The position numbers were made by a program, and so were the translations under genes. From positions 3,872,001-3,936,000 of the forward strand of contig OY968796.1 in assembly GCA_963695545.1 (NCBI GenBank): a DNA stretch of 64,000 nt, given 5' to 3'. This stretch comes from Terriglobia bacterium. Lineage in GTDB: Bacteria > Acidobacteriota > Terriglobia > Acidiferrales > UBA7541. Below are positions 1 through 64,000 of this stretch, piece after piece; position 1 is the first letter of the stretch, and every line of letters starts with the position of its first letter. The notes beneath the pieces were generated by a model that was not told the DNA's origin, ran no database searches, and saw nothing but the letters and a program-made list of their open reading frames with translations.

Positions 1-1949
1 AGCCAAATATCGCGCGTGCTCAAATGCGGATCGGCGATATCCACGGCGAGTCGATCTCCGTCCGGCGAAAGGGCCGGGCAGCAGTAAGCGGCGGGCTGCC
101 CGAGCGTCCCGAGCTTCTTCCCGCTTCGATCAAACCACTGGAGCTCGGTCTGACTGGTCGCTCCCGCAGGAATGTAGGTCAGGATGCCGTTCTGAGAAGC
201 CGAAAAAGACTGCGCGGTGTCAGGTCCAAGTTGCACGTAGGGATTGACGCCCTCGGCGATGGGGACGGCATCGCCTGTGGTCACCAGGCGCTGGGCATCG
301 AAGGGCTGAGCCATCAAGGTCTCGCCGCGGGTATAGAGCAGATCGCCCGGAGGGGCGTATTCGGCGCCTCCGTCGGCGTTCAGCAAGCATTTCGTTTCGC
401 TTGAGTCGAGCGAGCCAACACAGAGCCACGGTTCGTTGAGTGCGGTGGAGCGAATGGAGGCGTAGAGGAAATGGCGACCGTCCGGCAGGAACCAAGGGTA
501 TGCCTGCGAGATTTCCCGGACCGATCGATCAAGCGTGGTGAAAGGGACGGGCTCGCCGCCGGCATCGGGAACTTTCACGAGTGGGCCGCCGAGACTGAGG
601 ACAATCACGCCATCGCTGTTCCAGCTTGCGCCAAATCCTCCCACTGCGTCGCAGAGCGTCTGCGGGGTTCCGCCCGAGACTGCCACCTTCTTGAGCGTAG
701 CTCCGTCAAAAAAGCCCAGGTAATGGCTGTCGGGCGACCAAAAAGGGCGACGCGCACCGTCGGTTCCCGCCAGCGGCTGCGCGGCGACATTATTGAGCGC
801 GCGCAACCATAGTTGGCGGGTTCCGTCCTTGGTGAGGGCTGTAAAGGCCAAGAGACGGCCGTCGGGCGAGAGGCTTACTGCTCCCCAAGTCGCATCCTCG
901 GACGGGAGGGAGAAGAGGAAGCGGGTGACGCTGGGTTTGGGCTGGTTGAGGTACGGACGAAGGTACACAAAGACCAGGGCCGCGGCGACGAGCAGCGCCG
1001 CGCAGGCGGTCGCGGCCAGCGCCCATGCGATTCTTTCGCGGCTGCGACGGTGGGCGACGACGGGCGCGGCGACGCCGGCTTGCGAGCCGGCTTCGGAGAT
1101 CCATTTCAATTCGTCGCGAAGGTCTCCGGCCGATTGCCAGCGATCGTCGGGATCTTTCGCGAGACATTTCTTCACGACGCGGTCGAGCGCGGGCGGCGTC
1201 ATGGGTTGAAGCGAGGAGATGGGCGGCGGATCGACCTCAAGAATTTTCGCGATCAAACTGGCTTGACTCTTGCCCTCGAAGGCTTTTTTGCCCGTGGCCA
1301 TCTCGTAGATCACGGTGCCGAATGAGAAGATGTCCGTGCGCGCGTCTGCTTCCCTGCTTTCGAGTTGCTCGGGCGCCATGTATTGCAGCGTGCCGACGAT
1401 GGTGCCTTCGGCGGTGATCGGACGATCGACAGCGGGCAACGTGGTGAGCGTGGCCGACGTCACGGCCGTTTCGCGCGTGAGTTTCGCCAGCCCGAAATCG
1501 AGCAGCTTCACGCCGGATTTGGTGAGCATGATGTTGCCAGGTTTCAGATCGCGATGGGTGATGCCGTTGCGGTGGGCTTTGTCGAGAGCGTCGGCGATTT
1601 CGATGGCGTACTGCAACACTTGCTCGGCGGGGAGCGGGCCTTTGAGGAGGCGCTGCGCGAGCGTTTCGCCTTCGACGAGCTCCATGACCAGATAGTCTGT
1701 GCCGGCCTCGCGGCCGATATCGTGGAGCGTGCAAATGTGCGGATGATTCAGGCTGGCGATGGTGCGGGCTTCGCGCTCGAAGCGCTCGCGCAAATCGGGG
1801 CGGTCGGCGAGATGCGGCGGCAAGACTTTGATGGCTACGACTCGGTCGAGGCGAGAGTCGCGGGCGCGATAGACTTCTCCCATGCCGCCAGCTCCGAGCG
1901 GAGCGACGATTTCGTAGGGACCTAGTTTCGTGCCATTCGCGAGGGGCAT
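1..1949 (-). CDS. Ser/Thr (Hanks-type) protein kinase with TM segment and C-terminal TolB/PD40-like repeats; 3' end runs off the window
   Basis: Manual translation from ATG 1949 gives MPLANGTKLGPYEIVAPLGAGGMGEVYRARD...VAIKVLP...HRDLKPGNIML...DFGLA...GTLQYMAPE. It is absent from the ORF track because there is no stop in the window. Confidence 0.92.
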   Translation of the reverse strand, partial: MPLANGTKLGPYEIVAPLGAGGMGEVYRARDSRLDRVVAIKVLPPHLADRPDLRERFEREARTIASLNHPHICTLHDIGREAGTDYLVMELVEGETLAQRLLKGPLPAEQVLQYAIEIADALDKAHRNGITHRDLKPGNIMLTKSGVKLLDFGLAKLTRETAVTSATLTTLPAVDRPITAEGTIVGTLQYMAPEQLESREADARTDIFSFGTVIYEMATGKKAFEGKSQASLIAKILEVDPPPISSLQPMTPPALDRVVKKCLAKDPDDRWQSAGDLRDELKWISEAGSQAGVAAPVVAHRRSRERIAWALAATACAALLVAAALVFVYLRPYLNQPKPSVTRFLFSLPSEDATWGAVSLSPDGRLLAFTALTKDGTRQLWLRALNNVAAQPLAGTDGARRPFWSPDSHYLGFFDGATLKKVAVSGGTPQTLCDAVGGFGASWNSDGVIVLSLGGPLVKVPDAGGEPVPFTTLDRSVREISQAYPWFLPDGRHFLYASIRSTALNEPWLCVGSLDSSETKCLLNADGGAEYAPPGDLLYTRGETLMAQPFDAQRLVTTGDAVPIAEGVNPYVQLGPDTAQSFSASQNGILTYIPAGATSQTELQWFDRSGKKLGTLGQPAAYCCPALSPDGDRLAVDIADPHLSTRDIW

Positions 1950-2069
1950 TGGTTGGACGCAGTATACGCCGGAAGAATTATGCCGGCGCGATAAACCGAT
2001 GCGCGCGCGGATTGGGGCGGAGGAGTTCAAGCATTCAGGCGTGGTGGCTCTTGCGCGCAAAAACAAGAT

Positions 2070-2093
2070 GGAGGCCTGAAGGCCTCCGCTACA
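2070..2093 (-). repeat. REP-like palindrome (GTAG-type)
   Basis: Minus strand reads TGTAGC-GGAGGCC-TTCA-GGCCTCC, a GTAG motif followed by a perfect 7-bp hairpin. Confidence 0.55.
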
Positions 2094-2184
2094 TAAGACC
2101 GTGCGACGTTACTTTGTAATCGTCCCGTGGTTTAGTGGGCGCGGGCTGCGTCACGAGGTGGTTTGGCGCCGCAGCTTTCGATTC

Positions 2185-3201
2185 TTAGGGACGCGGCGAT
2201 GGCGCGGCGACGCGACCGATGAGTTTTCGCGAAAAGGGGCGCAGTTCCTGAAGATGCTCGCGCAGGTAAACCACGAGACGCTGCTTCTTGCCCCTTCCGC
2301 GCTTGGATGTTGCTTCGCCCGACTGGGAGTCGCTGGGGACCAATTCCGGATTGATCGCGGCTACCCGGCGGTAGATCGAGATCCACATTTTCTTGGTTGC
2401 GGAGAGCGAGACACCCAGCTCGTCGCTCAATTCCTCGTCGGTTCCTCCGGCGAGCGCGGAGAGCAGCAATCGCTGCTCGCTGGGGCGGAATGCGAAGCGT
2501 GGGGGCTCGAAGAGAAAGAGATAGCCGATCCAGGTTCCGAGCTGCTTTTGGGCGATCTCACGAGTGAGGCCGGAGATGTGGGGCCGCGAGAGAATGTCCT
2601 GAAGATCTTGTTCCTCGAAAGCGCCATAGCCGCCGTGCGCGGAATTCCACATGCGGCCGCCGGTGTTGCGCATCCCGATCAAGTGCTCCGGGCTGTCGGC
2701 TTGGCCTACCAATTCCTTCAAGCGAAAGCCGCGGTGATCGTTGAAGAACGCGGCCATGAGCTCGGCCCCTACTTCCGCGCGCTTAACATCTTCGCCGCGA
2801 ATGCAAACGTGCCACATCACAAGATTCAGGCCGCCCCGCGAATTCGCTTCACAAACTTGCTTTTCGGAGAGTAGCGGAGAATCGCCGCGAATCACGCGCC
2901 TGGCCAGTTCAGGGCCAATCCAAAAGGATGGCGGCGTTTTCACTTCGCGCAGGAAATCGTCGGAGGCGAAAACGGAGGCGCCGACGCCGAGCAGCCGCGG
3001 CCGCGCGCGGACGGCTCCTTCGTCAACTTCTTCAAACACCGATGTGCCGCAGAAACCGTTGGAGCGAAGCAAATGAAGCCAGGCCGGGGCTAAATCCGCG
3101 ATGGATTTGGAGTATCGCGGTCCGACAACGGGATCCGCGGCGACGATTGCGACGCACTCACGGACATCGTTCGGGCGCATGGGGCGGTGCCGAATGCTCA
3201 T
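2185..3201 (-). CDS. Uncharacterised transcriptional regulator, copy 1: GNAT-like N-terminus plus C-terminal LuxR-like HTH
   Basis: 338 aa. C-terminal FRPSEQRLLLSALAGGTDEELSDELGVSLSATKKMWISIYRRV fits the LuxR HTH pattern. N-terminal IRHRPMRPNDVRECVAIV resembles GNAT beta1-alpha1. Paralog at 4372-5418. Confidence 0.75.
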   Translation of the reverse strand: MSIRHRPMRPNDVRECVAIVAADPVVGPRYSKSIADLAPAWLHLLRSNGFCGTSVFEEVDEGAVRARPRLLGVGASVFASDDFLREVKTPPSFWIGPELARRVIRGDSPLLSEKQVCEANSRGGLNLVMWHVCIRGEDVKRAEVGAELMAAFFNDHRGFRLKELVGQADSPEHLIGMRNTGGRMWNSAHGGYGAFEEQDLQDILSRPHISGLTREIAQKQLGTWIGYLFLFEPPRFAFRPSEQRLLLSALAGGTDEELSDELGVSLSATKKMWISIYRRVAAINPELVPSDSQSGEATSKRGRGKKQRLVVYLREHLQELRPFSRKLIGRVAAPSPRP

Positions 3202-3259
3202 GTGCAGATCCCAAGCTCCATTTGGCGGCTAGTGGTACCAGGACTCATGCTGCGCGCGC

Positions 3260-3346
3260 ACTGCCCTTTTAGACCGCTTGTTTATAGCATCCTGCTATGC
3301 ATAATTCCACAATTCACGTTCTCAGTAATTGGCGACGGTGTGGCGA
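3260..3346. promoter_or_regulatory. Conserved divergent promoter/operator block, copy 1
   Basis: Aligns with 5483-5569 in blocks ACTGCCCT, CTTGyTTATAGCA, TGCATAATTCCA(A)CAATTCAC and ACGGTGyGGCGA. Plus strand has TTGTTT-16-CATAAT; minus strand has TGCTATAA. Confidence 0.6.
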
Positions 3347-3384
3347 TCCCCGCGCGGCACCCTCGAATGTTCACTGGAGGATCA

Positions 3385-4293
3385 ATGACAGCGGAATCGG
3401 AGCTTCATCAGCATTCGCGTCGCGAAGGCCAGCGGCAAACAGCGAAAGAAATTGCCACGCGACACGCATCGCCACGCTTGGCGCTGTTCACTTTGCTGGC
3501 AATCGCCGTGGCGCTGGCGGCCCCGTGCGCATCGCGCGCGGATGATTTGCCGGCGGCCACACTCGGGCAGGTGATGCAAACTATAACCCCGTACCCGCCG
3601 GGCCCAATCCTCGAAGGTCCCGGCCTGTCGAGCTTCTCCTTGACCAACCCGGGGTTTGAAGGAGGGACCGCCACAGCTACCACCTATGCGTCCTATGCTG
3701 ACGGGACGGCGACGATTGTGGGAAGCGGCACAACGTCGGGGGAGGCAAACGTGCCAGAGATCACGGCGACGGTCGGAGTGAGTTACTCCTTCGAGATCGT
3801 CGGCCCGGAAAGCGACGTGGAAGTGCCGATCATCATCTCCGCAAGCGCGAGCACTTCGGTCACCGGCAAAGGGTCCGCGACCGTAAACACCGCCGTCGGT
3901 GGCGATGTACTTAGCGGCGGGGGTACCCTCAACGCTTGCTCCGAGGTAGGCTTTTCGGCTTGCACTTACCCGTCGTCCTTTTCAGGATCGATCGACGCTG
4001 TCGTTTATTCGAATGACCCAGAGTATTCCATTAACATTGACGCCTCCGGAATGGGATACGATACGAGCTCTTGGACCTTTTCTGCCGATCCTTCGATCGA
4101 GATAGACCCAAGCTTCGCGGACGCGGACGAATACTCGATCGTATACAGCGCCGACGATGCGGCTTCAACCGGGCCGCCGACACCGCCCCCGACTACTGCG
4201 CCAGAGCCTTCGGGCCTCGCCATGCTTGGAATTGGCTTGCTCGCTCTGGTGGGTTTGAAGCTCTCGAAACTCGAAGCGCGCGCCGAAGCGTGA
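3385..4293 (+). CDS. PEP-CTERM sorting-domain surface protein (Ser/Thr/Gly-rich, acidic)
   Basis: GGAGG RBS before ATG 3385. Hydrophobic signal peptide LFTLLAIAVALAAPCASRA. C-terminus APEPSGLAMLGIGLLALVGLKLSK. Confidence 0.88.
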   Translation: MTAESELHQHSRREGQRQTAKEIATRHASPRLALFTLLAIAVALAAPCASRADDLPAATLGQVMQTITPYPPGPILEGPGLSSFSLTNPGFEGGTATATTYASYADGTATIVGSGTTSGEANVPEITATVGVSYSFEIVGPESDVEVPIIISASASTSVTGKGSATVNTAVGGDVLSGGGTLNACSEVGFSACTYPSSFSGSIDAVVYSNDPEYSINIDASGMGYDTSSWTFSADPSIEIDPSFADADEYSIVYSADDAASTGPPTPPPTTAPEPSGLAMLGIGLLALVGLKLSKLEARAEA

Positions 4294-4371
4294 CGAATAT
4301 TCGTGCCGTGCCGCGATTTGGTCGCGTTGGGCGCCCGGCGCGAATCTAGCGGGAATCCGCCACCAACTCGT

Positions 4372-5418
4372 TCAAATGAAGTCCGATGCAGTTCTATCCT
4401 GGTCGCAGCTTCGCTCGCGCGCGGTGTTCTCTTGCAGTATTTTTCGCGAAACCGGGCGCAGTTCTTGGCGATGCTCGCGGAGATAGGCGATCAGGCGTTG
4501 CTTCTTATTCTTCCCGCGCTTGGATGCCTCTCCGTTGGCCTGCGAATCGCTGGGGACTAATTCCGGATTGATTGCGGCTACGCGGCGGTAGATGGAGCGC
4601 CACATCTTCCTAATTGTGGAAAGCGAGACGCCCAACTGGTCGCTCAATTGCTCGTCGATTCCGCCGGCGAGCGCGGCAAGCAACAATCGCTGCTCGCTTG
4701 TGCTAAAGCCGAAACGCGGCGGCTCGTAAAGAAAAAGAGAACCGACCCATGAGCCGAGTTGCGTTTGCGCTATCTCGCGCGTGTACCCGGAAATGTGCGG
4801 CTCCCTAACGATTTCGTGCAGGTTTTCCCCATCGAAATCGGTATAGCAGCCGTCCGAAGATCTCAACAGGCGCCCACCGCTGCCCCGCATACCCTCCAAG
4901 TGCTCCGGGCTTTCGCCATGCGCCACCAGCTCGTTCAAAAGGAAACCGCGGTGCTCATCGAGGAACGCCGTCATCAGTTCGGCCCAAACATCTGCACGCT
5001 TAATATCTTCCACGCGGATACACGCTTGCCACACGGCAAGGTTGAGGCCGCCGCGCGCATTTGCGTCGCGCACCTGCTTTTCGGAAAGCAGCGGAGAATC
5101 GCCGCGCATCACGCGTTTCACCAACTCGGGACCGATCCAGAGGAATGGCGGGGTTTTCAATTCGCGGAGAAAATCGTCGGAAACAAATACGGTGACGCCG
5201 ACCCCGAGCAATCGAGCGCGAGCGCGGCCCGCGGCTTCGTCGATTTCTTCGAACACGACGGCAGAACAAAAACCGTTGGAGGAAAGCAACCGAAGCCAAG
5301 CGGGGCGCAGTTCTGCGAGCGCGTCGCCATAGCGCGGCGCGACAATTGGGTGCGACGCGACGATCTCGACGCACTCGCGGACATCCTTCGGCCGCATGGG
5401 GCGATGCCGGATGCTCAT
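4372..5418 (-). CDS. Uncharacterised transcriptional regulator, copy 2: GNAT-like N-terminus plus C-terminal LuxR-like HTH
   Basis: 348 aa, collinear with 2185-3201. Shared runs include MSIRHRPMRP, RGDSPLLSEKQV, SEQRLLL, SIYRRVAAINPELVPSDSQ and YLREHxQELRP. Confidence 0.75.
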   Translation of the reverse strand: MSIRHRPMRPKDVRECVEIVASHPIVAPRYGDALAELRPAWLRLLSSNGFCSAVVFEEIDEAAGRARARLLGVGVTVFVSDDFLRELKTPPFLWIGPELVKRVMRGDSPLLSEKQVRDANARGGLNLAVWQACIRVEDIKRADVWAELMTAFLDEHRGFLLNELVAHGESPEHLEGMRGSGGRLLRSSDGCYTDFDGENLHEIVREPHISGYTREIAQTQLGSWVGSLFLYEPPRFGFSTSEQRLLLAALAGGIDEQLSDQLGVSLSTIRKMWRSIYRRVAAINPELVPSDSQANGEASKRGKNKKQRLIAYLREHRQELRPVSRKILQENTARERSCDQDRTASDFI

Positions 5419-5482
5419 GGACGGATCCCACGCCCGGTCCAGGTACTAGACGTACTAGAAATGCTCCAGGCCGATGCGCCTT

Positions 5483-5569
5483 ACTGCCCTCTAAGAGGTC
5501 TTGCTTATAGCACTCTCCGTTGCATAATTCCAACAATTCACCATTTCCAAACGCGCTACGGTGCGGCGA
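5483..5569. promoter_or_regulatory. Conserved divergent promoter/operator block, copy 2
   Basis: Homologous to 3260-3346. Plus strand has TTGCTT-16-CATAAT; minus strand has TGCTATAA. Confidence 0.6.
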
Positions 5570-5680
5570 AAGCGAATGGCAAAAGATTCCGCGGCGTAGA
5601 TGGAATTGTTTCGGGTTGCTCGGAGGAAGTGAAATCGGATGAGGATTATATTTAGCAGCTCAAGTTAAGGAGCCACGACG

Positions 5681-6361
5681 ATGATGAAGGCCCAGTCATT
5701 CCGTTTCGCGCTGTGCACATTTGGAATTATTGCTTTCTGCCTTGTGCTCTCGCCAAGACCTTGCGCGGCCGACCCGACCGCGATCGGCCCTTCGACTAGC
5801 AGTACCTTGGAGGCTGCCTCCTATTCTTATGAGATTCCGGGTGCGCTCGTGGTGAGCGGGTACGCAACAGGCAGCACCTACGATGCCGGCTTCGAAGGCG
5901 CGGTATTCTGTGGTGGCGACGGTTCATGGTCTTGGTGCAGCGGCGGCGCAACGAGTTATAGTCTTGACGTTCCTGGGGTCTTTGAGGGGGCGCTCTACGA
6001 CACTGGCGCCTCCGTAACGCTGACACAGGCCTCCGTGGATAGTCCGATCGTTCTCACCTATGTTGTGGACGGCTACACGGTGGTGTTCGATCTGTATGAA
6101 GACCCGGTTTTACTCTCCTCGCTCACGTATGAATCGCCCGAAGTAGACGGAGTCAGCTACGTTAACCTTACGGTTACAGGCGGCTGCTATGACAACAGCG
6201 CGACGCCATGTACACCCGCATCCTCCACGCCGCCGCCGTCGAACGCGCCGGAGCCAGCGTCCCTCGGTCTGCTCGCTGCGGGCCTGGCGGGATTGGGATT
6301 GATGGTCGGATTGCGCCGGCGGAAAGAACTGCTGCATCAGCGGAGTTTGGCGGCCGCGTAG
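5681..6361 (+). CDS. PEP-CTERM sorting-domain surface protein
   Basis: AAGGAG RBS and a signal peptide. C-terminus APEPASLGLLAAGLAGLGLMVGLRRRK has the PEP motif, TM segment and basic cluster. Confidence 0.92.
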   Translation: MMKAQSFRFALCTFGIIAFCLVLSPRPCAADPTAIGPSTSSTLEAASYSYEIPGALVVSGYATGSTYDAGFEGAVFCGGDGSWSWCSGGATSYSLDVPGVFEGALYDTGASVTLTQASVDSPIVLTYVVDGYTVVFDLYEDPVLLSSLTYESPEVDGVSYVNLTVTGGCYDNSATPCTPASSTPPPSNAPEPASLGLLAAGLAGLGLMVGLRRRKELLHQRSLAAA

Positions 6362-6651
6362 TTATCTGGACGTAAATATCTGGATCGCTTGGGGCTAGGA
6401 ATGCCACGCGATTTCTAGCCCCGGCGCAGCAATGCCAACAACACGCTTTGACGATCCCAGCCTTTTGACTGCCGAAGCAATCTGCTGGAACCTGCAAAAG
6501 TGAATCTTGTGGCGTCCCATGGCGGGCTGAGGGTTTCCCGCCGGGTCTAGAGCTGACGAAATTGCGATCGTGGATTACCTGCGACGCGACCCGAGCACCC
6601 ACCAGCGCACGCGGGCGTCCGGAGCGACGCGGCTGTTATAATGTTTGATTC

Positions 6652-7311
6652 ATGATGAAACGAAAATTGAGACCAAGCGGTTCGCGAAGCGCGGGGCGCG
6701 GCGGAAAGCGGCGATCGGGGCGCGCGCGGATTGTGGCGGAGGCGCGGCTGCCGACGCGGTTTGGGCCGTTTACGATTCGCGGCGTGGAGGGCGCGACGCC
6801 CGCGGAGACGGCTGTGGCGCTGGTGCACGGGCGGATTTCGGGGAAACAAGCGCCGCTGGTGCGCATCCATTCGCAATGTTTGACGGGCGACGTGTTTGGG
6901 TCGGAGCGGTGCGATTGCCGGGCGCAGCTGGAATATTCTTTGCGCAAGATCGCGAAGGCGCCGGCGGGAGTGCTGCTGTATCTTCCGCAGGAGGGGCGCG
7001 GAATCGGGTTGATGAATAAGTTGCGCGCTTATGCGCTGCAGGATCAGGGGCTCGACACCGTGGAGGCCAATCAGAAATTGGGATTTGCGGCGGATTCGCG
7101 CGATTACGGATTCTCGGCGGCGGCGCTGCGGAGGTTGGGCGTGCGGCGGGTGCGGCTGTTATCGAATAATCCGGATAAGGTCGCGCAACTGGAACGCGGG
7201 GGGATTGAAGTGGTGGAGCGCGTGCCGTGCCAGCCGCGGGCTTCACGGGCTTCGCGCGGGTATTTGGCGACGAAGAAATCTAAGATGGGGCATATTTTGG
7301 CGGGGATGTGA
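6652..7311 (+). CDS. ribA: GTP cyclohydrolase II
   Basis: Motifs RIHSQCLTGDVFGSERCDC, QEGRGIGL and LLSNNPDK. Confidence 0.95.
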   Translation: MMKRKLRPSGSRSAGRGGKRRSGRARIVAEARLPTRFGPFTIRGVEGATPAETAVALVHGRISGKQAPLVRIHSQCLTGDVFGSERCDCRAQLEYSLRKIAKAPAGVLLYLPQEGRGIGLMNKLRAYALQDQGLDTVEANQKLGFAADSRDYGFSAAALRRLGVRRVRLLSNNPDKVAQLERGGIEVVERVPCQPRASRASRGYLATKKSKMGHILAGM

Positions 7312-7421
7312 GCGGGCGGCGGCGTTGAAGACGGGCGCAGGGCGAGCTTGCCGCGCAACGGCCGATTGAAATAGCGACGCGTAGTTCTCTGGCGACGGCG
7401 ATCACGAGGTTAGTGGGACGC

Positions 7422-7505
7422 GAAGAGGGATTCTTCGACTGCGAGGCGACTCGTCCGCGCAACGCGGACGAAAGGAAAAAGAGTCGCCTCTCCGCTCAGA
7501 CTGAC
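7422..7505. repeat. Nested-hairpin extragenic palindromic element (REP/MITE-like)
   Basis: GAGGCGACTC(7443)...GAGTCGCCTC(7490) encloses CGTCCGCG-CAA-CGCGGACG. Lies between convergent ribA and thiS. Confidence 0.55.
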
Positions 7506-7622
7506 GGCTCTTTTCTTGCGCGTCGGCGTGGAGATGTGGGCGAAACTGTGTACTCAACGACGGACGCGGTGTTCGAAGCGCGGACGGGACGATTTATCCA
7601 CAATGGAGGCGGAGCGTTCGCG

Positions 7623-7838
7623 TTAGCCGCCGCCGACTAATTGGACGATCTCGAAGCGGTCATTGGGGGCGACGGAGGTGGTGGCCCAGAGGGACTTCGG
7701 GAGGATTTCGGCGTTGCGCTCGATGGCTACGCGGTCGTGGCGCAGGGCGAGATGATCGAGGAGCTGCGCGACCGTTAACGCGGGAGGGATTTCGCGCGGC
7801 TCGCCGTTTAGCGTGATGGCGATTGCGCTGGCGGTCAC
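7623..7838 (-). CDS. thiS: Sulfur carrier protein ThiS
   Basis: 71 aa: ITLNGEPREI...VAIERNAEIL...EIVQLVGGG, ending in the C-terminal GG. Confidence 0.9.
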   Translation of the reverse strand: MTASAIAITLNGEPREIPPALTVAQLLDHLALRHDRVAIERNAEILPKSLWATTSVAPNDRFEIVQLVGGG

Positions 7839-8479
7839 TTTGCGCTCTTAGTCGGCGAGGGCGCGGGGCGGGGCTTGATGCGATAGCGCAATTCGGCGCG
7901 CGACGCGCCGGAAGTTGCGACGAGCACGAGAACCGCGACTTCGGGCACGGATTCGGACAGAGGCAATTCCAGGATCACTTTGCCGGCGAGATCGGCGATG
8001 GCCGAACCCGAGGCCCTGATCAAGCCGTAACATTCGATTCGCGCTTCGACCGTGGCGCCGATGGCCGGGGCTCCGTCCTCGAACATTAGTTCGACCGTGA
8101 TCACCGCCGGAGCGGGCTCGCCCGGTGAGACAGGCGCTTCGCGCTTCAGCCACAAATTGGGATTGAGCGGGCGAATGGTGAGGGTCGCGGCTTTTTTCGA
8201 CGAGGCGCGAGCCGAGGCCGCGGCGGCGTTCGGGCGCAATTCCCCGCTTTCGATTTCCGCAACGACGGCTTGATGCTGGCGCTTGACGCGTTCGCCGATT
8301 TCCGATTCGGAATTTCCCTGCTCTTGCGCATCGCGCAAATTCGTGTGCACGCGATGGATCACGCGGCCGGAGATGTATACGACGGTGTCAAGCACGGCGC
8401 CGCCTGCGCCTCGCTGCTCGGTTTGAACGTGATAGACGATCTCGCCGACGCGTACGTTGGTGTTTAGTCCGAAGCTCAT
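7835..8479 (-). CDS. Conserved hypothetical protein
   Basis: MSFGLNTNVRVGEIVYHVQTE...; its stop overlaps the thiS start (GTGA). Confidence 0.7.
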   Translation of the reverse strand: MSFGLNTNVRVGEIVYHVQTEQRGAGGAVLDTVVYISGRVIHRVHTNLRDAQEQGNSESEIGERVKRQHQAVVAEIESGELRPNAAAASARASSKKAATLTIRPLNPNLWLKREAPVSPGEPAPAVITVELMFEDGAPAIGATVEARIECYGLIRASGSAIADLAGKVILELPLSESVPEVAVLVLVATSGASRAELRYRIKPRPAPSPTKSAK

Positions 8480-8578
8480 GGGACGACCTGGCGACCTCGC
8501 GACCGCAGGCGCAGCGCGTTTTCGGTGCGCGTCCACTCGGGACATAAAAGCTTCCCAAAAAGAGGGCGCTTCGTGGAA

Positions 8579-8607
8579 TTGACCGCGCGGCAGCCGGTCG
8601 CTATTAT
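8579..8607 (+). promoter_or_regulatory. sigma-70-type promoter of nuo operon 1
   Basis: TTGACC-17bp-TATTAT, ending 14 nt upstream of the nuoA ATG. Confidence 0.65.
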
Positions 8608-8621
8608 ATTCGTTCTAGCCC

Positions 8622-9020
8622 ATGGCCGAAAACACCCTAGCGAACTACGCGCCGCTTCTTTTGCACTTCCTGCTGGCATTGGCGCTGGGGAGCGCGATCG
8701 TGGCGGTGTCGGCGATCGTGGGTTGGCGGCGGCCCTCGCGAATCAAGGAATCTCCGTACGAATGCGGCGTGGAGCCGACGGGCGATGCGCGGCAACCGGT
8801 GCCGGTGAAGTTTTACCTTGTGGCGATGGTCTTCATCCTGTTCGACGTGGAAGCGATATTTTTGTATCCGTGGGCGTACGTGTACCGGCAATTGCGGTGG
8901 TTCGGATTCGTGGAGATGCTGACGTATATCGCCATCCTGCTGGCAGGTTACTTCTATCTCTGGAAGAAAGGCGCGCTGGATTGGAATCGCTCGGCGGCGC
9001 GCGGGAACCGCGGTTCGTGA
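8622..9020 (+). CDS. nuoA: NADH-quinone oxidoreductase subunit A (operon 1)
   Basis: Motifs PYECG, FILFDVE and WKKGALDW. Confidence 0.95.
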   Translation: MAENTLANYAPLLLHFLLALALGSAIVAVSAIVGWRRPSRIKESPYECGVEPTGDARQPVPVKFYLVAMVFILFDVEAIFLYPWAYVYRQLRWFGFVEMLTYIAILLAGYFYLWKKGALDWNRSAARGNRGS

Positions 9021-9496
9021 CCGAAACACCGGACCTCGATCAGCATCCGATCGTCAAGAAATTACGGGCTTGGGAGCCTGAGGCGATCGCGGAAGCCCTG
9101 TTTTTTCGGGGCGAAACCACGTTGGTGGTGCCGCGGGAGCGGCTGCGGCGCGTGGCGGAATTTCTGGCGACCGAGCCGGATCTCGATTTCAAACTTCTTG
9201 CCGATGTCAGCGCGGTGGATCGATATCCGGTCGAGCCGCGCTTCGAGCTGAATTACCACATGGTTTCGCTATCGCGGCGCGAGCGGCTGCGCGTGCGTGT
9301 GCGCGTGGCGGGGAGCGATCCGGTGGTGGATTCGGTGACTTCGGTGTGGCCGACGGCGAATTGGCACGAGCGCGAGATTTTCGATCTGTTCGGAGTGCGC
9401 TTCGCGGGGCATCCCGATTTGCGCCGCATTCTGTTGCCCGAAGATTGGGAAACCTATCCTCTCCGCAAGGATTACCCGGTGGAGGGCCCGCGCTGA
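9017..9496 (+). CDS. nuoC: NADH-quinone oxidoreductase subunit C (operon 1)
   Basis: GTG start overlaps the nuoA stop. WPTANWHEREIFDLFGVRFAGHPDLRRILLP...PLRKDYP. Confidence 0.93.
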   Translation: MTETPDLDQHPIVKKLRAWEPEAIAEALFFRGETTLVVPRERLRRVAEFLATEPDLDFKLLADVSAVDRYPVEPRFELNYHMVSLSRRERLRVRVRVAGSDPVVDSVTSVWPTANWHEREIFDLFGVRFAGHPDLRRILLPEDWETYPLRKDYPVEGPR

Positions 9497-10692
9497 TGGA
9501 CACCGTCGAGACCGCGATCGGGCCGGCACAAACACTGGTTCTGAACATGGGGCCGCAGCACCCATCGACGCACGGGGTGTTGCGCGTGGTGCTGGAGCTT
9601 GACGGCGAAACTATTGTGAAAGCGGTGCCGGAAATTGGGTATCTGCACACCGGCATCGAGAAGAATGGCGAGGCGCTGACTTACTCGCAAGCGATCACCA
9701 TTACGGATCGCATGGATTATCTGGCGCCGCTTTCAAACAATTTGGGTTACTGCCTGGCGGTGGAAAAACTGCTGGGCATCGAGGCGCCGCCGCGCGCGAA
9801 ATATATTCGCGTGATGCTGACGGAGCTGACGCGGATTCAGTCTCATTTGGTGTGGCTGGGGACGCACGCGCTGGATTTGGGCGCGATGTCTGTTTTTCTT
9901 TACTGTTTCCGCGAGCGCGAGGCGATCCTGAACATTTTCGAGATGGTTTCGGGCCAGCGGATGATGACGAGCTATTTCCGCATTGGCGGTTTGGCACTGC
10001 AGCCTCCGCCGGGATATCTCGATCGCGTGGCGCGATTCTTGCGGATGTTTCCGGCGCGGATCGACGATTACGAATCTTTGCTTACGCGGAATCGCATCTG
10101 GCTGGGGCGCACGCAGGGGATCGGTATTCTCGCGCCGAAGGATGCGATTGCCATGGGCGTGACCGGGCCGATGCTGCGCGCATCGGGCGTGGATTACGAC
10201 GTCCGGAAATATTTCCCGTATAGCGGCTATGACGAATTCGATTTCAACGTGCCGACGCGCACGGAGGGCGATTGTTACGCCCGCTACCTGGTGCGGGTGG
10301 CGGAGATGCGCGAGAGCCTGAAAATCGTGAAGCAAGCGATGGACAAGATTCCGTCCGAAGGCCCGATTCGCGCCGATGCACCCGGGATCGTGCCGCCAGA
10401 GCGCGAGAAAATGAAAACGGAGATGGAATCGCTGATCTACCACTTCAAAATTTTCACTGAGGGATTTTCGCCGCCGGTGGGCGAGGTGTATCAGGCGATC
10501 GAATCGCCGCGCGGAGAGCTGGGATTTTTCATCGCCAGCGACGGTTCGCCAAAGCCTTACCGGATGCGAGTGCGCGCGCCGTCGTTTGTGAATCTGCAAT
10601 CATTGCAGACGCTGGTGAAAGGGAGTTTGCTGGCAGACGTGGTGGCGTGCATTGGAACGACCGACATTATTTTGGGGGAAGTGGACCGCTGA
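9496..10692 (+). CDS. nuoD: NADH-quinone oxidoreductase subunit D (operon 1)
   Basis: Motifs [27 protein letters not shown] and C-terminal GEVDR. Confidence 0.96.
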   Translation: MDTVETAIGPAQTLVLNMGPQHPSTHGVLRVVLELDGETIVKAVPEIGYLHTGIEKNGEALTYSQAITITDRMDYLAPLSNNLGYCLAVEKLLGIEAPPRAKYIRVMLTELTRIQSHLVWLGTHALDLGAMSVFLYCFREREAILNIFEMVSGQRMMTSYFRIGGLALQPPPGYLDRVARFLRMFPARIDDYESLLTRNRIWLGRTQGIGILAPKDAIAMGVTGPMLRASGVDYDVRKYFPYSGYDEFDFNVPTRTEGDCYARYLVRVAEMRESLKIVKQAMDKIPSEGPIRADAPGIVPPEREKMKTEMESLIYHFKIFTEGFSPPVGEVYQAIESPRGELGFFIASDGSPKPYRMRVRAPSFVNLQSLQTLVKGSLLADVVACIGTTDIILGEVDR

Positions 10693-12506
10693 TGGTGCTT
10701 CCGGCCGAAGTCGAAAAGAAATTTCAGCAATTGCTGGGCCGCTATCCGGTGAAGCGCTCGGCGCTGGTGCCGATGGCGCTCTATGCGCAGGACGCGCTGG
10801 GGAGCGTTAGCGATGAATTGATTGCTGAGATCGCGCGGCGCCTGGATTTGAACTCGCTGCAGGTGCTGGAAACGCTCGAATATTACTCGATGCTGCATCG
10901 CAAGCCGCACGGACGCAATCACGTTCAGGTTTGCACGAACATATCGTGCAAATTGCGCGGCGCGGACCGGCTGTGGGAATTCGCGCAACGCAAACTCGAA
11001 ATCGGCAACAAGCAAACTTCCGCCGACGGATTATTTTCGCTCGAAGAAGTGGAATGCATCGGCGCCTGCACCGGCGCGCCGGCTATGCAGGTGAACTACG
11101 ATTTTTACGAGAATCTAACGCCGGAGCGATTCGAGGGAATCATCGCGCGGCTGGATCGCGGCGAGCGGCCGCCATCCGTTCGGCCCACTTCCGGCGCGGT
11201 GCATCCGCGGCATCCGGCGGAAGTGCCGGTGATCAGCCGCCTATTCGGCGTGGAAAATTCGCACACGCTCGCGGTTTACTTGCAGAACGACGGGTACAAG
11301 GGACTGGAGAAGGCGCTTTCGATGTCGCCGGATCAGGTGATCGACGAAGTGAAGAAATCGAATTTGCGCGGGCGCGGAGGCGCGGGTTTTCCGACGGGAC
11401 TGAAGTGGAGTTTTGTGCCCAAGGAATCGGCGAAGGGCAAATACATCCTGGCGAATTGCGACGAGAGCGAACCCGGCACATGCAAGGATCGGCCGCTGAT
11501 GGAAATGGCGCCGCATCAATTGATCGAGGGCATGATCATCGCGGCGTACGCGGTGGGCGCGCACAACGGTTACGCGTATATCCGCGGCGAGTATCGCTAC
11601 GTGCTCGATATCGTGGAAGCCGCCGTGGTTGAGGCCTATGCAGCTGGCTGCCTCGGCAAAAACGTGATGGGCAGCGGCTTCTCGTTCGATATGGCGGTGC
11701 ACACCGGAGCGGGCGCATACGAGTGCGGCGAAGAATCGGCGCTGATGGAATCGCTCGAAGGCAAGCGCGGCTATCCGCGCATCAGGCCGCCCTTCCCTGC
11801 CGTCGTCGGGCTGTACGGCGTGCCGACGGTGATCAACAACACCGAGACGCTCTCGTCAGTGCCGGCCATTCTGCACCGCGGCGGCGAATGGTACGCGTCG
11901 CTGGGCACGCCGAAAAATGGCGGGACGCGATTGTTTTGTATTTCGGGGCACGTCAACAAACCGGGCATTTACGAATTGCCGATGGGCTTTCCGTTGAAGC
12001 GGATGATCGAGGAAGTCGCGGGCGGCATGGCGGGCGGGCGCAAGCTGAAGGCCGTGATTCCCGGCGGGAGTTCCTGCCCACTGCTGAAGGCCGATGAGAT
12101 CGAGGGCCTGGCGATGGACTACGATTCGGTGGCCAAGGCCGGCTCGATGCTGGGATCGGGCGGCACGGTGATCATCGATGAGCAGACCTGCATGGTGGAT
12201 TTGTGCCGGCGCATCATGCACTTTTACGCGCACGAATCGTGCGGCTGGTGCATTCCCTGCCGCGAAGGCACGGCATGGCTGCGGAAATTGCTCGATCGCA
12301 TTCACGACGGCGGCGGGCGCGCATCAGATATTCCGATGGTTGGCGAGCTGGCGAAAAATATGCTGGGGCGGACGTTTTGTCCTTTGGGCGACGCTGCCGC
12401 GCTGCCGACGATGAGCATCGCGAAGAAATGGCCCGAGGAATTCGAGGAGCATCTCTCCGGCAGATGCCCTTACAAACCCGCCGACGTTCTGGCCGCGGCG
12501 CTCTGA
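10692..12506 (+). CDS. nuoEF: Fused NADH-quinone oxidoreductase subunits E and F
   Basis: One ORF carries the NuoE 2Fe-2S ligands (CTNISC...ECIGAC) followed by NuoF motifs LRGRGGAGFPTG, DESEPG, GAGAYECGEE and ESCGWCIPCREG. Confidence 0.93.
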   Translation: MVLPAEVEKKFQQLLGRYPVKRSALVPMALYAQDALGSVSDELIAEIARRLDLNSLQVLETLEYYSMLHRKPHGRNHVQVCTNISCKLRGADRLWEFAQRKLEIGNKQTSADGLFSLEEVECIGACTGAPAMQVNYDFYENLTPERFEGIIARLDRGERPPSVRPTSGAVHPRHPAEVPVISRLFGVENSHTLAVYLQNDGYKGLEKALSMSPDQVIDEVKKSNLRGRGGAGFPTGLKWSFVPKESAKGKYILANCDESEPGTCKDRPLMEMAPHQLIEGMIIAAYAVGAHNGYAYIRGEYRYVLDIVEAAVVEAYAAGCLGKNVMGSGFSFDMAVHTGAGAYECGEESALMESLEGKRGYPRIRPPFPAVVGLYGVPTVINNTETLSSVPAILHRGGEWYASLGTPKNGGTRLFCISGHVNKPGIYELPMGFPLKRMIEEVAGGMAGGRKLKAVIPGGSSCPLLKADEIEGLAMDYDSVAKAGSMLGSGGTVIIDEQTCMVDLCRRIMHFYAHESCGWCIPCREGTAWLRKLLDRIHDGGGRASDIPMVGELAKNMLGRTFCPLGDAAALPTMSIAKKWPEEFEEHLSGRCPYKPADVLAAAL

Positions 12507-12514
12507 GACTCCCG

Positions 12515-14815
12515 ATGCCCGAACCTACAAAAGACGTCACTTTCAAGCTCAACGACAAGGACATCGTCGTACCGCCGGGCACGCTGGTGATCGAGGCGGC
12601 GCGTCGGCTGGGCACCGAAGTGCCGTCGTTCTGCTATTACCCTGGGCTTTCGCTGCAAGCGGCGTGCCGCATGTGTTTGGTGGAAGTCGAGAAGGCGCCG
12701 AAGCTGCAAACGGCCTGCACGCTGGTCGCGACGCCCGGCATGATCGTGCGCACGGACACCGATCAAGTGCACGCGGCGCGCAAGCAAATGCTGGAATTTC
12801 TGCTGACCAACCATCCGCTCGATTGCCCGGTGTGCGACAAGGGCGGCGAATGCGAATTGCAGGACATGGTTTTCCGATACGGCGCGGACCGCAGCCGTTT
12901 CGCCGAAGAAAAAATGCATCGGCCGGAAGAAAAATGGTCGGAGCTGGTTTATTACGACGCGCCGCGCTGCATCCTGTGCTTCCGCTGCGTGCGCGTGTGC
13001 GATGAGGGCATGGACGTGAAGGCGCTCGGCGTGGGACAGCGCGGCGTGCAGTCGGTGATCCTGCCGAATCGCGAAGGCGCGCTGGACTGCGAAGAATGCG
13101 GGATGTGCATCGACATCTGCCCGGTCGGCGCGCTCACGAGCGGGACTTATCGCTACCAGACGCGGCCGTGGGAAATGACCTACGTGCCGACGGTTTGCGC
13201 GCATTGCTCGAACGGGTGCAAGACGACGCTCTCCGTGCGCAATCACGAAATTCTGCGCGCCAACAATCGCGATCTTTCGGGCTTCAACAAAGATTTTCTT
13301 TGCGTGAAGGGGCGCTTCGGATTCGATTTCACGCGGCATCCGCAACGATTGCGCGAACCTCTGGTGCGCCGCAATGGAGCCTTGGTGCCCGCCAGTTGGG
13401 AGGACGCCATCGCGGAGATTGCCGGGCGGCTTGCCGGAATCTACAAGAAACATGGGCCGAGCGGAATCGGCGTGATTGGCTCAAATCGCACGACGAACGA
13501 AGAAAATTATTTGCTGGGCCGACTGGCGCGCGCGTCGCTCGGCACGAACAACGTGGATCATCACCGCTCGGCGGATTACGCCGGGTTGGTGGCGGAAGTC
13601 GGCAAGGCGGGCAAGAAAGATTCCGCGGCTTCGTTCGCCACGATGGGCGATCTTGAAACTGCGGGCGCGTTCCTGGTGATCGCGAACGATCCGACTGAGG
13701 AAAATCCGCTGGTCGCCTGGCAGATTCGCACGGCGATTCGCCATCAGGCGTCGCGGCTTTACATTTTAAATTCGCGCGCGATCAAACTCGGCCACAAGGC
13801 CACACAATTTGTAGAAACGCTGCCGGGAGGCGAAGCGGCAGCCGTGCGCTGGCTGGCGACGGGCCAAGGAAGCGCTAGCGGCGACGCCAAGGCAACTTTA
13901 GAAACGCTGCGCGCCGCGCTCGATAAGGAAACCGACCTGGTGATCCTGTTCGGCGCGGAGATCGCGGGCGGCGCGATCGCGGACTTGGTCGCTTGGGGCG
14001 CGGCTCGCGCGGGCCGCACGCGTTTCATGGCCCTGGGCGATTACGCGAATTCTCGCGGCGCCGCCGACATGGGTCTTCTGCCCGATCGCTTGCCGGGTTA
14101 CGCGCACATTTCCGACGCCGCGGCGCGCGCGGCGTTTGGCAAACGATGGGACGCGACGCTGCCTGACGCGCGCGGCCTGAACGCGGCGCAAATGACGGAG
14201 GCGGCGCTCGCGGGGCAATTGCCCGCGCTGTACGTTGTTGGCGCGAATCCCATCGAAACATTTGGCCGCGCGGGCACGGAGCGACCCACGGGGCTCGAGC
14301 TGCTCGTGGTGCATGAACTGTTCCTGACGGAGACGGCGCGCCTGGCAGACGTTGTTCTGCCGGCAGCGTGCCTTTACGAAAAAGACGGCACGGCGACGAA
14401 CACCGCCGGCGAAGTCCAAATGGTGCGCAAGGCGAGCGAGGCCATGGGGCCGCGTTCGGATTTCGATCTAGTGCGCTTGCTCTCGCACCAACTCGCGCGG
14501 CTTGGTGTGGGGCAGCCGATTCCACTGCGCACACCCGCAGCCGCGTTCGAGGAAATCAGGAAGCATGTTGCCGGCTACGGCGTTCCGTGGGCGGCTTTGC
14601 TCGGCGGAGGCGCCGAACTTTCTGCGCCGATCGCGAGCGCGAACGGCCAGCCGCCAGCGGGCCTGGTCTTCTCAGCGCACGACACTTTGTTTACGAGCGG
14701 GAGCTTGAGCCGCTACCTCAACAAGATTAACGCTCTGGCCGAAGCGGCTCCGGACGGCGTGAAGGCTGCAGGTCTCGGGGCGCCCGAATTTCACGAGCAA
14801 GAGGACCCGGCATGA
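12515..14815 (+). CDS. nuoG: NADH-quinone oxidoreductase subunit G
   Basis: Motifs FCYY...ACRMCLVE, HPLDCPVCDKGGEC, CILCFRCVRVC, CEECGMCIDIC and CAHCSNGC. Confidence 0.95.
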   Translation: MPEPTKDVTFKLNDKDIVVPPGTLVIEAARRLGTEVPSFCYYPGLSLQAACRMCLVEVEKAPKLQTACTLVATPGMIVRTDTDQVHAARKQMLEFLLTNHPLDCPVCDKGGECELQDMVFRYGADRSRFAEEKMHRPEEKWSELVYYDAPRCILCFRCVRVCDEGMDVKALGVGQRGVQSVILPNREGALDCEECGMCIDICPVGALTSGTYRYQTRPWEMTYVPTVCAHCSNGCKTTLSVRNHEILRANNRDLSGFNKDFLCVKGRFGFDFTRHPQRLREPLVRRNGALVPASWEDAIAEIAGRLAGIYKKHGPSGIGVIGSNRTTNEENYLLGRLARASLGTNNVDHHRSADYAGLVAEVGKAGKKDSAASFATMGDLETAGAFLVIANDPTEENPLVAWQIRTAIRHQASRLYILNSRAIKLGHKATQFVETLPGGEAAAVRWLATGQGSASGDAKATLETLRAALDKETDLVILFGAEIAGGAIADLVAWGAARAGRTRFMALGDYANSRGAADMGLLPDRLPGYAHISDAAARAAFGKRWDATLPDARGLNAAQMTEAALAGQLPALYVVGANPIETFGRAGTERPTGLELLVVHELFLTETARLADVVLPAACLYEKDGTATNTAGEVQMVRKASEAMGPRSDFDLVRLLSHQLARLGVGQPIPLRTPAAAFEEIRKHVAGYGVPWAALLGGGAELSAPIASANGQPPAGLVFSAHDTLFTSGSLSRYLNKINALAEAAPDGVKAAGLGAPEFHEQEDPA

Positions 14816-16029
14816 ACGCGCTCGCGGCCGCGCATCCGATTCTGGTTGTGGCGCTGATCAAGATCGTGGTGCTGCTGTTCCTGTTGATGACCGTTCTGGC
14901 CTACCTCTCGTGGTTCGAGCGCAAAGTGATCGCGCACATTCAATCGCGATGGGGGCCGTATCGCGTGGGGCCGCATGGCTTGCTGCAACCGCTGGCGGAT
15001 GGCTTGAAATTTCTATTCAAAGAAGATCTGGTGCCGGCGGGCGCGGACAAATTCGTATTTCTGCTGGCGCCGCTGCTTGCGCTTTCGCTGGCGATCACGT
15101 CGATCGCAATGATTCCCTTCGGGCCGTACGACATTACGATTTTTGGACAGCACACGCCTCTCGAAATCACGAATCTCTCGTTGGGCCTGCTGTTTCTGTT
15201 TGCCATCACATCGGTCGGCGTGTACGGGGTGACGCTGGCCGGCTGGTCATCGGACAGCAAGTATTCGTTGCTCGGCGGACTGCGCAGTTCCGCGCAAATG
15301 ATCAGCTACGAGCTCGCGTTGACGCTTTCCGTGGTCGGCGTGCTGTTGATGAGCGGGAGCTTGAATCTGCGGGACATCATCACGTCGCAGCAAGGCTTCG
15401 CGTGGGGAATTCTGCCGCGCTGGAATCTGCTCGCAGGACCGTTGCCACAAATACTTGGATTCTTCTGCTTCTTCACCGCATCGGTGGCGGAGACCAATCG
15501 CGCGCCGTTCGATCTGGCGGAAGCTGAAGGCGAACTGGGCGGAGGATTCCACACGGAATACTCGAGCTTCAAATTTGCGATGTTCTTCATCGCCGAATAT
15601 TCGAGCATGGTCACGGTCTCCTGCCTGGCGACAATTTTGTTTTTCGGCGGCTGGCTCTCTCCATTTCCTGCAACGTGGACGTGGACGGCGTACATTCCCG
15701 CCGTTGCGTTCGGACTGGCGGGCATCGGGCTGATCGTCGATGGCATACGCTATCGGACAATCTTCGGGCGCATCGTGCTGCCGGTTGTGGGACTCGTTCT
15801 CCTGGCGGTGGGAGCGCTGCTCTTGCGTCCCGGTGTTCTCGAAGTCGCGCAGGGGCCGTTTTGGTTTCTGCTGAAGATGGCCACGTTTCTTTTTATTTAC
15901 GTGTGGGTGCGCGGCACGCTGCCGCGATTTCGCTACGACCAATTGATGTCGATTGGATGGAAGGTGCTGTTTCCGCTGGCGCTCGCAAACGTGGTGCTGA
16001 CGAGCCTGGCCGTGGCGTTGCGGCCGTGA
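14812..16029 (+). CDS. nuoH: NADH-quinone oxidoreductase subunit H (operon 1)
   Basis: Motifs ERKV...GPYRVGPHGLLQPLADGLK, AETNRAPFDLAEAE and PRFRYDQLM. Confidence 0.95.
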   Translation: MNALAAAHPILVVALIKIVVLLFLLMTVLAYLSWFERKVIAHIQSRWGPYRVGPHGLLQPLADGLKFLFKEDLVPAGADKFVFLLAPLLALSLAITSIAMIPFGPYDITIFGQHTPLEITNLSLGLLFLFAITSVGVYGVTLAGWSSDSKYSLLGGLRSSAQMISYELALTLSVVGVLLMSGSLNLRDIITSQQGFAWGILPRWNLLAGPLPQILGFFCFFTASVAETNRAPFDLAEAEGELGGGFHTEYSSFKFAMFFIAEYSSMVTVSCLATILFFGGWLSPFPATWTWTAYIPAVAFGLAGIGLIVDGIRYRTIFGRIVLPVVGLVLLAVGALLLRPGVLEVAQGPFWFLLKMATFLFIYVWVRGTLPRFRYDQLMSIGWKVLFPLALANVVLTSLAVALRP

Positions 16030-16042
16030 GGGCGGCGATGCG

Positions 16043-16537
16043 ATGAGCGTGGTTTTCCTGGTGTTTCTGGCGCTGGCGGCGCTCGCGGTGGCGGGCGCGA
16101 TCAATTTGATTGCGCAGCGCCACCCGATTCACAGCGCGCTTTCGCTGGTTGTGGTGATGGTGGCGCTGGCGGGCGAATACCTGCTGATGGGCGCCGAATT
16201 CATCGCGGCGGTGCAAATCATCGTGTATGCGGGCGCGATCATGGTGCTGTTCATTTTTGTGATCATGCTGTTGAACGCCGGCGTCGAAGATCGCACCAAT
16301 TTGAGTCACATCGCGCGCTGGCTCGGCTTGCCGGTGGCTGCGATTCTGCTTGCGGAACTGGCGTGGACCGTGCGGCACGGATCGCGGGCCGCGGGCAATC
16401 TTCCAGGCGGAACGGTTTCGACAAGTCGTCTTTCGACGCTGCTGTTTCGCGAATACGTGTTTCCGTTTGAGTTGACGTCGGTTTTGATTCTGGTGGCGAT
16501 CATGGGCGCGATCGCTCTGGCGAAGCGCGAAGAGTAG
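16043..16537 (+). CDS. nuoJ: NADH-quinone oxidoreductase subunit J (operon 1)
   Basis: Motifs QIIVYAGAIMVLFIFVIMLL and PFELTSVLILVAIMGA. Confidence 0.94.
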   Translation: MSVVFLVFLALAALAVAGAINLIAQRHPIHSALSLVVVMVALAGEYLLMGAEFIAAVQIIVYAGAIMVLFIFVIMLLNAGVEDRTNLSHIARWLGLPVAAILLAELAWTVRHGSRAAGNLPGGTVSTSRLSTLLFREYVFPFELTSVLILVAIMGAIALAKREE

Positions 16538-16571
16538 CGCCGGGCGATTTAGGCCGCCGCGGGGGGAAGGC

Positions 16572-16874
16572 GTGGTTTCTGTCTCTGACGTCCTGGTGCT
16601 GAGCGCCTTGCTGTTTGGATTGGGCGTGATCGGCTTCATTTTCAAGCGCAACATCATCACGCTGTTCATGTGCATCGAGCTGATGTTGAACGCGGTGAAC
16701 CTTGCGTTTGTGGCGTTCAGCCGCGCGCTCGGCGAGCTGCAAGGCCAGATTTACGTGTTCTTCGTGATCGTGGTGGCCGCGGCCGAAGCGGCCGTGGGAT
16801 TGGCAATCGTGATTCTGATCGCGCGAAATCGCCGCTCGCTGAACGTCGAGCGCGTGGATTCGCTCAAGCTCTAA
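16572..16874 (+). CDS. nuoK: NADH-quinone oxidoreductase subunit K (operon 1)
   Basis: Motifs IELMLNAVNL and VAAAEAAVGLA. Confidence 0.95.
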   Translation: MVSVSDVLVLSALLFGLGVIGFIFKRNIITLFMCIELMLNAVNLAFVAFSRALGELQGQIYVFFVIVVAAAEAAVGLAIVILIARNRRSLNVERVDSLKL

Positions 16875-18808
16875 TGCCCGTTCTCGACCACTTGTGGATC
16901 ATTCCGCTGCTGCCCTTGCTGGGCGCGGCGGCCAACGGCTTGCTGGGCCGCGGATGGAGCGCGAAACGCGTCAACGTGGTCGCGCTCAGCTCGACGGGCT
17001 TGGCGCTCTTAGCTGTGCTCGAGCTCACGCGCGAATTCTTCCGTCTGGGTGCGGACCAACTGCCGTGGATGCCGCCCGGTTATTTTACGTGGATCGCAGC
17101 GGGCGGATTCCGCGCCGATTTCGCGCTGCAAGTCGATCAGCTCACGCTCGTGATGCTGCTCGTGGTCACCGGCGTGGGCTGGCTGATCCATCTCTACTCG
17201 ACCGGATACATGTCGGGTGATGGCGGCTACACGCGCTTTTTCGCGTACATGAATCTTTTCATGTTCTTCATGCTCATTTTGGTGCTGGCGGCGAATTACG
17301 CGCTGATGTTCGTCGGGTGGGAAGGCGTGGGCCTGGCGAGTTACCTGCTCGTCGGCTTTTTCTTTTTGAAACCTTCGGCGACGAATGCCGGCAACAAAGC
17401 GTTCTGGGTGAATCGCATCGGCGATTTCGGTTTTCTGCTGGGACTGTTCTTGATGTTCCGCACGTTCGCGTCGCTCGATTTCAGTTCGGTGTTCCCGCAA
17501 GCCGCCGCGATGCCCGTGGAATCCTCCGGGCACGGCGTGATGACGGCGATTGCGCTGCTGCTGTTTGTCGGCGCAACCGGAAAATCGGCGCAGTTGCCGC
17601 TATACGTATGGCTGCCGGACGCGATGGAAGGCCCGACGCCGGTAAGCGCGCTGATCCACGCCGCGACGATGGTCACGGCCGGCGTGTACATGGTGGCGCG
17701 CTCGAGCATGATCTTCACGCACGCGCCACGCGCGATGATGGTCGTCGCGGTGATCGGCGCCGTCACGGCGCTATTCGCCGCAACGATTGCCCTGGTCCAG
17801 ACCGACATCAAGAAGGTGCTGGCCTATTCCACAGTCTCGCAATTGGGTTACATGTTCCTTGGGCTGGGAGTGGGCGCTTTCGGAGCCGGAATTTTCCACT
17901 TGATGACGCACGCATTTTTCAAAGGATTGCTGTTCCTTGCCGCCGGCAGCGTGATCCACGCCACGGGCGGCGAACAAGACTTGCGCAAAATGGGCGGACT
18001 GCGCAAGAAAATTCCCTGGACCTACGGCACGATGCTGATGGCCACGCTGGCGATCGCAGGCGCGCCGGGATTTTCCGGATTCTTCAGCAAGGACGACATT
18101 CTCGGCGCGACCGACACGAGTACGGGCGGACAGATCCTGTGGCTCATCGGCGTCGTGACGGCCGGCCTGACGGCGTTCTACATGTTTCGGCTGCTGTTCC
18201 TGGCCTTTCACGGCGCGCCGCGCTACGACGAACACGCCGTGCATGTTCACGAATCGCCGAAGTCCATGCTCGTGCCGCTGGTCGCGCTGGCGGTTCTCTC
18301 GGTGGTCGGCGGATGGTGGGCGGTTCCCGAATTTTTCGGCGGACCGAACTATTTCGATCGCTTTCTCGCTCCGGTGTTCGCGGCAAGCGGCACGCTGCTC
18401 GGGGAAATGAGCCGCGCGTTCGTGCTTGGGCGCATGGCGGTGGCTGTCGGCGCGGGACTCGTGGGATTTATTGTGGCTTGGTGGTTTTATCTCGGCCGCT
18501 CGAAAGCGGCGGATCGTCTTGCGGAATCGCTGTCTGGAATCTATCGCCTACTTGTCGGCAAATACTTCATCGATGAAATTTACGCCGCCGTCATTGTGCG
18601 GCCGCTCGTGTGGATTTCGCGCGTGGTGCTTTGGCACGGTGTGGACGAAGGCGTGATCGACGGCACGGTGAATGGCGTCGGGCAATCGGCGCAAGTCGGC
18701 GGCGGCATTTTGCGACGCATCTACTCGGGCAACACGCGGAGTTACGCGACGTGGGTGGTGCTGGGCGCCGCGGTGCTGGTCGCATTCCTGCTCTGGATGG
18801 GACACTGA
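16874..18808 (+). CDS. nuoL: NADH-quinone oxidoreductase subunit L (operon 1)
   Basis: Motifs GWEGVGL, NRIGD and GKSAQLPLYVWLPDAMEGPTPVSALIHAATMV. Confidence 0.95.
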   Translation: MPVLDHLWIIPLLPLLGAAANGLLGRGWSAKRVNVVALSSTGLALLAVLELTREFFRLGADQLPWMPPGYFTWIAAGGFRADFALQVDQLTLVMLLVVTGVGWLIHLYSTGYMSGDGGYTRFFAYMNLFMFFMLILVLAANYALMFVGWEGVGLASYLLVGFFFLKPSATNAGNKAFWVNRIGDFGFLLGLFLMFRTFASLDFSSVFPQAAAMPVESSGHGVMTAIALLLFVGATGKSAQLPLYVWLPDAMEGPTPVSALIHAATMVTAGVYMVARSSMIFTHAPRAMMVVAVIGAVTALFAATIALVQTDIKKVLAYSTVSQLGYMFLGLGVGAFGAGIFHLMTHAFFKGLLFLAAGSVIHATGGEQDLRKMGGLRKKIPWTYGTMLMATLAIAGAPGFSGFFSKDDILGATDTSTGGQILWLIGVVTAGLTAFYMFRLLFLAFHGAPRYDEHAVHVHESPKSMLVPLVALAVLSVVGGWWAVPEFFGGPNYFDRFLAPVFAASGTLLGEMSRAFVLGRMAVAVGAGLVGFIVAWWFYLGRSKAADRLAESLSGIYRLLVGKYFIDEIYAAVIVRPLVWISRVVLWHGVDEGVIDGTVNGVGQSAQVGGGILRRIYSGNTRSYATWVVLGAAVLVAFLLWMGH

Positions 18809-18809
18809 C

Positions 18810-20435
18810 GTGCAGCAACCGCTCTTACTGACGGTTCTCACATTCCTGCCGATGGCCGGCGTGCTCGCGCTGCTCGTGCTGCGCTCGGACGATCACGATT
18901 GGATTCGGCGCCTCGCTCTGGTGACTGCGCTGGCCGAATTTCTTTTCTCGCTTCTGCTGCTGCGCGGCTTCGATTCCGCGAACGGCACATATCAGTTCCA
19001 GGAATTTCACAACTGGATTCCCTCGCTCGGAATCCACTATCACCTGGGCATGGACGGCATCAGCCTTTTTCTTGTGCTGCTGAGCACGTTCTTGACGCCG
19101 ATCGCCATGCTGGCGTCATGGAATTCGATTCACGAGCGCGTGAAAGCATTTTTCATCGCGCTTCTCGTGCTCGAAACCGGCATGGTCGGCGTGTTCCTCT
19201 CGCTCGATCTGTTCCTTTTCTTTCTTTTCTGGGAAGTGATGCTTATCCCGATGTATTTCCTGATCGGCATCTGGGGACACGATCGGCGTATCTACGCCGC
19301 AATCAAATTTATTTTGTACACCATGTTCGGTTCGATTTTGATGCTCGTGGCCATGATCTGGCTCGCGCAGCTCGCGCACACGTTCGACATTGTGGCCATA
19401 CAAGAGCGATTAATGACGGGTCAGCTCGCGCTTTCCTCGCGCACGGAAATGCTGCTGTTCGGCGCGTTCTTCCTGGCATTTGCCATCAAGGTTCCGCTGT
19501 TTCCGTTCCACACCTGGTTGCCCGATGCGCATACCGAGGCTCCCACGGCCGGCTCGATTCTTCTGGCGGGCGTGCTGCTGAAGATGGGCGCGTACGGCAT
19601 GCTGCGCTTCTGCCTGCCGTTTTTTCCGGATGCGAGCCGGCGATACGCGCCTGAGATCGCCACGCTTGCGATCATCGGCATTATCTACGGCGCGCTGGTG
19701 GCCATGGTGCAGACCGATTTGAAGCGGCTGGTCGCGTATTCGTCGGTCAGCCACATGGGCTTCATCGTTCTGGGCATTTTCGCACTGCATCCCATCTCGG
19801 AAAACGGCGCGGTGTTCCAGATGCTGGCGCACGGCGTTACCACCGGCGCGTTGTTCCTGGCCGTCGGCATGCTCTACGACCGCAGACACACGTTCGAAAT
19901 TTCCGAATACGGCGGTCTGGCGACGCCTATGCCCGTGCTCGCGGCGTTCTATCTGTTCTTGTGCTTCGCTTCGGCCGGACTGCCGATGCTGAACGGCTTC
20001 GTGGGCGAATTTCTTATCCTGATCGGAACGTTCGTGCGCCACTCTACTTGGGCGTCGTGGGCCGCGCTGGGCGTGATCTTCTCCGCGGTGTATCTGCTCT
20101 GGTCGTACCAGCGTGTGTTCTTCGGCGCCGTCACGCAAGAGCGCAATCGTACGCTGGCGGATGCATCGGTGCGCGAGCGCGGCCTTTTGACGGTGATGGC
20201 GATCATGGTTCTGTGGATGGGCGTCGGTTCAACCGGATTCACGCGGCGCATCGAGCCTTCCGTCACGTACCTTCTCGAAACGATGCAGCGGCCCGCGGTT
20301 GACGCAAGCACGCGTCCGGCGGCGCGGCCCGCGCCTGCCTTCGCCCCGGCCGTTGTTCCGGCGGCCGCGCATTTCGCGACGCCCCAATCCGCGCCCACGG
20401 CCTCCGCGATTCACGCGCGGGGAGCGGCCGACTAG
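18810..20435 (+). CDS. nuoM: NADH-quinone oxidoreductase subunit M (operon 1)
   Basis: GTG start. Motifs FWEVMLIPMY and KVPLFPFHTWLPDAHTEAPTAGS. Ala/Pro-rich tail. Confidence 0.94.
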   Translation: MQQPLLLTVLTFLPMAGVLALLVLRSDDHDWIRRLALVTALAEFLFSLLLLRGFDSANGTYQFQEFHNWIPSLGIHYHLGMDGISLFLVLLSTFLTPIAMLASWNSIHERVKAFFIALLVLETGMVGVFLSLDLFLFFLFWEVMLIPMYFLIGIWGHDRRIYAAIKFILYTMFGSILMLVAMIWLAQLAHTFDIVAIQERLMTGQLALSSRTEMLLFGAFFLAFAIKVPLFPFHTWLPDAHTEAPTAGSILLAGVLLKMGAYGMLRFCLPFFPDASRRYAPEIATLAIIGIIYGALVAMVQTDLKRLVAYSSVSHMGFIVLGIFALHPISENGAVFQMLAHGVTTGALFLAVGMLYDRRHTFEISEYGGLATPMPVLAAFYLFLCFASAGLPMLNGFVGEFLILIGTFVRHSTWASWAALGVIFSAVYLLWSYQRVFFGAVTQERNRTLADASVRERGLLTVMAIMVLWMGVGSTGFTRRIEPSVTYLLETMQRPAVDASTRPAARPAPAFAPAVVPAAAHFATPQSAPTASAIHARGAAD

Positions 20436-20437
20436 AT

Positions 20438-21928
20438 ATGTTTCCCTCGCATGCAGAAATGCTGCGCCTCGCGCCCGAAATCGTTCTGACGGTCCTCGGC
20501 GCACTGGTGATGCTGGGGTCGCCGTTCTTTGAACGTCCGGCCGGGGCAAGCCAGCCGAAAGGCGCGAATTGGCTCACCGCGATTTCAATTTTCGGCGTGG
20601 TCGCGGCACTCGCGTCCACTGATTTCGCGGCGCACAATCCCGGCCCGGCTTTTTCGGGCCTGATCTCGGCCAACGCTTTCAGCACGCTTCTGGACTGGAT
20701 CATTTTGAGCGCCGCGCTGCTCGTGCTGCTCGGTTCAGCCGGTTACCTCGAGCGCGACAACATGGCCCCCGGCGAATTCTGCGCGGTTATTCTTTTCGCC
20801 GCGACGGGCATGTGCGTGATGGCCAGCGCCACCGAGCTGGTGACGATTTTCATCGGCCTCGAAATCAGCTCGATCGCCAGTTACGTTCTCGTCGGCTATC
20901 GCCGCGATTCACCGCTTTCGGATGAAGCGGCGATGAAATATTTCCTGCTCGGCTCATTCGCCACGGCGTTTTTCCTCTACGGCATCGCGCTGATTTACGG
21001 CGCCTCCGGAACCACGCGCCTCGATCAAATCTCCGCATCGCACGGTGGCCCCGTGCCTGCGTTGATGCCGCTGGGACTGGGGCTGGTTCTGGTGGGCCTG
21101 GGCTTTAAAGTTTCGGCTGCGCCTTTTCAGATTTGGACGCCTGACGTATATCAGGGCGCGCCTGCGCCAGTAACCGCGTTGCTATCGACAGGGCCCAAGG
21201 CCGCGGCCTTCGCCGTGCTGCTGCGCATCGTCGCAAGCGTCGATGCGGCTTCAGGAGTGTGGATGTGGGCGCTGTGGACTGTCGCGGTGCTTTCGATGTT
21301 TGGCGGGAATTTGGCCGCGCTTGCGCAGTCGAACCTCAAGCGCCTCTTGGCTTACAGTTCGATCGCGCACGCCGGCTACATTCTCGCGGCGCTGGCTGCG
21401 GCGGCTGCGGCAGCGTCGTCTGGCGATCCGAATTTGTGGATCAAAGGCATCGCCGCGGCGCTGTTTTATCTGGCGGCGTACGCCCTGATGAAACTCGGCG
21501 CGTTCCTGATGATCGCGCACCTCTCCGGACCCGGCGAGCAGCGGCAGGAACTGTCTGACTTCGCGGGGCTGGGCACGCGGCAACCGATAGCAGCGGCGTG
21601 TCTTTCGTTGTTTCTTTTTTCGCTTCTGGGCCTGCCCATCACCGCCGGCTTCGTCGCCAAATTCTACGTGTTTGGCGCGGCGCTCTCATCGCACCTGGTG
21701 TGGCTTGCGCTGGCAATCGCCGTGAACAGCATCATCGGTTCATATTATTACCTGCGCGTGATCGTGGTGATGTACATGCGCGAACCGCAGCAGGAAACTC
21801 CGCGCTTCCCCGTTCCCGCGACCGCCGTGGTCGCGCTGCTCGTGGCCGCCGTCGGCACGGCCTTCTTCGGCTTGATGCCCGCGCACTTGACCGATTGGGC
21901 CGCGCGCGCCGCGGCGTCACTGCGCTAG
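20438..21928 (+). CDS. nuoN: NADH-quinone oxidoreductase subunit N (operon 1)
   Basis: Motifs EAAMKYFLLG, FKVSAAPFQIWTPDVYQGAP and KRLLAYSSIAH. Confidence 0.94.
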   Translation: MFPSHAEMLRLAPEIVLTVLGALVMLGSPFFERPAGASQPKGANWLTAISIFGVVAALASTDFAAHNPGPAFSGLISANAFSTLLDWIILSAALLVLLGSAGYLERDNMAPGEFCAVILFAATGMCVMASATELVTIFIGLEISSIASYVLVGYRRDSPLSDEAAMKYFLLGSFATAFFLYGIALIYGASGTTRLDQISASHGGPVPALMPLGLGLVLVGLGFKVSAAPFQIWTPDVYQGAPAPVTALLSTGPKAAAFAVLLRIVASVDAASGVWMWALWTVAVLSMFGGNLAALAQSNLKRLLAYSSIAHAGYILAALAAAAAAASSGDPNLWIKGIAAALFYLAAYALMKLGAFLMIAHLSGPGEQRQELSDFAGLGTRQPIAAACLSLFLFSLLGLPITAGFVAKFYVFGAALSSHLVWLALAIAVNSIIGSYYYLRVIVVMYMREPQQETPRFPVPATAVVALLVAAVGTAFFGLMPAHLTDWAARAAASLR

Positions 21929-21961
21929 CCGGCACGCACAGATCTCTTTCCAAAAATAATT

Positions 21962-21994
21962 CGGCCCGAATTCTCGCGTGGAGAATTCGGGCCG
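21962..21994. terminator. Probable bidirectional terminator between the convergent operons
   Basis: 14-bp perfect stem CGGCCCGAATTCTC-GCGTG-GAGAATTCGGGCCG with AT-rich flanks. Confidence 0.7.
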
Positions 21995-22054
21995 GTTAAA
22001 TTTGCGCTGGCTTCCGAGAAAAGGTCAGGTTGCCGCCGCGCGGGATAGAGGCCG

Positions 22055-22381
22055 CTACTTCACTTTGATGAAGATGATGGCGAAGGTATAGAGGGCCATC
22101 GATTCGATCAGCACCAGTGCCAGAATCAGCATGTTCTGGATCACGCCAGCCGCGCCTGGATTTCGCGCCATTCCTTCCGAGGCCGCGGCCGAAGCCTTGG
22201 CCTGCGCGAATCCGCAAGCCGCCGAAGCGATGGCCATCGCGAAGCCGGAGGTGATCGCAACCCAGTTTGTCGGTGTGGGCATTGAGCCGCTATCACTCTG
22301 CGCGAACGCCGAAGGCGCGAGAAGCATCGCCGCTAAAACCACAAGCAGAAACGTGGCGTAGGTCCTTCCGTGCTTTTTCAT
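22055..22381 (-). CDS. atpE: ATP synthase Fo subunit c, with signal-peptide-like N-terminal extension
   Basis: Loop ARNP and LIESMALY with the ion-binding Glu. Confidence 0.93.
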   Translation of the reverse strand: MKKHGRTYATFLLVVLAAMLLAPSAFAQSDSGSMPTPTNWVAITSGFAMAIASAACGFAQAKASAAASEGMARNPGAAGVIQNMLILALVLIESMALYTFAIIFIKVK

Positions 22382-22491
22382 CAAGGTGATTCTCCTTCAC
22401 TCAGAAATGGCCGGCCGGAGGTGGCTCCCGACATCCTCGTGCAGCCGGGATCGCGCGGCGCGGCGTATCATGCCGGTATAAATGGTCGCTA

Positions 22492-23304
22492 TCAATGCGC
22501 TTCCGAAACGGCGCCACTCAAATAAATGACCGGAAGAATCGTGAATACGAAAGCTTGCACGAAGGCCACGAAAATATGCAGCACGATGAACAGCGCCGGC
22601 GCAACCAGGGGCACCGGCGCCAGGACGTAACCCACGGGATTTGCGTGGCCGGCGAACAGGAAAAGCACCAGCGTGAGCCCCAGAAAAATCGTGTAGAGCA
22701 TTTCGCTCACCATCATGTTGACCCACAGACGTACGGTGAGTGAGAGCAGGCGCGCGAAGTGGCTCACCGTCTCGACCACCACCATCAAAGGCGAAAGATA
22801 AATATTCGGCCCCATGAAGTGTGCGCCGTAATGGATGGGACCGTGCTTCCTCAGGCCGGCCCAGTGATAATAGAGGAAGACCACAATCGCACACCCGAGC
22901 GGTACGGAAACTTCCGCCGTAGGCGAGCTCAGGCCCGGAACCACGCTGATCAAATTGCAAATCAGCACGAACAGGCCAATCGAACCGATCATCGGCAGAT
23001 AGCGGTCGCCGCCGTGGCCCAGATTGCTATCGATTAAGTCGGATACGCCCAGGTTCATCGAGTTGTGCAGCAGAGTTTCCATGCACTGTTGCGTCGCGCC
23101 GGGGTTGTCCACCGAAAGCCGCGCGCGCAGCCACAGAAAAAAAACGATGGAAACGAGAAAAACCAGCCACTCCATCGCAATGTGGTTGGGGATGGGATAT
23201 TGCGGATCGGCCGGCGCGATGTGCAGCGCTGCTAGCAGCGCCAGCACGGGCTTCGCCAGCAGCCAATTTACCAATTTTGTGAAGCCCAGAACGTGCTCTT
23301 CCAT
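22492..23304 (-). CDS. atpB: ATP synthase Fo subunit a
   Basis: ARLLSLTVRLWVNM (conserved Arg) and VQAFVFTIL. Confidence 0.93.
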   Translation of the reverse strand: MEEHVLGFTKLVNWLLAKPVLALLAALHIAPADPQYPIPNHIAMEWLVFLVSIVFFLWLRARLSVDNPGATQQCMETLLHNSMNLGVSDLIDSNLGHGGDRYLPMIGSIGLFVLICNLISVVPGLSSPTAEVSVPLGCAIVVFLYYHWAGLRKHGPIHYGAHFMGPNIYLSPLMVVVETVSHFARLLSLTVRLWVNMMVSEMLYTIFLGLTLVLFLFAGHANPVGYVLAPVPLVAPALFIVLHIFVAFVQAFVFTILPVIYLSGAVSEAH

Positions 23305-23328
23305 GATTTCTCGTCTACCCGCGCTTGC

Positions 23329-23760
23329 CTACAAACTCCCCGCCGCACCCTGCCCCGCGCCGCCCGAACTCAGCTCCCAGATAAGTCCCAGGATCACCGC
23401 CGCGGGCGATGCGAACAAACCCGCGAGTAATGAAATTGCCGGCAACGAGGAATGCGTGAGAATAACATACACCGCGACGACCAATAAAGCGAAGCGGCCG
23501 AAAAACTTCGCGAACGCCGATTTCGGCACGCGCGCCGCCGGCGCACCCTCGCCGGCAGACGTTCCCACGCTGCCAAATGCTAGCACGCTGCCCTTGAGCC
23601 ACCGGAAATTGATCCAGGAAAGCGTGGCGCCTATCGCCAATCCCACCGCGCCGCGCCATCCCCAACGCCAACCAGCCGCGACGCTGCCGACGGCACCAAG
23701 CGCAAGCGTCAACCATTCGATTCGGCGCAGCGTGGCGCTGCCGAAAGCTTCACTGGCCAC
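23329..23760 (-). CDS. atpI: ATP synthase protein I (4-TM)
   Basis: Hydrophobic 143 aa with INFRWLK and KFFGRFALL, directly upstream of atpB. Confidence 0.75.
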   Translation of the reverse strand: MASEAFGSATLRRIEWLTLALGAVGSVAAGWRWGWRGAVGLAIGATLSWINFRWLKGSVLAFGSVGTSAGEGAPAARVPKSAFAKFFGRFALLVVAVYVILTHSSLPAISLLAGLFASPAAVILGLIWELSSGGAGQGAAGSL

Positions 23761-24025
23761 CGCGCGCTCGCTTTCCGGTCAGGCGGTGAATCACTTCGTA
23801 GATGCCGGCCGCGAAACCCACGCCGCCCAGGATGAGCGCGCACAGCGGCGCGGTGTGCAGCCGCCGATCGAGCAAATAGCCAAGCGCGCCTCCGATTAGA
23901 ACGGAGCCAACCAATACGATGGGCAGATCGATCACATTGAGAAATTTCCAAGACGCGCCGCCGCTCGAACCGCCTGAGCCATACGTGGGCGGGCCTGTCG
24001 ACGGCGGACGTGGATCAATGGCCAA
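23750..24025 (-). CDS. AtpZ/AtpI-family small membrane protein
   Basis: GGALGYLLDRRLHTAPLCALILGGVGFAAG. Probable TTG start overlaps the nuoN stop. Confidence 0.8.
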   Translation of the reverse strand: MAIDPRPPSTGPPTYGSGGSSGGASWKFLNVIDLPIVLVGSVLIGGALGYLLDRRLHTAPLCALILGGVGFAAGIYEVIHRLTGKRARGGQ

Positions 24026-25538
24026 ACGGCCCCAACGGCAGGAATATCGAATAGCCGGCCAAATGGACGAAAGGTTCGGGGTAAATTCCAGCTGCGAGAG
24101 TGACAAAGCACATCACGGTCATGGCTATCGTTTGCGCCATGGATATCGGTACGCGGCTGTGATCGGTGCCGTCCTTGAGCCAGGCGTGGACCACGACGCG
24201 GAAATAATAATAAAGTGCGGGCACGATATACAGCGCCGCAAAGACGGCCAGCGTGTAGTGCTGCGCCTGGATCAGCGCAAGGAAAATAAAATACTTGCCC
24301 ATGAATCCCGCCAGCGGTGGTATGCCCGCAAGCGACAGCATGAAAATCAGCAGCAGCAGTGCGGCCACAGGGCTGCGACGATACAGCCCGTTCAAATCGT
24401 CCAGTTCGTCGCCAGCCAAACCCCGGCGCTGCAGCACGATCAGCACGCCAAACGCGCCCGCGGTCATGAACACGTAGACCATCAGGTAGTAGGAGATCCC
24501 CACAAGTCCCGTTTCGTTTCCGGCGACCAGGCCCAACAGAATATATCCCACGTGGGAAATCGAAGAGTACGCCAGCATACGCTTGACGTTGGTTTGCGTG
24601 AGCGCCGCAAAATTACCGAGCGTGAGCGACGCGACCGCGACGCCCACCAGAATCATTTCCCAATTCACGCGCGCGGGCCAAAACGCCGTCAGAAACAGGC
24701 GCAACAGCAGCGCGAAGCTCGCCGTCTTCGACGCTACGCTGACGTAGGCAGTAATCGTCGTCGGCGCGCCCTCATACACATCCGGCGCCCATTGGTGGAA
24801 CGGCACGGCGGCCACCTTGAAGAAAAGGCCCACCGCAACCGTCACCAGCGCCAGCATCACCAGCAAAATGCCAGCCCCGTGCTGGTCCACCATGATTTGC
24901 ACTGCCGCGTTCACCGCGGCCAGGCTCGTGCGCGGGACATCCGGTCCGAATAAATCCTTTAAATCGGCCGTGGCTGAAATGCCATACAGCAGCGAAAATC
25001 CGTAGGCCAGAATGCCCGAGCTAAATGCGCCGAGCAGAAAATATTTCACCGCGGCTTCATTCGAGCGCTTGTCGCGGCGCAAGAAACCGACCAACACGTA
25101 GAAGCTGAGTGCCATCGTTTCAAGGCCCAGGAACTGGACCACCAGATCGATGCCCGCGGCCATGAACATCATGCCGACCGTCGCGAAAAGCAGCAGCGCG
25201 TAATATTCTCCGTGATTTTCGCCGACGGTCGAAAGGTACTTCACCGAAAGGAGGATCACGAGCGCCGTCGCGGCCAAAAATAGCGCGCCGAAGAAAATGT
25301 AGAACGGGTCCACCAGAATCGAATAATGGAATGCGACGGACGCATCCGGCGGCAGATCGCGCAATCGCCACAGTGAAAACCCGCTGAACGCGACACCCAG
25401 CAGGGCCATTACGGCGTTCCAATATTTGTACTGATCTTCGAGCAGAAAATCGGTCAGCAGAATGCCCAAGCCGAACAGCACAAGCTGCACTTCGGGCAGG
25501 AGCAGAAAGAAATCGTGGTGTAGCGCGGCGTTGTCCAT
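24015..25538 (-). CDS. nuoN: NADH-quinone oxidoreductase subunit N (operon 2)
   Basis: Motifs EAAVKYFLLG and FKVAAVPFHQWAPDVYEGAP. Confidence 0.95.
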   Translation of the reverse strand: MDNAALHHDFFLLLPEVQLVLFGLGILLTDFLLEDQYKYWNAVMALLGVAFSGFSLWRLRDLPPDASVAFHYSILVDPFYIFFGALFLAATALVILLSVKYLSTVGENHGEYYALLLFATVGMMFMAAGIDLVVQFLGLETMALSFYVLVGFLRRDKRSNEAAVKYFLLGAFSSGILAYGFSLLYGISATADLKDLFGPDVPRTSLAAVNAAVQIMVDQHGAGILLVMLALVTVAVGLFFKVAAVPFHQWAPDVYEGAPTTITAYVSVASKTASFALLLRLFLTAFWPARVNWEMILVGVAVASLTLGNFAALTQTNVKRMLAYSSISHVGYILLGLVAGNETGLVGISYYLMVYVFMTAGAFGVLIVLQRRGLAGDELDDLNGLYRRSPVAALLLLIFMLSLAGIPPLAGFMGKYFIFLALIQAQHYTLAVFAALYIVPALYYYFRVVVHAWLKDGTDHSRVPISMAQTIAMTVMCFVTLAAGIYPEPFVHLAGYSIFLPLGPFGH

Positions 25539-25543
25539 GGGCG

Positions 25544-27151
25544 CTATGGAGTGCTCCCGGGGGCGGCGGGCGGCAAGGCGGCCGGGGCGCTAGGCGCCGG
25601 CGTCGCCATGCTCGGCGGCGCGGGCGAACCGTAGTAGCCCGGATTAACTTCCTGGACCAATTCGCGCACCGGCCGATCGAGAACGCGGAACAGCGGCTTC
25701 GGGTAAATGCCGATCCAGAACGCGAGAATGATCAATGGAATCACCGTAGCGTATTCGCGCGCGTTCATATCGGCCAGGTGTTCGTTCGCGGGGTTGGTGA
25801 TGCTGCCGAAAATCACGCGTTGATAGAGCCATAACAAATACGCCGCGCCGAGCACAATGCCGAGCGACGCCCAAGCCGCCCACGCAAAGCTGACCTCAAA
25901 CACGCCGCGAAGAATCGTGAATTCGCCGATGAAGCCGTTGAGCAGCGGCAGACCGAGCGAGCTCAGCGTGATGATCATATACGCGGCGGCGAAATTCGGC
26001 ATCGGGGTCGCAAGGCCGCCAAATTCCGAAATCAATCGCGTGTGCCGCCGCTCGTAAAGCATGCCCACGATCAAGAACAAGCCGCCAGTCGAAATCCCAT
26101 GATTGATCTGCTGGATCACGCTTCCCGTCAGCCCGTTGGGCGTGAGCGCGAAAATTCCCAGCGTGCAAAAGCCCAGATGGCTTACCGAGCTGTAGGCGAT
26201 CAGGCGCTTCATATCTTTCTGCATCATGCAAACCAGCGCGCCGTAAATGATGCCGATGATCGACAGCGTGACCATGATCGAAACGATGTGGTGCCGCGCC
26301 ACGGGATCGGTCGGCAGCAGCGCGAGCGAAAAGCGAATGAAGCCGTAGGTGCCCATCTTCAACAGCACGCCGGCCAGGATCACGGAGCCCGCCGTGGGGG
26401 CCTCGGTGTGCGCATCGGGCAGCCAGGTGTGAAACGGGAACATCGGCACCTTGATCGCGAACGCGAAGAAGAATCCCCAGAACAGCCACTGCTGCGTCAC
26501 GGTGGAAAGCTGCGGCACGCAACCGAGCAGCGACTGCACGTCAAACGTGAACACGCCCGACAATTCTGCGTACTTGAAATAAAGCGCCAGAATCGCGAGC
26601 AGCATCACCACCGAACCCGCCAGGGTATACAGGAAAAATTTGATGGCCGCGTACAGCCGCCGATCGCTTCCCCACACGCCGATCAGGAAATACATCGGCA
26701 CGAGCATCACTTCCCAGAAAACGTAAAACAGGAAAAAATCGAGCGACATGAAAACGCCCAGCATCCCGGTCTGCAAGAGCAGAAACAGAATGTAATATTC
26801 CTTCCTGCGCAGTTTGATCGCGCTCCACGACGAGAGTATCGAGATCGCGCCCAGCAGCGTCGTCAGCATCACCAGCAGCAACGAGATGCCGTCGATCCCC
26901 AGCGAATAATGCGCACCGATCGAAGGAATCCATTCGGCGCTTTCGCCAAATTGAAACCGCGGCGCCGCGGCGCTTAGACTGAAACGCCACACGAGCGGCA
27001 ATGAAATCGCAAAGCCCAGCATGCCGAAAAAATTCCCGAGCACTCGATGGACGTTTTCGCTGTCGCGCGGCATCAGCAACAGCACAATCGCCCCCACCAG
27101 CGGCGTGAACAGCACGACGCTCAGGATATGCGCGTTATAGAATTGCATCAC
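25544..27151 (-). CDS. nuoM: NADH-quinone oxidoreductase subunit M (operon 2)
   Basis: Motifs FWEVMLVPMY and KVPMFPFHTWLPDAHTEAP. Confidence 0.95.
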   Translation of the reverse strand: MMQFYNAHILSVVLFTPLVGAIVLLLMPRDSENVHRVLGNFFGMLGFAISLPLVWRFSLSAAAPRFQFGESAEWIPSIGAHYSLGIDGISLLLVMLTTLLGAISILSSWSAIKLRRKEYYILFLLLQTGMLGVFMSLDFFLFYVFWEVMLVPMYFLIGVWGSDRRLYAAIKFFLYTLAGSVVMLLAILALYFKYAELSGVFTFDVQSLLGCVPQLSTVTQQWLFWGFFFAFAIKVPMFPFHTWLPDAHTEAPTAGSVILAGVLLKMGTYGFIRFSLALLPTDPVARHHIVSIMVTLSIIGIIYGALVCMMQKDMKRLIAYSSVSHLGFCTLGIFALTPNGLTGSVIQQINHGISTGGLFLIVGMLYERRHTRLISEFGGLATPMPNFAAAYMIITLSSLGLPLLNGFIGEFTILRGVFEVSFAWAAWASLGIVLGAAYLLWLYQRVIFGSITNPANEHLADMNAREYATVIPLIILAFWIGIYPKPLFRVLDRPVRELVQEVNPGYYGSPAPPSMATPAPSAPAALPPAAPGSTP

Positions 27152-27163
27152 GGCGTCTCGCTC

Positions 27164-29299
27164 CTAATGCCACAGGTTCGCCATTGTGAATCCCGCGGCG
27201 TGCAGGTAATACCCGATAAACACCAGCAAGCCCACCACGATCAGCAGTGCGTAACTTCCGACTCGTCCGGTCTGCAGCATGCGCATCGGATAGCTCACCA
27301 GCCAGAAGATGCGCGCGCCCAGATTCACCAGGCCGTCCACGAACCACTTGTCCCACCACGCGGAAACCAGCCCCGTGGCTCGCGTAAGCCGCCCCGCGCC
27401 GTTGATGAACAGCCCGTCGATGAAAATGCGATCGAACGCACCGAGCCCCAGCGCCAGATCCTTCACGCGATTCACGAACATCGCATCGTAAATCTGATCC
27501 ACGTAATATTTGTTGTAGACCAATCGATAAAGTCCGCCGGCGCTCGCCGCAATTTTCGCCGGCAAATCCGTGCGCTTGAGATACAGATAGTACGCGAGCA
27601 GAATGCCCGCGAGCGCCACGCCCACCGACAAAGCCATTAGCAGCAATTCCGGTGTTGCTTCGCCTGCTTCCTTCTCCGCCTCTTGCGGCGCCGCCGGCGC
27701 TTCCACTTCATCATGGCGCAGCGAAAGACTCGCCGGCGAAGCAGGGCCTTCCGTCAGCATCCCCATCGCGGGGGGCGCGACCACCGGATCCAGGAATTTC
27801 TCGAATCGTCCGTCGATTCCCACCAATCCGCCCACGATCGAGAGCAACGCCAGAATCACTAGCGGCACAGTCATGCTCGCCGGCGATTCGTGAATGCGGT
27901 GCTCGGCCTCCGGCGAGACGCGCGATTCGCCGCTAAACGTCAGAAATAGCAGCCGGAACATATAGAACGCCGTCACGCCCGCCGTGATCCATCCCACCAG
28001 CCACAAAAGGTGGCTCGCGCCGAACGTGCGTCCCAGAATTTCGTCCTTGCTGAAAAATCCTGCGAGCGGCGGAATTCCGGAGATCGCGAGCGTGGCCGCC
28101 AGCATCGTGCGATATGTCGTCGGAATTTTCTTCGCCAGGCCGCCCATCTTCAGCATGTCCTGCTCGCCGCTCATGGCATGAATCACGCTGCCCGCCGCGA
28201 GAAACAGCAGACCCTTGAAGAACGCGTGCGTCATCAGATGAAAAATGCCCGCGCTGAACGCGCCCACGCCGCACGCCAGAAACATGTAGCCCAGTTGCGA
28301 AATCGTCGAATACGCCAGCACTTTCTTGATGTCGGTCTGCAGCACTCCGATAGTGGCCGCGAAAATCGCCGTCGCCGCGCCCACTCCCGCCATCACCTCG
28401 AGCGCCAGCGGCGCCATCGAAAAAATCGCGCTCGTGCGCACCACCATATACACGCCGGCCGTCACCATCGTCGCCGCGTGGATGAGCGCGCTCACCGGCG
28501 TCGGGCCTTCCATCGCATCCGGCAACCAAACGTACAACGGCAATTGCGCCGATTTGCCCGTCGCGCCGACAAACAGCAGAAGCGCAATCGCAGTCAGCGC
28601 GGCATCGCCGTGATGGAAATTCCCCAGCGCGATCGCCGGCCAAAGCTGCGTGAAATTGATCGTGCCCAGCGTGCCCGCCATCAGAAAAACGCCGAGGATA
28701 AATCCCGCGTCGCCGATGCGGTTCACGATGAAAGCCTTCTTCCCCGCGTCCGTCGCCGACTTCTTGTGGAAGTAAAATCCGATCAAAAGGTAGCTGCACA
28801 AACCGACGCCTTCCCACCCGACGAACATCTCCAGAATGTTGTTCGCCAGCACGAGCGTCAGCATCGAGAACATGAAAAGATTCAGATAGCCGAAGAAACG
28901 ATAGTAGCCGCCCTCGTGCGACATATATCCGATCGAATACACGTGAATCAGAAAGCCTACGCCGGTCACGACACCCAGCATCACAACCGTCAGCGGATCG
29001 AACAAATATCCCCACTGCGCGTCGAAGCGCACAAGCTGTCCCGCCGTGGTGTGCATCGCTCCCGCAGGCAGCCAATCGAACAGCACATACTCGACCACGC
29101 GTTGCGAAACCGGCCGCGCCAGCAACTGCAAAATCGCGCCGAACGCATACAACATCGAGAGGAACACGCCCCCGACGCAAAACACGTTCACCGCGGCTTT
29201 GGGAAAGTGACGCCCGAAAAGCAGCATCATCGCCGCGGCCGCCAGAGGAAACAGCGGTATCAGCCACACATGCGCCAGAAAATATTCTGTCGGCATCAC
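27164..29299 (-). CDS. nuoL: NADH-quinone oxidoreductase subunit L (operon 2)
   Basis: Motif GKSAQLPLYVWLPDAMEGPTPVSALIHAATMV. Confidence 0.95.
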   Translation of the reverse strand: MMPTEYFLAHVWLIPLFPLAAAAMMLLFGRHFPKAAVNVFCVGGVFLSMLYAFGAILQLLARPVSQRVVEYVLFDWLPAGAMHTTAGQLVRFDAQWGYLFDPLTVVMLGVVTGVGFLIHVYSIGYMSHEGGYYRFFGYLNLFMFSMLTLVLANNILEMFVGWEGVGLCSYLLIGFYFHKKSATDAGKKAFIVNRIGDAGFILGVFLMAGTLGTINFTQLWPAIALGNFHHGDAALTAIALLLFVGATGKSAQLPLYVWLPDAMEGPTPVSALIHAATMVTAGVYMVVRTSAIFSMAPLALEVMAGVGAATAIFAATIGVLQTDIKKVLAYSTISQLGYMFLACGVGAFSAGIFHLMTHAFFKGLLFLAAGSVIHAMSGEQDMLKMGGLAKKIPTTYRTMLAATLAISGIPPLAGFFSKDEILGRTFGASHLLWLVGWITAGVTAFYMFRLLFLTFSGESRVSPEAEHRIHESPASMTVPLVILALLSIVGGLVGIDGRFEKFLDPVVAPPAMGMLTEGPASPASLSLRHDEVEAPAAPQEAEKEAGEATPELLLMALSVGVALAGILLAYYLYLKRTDLPAKIAASAGGLYRLVYNKYYVDQIYDAMFVNRVKDLALGLGAFDRIFIDGLFINGAGRLTRATGLVSAWWDKWFVDGLVNLGARIFWLVSYPMRMLQTGRVGSYALLIVVGLLVFIGYYLHAAGFTMANLWH

Positions 29300-29309
29300 G
29301 TCGCGCGCC

Positions 29310-29612
29310 CTACCATTTCAGCAAATCCATCTCGTCGCCCAGCACTGTCTCGCGATTGCGGAAAAACGCGATCAAAATCCCGAGCCCAACCGCGGCCTCA
29401 GCCGCCGCATCGGTGATGATAAAAATCGCGAATACCTGCCCTTCGACCGATCCTACCAGCCGCGAAAACGCGATCAAATTGATATTCACCGCGTTCAGGA
29501 TCAATTCGACGGACATCAAAATGATGACGACGTTCCGCCGCGTGATCACGCCGATCACGCCGATCAGAAACATCGCCATGCTCAGAAACAAATAGTGCCC
29601 TGTCGAAATCAA
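29310..29612 (-). CDS. nuoK: NADH-quinone oxidoreductase subunit K (operon 2)
   Basis: Motifs VELILNAVNINL and AAAEAAVGLG. Confidence 0.94.
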   Translation of the reverse strand: MISTGHYLFLSMAMFLIGVIGVITRRNVVIILMSVELILNAVNINLIAFSRLVGSVEGQVFAIFIITDAAAEAAVGLGILIAFFRNRETVLGDEMDLLKW

Positions 29613-29625
29613 CGATCCCTCCGCC

Positions 29626-30135
29626 TCAAACCCTGCGCTTGGCCATCACCACCGCGCCAACCATGGCCACAAGCAACAGCACCGACGCGATTTCAAACGG
29701 CAGCATGTAAGTCGAAAACAGCGCGCGCCCAACCATTTCCGTATTTGGCTGCAGCACAGACGCCGGCGGCGCGCCCGATCCCGGCGGCAAGCCCGTGCGC
29801 CCGATGCGTATGGCCAGCGCGATTTGCGCGCCCAAGACGAGCGCAATCAGCGTGGCCACCCACGCCTGCCGGCGAAAACGCATCTGGTGCATGGCCACGT
29901 CAAGATTCACGAGCATGATCACGAAAACAAAGAGCACCATGATCCCGCCGACGTACAAAATGATCTGCACGATGAACAAGAACTCAGCCTGCAATTGCAG
30001 AAAAATCCCAGCGGTCGCGAGCAGCGCGGTGATCAGAAAGATCGCGCTTTGCACCGCACTGCGCCGCGTCACCACCAGAATCGAGGAGACAATCGCCAGC
30101 ACGGCGAAAAAATAAAATACAATCAGGTCAAGCAT
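29626..30135 (-). CDS. nuoJ: NADH-quinone oxidoreductase subunit J (operon 2)
   Basis: Motifs QIILYVGGIMVLFVFVIML and PFEIASVLLLVAMVGA. Confidence 0.94.
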   Translation of the reverse strand: MLDLIVFYFFAVLAIVSSILVVTRRSAVQSAIFLITALLATAGIFLQLQAEFLFIVQIILYVGGIMVLFVFVIMLVNLDVAMHQMRFRRQAWVATLIALVLGAQIALAIRIGRTGLPPGSGAPPASVLQPNTEMVGRALFSTYMLPFEIASVLLLVAMVGAVVMAKRRV

Positions 30136-31492
30136 CGCGGCCCGTTCCCCAGAATTCGCCCACAATCGCCTCGCTCGGCTCCTTGCGCTCTCCGGCCGCG
30201 CCTAGATACACCGCGACCACGGCCGTCAGCGCCGTCGTCAGCGGCAGCGCGAGCCAAAGGCTCCAACCGAACGCGCGATGCAGCGCCAAACCCGTCGCGA
30301 TTCCCACCACGTTCACGATCGAAACCGGAATCAAAAATTGCCATCCGAGGCGCATCAACTGATCGAACCGATAGCGCGGAAATGTGAATCGCAGCCACAT
30401 GAACAGGTAAATATACAAAAACACTTTCAGCAAAAACCAGAATCCCCCGTGAAGAGAAGCTTTCCAACCCGCCACCATGCTCCCCGCCGGCGCCACCAGC
30501 GGCCCGACCAGCGCCACAGCGAACAGCGCGAAAAGCCCCGCCACCGCAACCATCACCAGTTTCTGAATTCCCACCGGCTGCTTCGGCGCGCGAAACAAAC
30601 AATAGCCCGCAATTCCCACCATCAGAATCGGCGGCAGCCAATCCAGAAAATTCAGAGCCGGCGTTGCGGCAAACGGACGCAGCCATCCGCCCAGAAAAAG
30701 TGTCGTGGCGATCGCCGCGACCACCACCATGTTCGTATATTCCGCAAGAAAATAAAGTGCCCAGCGAAATCCGCTGAACTCCGTCATGTACCCGGCTACG
30801 AGCTCCGATTCCGCTTCCGGCATATCGAACGGCGCGCGATTGGTTTCCGCAATCGACGCGATCAGGTAAATAAAAAATGCGATCGGCGTCGCGAAGATGA
30901 ACCACATTCCATGCGCGGCCTGCACTTCGACGATCCCGCGAATCGAAAGTGTCCCGGCCATCAGCAGCGCGCCTACAATCGCCATGCCCGCCGCGGTTTC
31001 GTAACTCACCAATTGCGCCGCGCTGCGCATCGCTCCCAGCAGCGAATAATGGCTGTTCGAGGCCCATCCGCCCAGCACGATCCCGAAAATTCCCATCGCG
31101 CCGATGCCCACCACGAACAACAATCCAATATTCAGCTCGGCGATCTGAAATCCCGGACCAAACGCCAGCGCCGACATCGCCAGCATCGCCGCCGTCACCG
31201 AAAGCAGCGGCGCGAGCCAAAAAATCATGCGGTCGGCGCTTTCCGGAACGATGTCTTCTTTCAGCAGCAGCTTCACCGCATCGGCGATCGGTTGCAGCAA
31301 TCCGTGCGGGCCCACGCGCATCGGGCCCAGCCGCACCTGCATGTGCGCCATCACTTTGCGCTCGAGCAACACGATGTAGCCCGCGATCAGCGGCAGCACG
31401 CCCACGATCACCAGCGCAAAAATCAGCGGCAGCACGTAGGGCTTCAGCGGGCCCTGCGCCAAGCCGATGATCTTTTGTAATGTGGCGTGCAT
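30128..31492 (-). CDS. nuoH: NADH-quinone oxidoreductase subunit H (operon 2)
   Basis: Motifs ERKVMAHMQVRLGPMRVG, AETNRAPFDMPEAESEL and PRYRFDQLM. Confidence 0.95.
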   Translation of the reverse strand: MHATLQKIIGLAQGPLKPYVLPLIFALVIVGVLPLIAGYIVLLERKVMAHMQVRLGPMRVGPHGLLQPIADAVKLLLKEDIVPESADRMIFWLAPLLSVTAAMLAMSALAFGPGFQIAELNIGLLFVVGIGAMGIFGIVLGGWASNSHYSLLGAMRSAAQLVSYETAAGMAIVGALLMAGTLSIRGIVEVQAAHGMWFIFATPIAFFIYLIASIAETNRAPFDMPEAESELVAGYMTEFSGFRWALYFLAEYTNMVVVAAIATTLFLGGWLRPFAATPALNFLDWLPPILMVGIAGYCLFRAPKQPVGIQKLVMVAVAGLFALFAVALVGPLVAPAGSMVAGWKASLHGGFWFLLKVFLYIYLFMWLRFTFPRYRFDQLMRLGWQFLIPVSIVNVVGIATGLALHRAFGWSLWLALPLTTALTAVVAVYLGAAGERKEPSEAIVGEFWGTGRDA

Positions 31493-31495
31493 CGA

Positions 31496-32641
31496 TTAGC
31501 GGTCCACTTCTCCGAGCACGATGTCGAGCGTGCCGATAATCGCCACCACGTCCGCCACCAAGTGCCCGCGCACCATCTTGTCGAACGCTTCCAAATTGAT
31601 CAGCGACGGCGGCCGGATGCGCACGCGATACGGTTGCGTCGTGCCGTCGCTCACGATGTAGTAGCCCAGCTCGCCCTTCGGCGCTTCGATCGAATGATAG
31701 ACCTCGCCCGGCGGCGGCTTCAGCACCTTACCGACCTTCCCCATGATCGGCCCGGCCGGAATCGCTTCCACAGCCTGCAAGCAAATCTTGCGCGATTGGC
31801 GCATCTCTTCCATGCGCACGATGTAGCGGTCGTAGGTGTCGCCATTCTTGCCGATGGGAATCTCAAATTCATATTGATCGTACGCCGCGTAAGGCATGGC
31901 CTTGCGAATGTCCCACTTCACGCCGCTGCCGCGCAGCACCGGCCCCGACGCTCCGTAAGCAATCGCATCTTCTGCCGAGATCACGCCGATCCCCTTCGTG
32001 CGCCCCACCCAGATGCGATTAGTCGTAAGCAGCGATTCGTATTCATCCACACGCTTGTCGAATTCCAGGCAGAATCGCGTCACATCTTTTTCAAAGCCGT
32101 CGTAGGATTCGTACTGCAATCCGCCGATGCGAAACGCATGCGTGGTCAACCGCGCGCCGCAGTACTTCTCGAAAATTTTCAGGATCTCTTCCCGCTCGCG
32201 CAAACAATAAAACAATGGCGTCAGCGCGCCAATATCGAGCGCGTGCGTCCCCAGCCAGAACAAGTGGCTTGCGATGCGTTGCAACTCCGTCAGAATCGTG
32301 CGGATCACGCGCGCCCGCGGCGGCGCCTCCGCGCCCATCAACTTTTCCACCGCCTCGCAGTAACCCAGCCCGTTCGAAACCGCCGCCACGTAGTCCATGC
32401 GATCCACGTACGGCGCAAATTGCTGATACGTCCTGTGCTCGGCGATTTTCTCCACGCCGCGATGCAAATATCCGATCACGCATTCGGAGCCAATCACTTT
32501 CTCGCCGTCCAGACGCAGCTTCACGCGCAGCACTCCGTGCGTCGAAGGGTGTTGCGGCCCCATATTGAGGATGATTTCGTCGGCGCCGAGAACCGTCGTC
32601 TCCACGTTCTCACCGGCGCCAGGATTGTAGGGATCGCCCAA
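31496..32641 (-). CDS. nuoD: NADH-quinone oxidoreductase subunit D (operon 2)
   Basis: Motifs [27 protein letters not shown] and GEVDR. Confidence 0.95.
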
Positions 32642-32668
32642 GATTTTTTCCTAGTGTCCGCTCGCGCC

Positions 32669-33370
32669 CTATTGACCGCTCTCGATGCCCAGGTTCTCGC
32701 GCACCCAAGCCGTGTCCTGCTGCAAAATGTCGTAATCCTTGCGCAGCGGATAGCCCTGCCATTCCTCCGGCAGCAGCAATCGCCGCAAGTCGGGGTGCCC
32801 TTCAAACACGATTCCGAACATGTCGTACACTTCCCGCTCAAGCCAATTCGCCGTCGGCCAAACGTCGACAACCGAAGCCACCAACTCGTCCGCGCCGACT
32901 TGAACTTTCAAACGCAGCCGCTCATTTTTCGCAAACGAATAAAGATTCAGCACCAAATCGAAGCGCTTCTCGCGCCGCGGCCAATCCACCGCCGTCAAAT
33001 CTGTCAGGAAATCGAAATACTCGTCGTCGCGGCTGTAACGCGCGATCTCATCCAGCTTCGCCCCAGCCACCACCAGAATCGCCTGGTTGCGGTCGAGCGT
33101 CGCCTCGGTGATCGCGTCGCCAAAACGCGCCTTGTATCGCTTGGTCAGATCGTTGTCGAGAGAAACAGGTTTCGGGCCCGCTGGAGCCGCAGGCCGCGGC
33201 GGCGCAGCCGCAGCAGCCGGCGCCGCGGGCTTGGCCGCGGGCGTTGCTGCGGACGGCGCAATCACGGGAGGCGCGGCAGAAGGCGCTGTGCCGGAAACGT
33301 CAGATTGTGCGGCAGGTTTCTCCGCGGGCGGAGCGGCGGGTGGCTGCTTTTCCTCGGCGTCGTTGGCCAT
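32669..33370 (-). CDS. nuoC: NADH-quinone oxidoreductase subunit C (operon 2), with Pro/Ala-rich N-terminal extension
   Basis: [16 protein letters not shown]...[11 protein letters not shown]...PLRKDY. Confidence 0.93.
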
Positions 33371-33680
33371 GGAGTCGGGGCTTCGCCGGGCCGGAAGCAG
33401 CCCGCACAGCCCATCAAACTCAAAGCGTAGTTTCTAACACACGGCCAATAGCAGCGCAACCCATTCCCGCGCCTTCCGCGATACGCCGTCGCCACACGTC
33501 GCGCGATCCGCTCGACGCGGCCGCCCTAACGCCTCGTCAAGTCGGGCGATGTGAATCTGCGCACGCCAATGTTCCAGGAATCGCGCGAAGAAATCTCCCC
33601 AAACGGGTTTTTTAGTGTACTATTTGCCGGCCGGACACTCCCTGCATTGCTTGTCGCGGTACTGGTGGTTTAGGAGGGTT

Positions 33681-35261
33681 ATGCCTAGAGTCGTCCTGAT
33701 TAACCCATCGCTCACGACAATGGGTTATTCCGTTATCACGCCCAGATGGCTCTTCGTTCTCGGTCAGGCAACACCGGTCGATCTCGTCGGCGATCCCATC
33801 CTTATTGATGAAGCCATCGCGCCGTTCGATCCGGAGATGCTGCGTCCCGACGATCTCGTCGGCGTCGGCATCAGCACCGGCAACTGCCGCGCCGGCTACG
33901 AAATCCTGAAAAAAGCGAAATCGAAGGGCGCCACGGTCGTCATGGGCGGAATCCATCCCACGATTTTCCCGGACGAGCCGCTCGAGATGGGCGCTGACGC
34001 CGTGGTCACCGGCAACGGCGACGTGATCTGGGCCAAAGTCGTCGAAGATTTTCTCACCGGCAATCTGCAGAAAAAATATCTTGGCGGACGCGTCCCTGGC
34101 GAGGCGCTACAGAAAGCGCGCTGGGATCTGCTCGATCCCCGCCAGTATATGTTCCCCACTGTGCAAACCGTTGCCGGCTGCCCGGAAAATTGCAGCTTCT
34201 GCTCCGTCTGGGTCACCGACGGTCGCCAGGCCCGCCAGCGCCTCGCCAGCAAAATCATCGACGAAGTGAACGAACTCTACGCCATGGGCATTCGCTGGCT
34301 GATTTTCGCCGACGATAATTTCAATCCTTCCACCCTCGGCCGCATCGCCCGCGAGCCCAGCGCGGAAAAAAGAAAACAGTTCGAGGAAATTCGCGCGGAA
34401 CGCCTGCGCTTCTTCGATGAATACGACCGCAACGTCCCGAAAGATATCTACGCCTTCACCCAAATGACCACCGAGGTCGTGAGCGACCCCGAATATCTTT
34501 CCGCGATGCACGACAAAATGCGCCTGCGCGGCGCGCTCATCGGCATCGAATCGTTTTCCGAGGACGGCTTGCGCAGTGCCAACAAGAGTTGGAATCCCAC
34601 CGGCAAGCGCATGGTCGAAACCATTCAGAAAATCGAAGGCGCCGGCATCATGGTCTTGAGCTCCGTGATCTGCGGCCTCGAATCGGACACCGTGCAAACC
34701 ATTCGCACCATGCGCCAGTTCGCGTGCGATTCGGGCTCAACCATCGCGCAATTCGCGATGTACCATCCCTATCCCGGCACCAAAGACTTCTACGAGATGG
34801 TGCGCGACTCGACCAATCGCGCCAAGGTGGATTTCGCTTTCACGCCCAAGCACACCACGCAAATCACCGGCGAACGTTTCTGGCTGAAACCCAAGAACGA
34901 AGCCGATCTCATCACGCACGGAATTATTCCGAGAGACGAATTGTTCGCCGAGCACAAAAAGTGCTGGGACAAGTTTTATTCGCTGAAGGAAATCCTGCGG
35001 CGCGCGCGGACCGGAAGTAAAAAGAATTGGCCCTTCGTCGGCAAATTCACCTACGTTTTGTTTTGCGTGGTGTTTAAGCGGATCTACGGAGGGCAGGGCA
35101 TGGCCGCCGACGGCGTGCGCAAGCGCCAGTTGAGCATGGTCACGAAGATCTGGATCAAGATCGCCGTTGGCGCTTACAACCACTACTGCCGCACTCGAAG
35201 CGGCGGTCACTTGAACAAACCTTGGGCCGAGCCGAAGCGCGTTGAGTCTCGAGCCTCATAG
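33681..35261 (+). CDS. B12-binding-domain radical SAM protein
   Basis: AGGAGG RBS. N-terminal cobalamin-binding-type domain (VVLINP, VVMGGIHPT) and the CPENCSFC CxxxCxxC motif. Confidence 0.88.
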   Translation: MPRVVLINPSLTTMGYSVITPRWLFVLGQATPVDLVGDPILIDEAIAPFDPEMLRPDDLVGVGISTGNCRAGYEILKKAKSKGATVVMGGIHPTIFPDEPLEMGADAVVTGNGDVIWAKVVEDFLTGNLQKKYLGGRVPGEALQKARWDLLDPRQYMFPTVQTVAGCPENCSFCSVWVTDGRQARQRLASKIIDEVNELYAMGIRWLIFADDNFNPSTLGRIAREPSAEKRKQFEEIRAERLRFFDEYDRNVPKDIYAFTQMTTEVVSDPEYLSAMHDKMRLRGALIGIESFSEDGLRSANKSWNPTGKRMVETIQKIEGAGIMVLSSVICGLESDTVQTIRTMRQFACDSGSTIAQFAMYHPYPGTKDFYEMVRDSTNRAKVDFAFTPKHTTQITGERFWLKPKNEADLITHGIIPRDELFAEHKKCWDKFYSLKEILRRARTGSKKNWPFVGKFTYVLFCVVFKRIYGGQGMAADGVRKRQLSMVTKIWIKIAVGAYNHYCRTRSGGHLNKPWAEPKRVESRAS

Positions 35262-35312
35262 CGCAAAACGAAACCTGGAAATTTTGCCGAGTTTGAAGCG
35301 CAGCGCTCGGGG

Positions 35313-35693
35313 CTACACCCACTCGAGAGCGCCCTTGCGGTAGAGCCAAACGTATCCCACGATCAGAATCCCCAGAAAAATGAACATGCTACCCAGCGCA
35401 AACAGCGGGCTTAAGCGGAATCCCGGCACGTGCGTGGAATACAAAACGGCCCAGGGGAACAAGAAGATCGTCTCGACGTCGAAAATCACGAAGAGTATCG
35501 CCACGATGTAAAACCGCACAGAGTAGCGGCCACGCGAATCTGATTCCGCGGGGACGCCGCACTCGTAGGGCTTCACCTTCACACCGGTGGTCACGGAATC
35601 CGGTCGAATGAACTTGAAAAGCAGCAGCGTGACGCCCGGGAAGGCGGCCGCGAGCAGCGCAAAGATGAAGATCGGGATGTATTGTCTCGGCAT
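35313..35693 (-). CDS. nuoA: NADH-quinone oxidoreductase subunit A (operon 2)
   Basis: Motifs PYECG, FVIFDVETIFLFPWA and RKGALEW. Confidence 0.94.
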   Translation of the reverse strand: MPRQYIPIFIFALLAAAFPGVTLLLFKFIRPDSVTTGVKVKPYECGVPAESDSRGRYSVRFYIVAILFVIFDVETIFLFPWAVLYSTHVPGFRLSPLFALGSMFIFLGILIVGYVWLYRKGALEWV

Positions 35694-35798
35694 CTCGGCA
35701 GCGCGCTCTCCCTGGATCTCGTCAGAAACTTAGTTCGCGCGCCATCCTAGCACATTCGCGCGCCACTTCAAGCGCCACATGCGAGCACAATCGGCGCG

Positions 35799-36687
35799 CT
35801 ATTTGTCGAACATCAATTCGCGCGCGCGCTCGGTGGCCTTAACGACGGCCTTGATCAGCGTGACGCGCACCTTGCCGTCCTCAAGTTCGAGCAGCCCGTC
35901 AATCGTGCAGCCTGCCGGTGTGGTCACGCCATCTTTCAGCAGCGCGGGATGATCGCCGGTTTGCAGCACCATCTGCGCCGCGCCGGCCATGGTTTGCGCC
36001 GCCAGTAGCGTGGCGATTTCGCGCGAAAGTCCGGTCTTCACGCCCGCTTCCGCCAGCGATTCCAGAATCACGTAAATAAACGCCGTGCCGCTGGCTGAAA
36101 GACCCGTGACCGCGTCCATCAATTTTTCGTCTACCACAGCCACGCGCCCCGCCGACTCAAACAGCTTGCGCGCGATTTCCATGTGCGCCTCGGTGGCGTG
36201 GCGCCCCTTGGCTAAACCCGTCATTCCTTCGCCGATCGCGCACGGCGTATTCGGCATTGCGCGAATCACAGGCACATCGTTCGGCAATTTCTGCCTCGAG
36301 ATGCGAAGTCGGCACCGAGGCCGCCACCGAAATCACCAGCGTGTTCGGCCCGACTTCCCCGCGAATCGCCTGCGCCACTTCCGCCACCAGAAGCGGCTTT
36401 ACGGCGATCAGCACGATATCGGCGCCGCGTGCCGCCGCGCGGTTGTCGGTCCCGACCGACACGCCCAAACTTTTCGATAGCTCCGCCGCGCGCTCGGCGT
36501 GCTTCACCGTGGCGCGAGCGTTCTTCGGCTGGACGAGCTTCTTCTGCAGAAACGCGCGCAGCAGAATCCCGCCGATCTTTCCGGCACCCAGCACCGCCAC
36601 GCGCTTACTGGAAAGATCGGCGCTCGGCTTGGCGCTTGGCTTCCCGCTCGCTTTGCTGATCTTCTTGGCGCTCAATTGCGTCCCCAT
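35799..36687 (-). pseudogene. proC: Pyrroline-5-carboxylate reductase split by a 1-nt frameshift near 36294 (pseudogene or sequencing error)
   Basis: The N-half (GAGKIG, LIAVKP, ISVAAS) and C-half (IRAMPNTP, DAVTGLSASG, VTTPAGCT) are in different frames. Removing one G from GAG-G-CAG restores LEQKLPNDVPVIRAMPNTP. Confidence 0.85.
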
Positions 36688-36748
36688 TTCTTTTGCTTGC
36701 GATCCAGCCACTCGTCTCGAACGCAGCAGCCCCGTCAACCACGGCCCA

Positions 36749-37225
36749 CTAATCGTGCTTGGCGCCGTGCAGCACTTCGACAGCGTGCGGCAGCAACTCC
36801 GCCACCGCGTCCAGCGATTCCACCGCGCCGCGCGGACTGCCCGGCAAATTTACCACCAAACATTTGGCCCGCACCGCCGCCACGCCGCGCGAAAGCGCCG
36901 CGCGCAAATTCTTTTCACGGCCGCGCGCGCGCATCAATTCTCCCACCCCCGGCAGAGGTTTTTCGCACGCCGCAAGCGTGGCTTCCGGCGTCGCATCGCG
37001 GGGACCAATTCCGGTTCCGCCCGCGGTCAGAATAATGTCGGCCGCGTCCGCATCAGCCAGCGTCGAAAGACGCGAGGCAATCGTGGCGCGCTCGTCTGGC
37101 AGCGCCTCCGCCGCCACCACTTCCCATCCCAGCGCCTTGCACCGCTCGGCCACCGCCGGTCCCGTGCGATCCTCGCGCTCGCCGCGCGCCACCGAATCGC
37201 TGATCGTGAGCACCGCGATTCGCAT
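36749..37225 (-). CDS. mog: Molybdopterin adenylyltransferase, MogA/MoaB family
   Basis: Motifs AVLTISD, GGTGIGPRDATPEAT and NLPGSP. Confidence 0.88.
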   Translation of the reverse strand: MRIAVLTISDSVARGEREDRTGPAVAERCKALGWEVVAAEALPDERATIASRLSTLADADAADIILTAGGTGIGPRDATPEATLAACEKPLPGVGELMRARGREKNLRAALSRGVAAVRAKCLVVNLPGSPRGAVESLDAVAELLPHAVEVLHGAKHD

Positions 37226-37239
37226 CGCCAAATTGCAGC

Positions 37240-37995
37240 CTAGTCTCCGGCCTTTTCGGTCGCGCTGGTGTTCGCTTCATCCATCAAGCGCATCGCTTCC
37301 ATCAAAAGGCCGGTCGTCGAGCGCGTGGTCGTCGCGCGATCCGTGGTGGCATTGAAGTCGATCTCAAATTCTCCTTCGAGCCACTGCACCACGTGGTTCG
37401 CCACGTCGTCGCCTTCAATCGATCCGAGCGTGGCGTGCTTGCACTGCCCCGCGTCGAAATATAGCTCGGCTGTTTCCGAGCCGCGCTTCAGCGTAAGCCT
37501 GCACGATTTCTGCCCCATTTCGAGCGACTGCATCAATTCCGTCACGCTCATCTCCTCAAGGCGCCCCTGAATCACGCCGGGGCGCGCCGCGGTTTTTTGC
37601 AAGCGCTCGAGATGCAGCCGATCCACCAGGCGCTTCGCGGTGCGCTCGAGCTCCGCCAGAAAAAACGGTTTGACCACGAAATCTTCGCCGCTGCCGACGA
37701 CCGGCCGCAATTTTTCCTCGATATCTCCGCGGCTGGCGACGAAAATAAACGGTACGTTGCGCGTGGCCTCCCGCCCCCGCAACTTCTCGTACAGCTGCCT
37801 TCCGTCGAGACCGGCCATCTTGTAGTCGCAGATGATCAGGTCGGGCGGCCGGTTCACCGCGAGGAGCAGCGCATCGGCGCCGTCCGCGGCGGCTACGGCG
37901 TCGTAATTCGCGGCCATCGCGTGGCGCATCATTTCGCGGACCAGTGGATTGTCGTCCACGACGAGCACGCGGAAGTCTTTTGCCGACTGGGTCAT
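37240..37995 (-). CDS. Response regulator receiver plus DUF4388-like domain protein
   Basis: REC motifs VLVVDD, DLIICD and VKPF. C-terminal QGRLEEMSVTELMQSLEMGQKS...LYFDAG. Confidence 0.85.
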   Translation of the reverse strand: MTQSAKDFRVLVVDDNPLVREMMRHAMAANYDAVAAADGADALLLAVNRPPDLIICDYKMAGLDGRQLYEKLRGREATRNVPFIFVASRGDIEEKLRPVVGSGEDFVVKPFFLAELERTAKRLVDRLHLERLQKTAARPGVIQGRLEEMSVTELMQSLEMGQKSCRLTLKRGSETAELYFDAGQCKHATLGSIEGDDVANHVVQWLEGEFEIDFNATTDRATTTRSTTGLLMEAMRLMDEANTSATEKAGD

Positions 37996-38041
37996 GATGA
38001 CTTTTGATCGCTTAGCGACAATTCATCGACGGCCGGCGGCT

Positions 38042-38545
38042 CTAGCGCTTCGCCCCGCTCGGCCGGCGCGCCTTGCCGGCGCGCGCATAATCCCCGCTCG
38101 CGCCGCCTCGCTTTTCAAGAAGTTCTATGTCCGTAATGGTCATGCTCTTATCCATGGCCTTGAGCATGTCGTAGATCGTGAGCGCCGCGGCGGCAACCGC
38201 CACCAGCGCTTCCATCTCCACGCCCGTTCGCGCCGTCGCCGTCACTCGCGAGGTGATTTCCACGCCATTCTGGCATAGCCGCGCAGTCACATCAATGTGC
38301 GTCAGCGGCAGTGGATGGCAAAGAGGTATCCATTCGGCCGTGCGCTTGGCCGCCGCGATGCCCGCGATGCGCGCCACTTCGAGTGGATCACCCTTCGGCG
38401 TCTCCATGCGACGAATGGCGCGTAGCGCCGCGCGCGACACGCGCACAAATCCCCGCGCTACCGCCGTGCGCTCGGTCACGTTCTTCGCCGAGACGTCCAC
38501 CATCGCAACGGCGCCGCTTTTTTTGTAATGCGTTAGCTTTGACAT
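38042..38545 (-). CDS. moaC: Cyclic pyranopterin monophosphate synthase
   Basis: Motifs MVDVSAK, IPLCHPL, TGVEMEAL and IYDMLKA. Confidence 0.95.
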   Translation of the reverse strand: MSKLTHYKKSGAVAMVDVSAKNVTERTAVARGFVRVSRAALRAIRRMETPKGDPLEVARIAGIAAAKRTAEWIPLCHPLPLTHIDVTARLCQNGVEITSRVTATARTGVEMEALVAVAAAALTIYDMLKAMDKSMTITDIELLEKRGGASGDYARAGKARRPSGAKR

Positions 38546-38562
38546 TCAGCGTTCCTAGTGGA

Positions 38563-38696
38563 ACCCGGAACTTCCGCGTCGGGCTCAATTGTGTCGCCCA
38601 TACGGGGCTCGGGAAAAACACTCGTATAAGCAATTTCAGGCGGCGCGCACCCAGGGCTTCCGCCCTGGGCTAAAATGTGCCGCCCCTCCGGGGCTG
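38563..38696. repeat. Two tandem 48-nt REP-like units (38563-38610, 38649-38696)
   Basis: Consensus ACCCnnnnCTTCCGCnnnGGGCTnAAnTGTGyCGCCCnTnCGGGGCT. Copy 2 forms CCCAGGGC/GCCCTGGG and GCCCC/GGGGC hairpins. Confidence 0.7.
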
Positions 38697-38824
38697 ATTG
38701 ATCATCGGTGCGGGACGATCGGTCGATGCGGCACGTGAAAAAAGGCGCGCCGGCGGCAAAGGCCAGCCGTAGCGTTCTGTTAACTGCCAAGGTACTCCCA
38801 CCCCCTACCCCCGGGTGTTTTTTG

Positions 38825-38926
38825 GGACTCGTCATTCTAAAGGACTTTAAGTCTTTTGCGCCAGAACTGGTGATTCTAAAAGGGATAAAAACGCGTTTTT
38901 CAGAACTGCTCATTCTAAAAGAGTTA
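38825..38926. repeat. Three direct repeats with an exact 39-bp period
   Basis: Core ATTCTAAA at 38834, 38873 and 38912. Unit consensus ACTsstsATTCTAAArGrswTA. Confidence 0.8.
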
Positions 38927-39108
38927 CGATGCGAGAATGGCGGATATGCCGACGCTGGGGCCGAAACCGCGATGGTTACCGGAAATGACCGAGAGTCGAG
39001 GCTCGCGAGCGCGAGGGGGGCCGGGACTTGTTCTTCGGGGCTCATGCAAAAGCTTAGCACGGTCGGTACTAGTCTGTCAATCAGATGGACATATCGATCG
39101 TGCGTCGG

Positions 39109-39138
39109 TTTCCGATAATCCGAGTAACCAGGAGTTGG
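39109..39138 (+). repeat. 30-bp direct repeat, copy 1 (dif/XerC-arm-like)
   Basis: TTTCCGATAATCCGAGTAACCAGGAGTTGG; 26/30 identical to 40599-40628. Confidence 0.7.
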
Positions 39139-39333
39139 CGATGTCTCCGAGTAGTCCGTTCACTGGTGACAAGGATTTGCCGACTGCGCCGAACGCACGA
39201 CCTCGAGCAGATTGCCGGCAACGATTGCTTCGGATTGCGGTACGATGCACCGGAATCCGCCAAGCGCGAGCGGACTGCCATGGCAGCGGGGTGGTCGGAG
39301 GCTCGTTCCGCGCCGCAATCGGAGACGCGTGAA

Positions 39334-39738
39334 ATGAGTTGGATGCGCTTTGCTCTTGCAGTATTTGCCAGTGGCTTGGGTTCCTCGCTCACGGACTGGT
39401 TTTTCATGGGCGATCTGCTTTACAAGAGATTTAATAAGCATCCCGAAATCTGGCGATATCCGGACGATAAGGGAGCATCCACAGCCATCGCCTGGTCCGC
39501 ACCACTACCGTTTCTGACGTGCGCAGTTTTCGCCTTCGCGTGCGTCCAATTGCACGTGTCCTCCTATGGCGCCACGGTCAAATTGGCAATCGAGGTGTGG
39601 CTCATCGCACCCGTGCCTTGGATTGTGACCACGTCCCTCTGGATGAAACTGCAGCCGACGATTGCGGCAGCGTATTCGGTCGGATGGCTTGTTAAACTTA
39701 TTCTGGCAGCCGTCGCGGTTGCCTCGGTCCTGCGCTAG
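39334..39738 (+). CDS. Small membrane protein (DUF1761-like)
   Basis: 134 aa with about four hydrophobic segments; TDWFFMG...HPEIWR; GGAG upstream. Confidence 0.65.
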   Translation: MSWMRFALAVFASGLGSSLTDWFFMGDLLYKRFNKHPEIWRYPDDKGASTAIAWSAPLPFLTCAVFAFACVQLHVSSYGATVKLAIEVWLIAPVPWIVTTSLWMKLQPTIAAAYSVGWLVKLILAAVAVASVLR

Positions 39739-39773
39739 CCGTGATGCAGGCCGACCGCCTGATAAACGCTGCC

Positions 39774-39971
39774 GGTTCAGACTCTCGACGCAACACCATC
39801 CATTCAGTTGATCCGACAAAGCTTCCCCTGGGGAACCGATCTGTTTGGCTGTCCTCGGTCAAAACCTCGCTGGGGTAGCGTTTCGGATGATCTAACCCAG
39901 CGAGCGAGTTTAGCTTTTGTTTTTAACGCAAGGTGGGTTCGAGCTGAGTGTTGCGTCGATCCATTCAGACC
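39774..39971 (+). mobile_element. IS30-family-derived MITE/remnant
   Basis: Imperfect terminal IRs share a perfect TCGACGCAACAC/GTGTTGCGTCGA. Internal translation IRQSFPWGTDL resembles the IS30 transposase C-terminal LRQYFPKGTDL. Confidence 0.65.
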
Positions 39972-40163
39972 ACTCGACTTATCGGGACTTGATCGGAAAT
40001 TCCGGATATTCAGGTCGTAGCGTACAATCGGCATCGGCAAAATTGGCATACGAGGCTACGCATCGACGGCCACGATTTCTTTCAAGAGGCGGAGAATACA
40101 TCGATCAGTGGACTATAGTTCAAACCGAACAAAGCGGAAAAATGATGGAGAGGAGCGACGTTG

Positions 40164-40583
40164 ATGAAGCTCATGCCCTTCCTACTTTTTGACGGCAACT
40201 GCGCCGAAGCGATGGCCTTTTACCAAGGTTGCTTGAGTGGAGACCTGACGATCACCAGGGTCTGCGACACGCCGATGAAGGGCCAAATGCCACCCGAGCT
40301 GCATCACAAAGTGGCATTCGCCAACCTGAGAAACGGCGTCGTGGAGCTTTCTGCCACAGACTGGCTCCACGCCACTCGAACCCCTCGGCAGGGCAATACC
40401 GTCGCCCTCTATATTTGCGCCGCGAAATATAACGAGATGAGGACAATCTTCGACAAGCTCGCCGAAGGAGCGAGCAAAGAGCTCCTCGATGACATCCGGG
40501 ATATGCCGTTTGGGAGCTACGGACACCTTGCAGATAAATATGGCGTCCATTGGTTCTTCCAAGGGGATAAATCAGAAGCCTAG
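40164..40583 (+). CDS. VOC/glyoxalase PhnB-family protein
   Basis: LMPFLLFDGNCAEAMAFY...PFGSYGHLADKYGVHW. Confidence 0.85.
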   Translation: MKLMPFLLFDGNCAEAMAFYQGCLSGDLTITRVCDTPMKGQMPPELHHKVAFANLRNGVVELSATDWLHATRTPRQGNTVALYICAAKYNEMRTIFDKLAEGASKELLDDIRDMPFGSYGHLADKYGVHWFFQGDKSEA

Positions 40584-40598
40584 TTACTGTGAGCCACT

Positions 40599-40628
40599 TT
40601 TCCGATAATCCGACCACTCAGGAGTTGG
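40599..40628 (+). repeat. 30-bp direct repeat, copy 2 (dif/XerC-arm-like)
   Basis: TTTCCGATAATCCGACCACTCAGGAGTTGG. Confidence 0.7.
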
Positions 40629-41030
40629 ACGCTTCGACGCGGTGTAGGCTCCGGGGTGGTCGAAGAAGCAGCGCGAGTTGACGAGTCGCATGCTCCGATT
40701 CCGCTAAGGCAATTGGCTTCTTGTCAGATTGAAGGCTCAAGATGAACGATCAACAAAAGAAGCAGCAGGGTTCTGAAGCGCGGGATCAAGAGATCCGCGC
40801 GGTCAATCGTGAATTGAACCAGCAGAAAAGCGCACGCGCCCACGGCTGAAATCCCAACCGATAAATTCCTTGCTTCAGAATGGAAGAGACCTCCCGCGAA
40901 ACTCACATCCCGATAGAGCGGTGTTAGAGCAAAATGACCCACTACCGAGTTCCCCGTTCGGTGGCACGGGACGAAGCTAGTATAGTACCGTCGGCGGGCT
41001 CCAAGAACGAAACCCAACTAAGGTGCCAAG

Positions 41031-41792
41031 GTGAGATTCTGTCTGGGACGTCACGTATATGGTTTGGCGGCCATCGTGTTCGGCGTCTGCGCGTTGGTGT
41101 GGCACGACTTCAATACTTGGCAACAGGTCCGGCCGCTGGGCGACCTTCCTCACCGCGCGACTTTCGCGTGCATTGTCGGCGTAATCGAGATCGCCGGCGG
41201 CCTGGCGATCCAATGGCGCGGAACGGCGCGAGCAGGCGCGACCGCACTGGGCGCGATCTATCTTATTTTTGCGTTGCTCTGGGTGCCGCGCATCATTGAG
41301 AGTCCGCGGGTTTACGATCCCTACGGCAATTTTTTCGAGCAGTTTTCTCTAGTCTCTGGGGCGTTGATCGTTTACGGGTCCGTTCGTTTCCGCAATTCGG
41401 AGCGAGCGGGGAAATTGGCTCGCATTGGGTACTTCTGTTTCGGGATTTGCGTGGTTTCATTCATGTTCGAACAGCTGTTTATTCTTTCCGCAACCGCATC
41501 GTTCGTTCCGAAGTGGATTCCTCCGGGGCAAATGTTTTGGGCGATAGCAACAACGATTGCGTTCGCGCTCGCAGCCATTGCCCTGTTCTCTGGGCGTTCG
41601 GCCCTTCTCGCGTCTCGCTTATTGACGGCGATGATCGTAGCCTTTGGCTTGCTTATATGGGTCCCGGCACTGTTTGCCGATCCTCATAATCTCTTTAACT
41701 GGGCGGCCAATGCCGAGAATTTGGGTATAGCCGGATCGGCGTGGATCGTCGCGGACTTTCTCAGCCAAATTCGCTCAGCAAAGGCTGTTTAG
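41031..41792 (+). CDS. Multi-pass membrane protein (DoxX-like)
   Basis: 253 aa with about eight hydrophobic segments; VPKWIPPGQMFWA; AAGG upstream of GTG. Confidence 0.75.
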   Translation: MRFCLGRHVYGLAAIVFGVCALVWHDFNTWQQVRPLGDLPHRATFACIVGVIEIAGGLAIQWRGTARAGATALGAIYLIFALLWVPRIIESPRVYDPYGNFFEQFSLVSGALIVYGSVRFRNSERAGKLARIGYFCFGICVVSFMFEQLFILSATASFVPKWIPPGQMFWAIATTIAFALAAIALFSGRSALLASRLLTAMIVAFGLLIWVPALFADPHNLFNWAANAENLGIAGSAWIVADFLSQIRSAKAV

Positions 41793-41876
41793 AACTCGAT
41801 CGGCCGATTCCCAGCTCACAGGGAATGTGGGACGTTAACGGTGAGCCGGCGCTGGGTAGGTACCGCTGTGCAAGAA

Positions 41877-43097
41877 TTAAATCGCGTCGCGGCGCGGCCA
41901 GAATTCCGCCCATTCGCCGGCGGACATTTCCAAGCGTTCGGGGCGCACCACCAGGAAACCATTGCCACGCGCGAGCGCCACGATGTCGCCGGAGCTTAGC
42001 CAGGGCAACTCCATCACGTTGGGCACGCCCTCGGCGGTCCATTCGAGGCGCGCGGGGAGGAAATGCGCGAGCGGGGCTTTCTGCCGCACCGGCGCCGCCA
42101 AACGCGCGGGGATTAACGTGAGCGGGGTTGGCTCGGCGCCCGCGAGCAATTCGATCGCGGGGCGCACGAACAACTCGAACGTCACCATAGTCGAAGCGGG
42201 ATTGCCGGGCAGGCCGAAAATCCAAACATTGCGGCAGCGGCCGAACACCATCGGGCGGCCGGGGCGGATGGCCACGGCGTCAAAGAAAAATTCCGCTCCC
42301 ATGGCTTTCAGCACCGGCTCAACCAGATCGTACTTCCCTGCCGAGACGCCGCCCGAAAGGATCAGGATATCGGCCGCGGCCAAACCTTTTTCAATCCGGC
42401 CATGGAGCACGTCGGCGTTGTCGGCGGCGTTGCCCAGGGCGATGGGCGCGGCGCCCGATTCGGCGGCAAGAGCTGCGACTGAGACGCCGTTGCTATTGCG
42501 AATCGCGAATGGGCCAACGGCGTCAGCGACGCCGACCACTTCGTCGCCGGTCGAAAGGATCGCCACGCGCGGGCGCGCCGACACATCGATTCGCGCGCGG
42601 CCCACTTGCGCCGCAACGCCCATTTCCGCCGCGCCCATGCGCGTGCCGGGAGGCAACAGCACGTCGCCGTCGCGCGCTTCGCATCCGCGCGCGGCGATAT
42701 TCTGGCCCGGCGCGACGGCGCGATCCGAGCGCACCCGCGTGCCCGATACCTGCGTGTGCTCGATCATCACCACGGCGTCCGCGCCTTCCGGCACCGCCGC
42801 GCCCGTCATAATCTCGACGCACTGACCCGGGCCGATTATCGCGGCGAACGACGCGCCGGCGCGAATTTCGCCGACGATCTCAAGCGCCGCTCCGGGCGCG
42901 GCGAGATCGGCCGAGCGCACGGCAAATCCGTCGCGCGTGGCGCGATTGAAAGGAGGGTAATCGCGGTCGGCAACGACCGGTTGCGCCAAAACGCGGCCTA
43001 GCGCGTCGCCAAGATCAATTGTTTCGGAAGTGGGCAAGCTGCGCGCCGCCCGAATCGTATCGATCACTTTCGCGCGCGCTTCGGAAAACGCCAGCAT
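41877..43097 (-). CDS. moeA: Molybdopterin molybdotransferase MoeA
   Basis: Motifs ALGRVLA, DGFAV, IMTGA, STGDE, SGGVSAGKYD and GLPGNP. Confidence 0.94.
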   Translation of the reverse strand: MLAFSEARAKVIDTIRAARSLPTSETIDLGDALGRVLAQPVVADRDYPPFNRATRDGFAVRSADLAAPGAALEIVGEIRAGASFAAIIGPGQCVEIMTGAAVPEGADAVVMIEHTQVSGTRVRSDRAVAPGQNIAARGCEARDGDVLLPPGTRMGAAEMGVAAQVGRARIDVSARPRVAILSTGDEVVGVADAVGPFAIRNSNGVSVAALAAESGAAPIALGNAADNADVLHGRIEKGLAAADILILSGGVSAGKYDLVEPVLKAMGAEFFFDAVAIRPGRPMVFGRCRNVWIFGLPGNPASTMVTFELFVRPAIELLAGAEPTPLTLIPARLAAPVRQKAPLAHFLPARLEWTAEGVPNVMELPWLSSGDIVALARGNGFLVVRPERLEMSAGEWAEFWPRRDAI

Positions 43098-43122
43098 GGT
43101 TAGAATCCGCCGCGAATCGCCG

Positions 43123-44427
43123 TCAGAGCCAGCCGGCGAGCTGCGTGCCCGGCAAAATAATCGTCGCGTCGCGCTCGGGGCCAGTGGAGATCATGCCGAT
43201 TTCGATCTCCAAGCTATCGGAAATGAACTTCAGATAATCACGCGCGGCTCGCGGCAGTTGCTCGGCGTCGCGCACGCCTTCGGTGGCGGCGAGCCAGCCG
43301 GGCAGCGTGCGATAGACGGGCGTGATCTCGGCGAACTCTTCCGCGGTGGACGGCATTTCCGTCAGCAGCGAACCTTTGTAACGATAGCCGGTGCAGACCT
43401 GGATTTCGCGTTGCGTATCGAACACGTCGAGCTTGGTGACCACCAGCGAAGATATTCCGTTGATCATCTTCGCGTAGCGCAGCACCACCATGTCCAGCCA
43501 GCCGCAGCGGCGCGGGCGTCCGGTGACGGCGCCGAATTCATTGCCGCGCTGGCGCAGCTCGGTGTTTTCAAGATCGGGCATTTCCGTGGGAAAAGGACCG
43601 CTGCCCACGCGCGTCGTGTAAGCCTTCGTGACGCCGACGACGCCCGTGATGCTGGTCGGCCCAACTCCCGCGCCGGTGCATGCGCCGCCGGATGTGGCAT
43701 TCGACGACGTGACGTAGGGATACGTGCCGTAGTCGATGTCCAGCATGGTGCCTTGCGCGCCCTCGAAAAGCACCGAGCCGCCGCGGCGCATGGCGCCGTT
43801 CACCAGCTCGGCCGTGTCGCAAACATAAGGGCGCAACCGCTCGCCATATTCCAAGTAGCGTTCCGCGACTCCGCCGAGATCGAGATGCACGCCGTAGGTC
43901 GCCCAGCACACCGCGTCTTTGTCACGCGCCACGCGCTCGAACTTCTCGTGGAATTTCTTCGCGTCCGCCAGATCGGCCACGCGCAAGCCGTCGCGCGCCA
44001 TCTTGTCCTGATACGCCGGGCCGATGCCGCGCGAAGTGGTGCCGATTTTCGCCGCGCCGCGCGCCGCTTCGGCGGCCTTCTCCAGTTGCCGGTGATAGGG
44101 AAAAATCAGATGCGCGCGCTTGGAAAGGTGCAGACGGCCGGTGAAGTCGATTCCGGCTGCGGACAATTCATCGATCTCGCCAACCAGCGCTTCGGGGTCC
44201 ACCACGACGCCCGTGCCGATCACCGCATGACGACCCGGCCGCAGAATGCCGGAAGGAATCAATCGCAGGATGAAGCGCCGGCCGTCGAAAATAACGGTGT
44301 GGCCGGCGTTGTGGCCGCCGGCGCAGCGCACGATGTAGTCAAACGAGGCGGCCAGGTAGTCCACCACCTTGCCCTTGCCTTCGTCTCCCCATTGCGCACC
44401 CACCACAACTACAGCTTTCGCCGCCAC
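43123..44427 (-). CDS. purA: Adenylosuccinate synthetase
   Basis: Motifs GAQWGDEGKGK, NAGHT, EGAQG and TGRPRRCGWLD. Confidence 0.97.
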   Translation of the reverse strand: MAAKAVVVVGAQWGDEGKGKVVDYLAASFDYIVRCAGGHNAGHTVIFDGRRFILRLIPSGILRPGRHAVIGTGVVVDPEALVGEIDELSAAGIDFTGRLHLSKRAHLIFPYHRQLEKAAEAARGAAKIGTTSRGIGPAYQDKMARDGLRVADLADAKKFHEKFERVARDKDAVCWATYGVHLDLGGVAERYLEYGERLRPYVCDTAELVNGAMRRGGSVLFEGAQGTMLDIDYGTYPYVTSSNATSGGACTGAGVGPTSITGVVGVTKAYTTRVGSGPFPTEMPDLENTELRQRGNEFGAVTGRPRRCGWLDMVVLRYAKMINGISSLVVTKLDVFDTQREIQVCTGYRYKGSLLTEMPSTAEEFAEITPVYRTLPGWLAATEGVRDAEQLPRAARDYLKFISDSLEIEIGMISTGPERDATIILPGTQLAGWL

Positions 44428-44647
44428 GCTCGCTCCATTTCGCACACGCATATCGGGCCTGGCGCGTTTCGATCAGGCCGGTCGAGAGCAGCTATTTTGA
44501 CCGGGAAAATGGCCCAAATGCGCGGATCTCAATCCTACCGTGCGCTTTGGACGAAGGCAAGAGCGCCTGAGCGCGGCCAGCAAACTGGTTCGGGGCTCTG
44601 CGGAGACAATCTGAAGTGACGAGTGGTTCGTCAGGCAACGCCGGCTG

Positions 44648-44696
44648 AAAAAAGAAGCCGCCCCGCGCAACACCATTGCCTGGCGTGGCGCGGGGC
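44648..44696 (-). terminator. Intrinsic terminator after the minimal PEP-CTERM gene
   Basis: Minus-strand stem GCCCCGCGC...GCGCGGGGC followed by GGCTTCTTTTTT. Confidence 0.65.
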
Positions 44697-44715
44697 ATGC
44701 GACTCAAACGAGGGT

Positions 44716-44904
44716 TTACTTTACGTCAGACTTGGAGAAGCGGTTCCGCGCAACCAGGGCCAACCCGCCCAAAACGAACAGGCCAGCGGCAAGTTGTACG
44801 AAACTGCTCGGCTCCGGAGCAACGGCTGCCGGCCCAACAGCAAAGGCCGGTGCTGCACTAACCAAGGCACCCACGGTTGCCATTGCCAGGACGAGTTTCT
44901 TCAT
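44716..44904 (-). CDS. Minimal 62-aa PEP-CTERM protein
   Basis: MKKLVLAMATVGALVSAAPAFA|VGPAAVAPEPSSFVQLAAGLFVLGGLALVARNRFSKSDVK, with RBS GAGGGAG, its own promoter and a terminator. Confidence 0.82.
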   Translation of the reverse strand: MKKLVLAMATVGALVSAAPAFAVGPAAVAPEPSSFVQLAAGLFVLGGLALVARNRFSKSDVK

Positions 44905-44945
44905 AGGTTCTCCCTCAGACTGGCTTGCTACAACGTGGAAAATAC

Positions 44946-44962
44946 AGCACTTTAATTGCCAA
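44946..44962 (-). promoter_or_regulatory. sigma-54 (-24/-12) promoter
   Basis: Minus strand TTGGCAATTAAAGTGCT has GG-N10-GC spacing and lies about 42 nt upstream of ATG 44904. Confidence 0.7.
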
Positions 44963-45202
44963 CGCAAGATCTAAACAAAACGAGCAAAATACGGCTTGCG
45001 AGCTTTGAGTATCGGTCCTTGAGCGTCAACCGCGGTGCTGCTATCTGCAAATGGTTGCGACATCTGTGTGCCGCGTCTAACGAAGCACGCTGGCGGAACT
45101 TTGCGCCACGAAGCTTGTCTTTGCGACCCATGCGGCGCATGGTGTAACCTACGGGTGCGGGCTCGGCAAACAGCCCGCGATAACTTTGTTCAGGAGATTC
45201 CG

Positions 45203-45682
45203 ATGCCTGAAACCGAGATCGCTACGTTTGGCGCGGGATGTTTCTGGGGCGTGGAAGCGGCGTTCCGGCGCGTTCCCGGGGTGATTGACGTCGCCGTGGG
45301 CTACTCCGGCGGCCACACCGCGAATCCCACTTATAAAGACGTGTGTACGGACCGTACCGGGCACGCCGAGGTCGTCGAAGTCACCTATGACCCGGCCCAG
45401 GTGAGCTACGATCAACTCCTAAATGTTTTCTGGGAGGAACACGACCCCACGCAGGTGAATCGCCAGGGGCCGGACTTCGGCACTCAGTACCGCAGCGCGA
45501 TTTTCTTTCACTCACCTGAACAGGAAGCCACCGCAAAAAAATCGAAGGCCGCGCTTGAGGCGTCGGGAAAATTCCGCCGCCCCATCGCCACGGAGATCAC
45601 GCCGGCCTCGAAGTTCCATCGCGCCGAGGAGTACCACCAGCGCTATCTTGAAAAGCGCGGCGCCGCGTCCTGCCACTTCTAG
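45203..45682 (+). CDS. msrA: Peptide methionine sulfoxide reductase A
   Basis: Motifs GCFWGVE, GHAEVV and AEEYHQRY. Confidence 0.96.
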
Positions 45683-45693
45683 GTTTACAGAAT

Positions 45694-46029
45694 TTACGCC
45701 AGGGCCTTCTCGACGGCCTTGGTGATTTGATCCTTCGGAACCGCGCCGACGATCTGCTCAGCCACTTGCCCGCCCTTGAAGATAAGCAGCGTGGGAATGC
45801 CGCGGATATTGAACTTGCCGGCCGAGTTCACGTTCTCGTCCACGTTCAGCTTCACAACTTTTAGCCGCCCGGAATACGCGGTCGCGATTTCCGCCACCGT
45901 CGGAGCCAGCATATGACACGGCCGGCACCACTCCGCCCAGAAATCCACCATCACGGGCGTCGTGCTGCTCGCGTCGATCACTTCCGCCTGAAAACTGCTG
46001 TCGCTTACACTACTGACATTTTCCGCCAT
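45694..46029 (-). CDS. trxA: Thioredoxin
   Basis: VDFWAEWCRPC and IRGIPTL. Confidence 0.93.
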   Translation of the reverse strand: MAENVSSVSDSSFQAEVIDASSTTPVMVDFWAEWCRPCHMLAPTVAEIATAYSGRLKVVKLNVDENVNSAGKFNIRGIPTLLIFKGGQVAEQIVGAVPKDQITKAVEKALA

Positions 46030-46114
46030 CTCAACCTTTCCCGCGGGGGCACGGAGCATCTTAAACCCACTCCCCGCCTTCATAAACTGTTTTGTTGCGT
46101 CCTAATTATGCGTC

Positions 46115-47590
46115 CTAATTAGATGTCGCAGCGCCCGTTCGGTTTCTGCCTTTCCACGCGACCTCGTACAGCCGAGCATACTCCGCCGCCGAGGCGTTCC
46201 AGGAATAATCCTTCGCCATGCCGTTCAATTGCAACTGCTGCCACGTCAGGCGGTCGGGAAAAACTGCCAGCGCCTCGCGCACGGCGCCCAGCAGCGCGGC
46301 GCCCTCGTAAGCCGAGAATTTGAAACCGGTTCCCTGCTGCGTGCTCGCGTCGAATGCTTCGATCGTATCGTCCAAACCGCCGGTGGCGCGCACGATCGGC
46401 ACCGTGCCGTAGCGCAGACTATAAATCTGATTCAGCCCGCAAGGCTCGTAGTGCGACGGCATCAAAAACATGTCCGCTCCCGCCTCGACCTTGTGCGCGA
46501 TGGTATTGTCGTAGGTCACCATCACCGCGACCTTGTGCGGGAAGCGCGCCGCCAAATCGCGGAACAATTGTTCATAGCGCGCCTCGCCCGCTCCGAGCGC
46601 CACAATCGCCAGATCGAGCTTCATTAGTTCGCCGGCCACTTGCTCCACCAAATCGAATCCCTTCTGCGCCGCGAATCGCGAAACGATCCCGACAAGCGGT
46701 CGGTCCACATCCGTCTCCCGCGAAGCCGGCAGCCCGAACAGATTGAGCAGATCCTTTTTGCATACGCGCTTGCCGCTGAAATCGCGCGTCGAATACGGAG
46801 CGGCGATCAATTTGTCTTTCTCCGGGCTCCACACACTGTAATCCACGCCGTTCAAAATTCCCTGCAGGCGATCCGCGCGCGCGCGCACCACGCCGTCGAG
46901 GCCGCATCCGTATTCCGTGGTCTGAATTTCCTGCGCATAAGTCGGGCTGACGGTCGTTAGATAATCCGAAAACACCAATCCGCCCTTCAGAAAATCGGCC
47001 TTGCCGTAAAACTCCATGGCCTCGACGCTGAAAAGCGACGCCGGCAATCCGAGTTGCGTCAGCACGCCGCGCGGAAAGGCGCCGTGGTAGCCCATGTTGT
47101 GAATCGTGAAAATTACCGGCACGCGCGCGAACGCCGGATCGCCCGAGTATTGCGTGCGCAGCAGCACCGGCACGAGTGCCGCCTGCCAATCATGACAATG
47201 AATCACGTCGAACGGCCCGCCGCGCTTCGCGAATTCCACCACCGCGCGCGCGTATTCGCCGAAGCGATCCGCATTGTCCGCATAATCTTTGCCCTGCACG
47301 CCGTAGAGCGCCTCGCGATCGAAATATTCCGGGTCGTCGACGAAAAAGTAGCGCACCCCAACCTTTGCTCCGCCTCCAACGATCGATGGGAATCGAAGCC
47401 GCTCTCCAAATGCCACCGTGAGGCTCGGCAGCACAATGGGTTCCGTTGGATTTTTTCGATAGCGCGGCAGAATCACGCTCACTTCATGACCCAGAGCGAC
47501 CAGCGCTTTCGGCAGCGCCTCAACCACGTCGGCCAATCCGCCGGTCTTCGAGTACGGAAGTCCCTCGGACGCCGCAAACAGGATTTTCAT
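46115..47590 (-). CDS. glgA: Glycogen synthase
   Basis: Motifs KTGGLADV, HCHDWQ and EPCGLNQ. Confidence 0.95.
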   Translation of the reverse strand: MKILFAASEGLPYSKTGGLADVVEALPKALVALGHEVSVILPRYRKNPTEPIVLPSLTVAFGERLRFPSIVGGGAKVGVRYFFVDDPEYFDREALYGVQGKDYADNADRFGEYARAVVEFAKRGGPFDVIHCHDWQAALVPVLLRTQYSGDPAFARVPVIFTIHNMGYHGAFPRGVLTQLGLPASLFSVEAMEFYGKADFLKGGLVFSDYLTTVSPTYAQEIQTTEYGCGLDGVVRARADRLQGILNGVDYSVWSPEKDKLIAAPYSTRDFSGKRVCKKDLLNLFGLPASRETDVDRPLVGIVSRFAAQKGFDLVEQVAGELMKLDLAIVALGAGEARYEQLFRDLAARFPHKVAVMVTYDNTIAHKVEAGADMFLMPSHYEPCGLNQIYSLRYGTVPIVRATGGLDDTIEAFDASTQQGTGFKFSAYEGAALLGAVREALAVFPDRLTWQQLQLNGMAKDYSWNASAAEYARLYEVAWKGRNRTGAATSN

Positions 47591-47750
47591 GTACCCTCGA
47601 GGTGATCTCCCAAACTACTGAACGCCAAAAGTTTCGTCAAGCCCGCGTTGCGCGCGAGCAAACACCTCGAGCGCGCGACGCCCGCGTTTCATCGGTCCAA
47701 TTGGAAATTTCGGTTTGAACGCCTCGAAATCTCGGCGTCGGCTTCCGTCC

Positions 47751-48293
47751 TTAGCTCTTCACCGCCGCCGCGGCAATCCGTGCCTGCTGTGCTCGCGTCA
47801 AATGCGGCACGACTCCGACGATTCGCTCGATCACCATCAATTGCCCGCGATGATGCATCTCGTGTTCCTTCACGCCGAGGATCATCTCGAATCGGCTCTT
47901 CGTGGCGATAGGCGCGCCCGGAGGCATTTCGACTTGCTCCGCAAGAAATGCATCGCTTAGCCCCTCGAGCCATCCCGCGAATTTTTCGCCGGAGCTCGTA
48001 AGCAATTCGATGGTCTGCGCTTTGCTCCGCAGAATTTTCTCCTCCGCCGCCAACTGTTTCCCTCGCGCCATAAAATCGTATCCCACCAGCGTAGCGCGGT
48101 GCTCCTGCCCGTGAATCTGGTACTGAAATTGAGAAGTGAGAGCGATATGCACCAACAGTTCCCCGACGGATTTCGACTCCGCCGTCGGCCGGAATCCATA
48201 TTTGTCTTCCGGAATATCCTGCGCGATCACGATCGTGTTCTTGCGCACGGTGCGAAAACTTTCCGCCATCTGCTTACCGCCGTAATGATTCAC
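47751..48293 (-). CDS. DinB-family protein
   Basis: FRPTAESKSVGELLVHI...HEMHHRGQL. Confidence 0.88.
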   Translation of the reverse strand: MNHYGGKQMAESFRTVRKNTIVIAQDIPEDKYGFRPTAESKSVGELLVHIALTSQFQYQIHGQEHRATLVGYDFMARGKQLAAEEKILRSKAQTIELLTSSGEKFAGWLEGLSDAFLAEQVEMPPGAPIATKSRFEMILGVKEHEMHHRGQLMVIERIVGVVPHLTRAQQARIAAAAVKS

Positions 48294-48437
48294 AGTTCTC
48301 TCCTCATCAAGCTTCTCGTCGCGTCTCGACGTTATGCGCCTGAAAGTCTAACACGAGGTTGCGCCACACGCGGCAGACTGGCCGGATTTCCGCAAATCGC
48401 GTACACTTCCGCCGACATCATCTAAAGGAGTCAGTAA

Positions 48438-49187
48438 ATGGCCGATCTATTCAAAACTTCCAATCCCGCGTTGAATGCCAACACCTTCCAGGGTCCGGTC
48501 GCCGAAGCCGGCCAGGCCATGACGCTGCAAGGCACGGTCAACAAAACCGGCTTGCTGCTGCTCTGCGTCGTGGGCACAGCCGCGTGGACCTGGGGCCTCG
48601 CGCATTCCGCGACTCCTCAAGCGGTGCTCCCCTGGATGATTGGCGGCGCCATCGCCGGGCTGATCTTCGCGCTGGTGACGGTATTCAAAAAAAGGTGGTC
48701 GCCGATCACAGCTCCCATTTACGCGCTGTGCGAAGGGCTCCTCCTGGGCGGCATTTCCGCGCTGCTTGAACAGCAGTATCCCGGCATCGCGATTCAAGCC
48801 ATGGGATTGACGTTCGGCGTGACCGCCGTGATGCTGGTGCTCTACACTTCACGCGTCCTCCGCGCGACGCCGAAATTCACCATGGGCGTGATCGCGGCCA
48901 CCGGCGGCATCTTCCTGCTCTACATGGTGGACATTGCCATGGGCTTTTTCGGCCACCACATCGCGCTGCTCAATAGCTCCGGTCCGTGGGGCATCGGACT
49001 GAGCGTGGTGATCGTGATCATCGCCGCCCTGAATCTGATTTTGGATTTCGGTTTCGTCGAAACCGGCGTGCAAGCGAGCGCGCCGAAGTATATGGAATGG
49101 TACGGCGCGTTCGGCATCATGGTGACGCTGGTCTGGATGTACGTGGAGATCCTGAATCTGCTGGCTCAGTTGCGCAATCGCCGCTAA
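48438..49187 (+). CDS. Bax inhibitor-1/YccA-family membrane protein
   Basis: SNPAL, MTLQGTVNKT and APKYMEWYGAFGIMVTLVWMY. Confidence 0.9.
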   Translation: MADLFKTSNPALNANTFQGPVAEAGQAMTLQGTVNKTGLLLLCVVGTAAWTWGLAHSATPQAVLPWMIGGAIAGLIFALVTVFKKRWSPITAPIYALCEGLLLGGISALLEQQYPGIAIQAMGLTFGVTAVMLVLYTSRVLRATPKFTMGVIAATGGIFLLYMVDIAMGFFGHHIALLNSSGPWGIGLSVVIVIIAALNLILDFGFVETGVQASAPKYMEWYGAFGIMVTLVWMYVEILNLLAQLRNRR

Positions 49188-49224
49188 CGCCCGGCGTGAT
49201 GCTGAATTCGATTTTGGGGGCGCC

Positions 49225-49259
49225 CCCATGTTCGTCCCGCCCCACGGGCGAACGTGGGA
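49225..49259. repeat. REP-like hairpin or terminator between convergent genes
   Basis: CCCATGTTCG-T-CCCG...CGGG-CGAACGTGGG. Confidence 0.45.
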
Positions 49260-49286
49260 TTAATTGTCGCGAAGCCGATTTCTCTT

Positions 49287-49757
49287 TCACGCTTCTGAAA
49301 TCTCGTCGCCCACGCGGATTTCTCCGCCCGACACAATTTCCGCTCTCAACCCGCCGCGATGTAGCAGCGCCTTAATCACGCCCTTGGCGCCCGACAACGC
49401 CTCCAGATGCTCGCACGGCTCGCACAGCCGAATACCCTCGAGCGTCACCGCGCCCACGCGAAATTTCCGTCCCACCAGATGATTAAGCGCGACGCCGCGC
49501 GTCGTCAAATTTCGCCGCGCGCTCGCCGCCGCTAACTCGATCTTCGATTCCCGCGCAATCGCCTCCAGCGCCTCTTCCTCGATCAGCGTGACGTGCCTAC
49601 CCCCGCCCTCCCAATTTGAAAACGAACCCACTCCCGCGCCATACCGATCGCCATCGATCCCTTTGCCCTCGACGACGGTCGCCGTCGCCACCGACGAGAG
49701 ATCGCCTTTCGCCTCTCGTGCGACGTAAATCCCCGTCAATCGCCCTGACCAGCTCAT
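49287..49757 (-). CDS. MOSC domain protein
   Basis: Motifs GIDGDRY, RRNLTTRG and CEPC. Confidence 0.88.
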   Translation of the reverse strand: MSWSGRLTGIYVAREAKGDLSSVATATVVEGKGIDGDRYGAGVGSFSNWEGGGRHVTLIEEEALEAIARESKIELAAASARRNLTTRGVALNHLVGRKFRVGAVTLEGIRLCEPCEHLEALSGAKGVIKALLHRGGLRAEIVSGGEIRVGDEISEA

Positions 49758-49901
49758 GAAATCTCCGGGAAGTACTTCTGCCACGGTGTAAAACAACGCT
49801 ATCCCAACTTCGTGCTGCCGACAACTTCCAAATTGGCGCGCCACCGCTCCTGATAGACTCATCGAGCGGCTGCGCCTTTATTTGGAGCCCGGCAAAAGCA
49901 C

Positions 49902-50690
49902 ATGAGCCCAGAACGGCTTGGCCAACATTTTCTGATCGGCGCGGGTTGGCGCGAACGCGTGATCGGCGCGATCGCGCCGAAGCCGAACGCCGTGTGGCTT
50001 GAGATCGGAGCGGGGCACGGCGAAATGACCACGCTGCTCGCGTGTCGCGCCAAGCAAGTGATCGCGATCGAGCTCGACCCGCCGCTCGCGCGGCGCCTCG
50101 AAGAAGTCACGGCGGCCGCCGGGAACGTGCGCGTGGTTTCGGGCGACGTGCTGGAACTCGATCTCGCTTCGCTCGTACCGCTCGCCGGCGCAGAGCGCTT
50201 TCACGTTTACGGCAATCTTCCTTACTACATCACCTCGCCCATCTTGCATCGCCTGTTCGAGATGGCCGAGCGCATCGCATCGATCCACATCGTGGTGCAA
50301 ATGGAGGTCGCCGAGCGGATCGCCGCGCGACCCGGCCGGCGTGAATACGGCTACCTCTCTGTCTTGGCGCAATTCCATGCGCGGCCTGAGATTCGCCTAA
50401 AAATCCCGCCGGGCGCATTTCGTCCGCGCCCGCGCGTGTTTTCCGCGCTGGTGAGCATGGAACTCCCGGGCGCCGGCAGCACGCTGGGCATCGCGGATAC
50501 CGCCGCGTTTTTCGAGTTCGTGAAAGTGTGCTTCGCGCAAAAACGAAAAACGCTCTGGAACAATCTGCGAGGCGCGGTCGGAGAAGAGCGCACAAAAATA
50601 GCGCTGGCCGCCGCGAGCATCGAGCCCCGCACGCGCGCCGAGGAACTATCCGTGCCCCAATTCGCCGCGTTATATCGCGCTTTGCCCTAA
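49902..50690 (+). CDS. rsmA: 16S rRNA adenine dimethyltransferase
   Basis: Motifs LGQHFL, EIGAGHG, GNLPYYITSP and FAQKRKTL. Confidence 0.95.
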   Translation: MSPERLGQHFLIGAGWRERVIGAIAPKPNAVWLEIGAGHGEMTTLLACRAKQVIAIELDPPLARRLEEVTAAAGNVRVVSGDVLELDLASLVPLAGAERFHVYGNLPYYITSPILHRLFEMAERIASIHIVVQMEVAERIAARPGRREYGYLSVLAQFHARPEIRLKIPPGAFRPRPRVFSALVSMELPGAGSTLGIADTAAFFEFVKVCFAQKRKTLWNNLRGAVGEERTKIALAAASIEPRTRAEELSVPQFAALYRALP

Positions 50691-50826
50691 GGCTCTCTCC
50701 CGGGCTCTTTGAGGTATCTGCGGTACGGCTCCCGCACCGCATCTGAGCATCTAAATGTCAGGCGGTGTTTGTGAAGCGGGAACGTTTCCCACCGCCGCAT
50801 TTGCTCACGATGAGGAGGAAGCTACA

Positions 50827-51393
50827 ATGACCGTCCGCACAAAAAATTGGATTTCAGGATTGCTCCTGGCCACGGCCATCACTTTCGGCGCAGGCTACAC
50901 GGCGAGAACGTCAGCTGCCGCAGCAGAACCCGCGACGGCCCCGGCCAGGAACACACTTGCTGGCCAAGTGGATCACGCGCTATCCATGATGCCGCGCTAC
51001 ACAGTTTTCGATAACATCTCGTTCCGCGTGAAAGGCACCAAGGTGATCCTCTTGGGACAAGTCACGCAGCCAGTAACCAAGAGCGATGCTGAGAACGCCG
51101 CGAAGGGCGTGAAAGGCGTCACCCAGGTAGTGGACAAAATCGAGGTGCTTCCGCTTTCGCCGATGGACGACCAAACCCGGCTCGCGGAATATCACGCGAT
51201 CTACGATTACCCGAGCCTTTCGCACTACGGACTCGGCTCATACCACGCGATTCGTATCATCGTGAATAACGGCCACGTCACGCTGGTTGGCACGGTGGAC
51301 TCGAAGGCCGACGCCGACACGGCCAACGTTCGCGCCAATGGCGTGCCTGGCGTTTTTTCGGTGACCAACAACCTTACAGTGGCAGCGAGCTGA
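50827..51393 (+). CDS. BON domain periplasmic protein
   Basis: Signal peptide and two BON repeats (VILLGQV...VKGVTQVVDKIEV; VTLVGTV...VFSVTNNL). Confidence 0.88.
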   Translation: MTVRTKNWISGLLLATAITFGAGYTARTSAAAAEPATAPARNTLAGQVDHALSMMPRYTVFDNISFRVKGTKVILLGQVTQPVTKSDAENAAKGVKGVTQVVDKIEVLPLSPMDDQTRLAEYHAIYDYPSLSHYGLGSYHAIRIIVNNGHVTLVGTVDSKADADTANVRANGVPGVFSVTNNLTVAAS

Positions 51394-51583
51394 ACTGGGC
51401 CGAACACGGCCGAAAACGAAGCATGCCTCGTGGCGGCGCGAACCCGGCAAAAATGGATTCGCGCCGCTACCGCAAATGAGCGACGGGCGTGCGCGCGCAG
51501 CGCACGCCCAGGATGTTGCAAGCCGGACACCGCGCGCGGCGCCAACCTTGCCGGGTCCGCGGCGGCTCTGTGATACTCGCGGC

Positions 51584-52720
51584 ATGAGGATCAGCGCCCG
51601 ATTTCTGCTCGTGCTATTGCTGATCGCGGCGGCAGCGCGCGCGGACGAAATCCGCTTGAAGGACGGCTCGAAGATCATCGGCACAATCGTGGGCTTCGAG
51701 GACGGCTCCTTCAAGGTGCAAACGAGCTACGGATTCGCAATGGTCCGCAAGGATCAGATCGCCGAAATTATTCCAAGCGCGCCCAAGCCGCAGCCCGCAC
51801 CGGTAAAACCTAAGCCTGACGATAGGGATTCATCCGCCGCTGCTACGGCTGGCGCCGACGCAACATCTGCATCGTCGACCGCCGCGAATCCGTCTTCCAG
51901 TTCCGCGCCAGATTCAAGTTCCGCGCCGTCGCTGAGTCTCGCGCCGTCGGACGATTCACTTTCCGATGCTGCACATGCGTCTGCCGACGATTCGAGTGTG
52001 GGATCGCCCGTGGTCGCGCCGACGCCTTCTTCCGCTGCTCCGACGCATGCCACGGCGGCCAAAACCGCGCCGCGCCAAGCGAAGGCGACCGCGGTACGCG
52101 CCTCCGCGGCGCCCGCTGCGCCGGTGCCCGCGCCGGCGCCGCAGCCCAACTCGTTGGGCGCTCCGGCCACAGCGCCGATGCCCGAAGCGGCACCATCGCC
52201 GGAAACCGCGTCAGTCACCCCCGCAGCGCCGCCGGAAACCAAGCCGGAACCGATCCGCGATGAAATCGTTGGCAATCTCTATATCAACCACACCTACGGA
52301 TTCGACATTTACAAGCCGCCGGACTGGGACATGCTGCCCGAAGAAATGAATTCACTGCCGAACGCGGTGGCGGCGATGGGAGACGAAGACAGTACCACGC
52401 TGCTCTTGATCGGCCGCGAAGCGCGCAAGGGCGCGCTCGATGCTCAAGCCGCCGCCATGGACACCGAACTGCACAACATTTACGACAACTTTCGGCTTCT
52501 CTCGTCAACGCACACGACCGTTGGAGGCGAGCCGGCGATCGAGCGCCATTTCCGCGGCACCGCCGCCGATCGCGATTGGTCGGTCACGGCGGTGACGGTG
52601 GCGCACGGAAATAATCTTTTCACGGTATTGGGAATGACCTATGCCGATTCCGATTTGATTCAAATTCAAGAGAACGTGATCGCGCGCGCGATTTCGAGCT
52701 TAAGATTTGAGTTTCCATGA
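51584..52720 (+). CDS. Secreted protein: small N-terminal beta domain, long Ser/Pro/Ala linker, PsbP-like C-terminal domain
   Basis: Signal peptide ending ARA|D, then DEIRLKDGSKIIG; C-terminal YINHTYGFDIYKPPDW...SLRF. Confidence 0.7.
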   Translation: MRISARFLLVLLLIAAAARADEIRLKDGSKIIGTIVGFEDGSFKVQTSYGFAMVRKDQIAEIIPSAPKPQPAPVKPKPDDRDSSAAATAGADATSASSTAANPSSSSAPDSSSAPSLSLAPSDDSLSDAAHASADDSSVGSPVVAPTPSSAAPTHATAAKTAPRQAKATAVRASAAPAAPVPAPAPQPNSLGAPATAPMPEAAPSPETASVTPAAPPETKPEPIRDEIVGNLYINHTYGFDIYKPPDWDMLPEEMNSLPNAVAAMGDEDSTTLLLIGREARKGALDAQAAAMDTELHNIYDNFRLLSSTHTTVGGEPAIERHFRGTAADRDWSVTAVTVAHGNNLFTVLGMTYADSDLIQIQENVIARAISSLRFEFP

Positions 52721-53571
52721 AATCGACCGCCATCGTGCTGATCAATTGTCCCGACCAAAAAGGGATTAATGCCGCGATTGCGGACTTTATTTTTCGCAAC
52801 AACGGCAACATCGTGCACGCCGACGAGCATCAGGACGCGGAAGAAAAACTGTTCTTGATGCGCGTGGAATGGGAGCTCGAAGGTTTTGCGATCGCGCCGG
52901 AGGATTTCGAGAAACAGTTTGCGCCGCTGGCCGAACGATTCGGGATGCAGTGGCGCCTGGCGCTCTCCAGCTACAAGCCACGCACGGCGATCTTCGTCTC
53001 GCAACACGATCACTGCCTCGTGGATCTGCTCTACCGGCACCGCACGGGCGAATTGCCATGCGAGATTCCGCTGATCGTCAGCAATCATCCGGACGCGCGC
53101 CGCGACGCGGAATTTAACGGCATCCCGTTCCACATGATTCCCGTTTGGCCCGAAGACAAGGCCGCGGCCGAGCGCACGCAACTCGATCTGCTGCACGAAA
53201 CGCGCATCGATCTGGTGGTTTTGGCGCGCTACATGCAGATTCTTTCGCCGGAATTCGTGCGGCAGTACCCGCAGCGGATCATCAATATTCATCATTCGTT
53301 CTTGCCGGCGTTCGTCGGCGCGAAGCCGCATCGTCAGGCCTATCAGCGCGGCGTGAAACTAATCGGGGCGACTGCTCACTACGTCACTGAGACGCTGGAC
53401 GACGGCCCGATCATCGAACAGGACGTCGCGCGCATTTCCCATCGCGATGCCGTCGACGATTTGGCGCAGAAGGGACGCGATCTCGAGAAAATCGTGCTCT
53501 CGCGCGCCGTGCGCTGGCACCTCGAGAATCGCATCCTGGTGTACGGCAAAAAAACTGTGATCTTCGATTAA
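52717..53571 (+). CDS. purU: Formyltetrahydrofolate deformylase
   Basis: CPDQKGI ACT domain, LARYMQIL, INIHHSFLPAF and GVKLIGATAHY. Confidence 0.96.
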   Translation: MKSTAIVLINCPDQKGINAAIADFIFRNNGNIVHADEHQDAEEKLFLMRVEWELEGFAIAPEDFEKQFAPLAERFGMQWRLALSSYKPRTAIFVSQHDHCLVDLLYRHRTGELPCEIPLIVSNHPDARRDAEFNGIPFHMIPVWPEDKAAAERTQLDLLHETRIDLVVLARYMQILSPEFVRQYPQRIINIHHSFLPAFVGAKPHRQAYQRGVKLIGATAHYVTETLDDGPIIEQDVARISHRDAVDDLAQKGRDLEKIVLSRAVRWHLENRILVYGKKTVIFD

Positions 53572-53640
53572 AGCGCAGTTTGGAGTGCTTTGAGGAGCGG
53601 TGCTATGCTCCTCCCGCAATCGGGCGGCACGGGAGAGATC

Positions 53641-54675
53641 ATGCGCCCACATCCATTACTGAGTTCCCTTCTCTTGATCGCCATCAGCGCGTTCACCTGT
53701 CTGGGCCAAGATGGCGGCCCGAGCATGTCCGATTCCGGATACGAAATCAGCGGAATTGTGCGAGACGCGGCAAGCAGTCAGACGCTGAACGGGATTCGCG
53801 TTGATTTGACGAGCAGCGGAATTCCTATGCAATTCACGTTCACGGAAAACAGCGGCCAGTTTACGTTTTCAGGCGTGCAGAGCGGGCAATATAGGATTCA
53901 AGTTAATGCGGAAGGTTATGAGCCATTTGATCAGGCCGTTAACGTTTCTCGCTCGTCCGTCTACGGCTTCAACGCCGACCTAAAGAAGATAGCCGGCGCA
54001 CCTGCCTCAACGGCGGGAGCCGTCACCGTTCACCAACTCGGCGTCCCGGCGAAGGCGCAAAAGGAGTTTAACAAGGCGTTCGATTTGATGAGAACGAAGT
54101 CGGACTATCGCGGTGCGATCGTCGAGTTCGATCGCGCGATTCAGGATTTTCCAGACTACTACGAGGCGTACGCGATGGAGGGGGCGGCTTACCTCGCTCT
54201 TTCCGACGCAACTTCGGCCGAGAAGGTGTTGCGAAAATCGATCGAGCTCAGCGCCAGCAAATATCCCACGGCGTTATTTCTACTCGCGGGCACGCTGAAT
54301 TCCACCAATCGTTTTGCGGAGGCGGAGGGCCCCGCTCGCCAATGCGTTGCAATCGATGAGTTGTCGTCGGACGGACACTTTGAGTTGGGCCGCGCTTTAC
54401 TCGGGCTCGGGAAACTCGACGAAGCGCTGCAGAACGCACTGCGGGCCCGCGAACTGGAACCGAACAATCCGAGGACTTTCCTGCTCTTGGCCAACATCCA
54501 CGGGGCGCGGCAAGAATATGCAGCATTCCTCAAGGACCTCGACGGATATCTCGCCCTGGTGCCTTCGGGACCAATGGCCGATGAGATTCGCAAAAAGCGG
54601 GATCAGGCGCAGCAAGCTTTGCGCGACGCGCAGCCCGCTCCGCCGCAGGCGCAACCAGCACAGACGCCGCAATAA
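53641..54675 (+). CDS. Secreted carboxypeptidase-regulatory-like domain plus TPR protein
   Basis: ISGIVRD...GQFTFSGVQSGQYRIQV followed by TPR helices. Confidence 0.8.
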   Translation: MRPHPLLSSLLLIAISAFTCLGQDGGPSMSDSGYEISGIVRDAASSQTLNGIRVDLTSSGIPMQFTFTENSGQFTFSGVQSGQYRIQVNAEGYEPFDQAVNVSRSSVYGFNADLKKIAGAPASTAGAVTVHQLGVPAKAQKEFNKAFDLMRTKSDYRGAIVEFDRAIQDFPDYYEAYAMEGAAYLALSDATSAEKVLRKSIELSASKYPTALFLLAGTLNSTNRFAEAEGPARQCVAIDELSSDGHFELGRALLGLGKLDEALQNALRARELEPNNPRTFLLLANIHGARQEYAAFLKDLDGYLALVPSGPMADEIRKKRDQAQQALRDAQPAPPQAQPAQTPQ

Positions 54676-54697
54676 ATTCTGCTTTCGGGACCGTAGT

Positions 54698-56104
54698 CTA
54701 GAATTTTGTAACTTCGGAGAAGCGGAAGCCGTGAACCTTCATCGCAGGAACGACCATCTCGAAAGATTCCTCGCCCGTTGAACGCACTGCCGGGCTGAGC
54801 GCCGCGACGTTGCGCAGCATCTCGAGAACGCTCTGATTGAACCGGAAATTGCGCACGCCCGCGACGATCGAACCGCCTTCAACCAGAAACGTACCGTCGC
54901 GCGTCATTCCCGTGAGCACCTTTTCGTACGGATCGACTTCACGGATGTACCACAGGCGCGTGACGAGAATCCCGCGCTCGGTCGATCCAACCATCTCATC
55001 CACGGAGTCCGTGCCGCCGGCGAACACAAGATTGAACGGCGCTTCGCCCCATTCGTTCGGAAGCGAAAAGCCGTGGCCGGTGGGCTTGGCTTTCATTTTC
55101 TTCGCCGTCGCACGCGAGTAAACCAAATTCTGCGGCACGCCGCGCTCCACGAGCAGCACGCGTTGCCGCGGGATTCCTTCGCCGTCGTACGGCGGACCGG
55201 TTTGGAGCGAATGATACGCGTCGTCCCATAACGTAATGTTCTCGCCCATCAATTTTTTGCCGAGGCGCCCGGTGAAGCACGAGCGTTTATCGCGCACTGC
55301 GGTGCCCGCGAAGTCGTAAAACAAAAATCCCACCAGATCCAGCACGGCGGCGGGCTCGAGAATCACCGTCCACGATCCCGGTTCGACCTCGCGCGGATGG
55401 CGAGACAGAATCGCTTTGTTGCTGGCCCGCTCCGCGAGATCCTTCGGATCGATAACGGCGAGCAAAGGAGAATTTTCCTTGGCCCAACCGGAAGAATCCT
55501 CTTCGAGAATCGTGACGGAAAATTCTGCGCGCGTCTGGCGATAGGCCGCAACCAAGCCGCTTGAATTCGCAAGCAGCGAGGCCGAAGCTCCGGTGGCAAA
55601 AATGCCGGCTGCGGTCTGTCCGCGCACTGCGGCAAGTTTCGCCACGTGCTCCACGGCGCGCGCGCGGTCGGCGGGCGTGGACTCGGCGGTTGCGGCATCG
55701 AAGCGCGAAACCTTGGCGTATTTCTGGCGGCGCGGCATCGGCAAGAGATCGGGATCTTTCGGCTGGCTGCGCGCGAGCGTGCCGGACGAAGCAACGACGC
55801 GGCGCAGCGATTCTTCGTCGGTCTTGTTCGTGGTGGCGCGAGCGGTGCGGCCGCCAAATACGGTGCGCACGGAAACGATCAGCGAAAGCTCGGCGACATT
55901 CTGGTGAATCGCGTTGTTGGCGAACCGCGTCAGCGCGTCGGCGTTTACGGCGACGCCGACCTCGGTTTCATCCGCATCAGAAAAACGCAACACGCGTTCG
56001 GCGATGCGATGCAGCTCGGCTTCGGTCGGAAGATGCGCCGCGGCCACGGCTGGAATGGCCTCGCGGCGTGCCTTGGCGCGATTTGTGCGGCGAACGGCTT
56101 TCAT
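54698..56104 (-). CDS. tldE: TldE/PmbA-family protein
   Basis: Motifs LTRFANNAIHQN, DGEG and TGMTRDG; no HExxxH; coupled to tldD. Confidence 0.85.
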   Translation of the reverse strand: MKAVRRTNRAKARREAIPAVAAAHLPTEAELHRIAERVLRFSDADETEVGVAVNADALTRFANNAIHQNVAELSLIVSVRTVFGGRTARATTNKTDEESLRRVVASSGTLARSQPKDPDLLPMPRRQKYAKVSRFDAATAESTPADRARAVEHVAKLAAVRGQTAAGIFATGASASLLANSSGLVAAYRQTRAEFSVTILEEDSSGWAKENSPLLAVIDPKDLAERASNKAILSRHPREVEPGSWTVILEPAAVLDLVGFLFYDFAGTAVRDKRSCFTGRLGKKLMGENITLWDDAYHSLQTGPPYDGEGIPRQRVLLVERGVPQNLVYSRATAKKMKAKPTGHGFSLPNEWGEAPFNLVFAGGTDSVDEMVGSTERGILVTRLWYIREVDPYEKVLTGMTRDGTFLVEGGSIVAGVRNFRFNQSVLEMLRNVAALSPAVRSTGEESFEMVVPAMKVHGFRFSEVTKF

Positions 56105-57561
56105 GATTTTGCGAATGCGGCGCCGATCTTGACGTTGCGGAAACGCGCCGGCGAAGCGCCGTGGCCCGTGCCCATCGTCTGCATGGGCTGGCCCTTGCCG
56201 CAATTCGGCGTGCCCCACAGCGTCCAGTGCTCGCGCGAGCAGATGGCGTCGCACGAATTCCAGAATTCGGTCGTGATGCCGCTATAGCTCGGATTTTTGA
56301 GCATGCGCGTTTTTTTGCCGCCCTTAATTTCCCAGCCGATTTCCGTGGAGAACTGAAATTGATAGCGGCGATCGTCGATGGACCACGAGCGATTGGTTTC
56401 CATCAGGATGGCGTCATCGGTGTCGGCGATCAGATCGTCGAATTTCCACGTGCCCGGCAAAAGACTGATATTCGTCATGCGAATGATGGGCAGGCGATTC
56501 CAGCTTTCGGTGCGCATGGTGCCGCCGGAACGCTTCAGGCCGATCACCGGCGCGGTTTCGCGATTCGAGAGATAACCGGTGAATAGGCCGTCCTTGATAA
56601 TTTCGGTGCATTGCGCGGGAACGCCTTCGTCGTCGTAACCGAAGGTGCCGAGCCCAGGTCCATGTTCGAGGCGCGCGTCGGCCACCACATTGACGACGTC
56701 CGAACCGTAGCGCAGCTTCCCGAGCTTATCGAGCGTGAGAAAACTCATGCCGGCGAAATTTGCTTCCATGCCGAGCACGCGATCAAGTTCAATGGGATGC
56801 CCGACGGATTCGTGAATTTGCAGCCCGAGCTGCGAACTCTCGAGCAAAATCGTCTTCGTGCCTTCCGGTGATTGCTCGGCTTTGTGCAAGGCAACAGCCT
56901 CTTCGGCGACGCGCTGCGCGTTGCCGACGAGATCGAGCGATTCAATCAGTTCGTATCCGGCAAGTTGATGCTGGCCGCCAAAACTATTCGGATAGGAGCG
57001 CTTCTGAATTTCGTTCCCGTGAAAACTGGTCGCCACGATGCCCGCGCCCGATTGCATTTTCACTTGATGAATCACGGAGCCAATGCTCGAAGCGAAAAGT
57101 TGCTCGATGCGCCGAAACACCATGGATGTTTCGGCAACCGTGACGCCCTTCACGCGCGACATTTCGCGGTCCGCGGCCAGCAGCAGCGCGAGCTGACTTT
57201 CGATCGATATGCGAAACGGATCCTTTACGTACGGATTCTGCCAGGTATCCACATGCGCGGGTTCGGGAGCCATCACGACGTCGGCGCGCTTGGCTAAGCC
57301 TGACGCTTTGGCGATAGCCACGGCCTCGGCGGCGCAAGCCTGGATGCCTTCGCGCGTCAGGCGGTCCGTCGCAGCGAACCCCCACGCGCCGTGATACAGC
57401 ACGCGCACGCCGATCCCCAGCGATTCGGATTCGGAGAGCGATCCGACCAGGCCATTCTTTGTGGAAAGTTCGCGCGAGCGAATGTCCATCACGCGTGCAT
57501 CGGCATAGGAAGCGCCGCGCAGCTTGGCAGTTTCGATAGCGGTTGTGGCGAGGTCGAGCAA
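56101..57561 (-). CDS. tldD: TldD metalloprotease
   Basis: Motifs HESVGH, YDDEG, RMTN and CGK. Confidence 0.92.
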   Translation of the reverse strand: MLDLATTAIETAKLRGASYADARVMDIRSRELSTKNGLVGSLSESESLGIGVRVLYHGAWGFAATDRLTREGIQACAAEAVAIAKASGLAKRADVVMAPEPAHVDTWQNPYVKDPFRISIESQLALLLAADREMSRVKGVTVAETSMVFRRIEQLFASSIGSVIHQVKMQSGAGIVATSFHGNEIQKRSYPNSFGGQHQLAGYELIESLDLVGNAQRVAEEAVALHKAEQSPEGTKTILLESSQLGLQIHESVGHPIELDRVLGMEANFAGMSFLTLDKLGKLRYGSDVVNVVADARLEHGPGLGTFGYDDEGVPAQCTEIIKDGLFTGYLSNRETAPVIGLKRSGGTMRTESWNRLPIIRMTNISLLPGTWKFDDLIADTDDAILMETNRSWSIDDRRYQFQFSTEIGWEIKGGKKTRMLKNPSYSGITTEFWNSCDAICSREHWTLWGTPNCGKGQPMQTMGTGHGASPARFRNVKIGAAFAKS

Positions 57562-57612
57562 AGAAACATTTTCGGGTAAGCGCGGCGATGCGTCAAGCCG
57601 CGATGCGAGAAA

Positions 57613-58365
57613 TCAACCGAGCGTGTTGGCCCCGTTGACGGAAATTTTCTGGCCGGAGATGAAATTGGCGGCGTCGGAGGCCAGAAACGCGACGGCTTCG
57701 CCAACATCTTCTGGCACGCCCATGCGGCGCATGGGAACTTCGGTGGCGTACGCATCCTTCGCGGCCTGAGGATCGCGCGCATGGCGTTCGGTGGGAATCC
57801 AGCCGGGCGCGACGAGGTTCACGGTGATGCCCCACGGAGCAAGCTCGCGGGCCCACGAAAGCGTTTGCCCCAGCTGCGCGCCTTTCGCGGAAACGTAGTT
57901 TGAAAATTCCGGCACGCCGCGATCGAAAACCTCCGAGCCGATTTGAATGATGCGGCCGTAGCGCCGCTCCTTCATCGATCCGACGACGGCTTTCACCAGC
58001 AACAACGGGCTCTTCACGAAAAATTCCAATTGATCGAGGCAATCGCGCCACGACATTTTCTCGATGGCGATGAACGGCTGCGGACCGGTGGCGTTGGGAA
58101 CCAGAATATCCACGGGGCCGAAACGCGCGCGGATTTCGGCGACCAAGCGATTTACTTCAAATTCCTCCCGGACGTCGGCGTGGAAAAATTCAGCTTCGCC
58201 GCCGGCGGCGCGAATGCCTTTCGCCACACGCTCGGCTTTATCGGGGCTGGCGAAATAGTTGACCGCGACTTTCGCGCCGCGCTTTCCGAGAGAATGCGCG
58301 ATGGCGGCGCCGAGACCGCGCGAAGCGCCGGTGACCAGAGCAACGCGACCGGAAAGTTCTGCCAT
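57613..58365 (-). CDS. SDR-family oxidoreductase (FabG-like)
   Basis: Motifs TGASRGLG, YVSAK and NLVAPGW. Confidence 0.9.
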   Translation of the reverse strand: MAELSGRVALVTGASRGLGAAIAHSLGKRGAKVAVNYFASPDKAERVAKGIRAAGGEAEFFHADVREEFEVNRLVAEIRARFGPVDILVPNATGPQPFIAIEKMSWRDCLDQLEFFVKSPLLLVKAVVGSMKERRYGRIIQIGSEVFDRGVPEFSNYVSAKGAQLGQTLSWARELAPWGITVNLVAPGWIPTERHARDPQAAKDAYATEVPMRRMGVPEDVGEAVAFLASDAANFISGQKISVNGANTLG

Positions 58366-58437
58366 GGCAGTCAGGGAGTATAGCGGAAAGTCAGCGCGGC
58401 GCGCGAAATCACGGGCAGAGCCCGGGTGGGGATCGCG

Positions 58438-58476
58438 CAAAGAAAAAGCCCCACACGTAAAGTCAACGTGTGGGGC
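58438..58476 (-). terminator. Intrinsic terminator downstream of ahcY
   Basis: 11-bp stem GCCCCACACGT/ACGTGTGGGGC followed on the minus strand by TTTTTCTTT. Confidence 0.7.
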
Positions 58477-58543
58477 GCCCATTTCAGGGATGATCCCGCC
58501 AAGTTTCGCTGCACCGCGACGAAAACGGCTTACGCGACGATTC

Positions 58544-59854
<1,311 letters not shown>

Positions 59855-59939
59855 TTATGGATATCCTGCGTTTCTAATTGTCTCGATGCGGTTTTGGCGA
59901 ATGCGCTCGCGCCGTGCGACGGCCGAGCGTCGCGAGGAA

Positions 59940-61124
59940 CTACCGGCGCGCGGGCGCTTCGGCGCCACGCAACTGGCCGGCCTCGCGCCGCAGAGCCTCT
60001 GCCTTGTCGGTGCGCTCCCACGTGAAGCTCGGCTCGGTGCGGCCGAAGTGGCCGTAGTTTGACGTGGCGCGATAAATCGGTCGGCGAAGATCGAGCGTCT
60101 CGATGATGCGGCGCGGAGTCAATTGGAATGTGCTGCGGATCAGGTCGGTCAACTGCTCATCGGGAATCGTGCCGGTGCCGAATGTGTCCGCCATCACGGA
60201 AACCGGTTCGGCCACGCCAATGGCGTAAGCGAGTTGCACTTCGACTTTGCGCGCAAGGCCAGCGGCCACCAGATTCTTCGCAACGTAACGCGCCATATAG
60301 CAAGCCGAACGGTCGACCTTGGTCGGATCCTTGCCCGAAAACGCACCGCCGCCGTGCCGCCCGTAGCCCCCGTAAGTGTCCACGATGATCTTGCGGCCCG
60401 TCACGCCGGCGTCGCCCATCGGTCCGCCGACCACGAACTTGCCGGTAGGATTGATGTGAATCTTGGTGTCGCGGTCCATCAGGGATTCGGGGATCACCTT
60501 GCGAATCACGTCGCGCGTGATCACTTCGTGCAGCACTTTATTGGAAACGTCTTCGGCGTGCTGCGTGGAAACAACCACGGCGTCCACGCGCTCCGGCCGG
60601 CCGTTCACGTACTGCACTGTGACTTGGGATTTTCCGTCCGGCCGCAGGAAATCAACTTGGCCGCTCTTGCGCACTTCAGAAAGGCGCCGAACCAGCTTGT
60701 GCGCCAGCATAATCGGCAGAGGCATGAGCTCGTCGGTCTCATCGCAGGCGTAGCCGAACATCAGGCCCTGATCGCCGGCGCCGCCGGTGTCCACGCCCAT
60801 GGCGATGTCGGGCGACTGGCGCTTCAGAGAGGAGAGCACGCCGCAGGTGTCTGCGTCGAAACCAAAATCCGAGTGCGTGTAGCCCACGCTGCGCACCACA
60901 TCGCGCACGATGTCGCAATAATCGAGCACCGCGCTAGTAGTGATTTCTCCCGCGACCACGACCAATCCCGTGGTCACCAGCGTCTCGCAGGCCACGCGCC
61001 CCATCTTGTCCTGGGAAAGCACGCCGTCGAGAACGGCGTCGGAAACCTGATCGGCGATCTTGTCGGGGTGACCCTCTGTAACCGACTCGGAAGTAAACAG
61101 AAAGCTGCGCTTTGATTCGCTCAA
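59940..61124 (-). CDS. metK: Methionine adenosyltransferase
   Basis: Motifs [19 protein letters not shown] and [12 protein letters not shown] start after GGGAGG. Confidence 0.97.
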
Positions 61125-61201
61125 ACCCGTGCCTCCCAAAGGTTTCTGCACAGACCGCCGGTCCATTGGACCGCCAGGGGGGACCCCATTGCAGAAAACG
61201 T

Positions 61202-61230
61202 ACTGTAACACGCGGTTTTCGCGGTGTCAA
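61202..61230 (-). promoter_or_regulatory. sigma-70-type promoter of metK-ahcY
   Basis: TTGACA-17bp-TACAGT. Confidence 0.7.
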
Positions 61231-61452
61231 CGCGATGCGTCCAAACGGTGCTGGAGCGCTCTGAATAGCCGCAATATGGGGTTGAAAGGGCGGGACTTAC
61301 AGGCGGAAGTGCCCTATTTTGAGGCCGTCCGTCCCAGACGGACGCCATGCCCTCGGCGCACGCTCGCCGCGACTCTACCCTTTGGCTGTGGAGCGGGCGA
61401 CGAACAAACGATAATCCATGACAAATTGCATCGCGTGGGGTAACTTGGACCT

Positions 61453-61719
61453 ATGGATACCGTGGACGTAAAGTTGCCGTCGGAACTGCTGAGGGTCGCA
61501 AATTTGGAGCAAAGCAGCCTTTCGCAAGAGGCCGCTCGATTGCTGGCCCTCGAACTTTATCGCGAGGATAAACTCTCGCTCGGACGCGCTGCGGAGCTGT
61601 GTCAAACGCCCTTGGCGGCCTTCATGGATTTCGCCGCGAAACACGCTGTTCACCCGCTGCGGTACAGTTTTGAGGACCTGGAAGAAGAGCGCCGGACTGC
61701 TGAACGTATCAAAGCGTGA
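61453..61719 (+). CDS. UPF0175-family HTH antitoxin
   Basis: LALELYREDKLSLGRAAEL. Confidence 0.85.
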   Translation: MDTVDVKLPSELLRVANLEQSSLSQEAARLLALELYREDKLSLGRAAELCQTPLAAFMDFAAKHAVHPLRYSFEDLEEERRTAERIKA

Positions 61720-61829
61720 CCTCTGTAGCAGACTCGTCGCCGCTTGTTATCTTGACCAAACTCGGTTGTCTCGATTTCCTCAACCGCGTTTTTCCACGAC
61801 TCTACATCGGCAAGGATATACTTGGCTGA
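61716..61829 (+). pseudogene. Truncated PIN-domain toxin (DUF3368-like)
   Basis: GTG overlaps the antitoxin stop. VTSVADSSPLVILTKLGCLDFLNRVFPRLYI breaks at 61808 and stops after 37 aa. Confidence 0.75.
61809..61826 (+). mobile_element. Probable terminal inverted repeat of an IS1595-like element with passenger genes
   Basis: GGCAAGGATATACTTGGC begins exactly at the toxin breakpoint, and GC content drops downstream. Family assignment is from recalled resemblance only. Confidence 0.4.
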
Positions 61830-61843
61830 CCCATGGGGTCCTC

Positions 61844-62503
61844 CTATGGAAAGAGACCATTGAGAAGTGCCCTAAGAGGGTCGAATGACGCGTGGGCCAG
61901 TTCAACCGGGCAGTTTTTCTCTTCAAGAAGATAGGACAAGCTAACCCCTGGATTCCGGTGCTGCGAAGCCGCGATCAGGGCGCGCAGTCGCAGCTTGGAA
62001 TGGCGCGTTTCTCCGCGCTCGGCACCATTGACGCACTCGCAAAATTCCGAGACGCACCTAACAGAGTCTGCTGCGTATCTTTCTTCAAAACTCGGGAGAA
62101 GCAACGTGTCGAGACACCCTGGTTGATCAGAGCCCGGAATAAGCACAACCGCGGTAGCCGGAGAGCCGGTGGTTGTGATCAAGTCAACCGTCGTGGGAAC
62201 CGGATATTGCTTTGCCGGGTTTTCAATATTTGCCCGGGCAAACGCGACGCAACCCTCGTTGAAAGCCGCGACGGGGTTATCGTCGGCGTCGATTACTAGA
62301 ACGACGCGCGTAATCTTTTCGAATTCAGCCTGGAGTCCAACAAGACGTTTGTATATCGCGGAGATACCAAGTCCCTCAACCTCTTTCTGGGGACAGGCAA
62401 CGTTGACGGCCTTACCACTATGCGCAAGCAAGCGGGACAGGAAAACTTCGTCTGCCTTCCCCTCGCAGACGATCTGATAGGGAGAATCGATTACTTTTGG
62501 CAT
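61844..62503 (-). CDS. TOPRIM-fold protein (DUF3226-like)
   Basis: IVCEGKADE and VLVIDADD (TOPRIM Glu and DxD), plus PGSDQPGCLDTLL. Confidence 0.72.
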   Translation of the reverse strand: MPKVIDSPYQIVCEGKADEVFLSRLLAHSGKAVNVACPQKEVEGLGISAIYKRLVGLQAEFEKITRVVLVIDADDNPVAAFNEGCVAFARANIENPAKQYPVPTTVDLITTTGSPATAVVLIPGSDQPGCLDTLLLPSFEERYAADSVRCVSEFCECVNGAERGETRHSKLRLRALIAASQHRNPGVSLSYLLEEKNCPVELAHASFDPLRALLNGLFP

Positions 62504-63558
62504 CACTTACGGACGTCTATATCCTGTTCGATTGCGGCGACGGAAGAAACACCTTCGATTTGGCGCATCGAGCATTCCCCATCACGAAACCTTGTCTTAA
62601 GCATGGAAAGATCGGTAGGCCGTGATTGCATGACTTTGGCCACAGCTTTCAGAAATTCCCAGCTATGCGTGGACGCGAAGAGTTGGACCTTATACGAATC
62701 GCAGAACTCCACGAGAGTCGCAAACATCTTCTCGTAATCAAGAAAATAGAAACCGTTGTCAATTTCATCGACAAGGAGCGCCCCGCCCGGATTAAGACAA
62801 ACCCCCAGCAACAAGCCTACGAACTTATTTATTCCGGAAGAGACGAGCGCTAGCGGTATTTTGGCTTTGAGTCCTCGAACCAATGTCCATATTTGCTGTT
62901 GTCCCGAGATGCTTTCTGAACTTAGATCAAAAATATCGGGATAGATTTTGTTTATCGTCCGAACGATGTTTTCTTTCTCCCCGCGAATGCTAAGCATCGA
63001 CAGTCGCTCCGACGTTTCTTTGGAACCAGTCTGCGCCGAAGCTGCAAAGTAAATTCCTGGATACAAGGGGGGCGGAGCCTGCGCCACTATCTGCCCATTT
63101 ACAATCATTAGAGGACAATCGAATTCGTTCTCGCCGACCTTCCAGCGGAAGTGTATGGGATGCACCATCGGATTGGCCGCCGGATGAGAGCCCAACATTT
63201 CCATACTGGCCTGGGCAGTAGACCCATAGGCGATATTCAGATGCCGCGAACCCAACTCAGAGTCCATGATTTGAATAAGAGCGCCAGATTCCAAAGAGGG
63301 ATTGTGGAAAACGTCTCTGAAAAATGCCTCGTAACTCAGCCTGTCGCCGCTCAACTGGATTTGCTGCTCGCCCATTCCACGAAAATGTCGCATCCGGAAA
63401 TATATTTCTGGACTGATGCCGCACTGAATCCAGAGTGCCTCTAGGAACGCAGTCTTTCCGCTCCCGCTCTCACCTATCAGGACGTTAAAGCGTGGAAGAT
63501 TGGCCAACGATACGTTTTTGAATCCGCGAAAATTTGAAATCTCCAGAGACTCAATCAT
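62503..63558 (-). CDS. ABC-type ATPase (AAA_15/AAA_21-like)
   Basis: IESLEISNFRGF, Walker A GESGSGKT, SSG signature, Walker B LLVDEIDNG and H-loop STHS. Confidence 0.9.
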   Translation of the reverse strand: MIESLEISNFRGFKNVSLANLPRFNVLIGESGSGKTAFLEALWIQCGISPEIYFRMRHFRGMGEQQIQLSGDRLSYEAFFRDVFHNPSLESGALIQIMDSELGSRHLNIAYGSTAQASMEMLGSHPAANPMVHPIHFRWKVGENEFDCPLMIVNGQIVAQAPPPLYPGIYFAASAQTGSKETSERLSMLSIRGEKENIVRTINKIYPDIFDLSSESISGQQQIWTLVRGLKAKIPLALVSSGINKFVGLLLGVCLNPGGALLVDEIDNGFYFLDYEKMFATLVEFCDSYKVQLFASTHSWEFLKAVAKVMQSRPTDLSMLKTRFRDGECSMRQIEGVSSVAAIEQDIDVRK

Positions 63559-63617
63559 CAGATAGTCCTTCGCGACCTCGCGGTAGTCTTGGACGAGCGG
63601 GAATTGACTTTTCAGAG

Positions 63618-63836
63618 ATGACACGGCGCACTCCTAATGCTGTTTCACGAAAGCCGCTACTCTCCGAACCTTCCGCCGAGAACGAACAGAGCGAATGTGC
63701 GACGTTTGGCGACGCACTGGAGAAGGTTTTATCCGTCTCCCCTTCCAAAGTAAAGCGGCAAATCGAAAACACGAAGCCTAAGAGAAAAGCACCCGCCTTT
63801 CCTCCTTCCGGGCGGGTGACGCGGCCCTCGATCTGA
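63618..63836 (+). CDS. Small hypothetical protein
   Basis: 72 aa with FGDALEKVLSVSPSKVK, reminiscent of small ORFs within IS1595-type elements. Confidence 0.3.
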   Translation: MTRRTPNAVSRKPLLSEPSAENEQSECATFGDALEKVLSVSPSKVKRQIENTKPKRKAPAFPPSGRVTRPSI

Positions 63837-64000
63837 ATGTGGCCTGAACTTCGCGGAGCAAAGGGCGGTGCAGTCCAATTTCAAATCTGCTCTCAGCGCT
63901 TCCGCAATTCGAATGAATTTCCACAGCCTATTCGAATAGCCTATGAATTACTATTGCCGGGAAGTTTATAGATGTGCTATCCTTTAGTATGAGCTGCAAA

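Follow-up and report, generated by a model that had tools for sequence, protein, structure and literature searches.

Near the start of the 64,000-nucleotide stretch of DNA analysed here (the window), a regulator gene on the minus strand followed by a PEP-CTERM gene on the plus strand occurs twice in a row, as an earlier note on this DNA had described. The features of these two modules, with their predicted promoters and putative regulator-binding sites, and of the gene beside them are as follows.

3-2066, minus strand: Ser/Thr kinase with a PD40 propeller, in the same island but without an operator; it lies between modules 1-2 and a third module
2185-3201, minus strand: regulator 1 (P0001, 338 aa), domains assigned by homology to P0002
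3260-3278, centre 3269: operator-like quasi-palindrome 1 (46.8 bits), at about -43 of the predicted promoter of PEP-CTERM protein 1
3278-3283 (-35, TTGTTT) and 3300-3305 (-10, CATAAT), 16 bp apart, plus strand: predicted sigma-70-type promoter of PEP-CTERM protein 1, with a predicted start at ~3312
3281-3289, minus strand: predicted extended -10 (TGnTATAAA) of regulator 1, whose start (~3274) would fall within the operator
3385-4293, plus strand: PEP-CTERM protein 1 (P0003, 302 aa), with a signal-peptide-like start, a Ser/Thr/Gly-rich body and a PEP tail
4372-5418, minus strand: regulator 2 (P0002, 348 aa), structure modelled
5483-5501, centre 5492: operator-like quasi-palindrome 2 (37.6 bits)
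5501-5506 (TTGCTT) and 5523-5528 (CATAAT), 16 bp apart, plus strand: predicted promoter of PEP-CTERM protein 2
5504-5512, minus strand: predicted extended -10 (TGnTATAAG) of regulator 2
5681-6361, plus strand: PEP-CTERM protein 2 (P0004, 226 aa; PF07589 23.3 bits, above the cut-off)

The two regulators are close paralogs (69% identity over 328 aa), and the two cargo proteins have no more in common than 11 contiguous residues at the PEP tail and one weak match (24% over 131 aa, E 0.046), both much as the earlier note had it. P0004 exceeds the cut-offs of both PF07589 and TIGR02595; P0003 falls slightly below them (PF07589 15.5 versus 20.7 bits, TIGR02595 14.7 versus 16), and the APEP, hydrophobic and basic parts of its tail are all recognizable by eye. 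The start of P0003 is most likely ATG 3385, with GGAGG at 3376-3380, rather than that of a longer GTG frame. Its single-sequence model is of low confidence (pLDDT 39.8), and it is 30% identical to the partner protein in a Roseiarcus locus (L051); P0004 is 34% identical to the partner in another locus (L004). In an RNA run searched in small share, a 272-nt contig is an exact match to 5797-6068 in the P0004 gene, a weak observation given a possible DNA origin. No contig of that run lies elsewhere on the modules, and this absence of cover carries no weight.

Two further copies in the genome had escaped the earlier note. A third module lies directly upstream of the window's start (G000 C1:3869299-3871186), and its PEP-CTERM protein, above the cut-off, is akin to P0003 (44% over 64 aa). 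A fourth paralog, 29% identical, lies at C1:1313182 and is divergent from a gene for a TIG and beta-propeller protein bearing a signal peptide.

The intergenic element

What is new here is the conserved intergenic element. Its quasi-palindrome, with a C-TTTTA-G core, has its centre near -43 relative to the predicted partner promoter and overlaps the regulator's predicted reverse extended -10. When the 4.16 Mb genome was scored with a matrix built leaving out its own sites, just three high-scoring sites appeared, one at each of the three modules; the best site outside the modules scores 17.5 bits, and the shuffled maximum is 15.9 bits. The upstream region of the fourth paralog is missed by the matrix, and by eye it holds an inverted core ahead of a TTG. 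Across the family, the motif is present in 73 of 84 upstream regions, the same regions having served as the training set, and in a second set 37 of 45 distinct upstream regions score above the 95th percentile of shuffles. None of the three intergenic regions matches a sigma-54 pattern, which performs overall at chance level.

A distal regulon was considered and is rejected for this genome, the high sites being confined to the three modules; weak isolated sites may nevertheless exist, because an operator-only matrix does no better than shuffles.

The dyad symmetry of the site is only moderate, and in one large subclade the site is plainly asymmetric. Pooled, the two arms are complementary at ±5 in 59 of 98 cases (28 expected), with a slid control likewise raised (52 versus 31). 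Among 26 disjoint pairs, compensation accounts for just 4 of the 8 double changes, compared with 2 of 9 and 0 of 9 for slid controls. In one clade, a change of KK to RR in the recognition helix coincides with a change of G to C at a conserved base: C stands at 3 of 3 well-registered RR sites versus 2 of 95 KK sites (115 of 136 rows used, 16 dropped and 5 duplicates). This match reflects just one evolutionary event; a further RR site, the fourth, stands in poor register and was scored as G by the script.

A site at -43 is by itself compatible with either sign of control; does the regulator activate from this site, or does it repress? A regulator that represses both promoters until a ligand releases it would use the same cassette and the same site, and it would account for a right arm that reaches the first base of the -35 and spans the predicted regulator start, as well as for the near-consensus promoters with 17-bp spacers at a few distant loci (L146, L168). 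We consider it improbable: the site lies upstream of the -35 rather than over the region from -35 to +1, and most partner promoters combine a poor -35 with a 16-bp spacer, both typical for activator-dependent promoters. Over 71 sites, a spacer of 16 bp is best in 46 and one of 17 bp in 22, and the TG of the extended -10 is present in 41 of 42 sites with TA and 2 of 29 without it. We prefer a regulator, probably dimeric, that would bind the quasi-palindrome near -43, activate the weak sigma-70-type promoter of the partner through contact with RNA polymerase, as a LuxR-like class II activator would, and from the same site block its own overlapping extended -10 promoter.

The regulator protein

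In P0001, a GNAT-fold domain (residues ~1-230) is followed by a LuxR/NarL-type HTH (~238-283) and a conserved tail (~300-323). The AlphaFold model of P0002 (pLDDT 91.5) assigns residues 1-230 to the alpha/beta fold of the GNAT superfamily: all 50 VIA matches listed are GNAT-type chains (Z 11-12.7, 7-16% identity), the best of them with Z 12.7 and an rmsd of 3.1 Å over 163 aligned residues, and Foldseek and, at TM 0.75-0.80 by target, Atlas also back this fold. The earlier note had read the domain as GNAT-like and lacking REC motifs, and indeed neither the REC domain (PF00072) nor the autoinducer-binding domain (PF03472) has a match in 83 family members. Its reading of the C-terminal region is borne out as well, in that the tetrahelical HTH belongs to the LuxR/NarL (GerE) superfamily. 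The best PDB sequence matches of the family profile are NarL/LuxR proteins (ChrA, E 0.0023; SdiA, RhlR, VraR), and the Atlas structure matches are GerE (TM 0.82 by target); PF00196 matches 12 of the 83 members at E ≤0.05, and weak matches to sigma-70 region 4/ECF are just as frequent (17 of 83). No segment is more conserved across the family than the tail to which the note had drawn attention, RGxxKKxxLxxYLREHxxELRP. A scan of P0001 and P0002 against Pfam and NCBIfam gave no meaningful family match, and a search of 4,620 candidates of 610-2,000 aa returned no longer fused form of the N-domain at E ≤0.001, though this counts as weak evidence.

Could the N-domain be a working acyltransferase or an acyl-CoA sensor, as the earlier note proposed, or a trigger enzyme? 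We find this quite doubtful. In active GNAT acyltransferases, motif A (R/QxxGxG/A) binds the CoA pyrophosphate; this glycine loop is found in just 2 of 83 family members, and because it is otherwise absent, acyl-CoA sensing as the note stated it is unlikely. The corresponding loop is the least conserved segment, with glycine at ≤14% per column in a register set by secondary structure and a low-probability HHalign alignment (1.9%) with six genome sequences, including one in the wrong frame; it is variable in length and, in the distant clade, frequently acidic. Still favouring an enzyme or acyl-CoA sensor are the completeness of the modelled GNAT fold, the loop residues R141 (92%) and E143 (77%) conserved in the close clade, the family-wide E163 (87%), and the presence of GNAT-like decarboxylases among the tied top VIA matches listed. 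No acyltransferase family, however, is among the NCBIfam or Pfam matches of the 83 members, and no N-acyl amino acid or LuxI-type synthase is among their NCBIfam matches. Neither kind of synthase is represented among the 50 VIA matches listed for P0002, though fold matches to either may lie beyond these 50, and TIGR03694 was not found in this 94%-complete genome. We favour a one-component transcription factor in which a catalytically dead GNAT domain would serve as the ligand sensor, fused to the LuxR/NarL-type HTH.

Partner genes across the family

The family is sizeable, with 1,098 representatives at 50% identity (E ≤1e-10), and is still without a Pfam or NCBIfam model; our literature search, mostly of the main text of open-access articles, returned no paper describing it. 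Among regulators of the genome set with room upstream, 71 of 79 have a coding-like divergent gene, and the pairing is therefore no chance effect. The partners are diverse: 72 regulators pair with 48 partner families, and the DNA similarity of close modules usually stops ~90 bp from the regulator start. Speaking against free exchange, regulator pairs at least 70% identical keep homologous partners in 22 of 40 cases, and some of the other 18 are frameshift artefacts. The earlier picture of an uncharacterized one-component family, with one regulator per gene and exchangeable partners, is supported. Enrichment beside secreted genes was found too: by our own lenient heuristic, 53 of 71 divergent partners are exported, versus 29% of genes genome-wide (770 of 2684) and 37% within the same loci (150 of 408). 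In the second set, only 24 of 45 partners pass this test, and those with no detected signal include extracellular-type enzymes (tyrosinase, M4 and C70 peptidases, PLD and multicopper oxidase). Cytoplasmic partners also occur in the genome set (an AMP-binding enzyme, an NmrA-like protein and a kinase). As a rule, the gene divergent from a family member encodes an exported protein, of nearly any type.

How the modules spread is a separate matter. Plasmid sequences gave no match to the family, and viral contigs gave one locus with a family member. The 19-kb locus has neither a tRNA nor a GC shift, and the longest repeats listed for it include no terminal ones; a dedicated mobility mechanism is accordingly not identified. 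In a sister genome, the island's site is a hot spot with other secreted genes and IS elements.

Such a hot spot would fit another account, in which the element is just a pair of overlapping promoters (or a host-factor site) inherited with the regulator and the exported partners reflect sites of insertion; the somewhat export-rich neighbouring genes and the weak independent-pair symmetry test also lean this way. We judge this account very unlikely, as neither predicted set of promoter hexamers includes the C-TTTTA-G core, which is nonetheless among the most conserved parts, its conservation spans regulators only 30-45% identical, and the genome holds no further high-scoring copy.

The notion of a dedicated regulator of PEP-CTERM/exosortase cargo in place of PrsR deserves scarcely any credence and, for the family as a whole, is largely refuted: although all three close paralogs in this genome face PEP-CTERM genes, the genome has one exosortase (PF09721, 137.7 bits, C1:1524943, looked for as the earlier note advised) and no PrsR match above the cut-off (TIGR02915), and a share of 6 in 79 is above that of PEP-CTERM genes (about 13) in the genome at large, 73 of the 79 regulators face something else, the closest relatives (L003) face a non-PEP protein, and no high-scoring site accompanies the genome's other PEP-CTERM genes, roughly ten in number. 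Five of the six PEP-CTERM partners were identified by Pfam and one, a split gene, by pattern; by pattern, the second set has 0 of 54 (one false match discarded, many contigs short). On the regulator tree, PEP-CTERM partners show no clustering, with 7 changes for 8 rows, and 87 of 500 shuffles are equally low. The earlier proposal of local control over individual surface proteins accordingly gains support from the operator-like element and loses its PEP-CTERM/exosortase specificity.

Proposed mechanism and comparison with known systems

We think it likely that these modules are strictly local one-component cassettes, in which an activator that is also an autorepressor carries a non-catalytic GNAT sensor and controls swappable secreted cargo. 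Each module would be a self-contained divergon. The conserved unit stops just past the partner's predicted -10, and therefore any exported-protein gene behind it would fall under the switch, with PEP-CTERM proteins as one passenger class among several. As a putative ligand we would bet on a small, diffusible compound of soil or host origin that the whole family shares, rather than on an acyl-CoA. A bolder version, which we offer only tentatively and think less likely to be right than wrong, is that the GNAT-derived receptor answers one shared extracellular cue (e.g. a metabolite of soil or host, acylated or of amine type) and forms with ~90 bp of promoter a portable socket, through which several phyla wire any secreted gene (adhesins, oxidases, proteases) to a previously unknown signal, with no adjoining cognate synthase.

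A GNAT fold apparently stripped of catalysis would be a new sensor class for LuxR/NarL regulators. With an operator and both promoters predicted, the signal is directly testable in a laboratory strain, and one gene plus ~100 bp would make a complete biosensor. Additionally, the partners amount to a ready-made catalogue of exported proteins whose expression in soil Acidobacteria may follow one common cue, and through these modules PEP-CTERM genes may be controlled independently of the sigma-54/PrsR scheme.

Among known systems, LuxR and the LuxR solos have a divergent layout with their target, as in this family. They are also alike in the LuxR/NarL-type HTH and in an inverted-repeat-like site of ~19-20 bp near -43, the lux box being centred at -42.5 (PMC3376562). 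Unlike them, the family has a GNAT fold in place of the autoinducer-binding domain (PF03472 in 0 of 83 members), an A-tract core in its site, an inserted loop of ~15 residues before the last HTH helix, which carries the family-specific RG..KK..YLRxHPEELRP tail, and, in this genome, no distal regulon. EpsA (TIGR03020), named XrtB/PEP-CTERM-associated in its NCBIfam description, is likewise of LuxR type; matches to it reach 13-18 bits versus a cut-off of 170 and cover the HTH region only (4 of 6 matching members re-scanned), its length is 247 residues versus ~330 in the family, and the family's partners are mostly not PEP-CTERM proteins. GNAT acetyltransferases and decarboxylases (SxtA, CurA, RimI, Naa-type) resemble residues 1-230 in fold, and the regulator differs from them in its three-helix insertion at residues 80-122, its missing motif A glycines and its fusion N-terminal to a LuxR-type HTH. 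The non-catalytic GNAT protein PanZ and MarR-GNAT fusions are related known cases. Finally, PrsK/PrsR/PrsT (Haft et al. 2006, PMC1569441) controls PEP-CTERM genes in Proteobacteria as a two-component, sigma-54 regulon of global reach; both systems would exert transcriptional control of such genes through an upstream cis element, and the control predicted here is instead local, one-component and sigma-70-like.

Modules, host genome and distribution

Each module in the window pairs a regulator with a divergent partner gene:

2185..3201, minus strand, regulator P0001
3385..4293, plus strand, P0003, PEP-CTERM partner facing P0001
4372..5418, minus strand, regulator P0002
5681..6361, plus strand, P0004, PEP-CTERM partner facing P0002

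The earlier note's reading of this layout agrees with the gene positions, and its further points, that the regulators are close paralogs (69% identity) and their cargo unrelated, hold as well: beyond the PEP tail, P0003 and P0004 have little in common. P0004 lies above the PEP-CTERM cut-offs, P0003 slightly below; an exact 272-nt match to one RNA-run contig is a weak hint that P0004 is expressed. A third module precedes the window, a Ser/Thr kinase gene intervening, and a fourth paralog, 29% identical, lies opposite a TIG and beta-propeller protein whose N-terminus resembles a signal peptide. The host genome (a single contig of 4.16 Mb, 94% complete; nearest named relatives Candidatus Acidiferrales) has about 13 PEP-CTERM genes, and the exosortase to be sought elsewhere in it was found. 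This sole exosortase comes after a very short PEP-CTERM-tailed ORF (the pair at L088:1055-1288 and 1402-2334). Short repeats at window 2040-2105 and at L001:8861-9020 (L001 covers the window's start) have 53 and 69 BLASTN matches in the genome; the former is a REP-like hairpin adjoining the kinase gene, with a similar hairpin at that gene's other end (L001:11186-11240).

The three modules and the Ser/Thr kinase gene occupy about 10 kb between a lytS-like histidine kinase gene and ribA, which lie about 95 bp apart in the sister genome G004; G001 carries another insert there, some 13 kb long and made up of IS elements and secreted-protein genes. This insertion hot spot (L001:8722-18716, reaching window position 6716 or so; also L205 and L206) is thus empty in G004. 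The family is patchy, occurring in 2 of 61 close relatives; with five candidates scored per genome, 5 of 401 Acidobacteriota genomes have matches beyond the HTH, two of the five broken, and the other 50 matches in that scan are to the HTH alone. A distant member lies on a viral contig (L089:640-1590), near genes judged by eye to be terminase-like and portal-like. Many copies carry frameshifts or stops, from decay or assembly error (L008, L013, L026, L034, L040, L043, L047; G315, G410).

The species-level genome set gave 144 matches, of which the best 79 loci form the first set (by label 71 Acidobacteriota, 2 Pseudomonadota, 3 Eremiobacterota/Vulcanimicrobiota and 1 Dormiibacterota, plus 2 unlabelled Acidoferrum); 15 of these loci have two or more regulator starts. 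In tandem sets, two or three regulators share one promoter and one partner (L003, L006, L008, L013, L016, L022, L042, L069), and it is possible that they form heterodimers or admit several ligands per partner. In L055, L060, L063 and L080, convergent regulators each face outward to their own partner; in two of these loci, L055 and L080, the site of one copy is degenerate.

Predicted promoters and the regulator family

Upstream of the regulators, mostly 43-46 bases from the start, lies a quasi-palindrome with core C-TTTTA-G, followed by TTGTTT and, after a gap of 16 bp, a -10-like hexamer. Of 71 sites, 46 are best fitted by this spacer length. The conserved bases within the spacer read on the opposite strand as an extended -10, TGnTATAAA; of 42 sites with TA, 41 also have TG, against 2 of the 29 others. 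This geometry would centre the site near -43 of the predicted partner promoter and have it span the regulator's predicted start. We consider it probable that the regulator binds this adjacent site, activating the partner and repressing itself, that its GNAT domain would sense a small molecule, and that regulator and promoter would form a portable unit with the exported gene as passenger. Pure repression, which would fit the overlap with the regulator's own start, is considered unlikely.

Neither Pfam nor NCBIfam has a family covering P0001 or P0002. Scoring 8,000 candidates gave 921 relatives, and clustering at 50% identity gave 1,585 representatives, 1,098 with E up to 1e-10; annotations at source are hypothetical, CsgD-family or NarL-family. 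In a structure model (pLDDT 91.5, 74-sequence alignment), residues 1-230 adopt the GNAT fold that had been proposed (best Z 12.7, with 163 residues aligned at rmsd 3.1 A), many GNATs being tied with no clear leader among them, and carry a conserved three-helix insertion between the third and fourth strands. GNATs bind CoA at the motif A loop, R/QxxGxG/A; here that position is the least conserved segment, has no glycines, and matches the motif in 2 of 83 members, and the domain is therefore probably a non-catalytic sensor. That it is active or binds acyl-CoA, as its fold might invite, seems improbable. The expected LuxR/NarL-type HTH is matched by residues 238-283, weak sigma region 4 matches being equally common, and the conserved tail, RGxEKKxxLLxYLRxHPEELRP, is the most conserved part, C-terminal to a variable loop after the HTH. 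An Acidobacteriota Atlas cluster of 138 aa has HTH and tail only, as stand-alone forms or fragments.

The motif is present in 73 of 84 upstream regions, which also trained the matrix. In one independent test, a matrix built without host-genome sites gave three high scores in that genome, one for each close module (47.5, 46.8 and 37.6 bits, against 17.5 for the next-best site and at most 15.9 in shuffled sequence). In another, the first-set matrix was applied to a second set, whose 54 regulators come from 80 metagenome matches, out of at least 536, and from three further loci; it located the site in 37 of the 45 distinct regions. In one clade, a recognition-helix change from KK to RR accompanies a change of a conserved base from G to C, a single event. 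Dyad symmetry is a moderately supported prediction: pooled over sites, the arms show high complementarity, but the value is elevated in a slid control as well, independent pairs are few, and the site is asymmetric in one subclade. That the motif is not bound by the regulator at all, we regard as very unlikely. In the L123-L199 subclade (e.g. L141, L142, L143, L157, L199), intergenic regions are longer and contain further conserved motifs besides an asymmetric site; the regulators there face tyrosinase, protease, PLD and oxidase genes in which a signal peptide was not detected.

Exchangeable, mostly exported partners

In the best 79 of 144 matches, 71 of 79 regulators with room upstream face a divergent gene that looks coding. 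Our own export heuristic passes 53 of these 71 partners; the control counts are 770 of 2,684 for genes of the host genome, 278 of 952 for head-to-head genes, and 150 of 408 for the remaining genes at the same loci. In the second set, 24 of 45 partners pass; five that do not, when scanned, were a tyrosinase, two peptidases, a PLD and a multicopper oxidase. A domain scan of 78 partner proteins (four from the host genome; long proteins shortened) returned Kelch, NHL, SBBP and FG-GAP propellers, beta-helices, multicopper oxidases, cytochrome c, RHS and TIG proteins; a few partners are cytoplasmic. The earlier note's dedicated PEP-CTERM cargo is not borne out: such partners number just 6 of 79 in the best 79 of 144 matches, dispersed over the regulator tree, and by pattern zero in the second set, so that a PEP-CTERM-specific system, for all that the window suggests one, is the least credible reading.

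Seventy-two regulators face 48 partner families, and among 40 regulator pairs with at least 70% identity, partners are homologous in 22, the remaining 18 including some frameshift artefacts. Between close modules, DNA similarity usually stops shortly beyond the -10. The commonest partner family, secreted proteins some 460 aa long that carry cytochrome c motifs and have weak RoxA-like and CCP/MauG matches (L015, L017, L019, L020, L036, L037, L046, L056), is co-inherited with one regulator clade. Partners in L003, L043, L047 and L052, some otherwise unrelated, begin with an identical N-terminus (MSER...), a shared start that suggests exchange downstream of the signal peptide.

Comparison with known systems

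N-acyl amino acid synthases have been linked to exosortase; nothing found here supports extending that link to this family. Searches of the open-access literature, by titles and abstract openings, turned up no account of the family. We conclude that these are one-component regulators of a new sensor architecture, that they have a predicted operator and that their secreted partners are exchangeable. The regulator family is distinct from quorum-sensing LuxR, response regulators and EpsA, and the modules are independent of both PrsR and sigma-54, which control PEP-CTERM genes according to PMC1569441. In its predicted workings the system resembles the LuxR divergon, whose lux box, centred at -42.5 (PMC3376562), is placed much as the predicted site is, at about -43.
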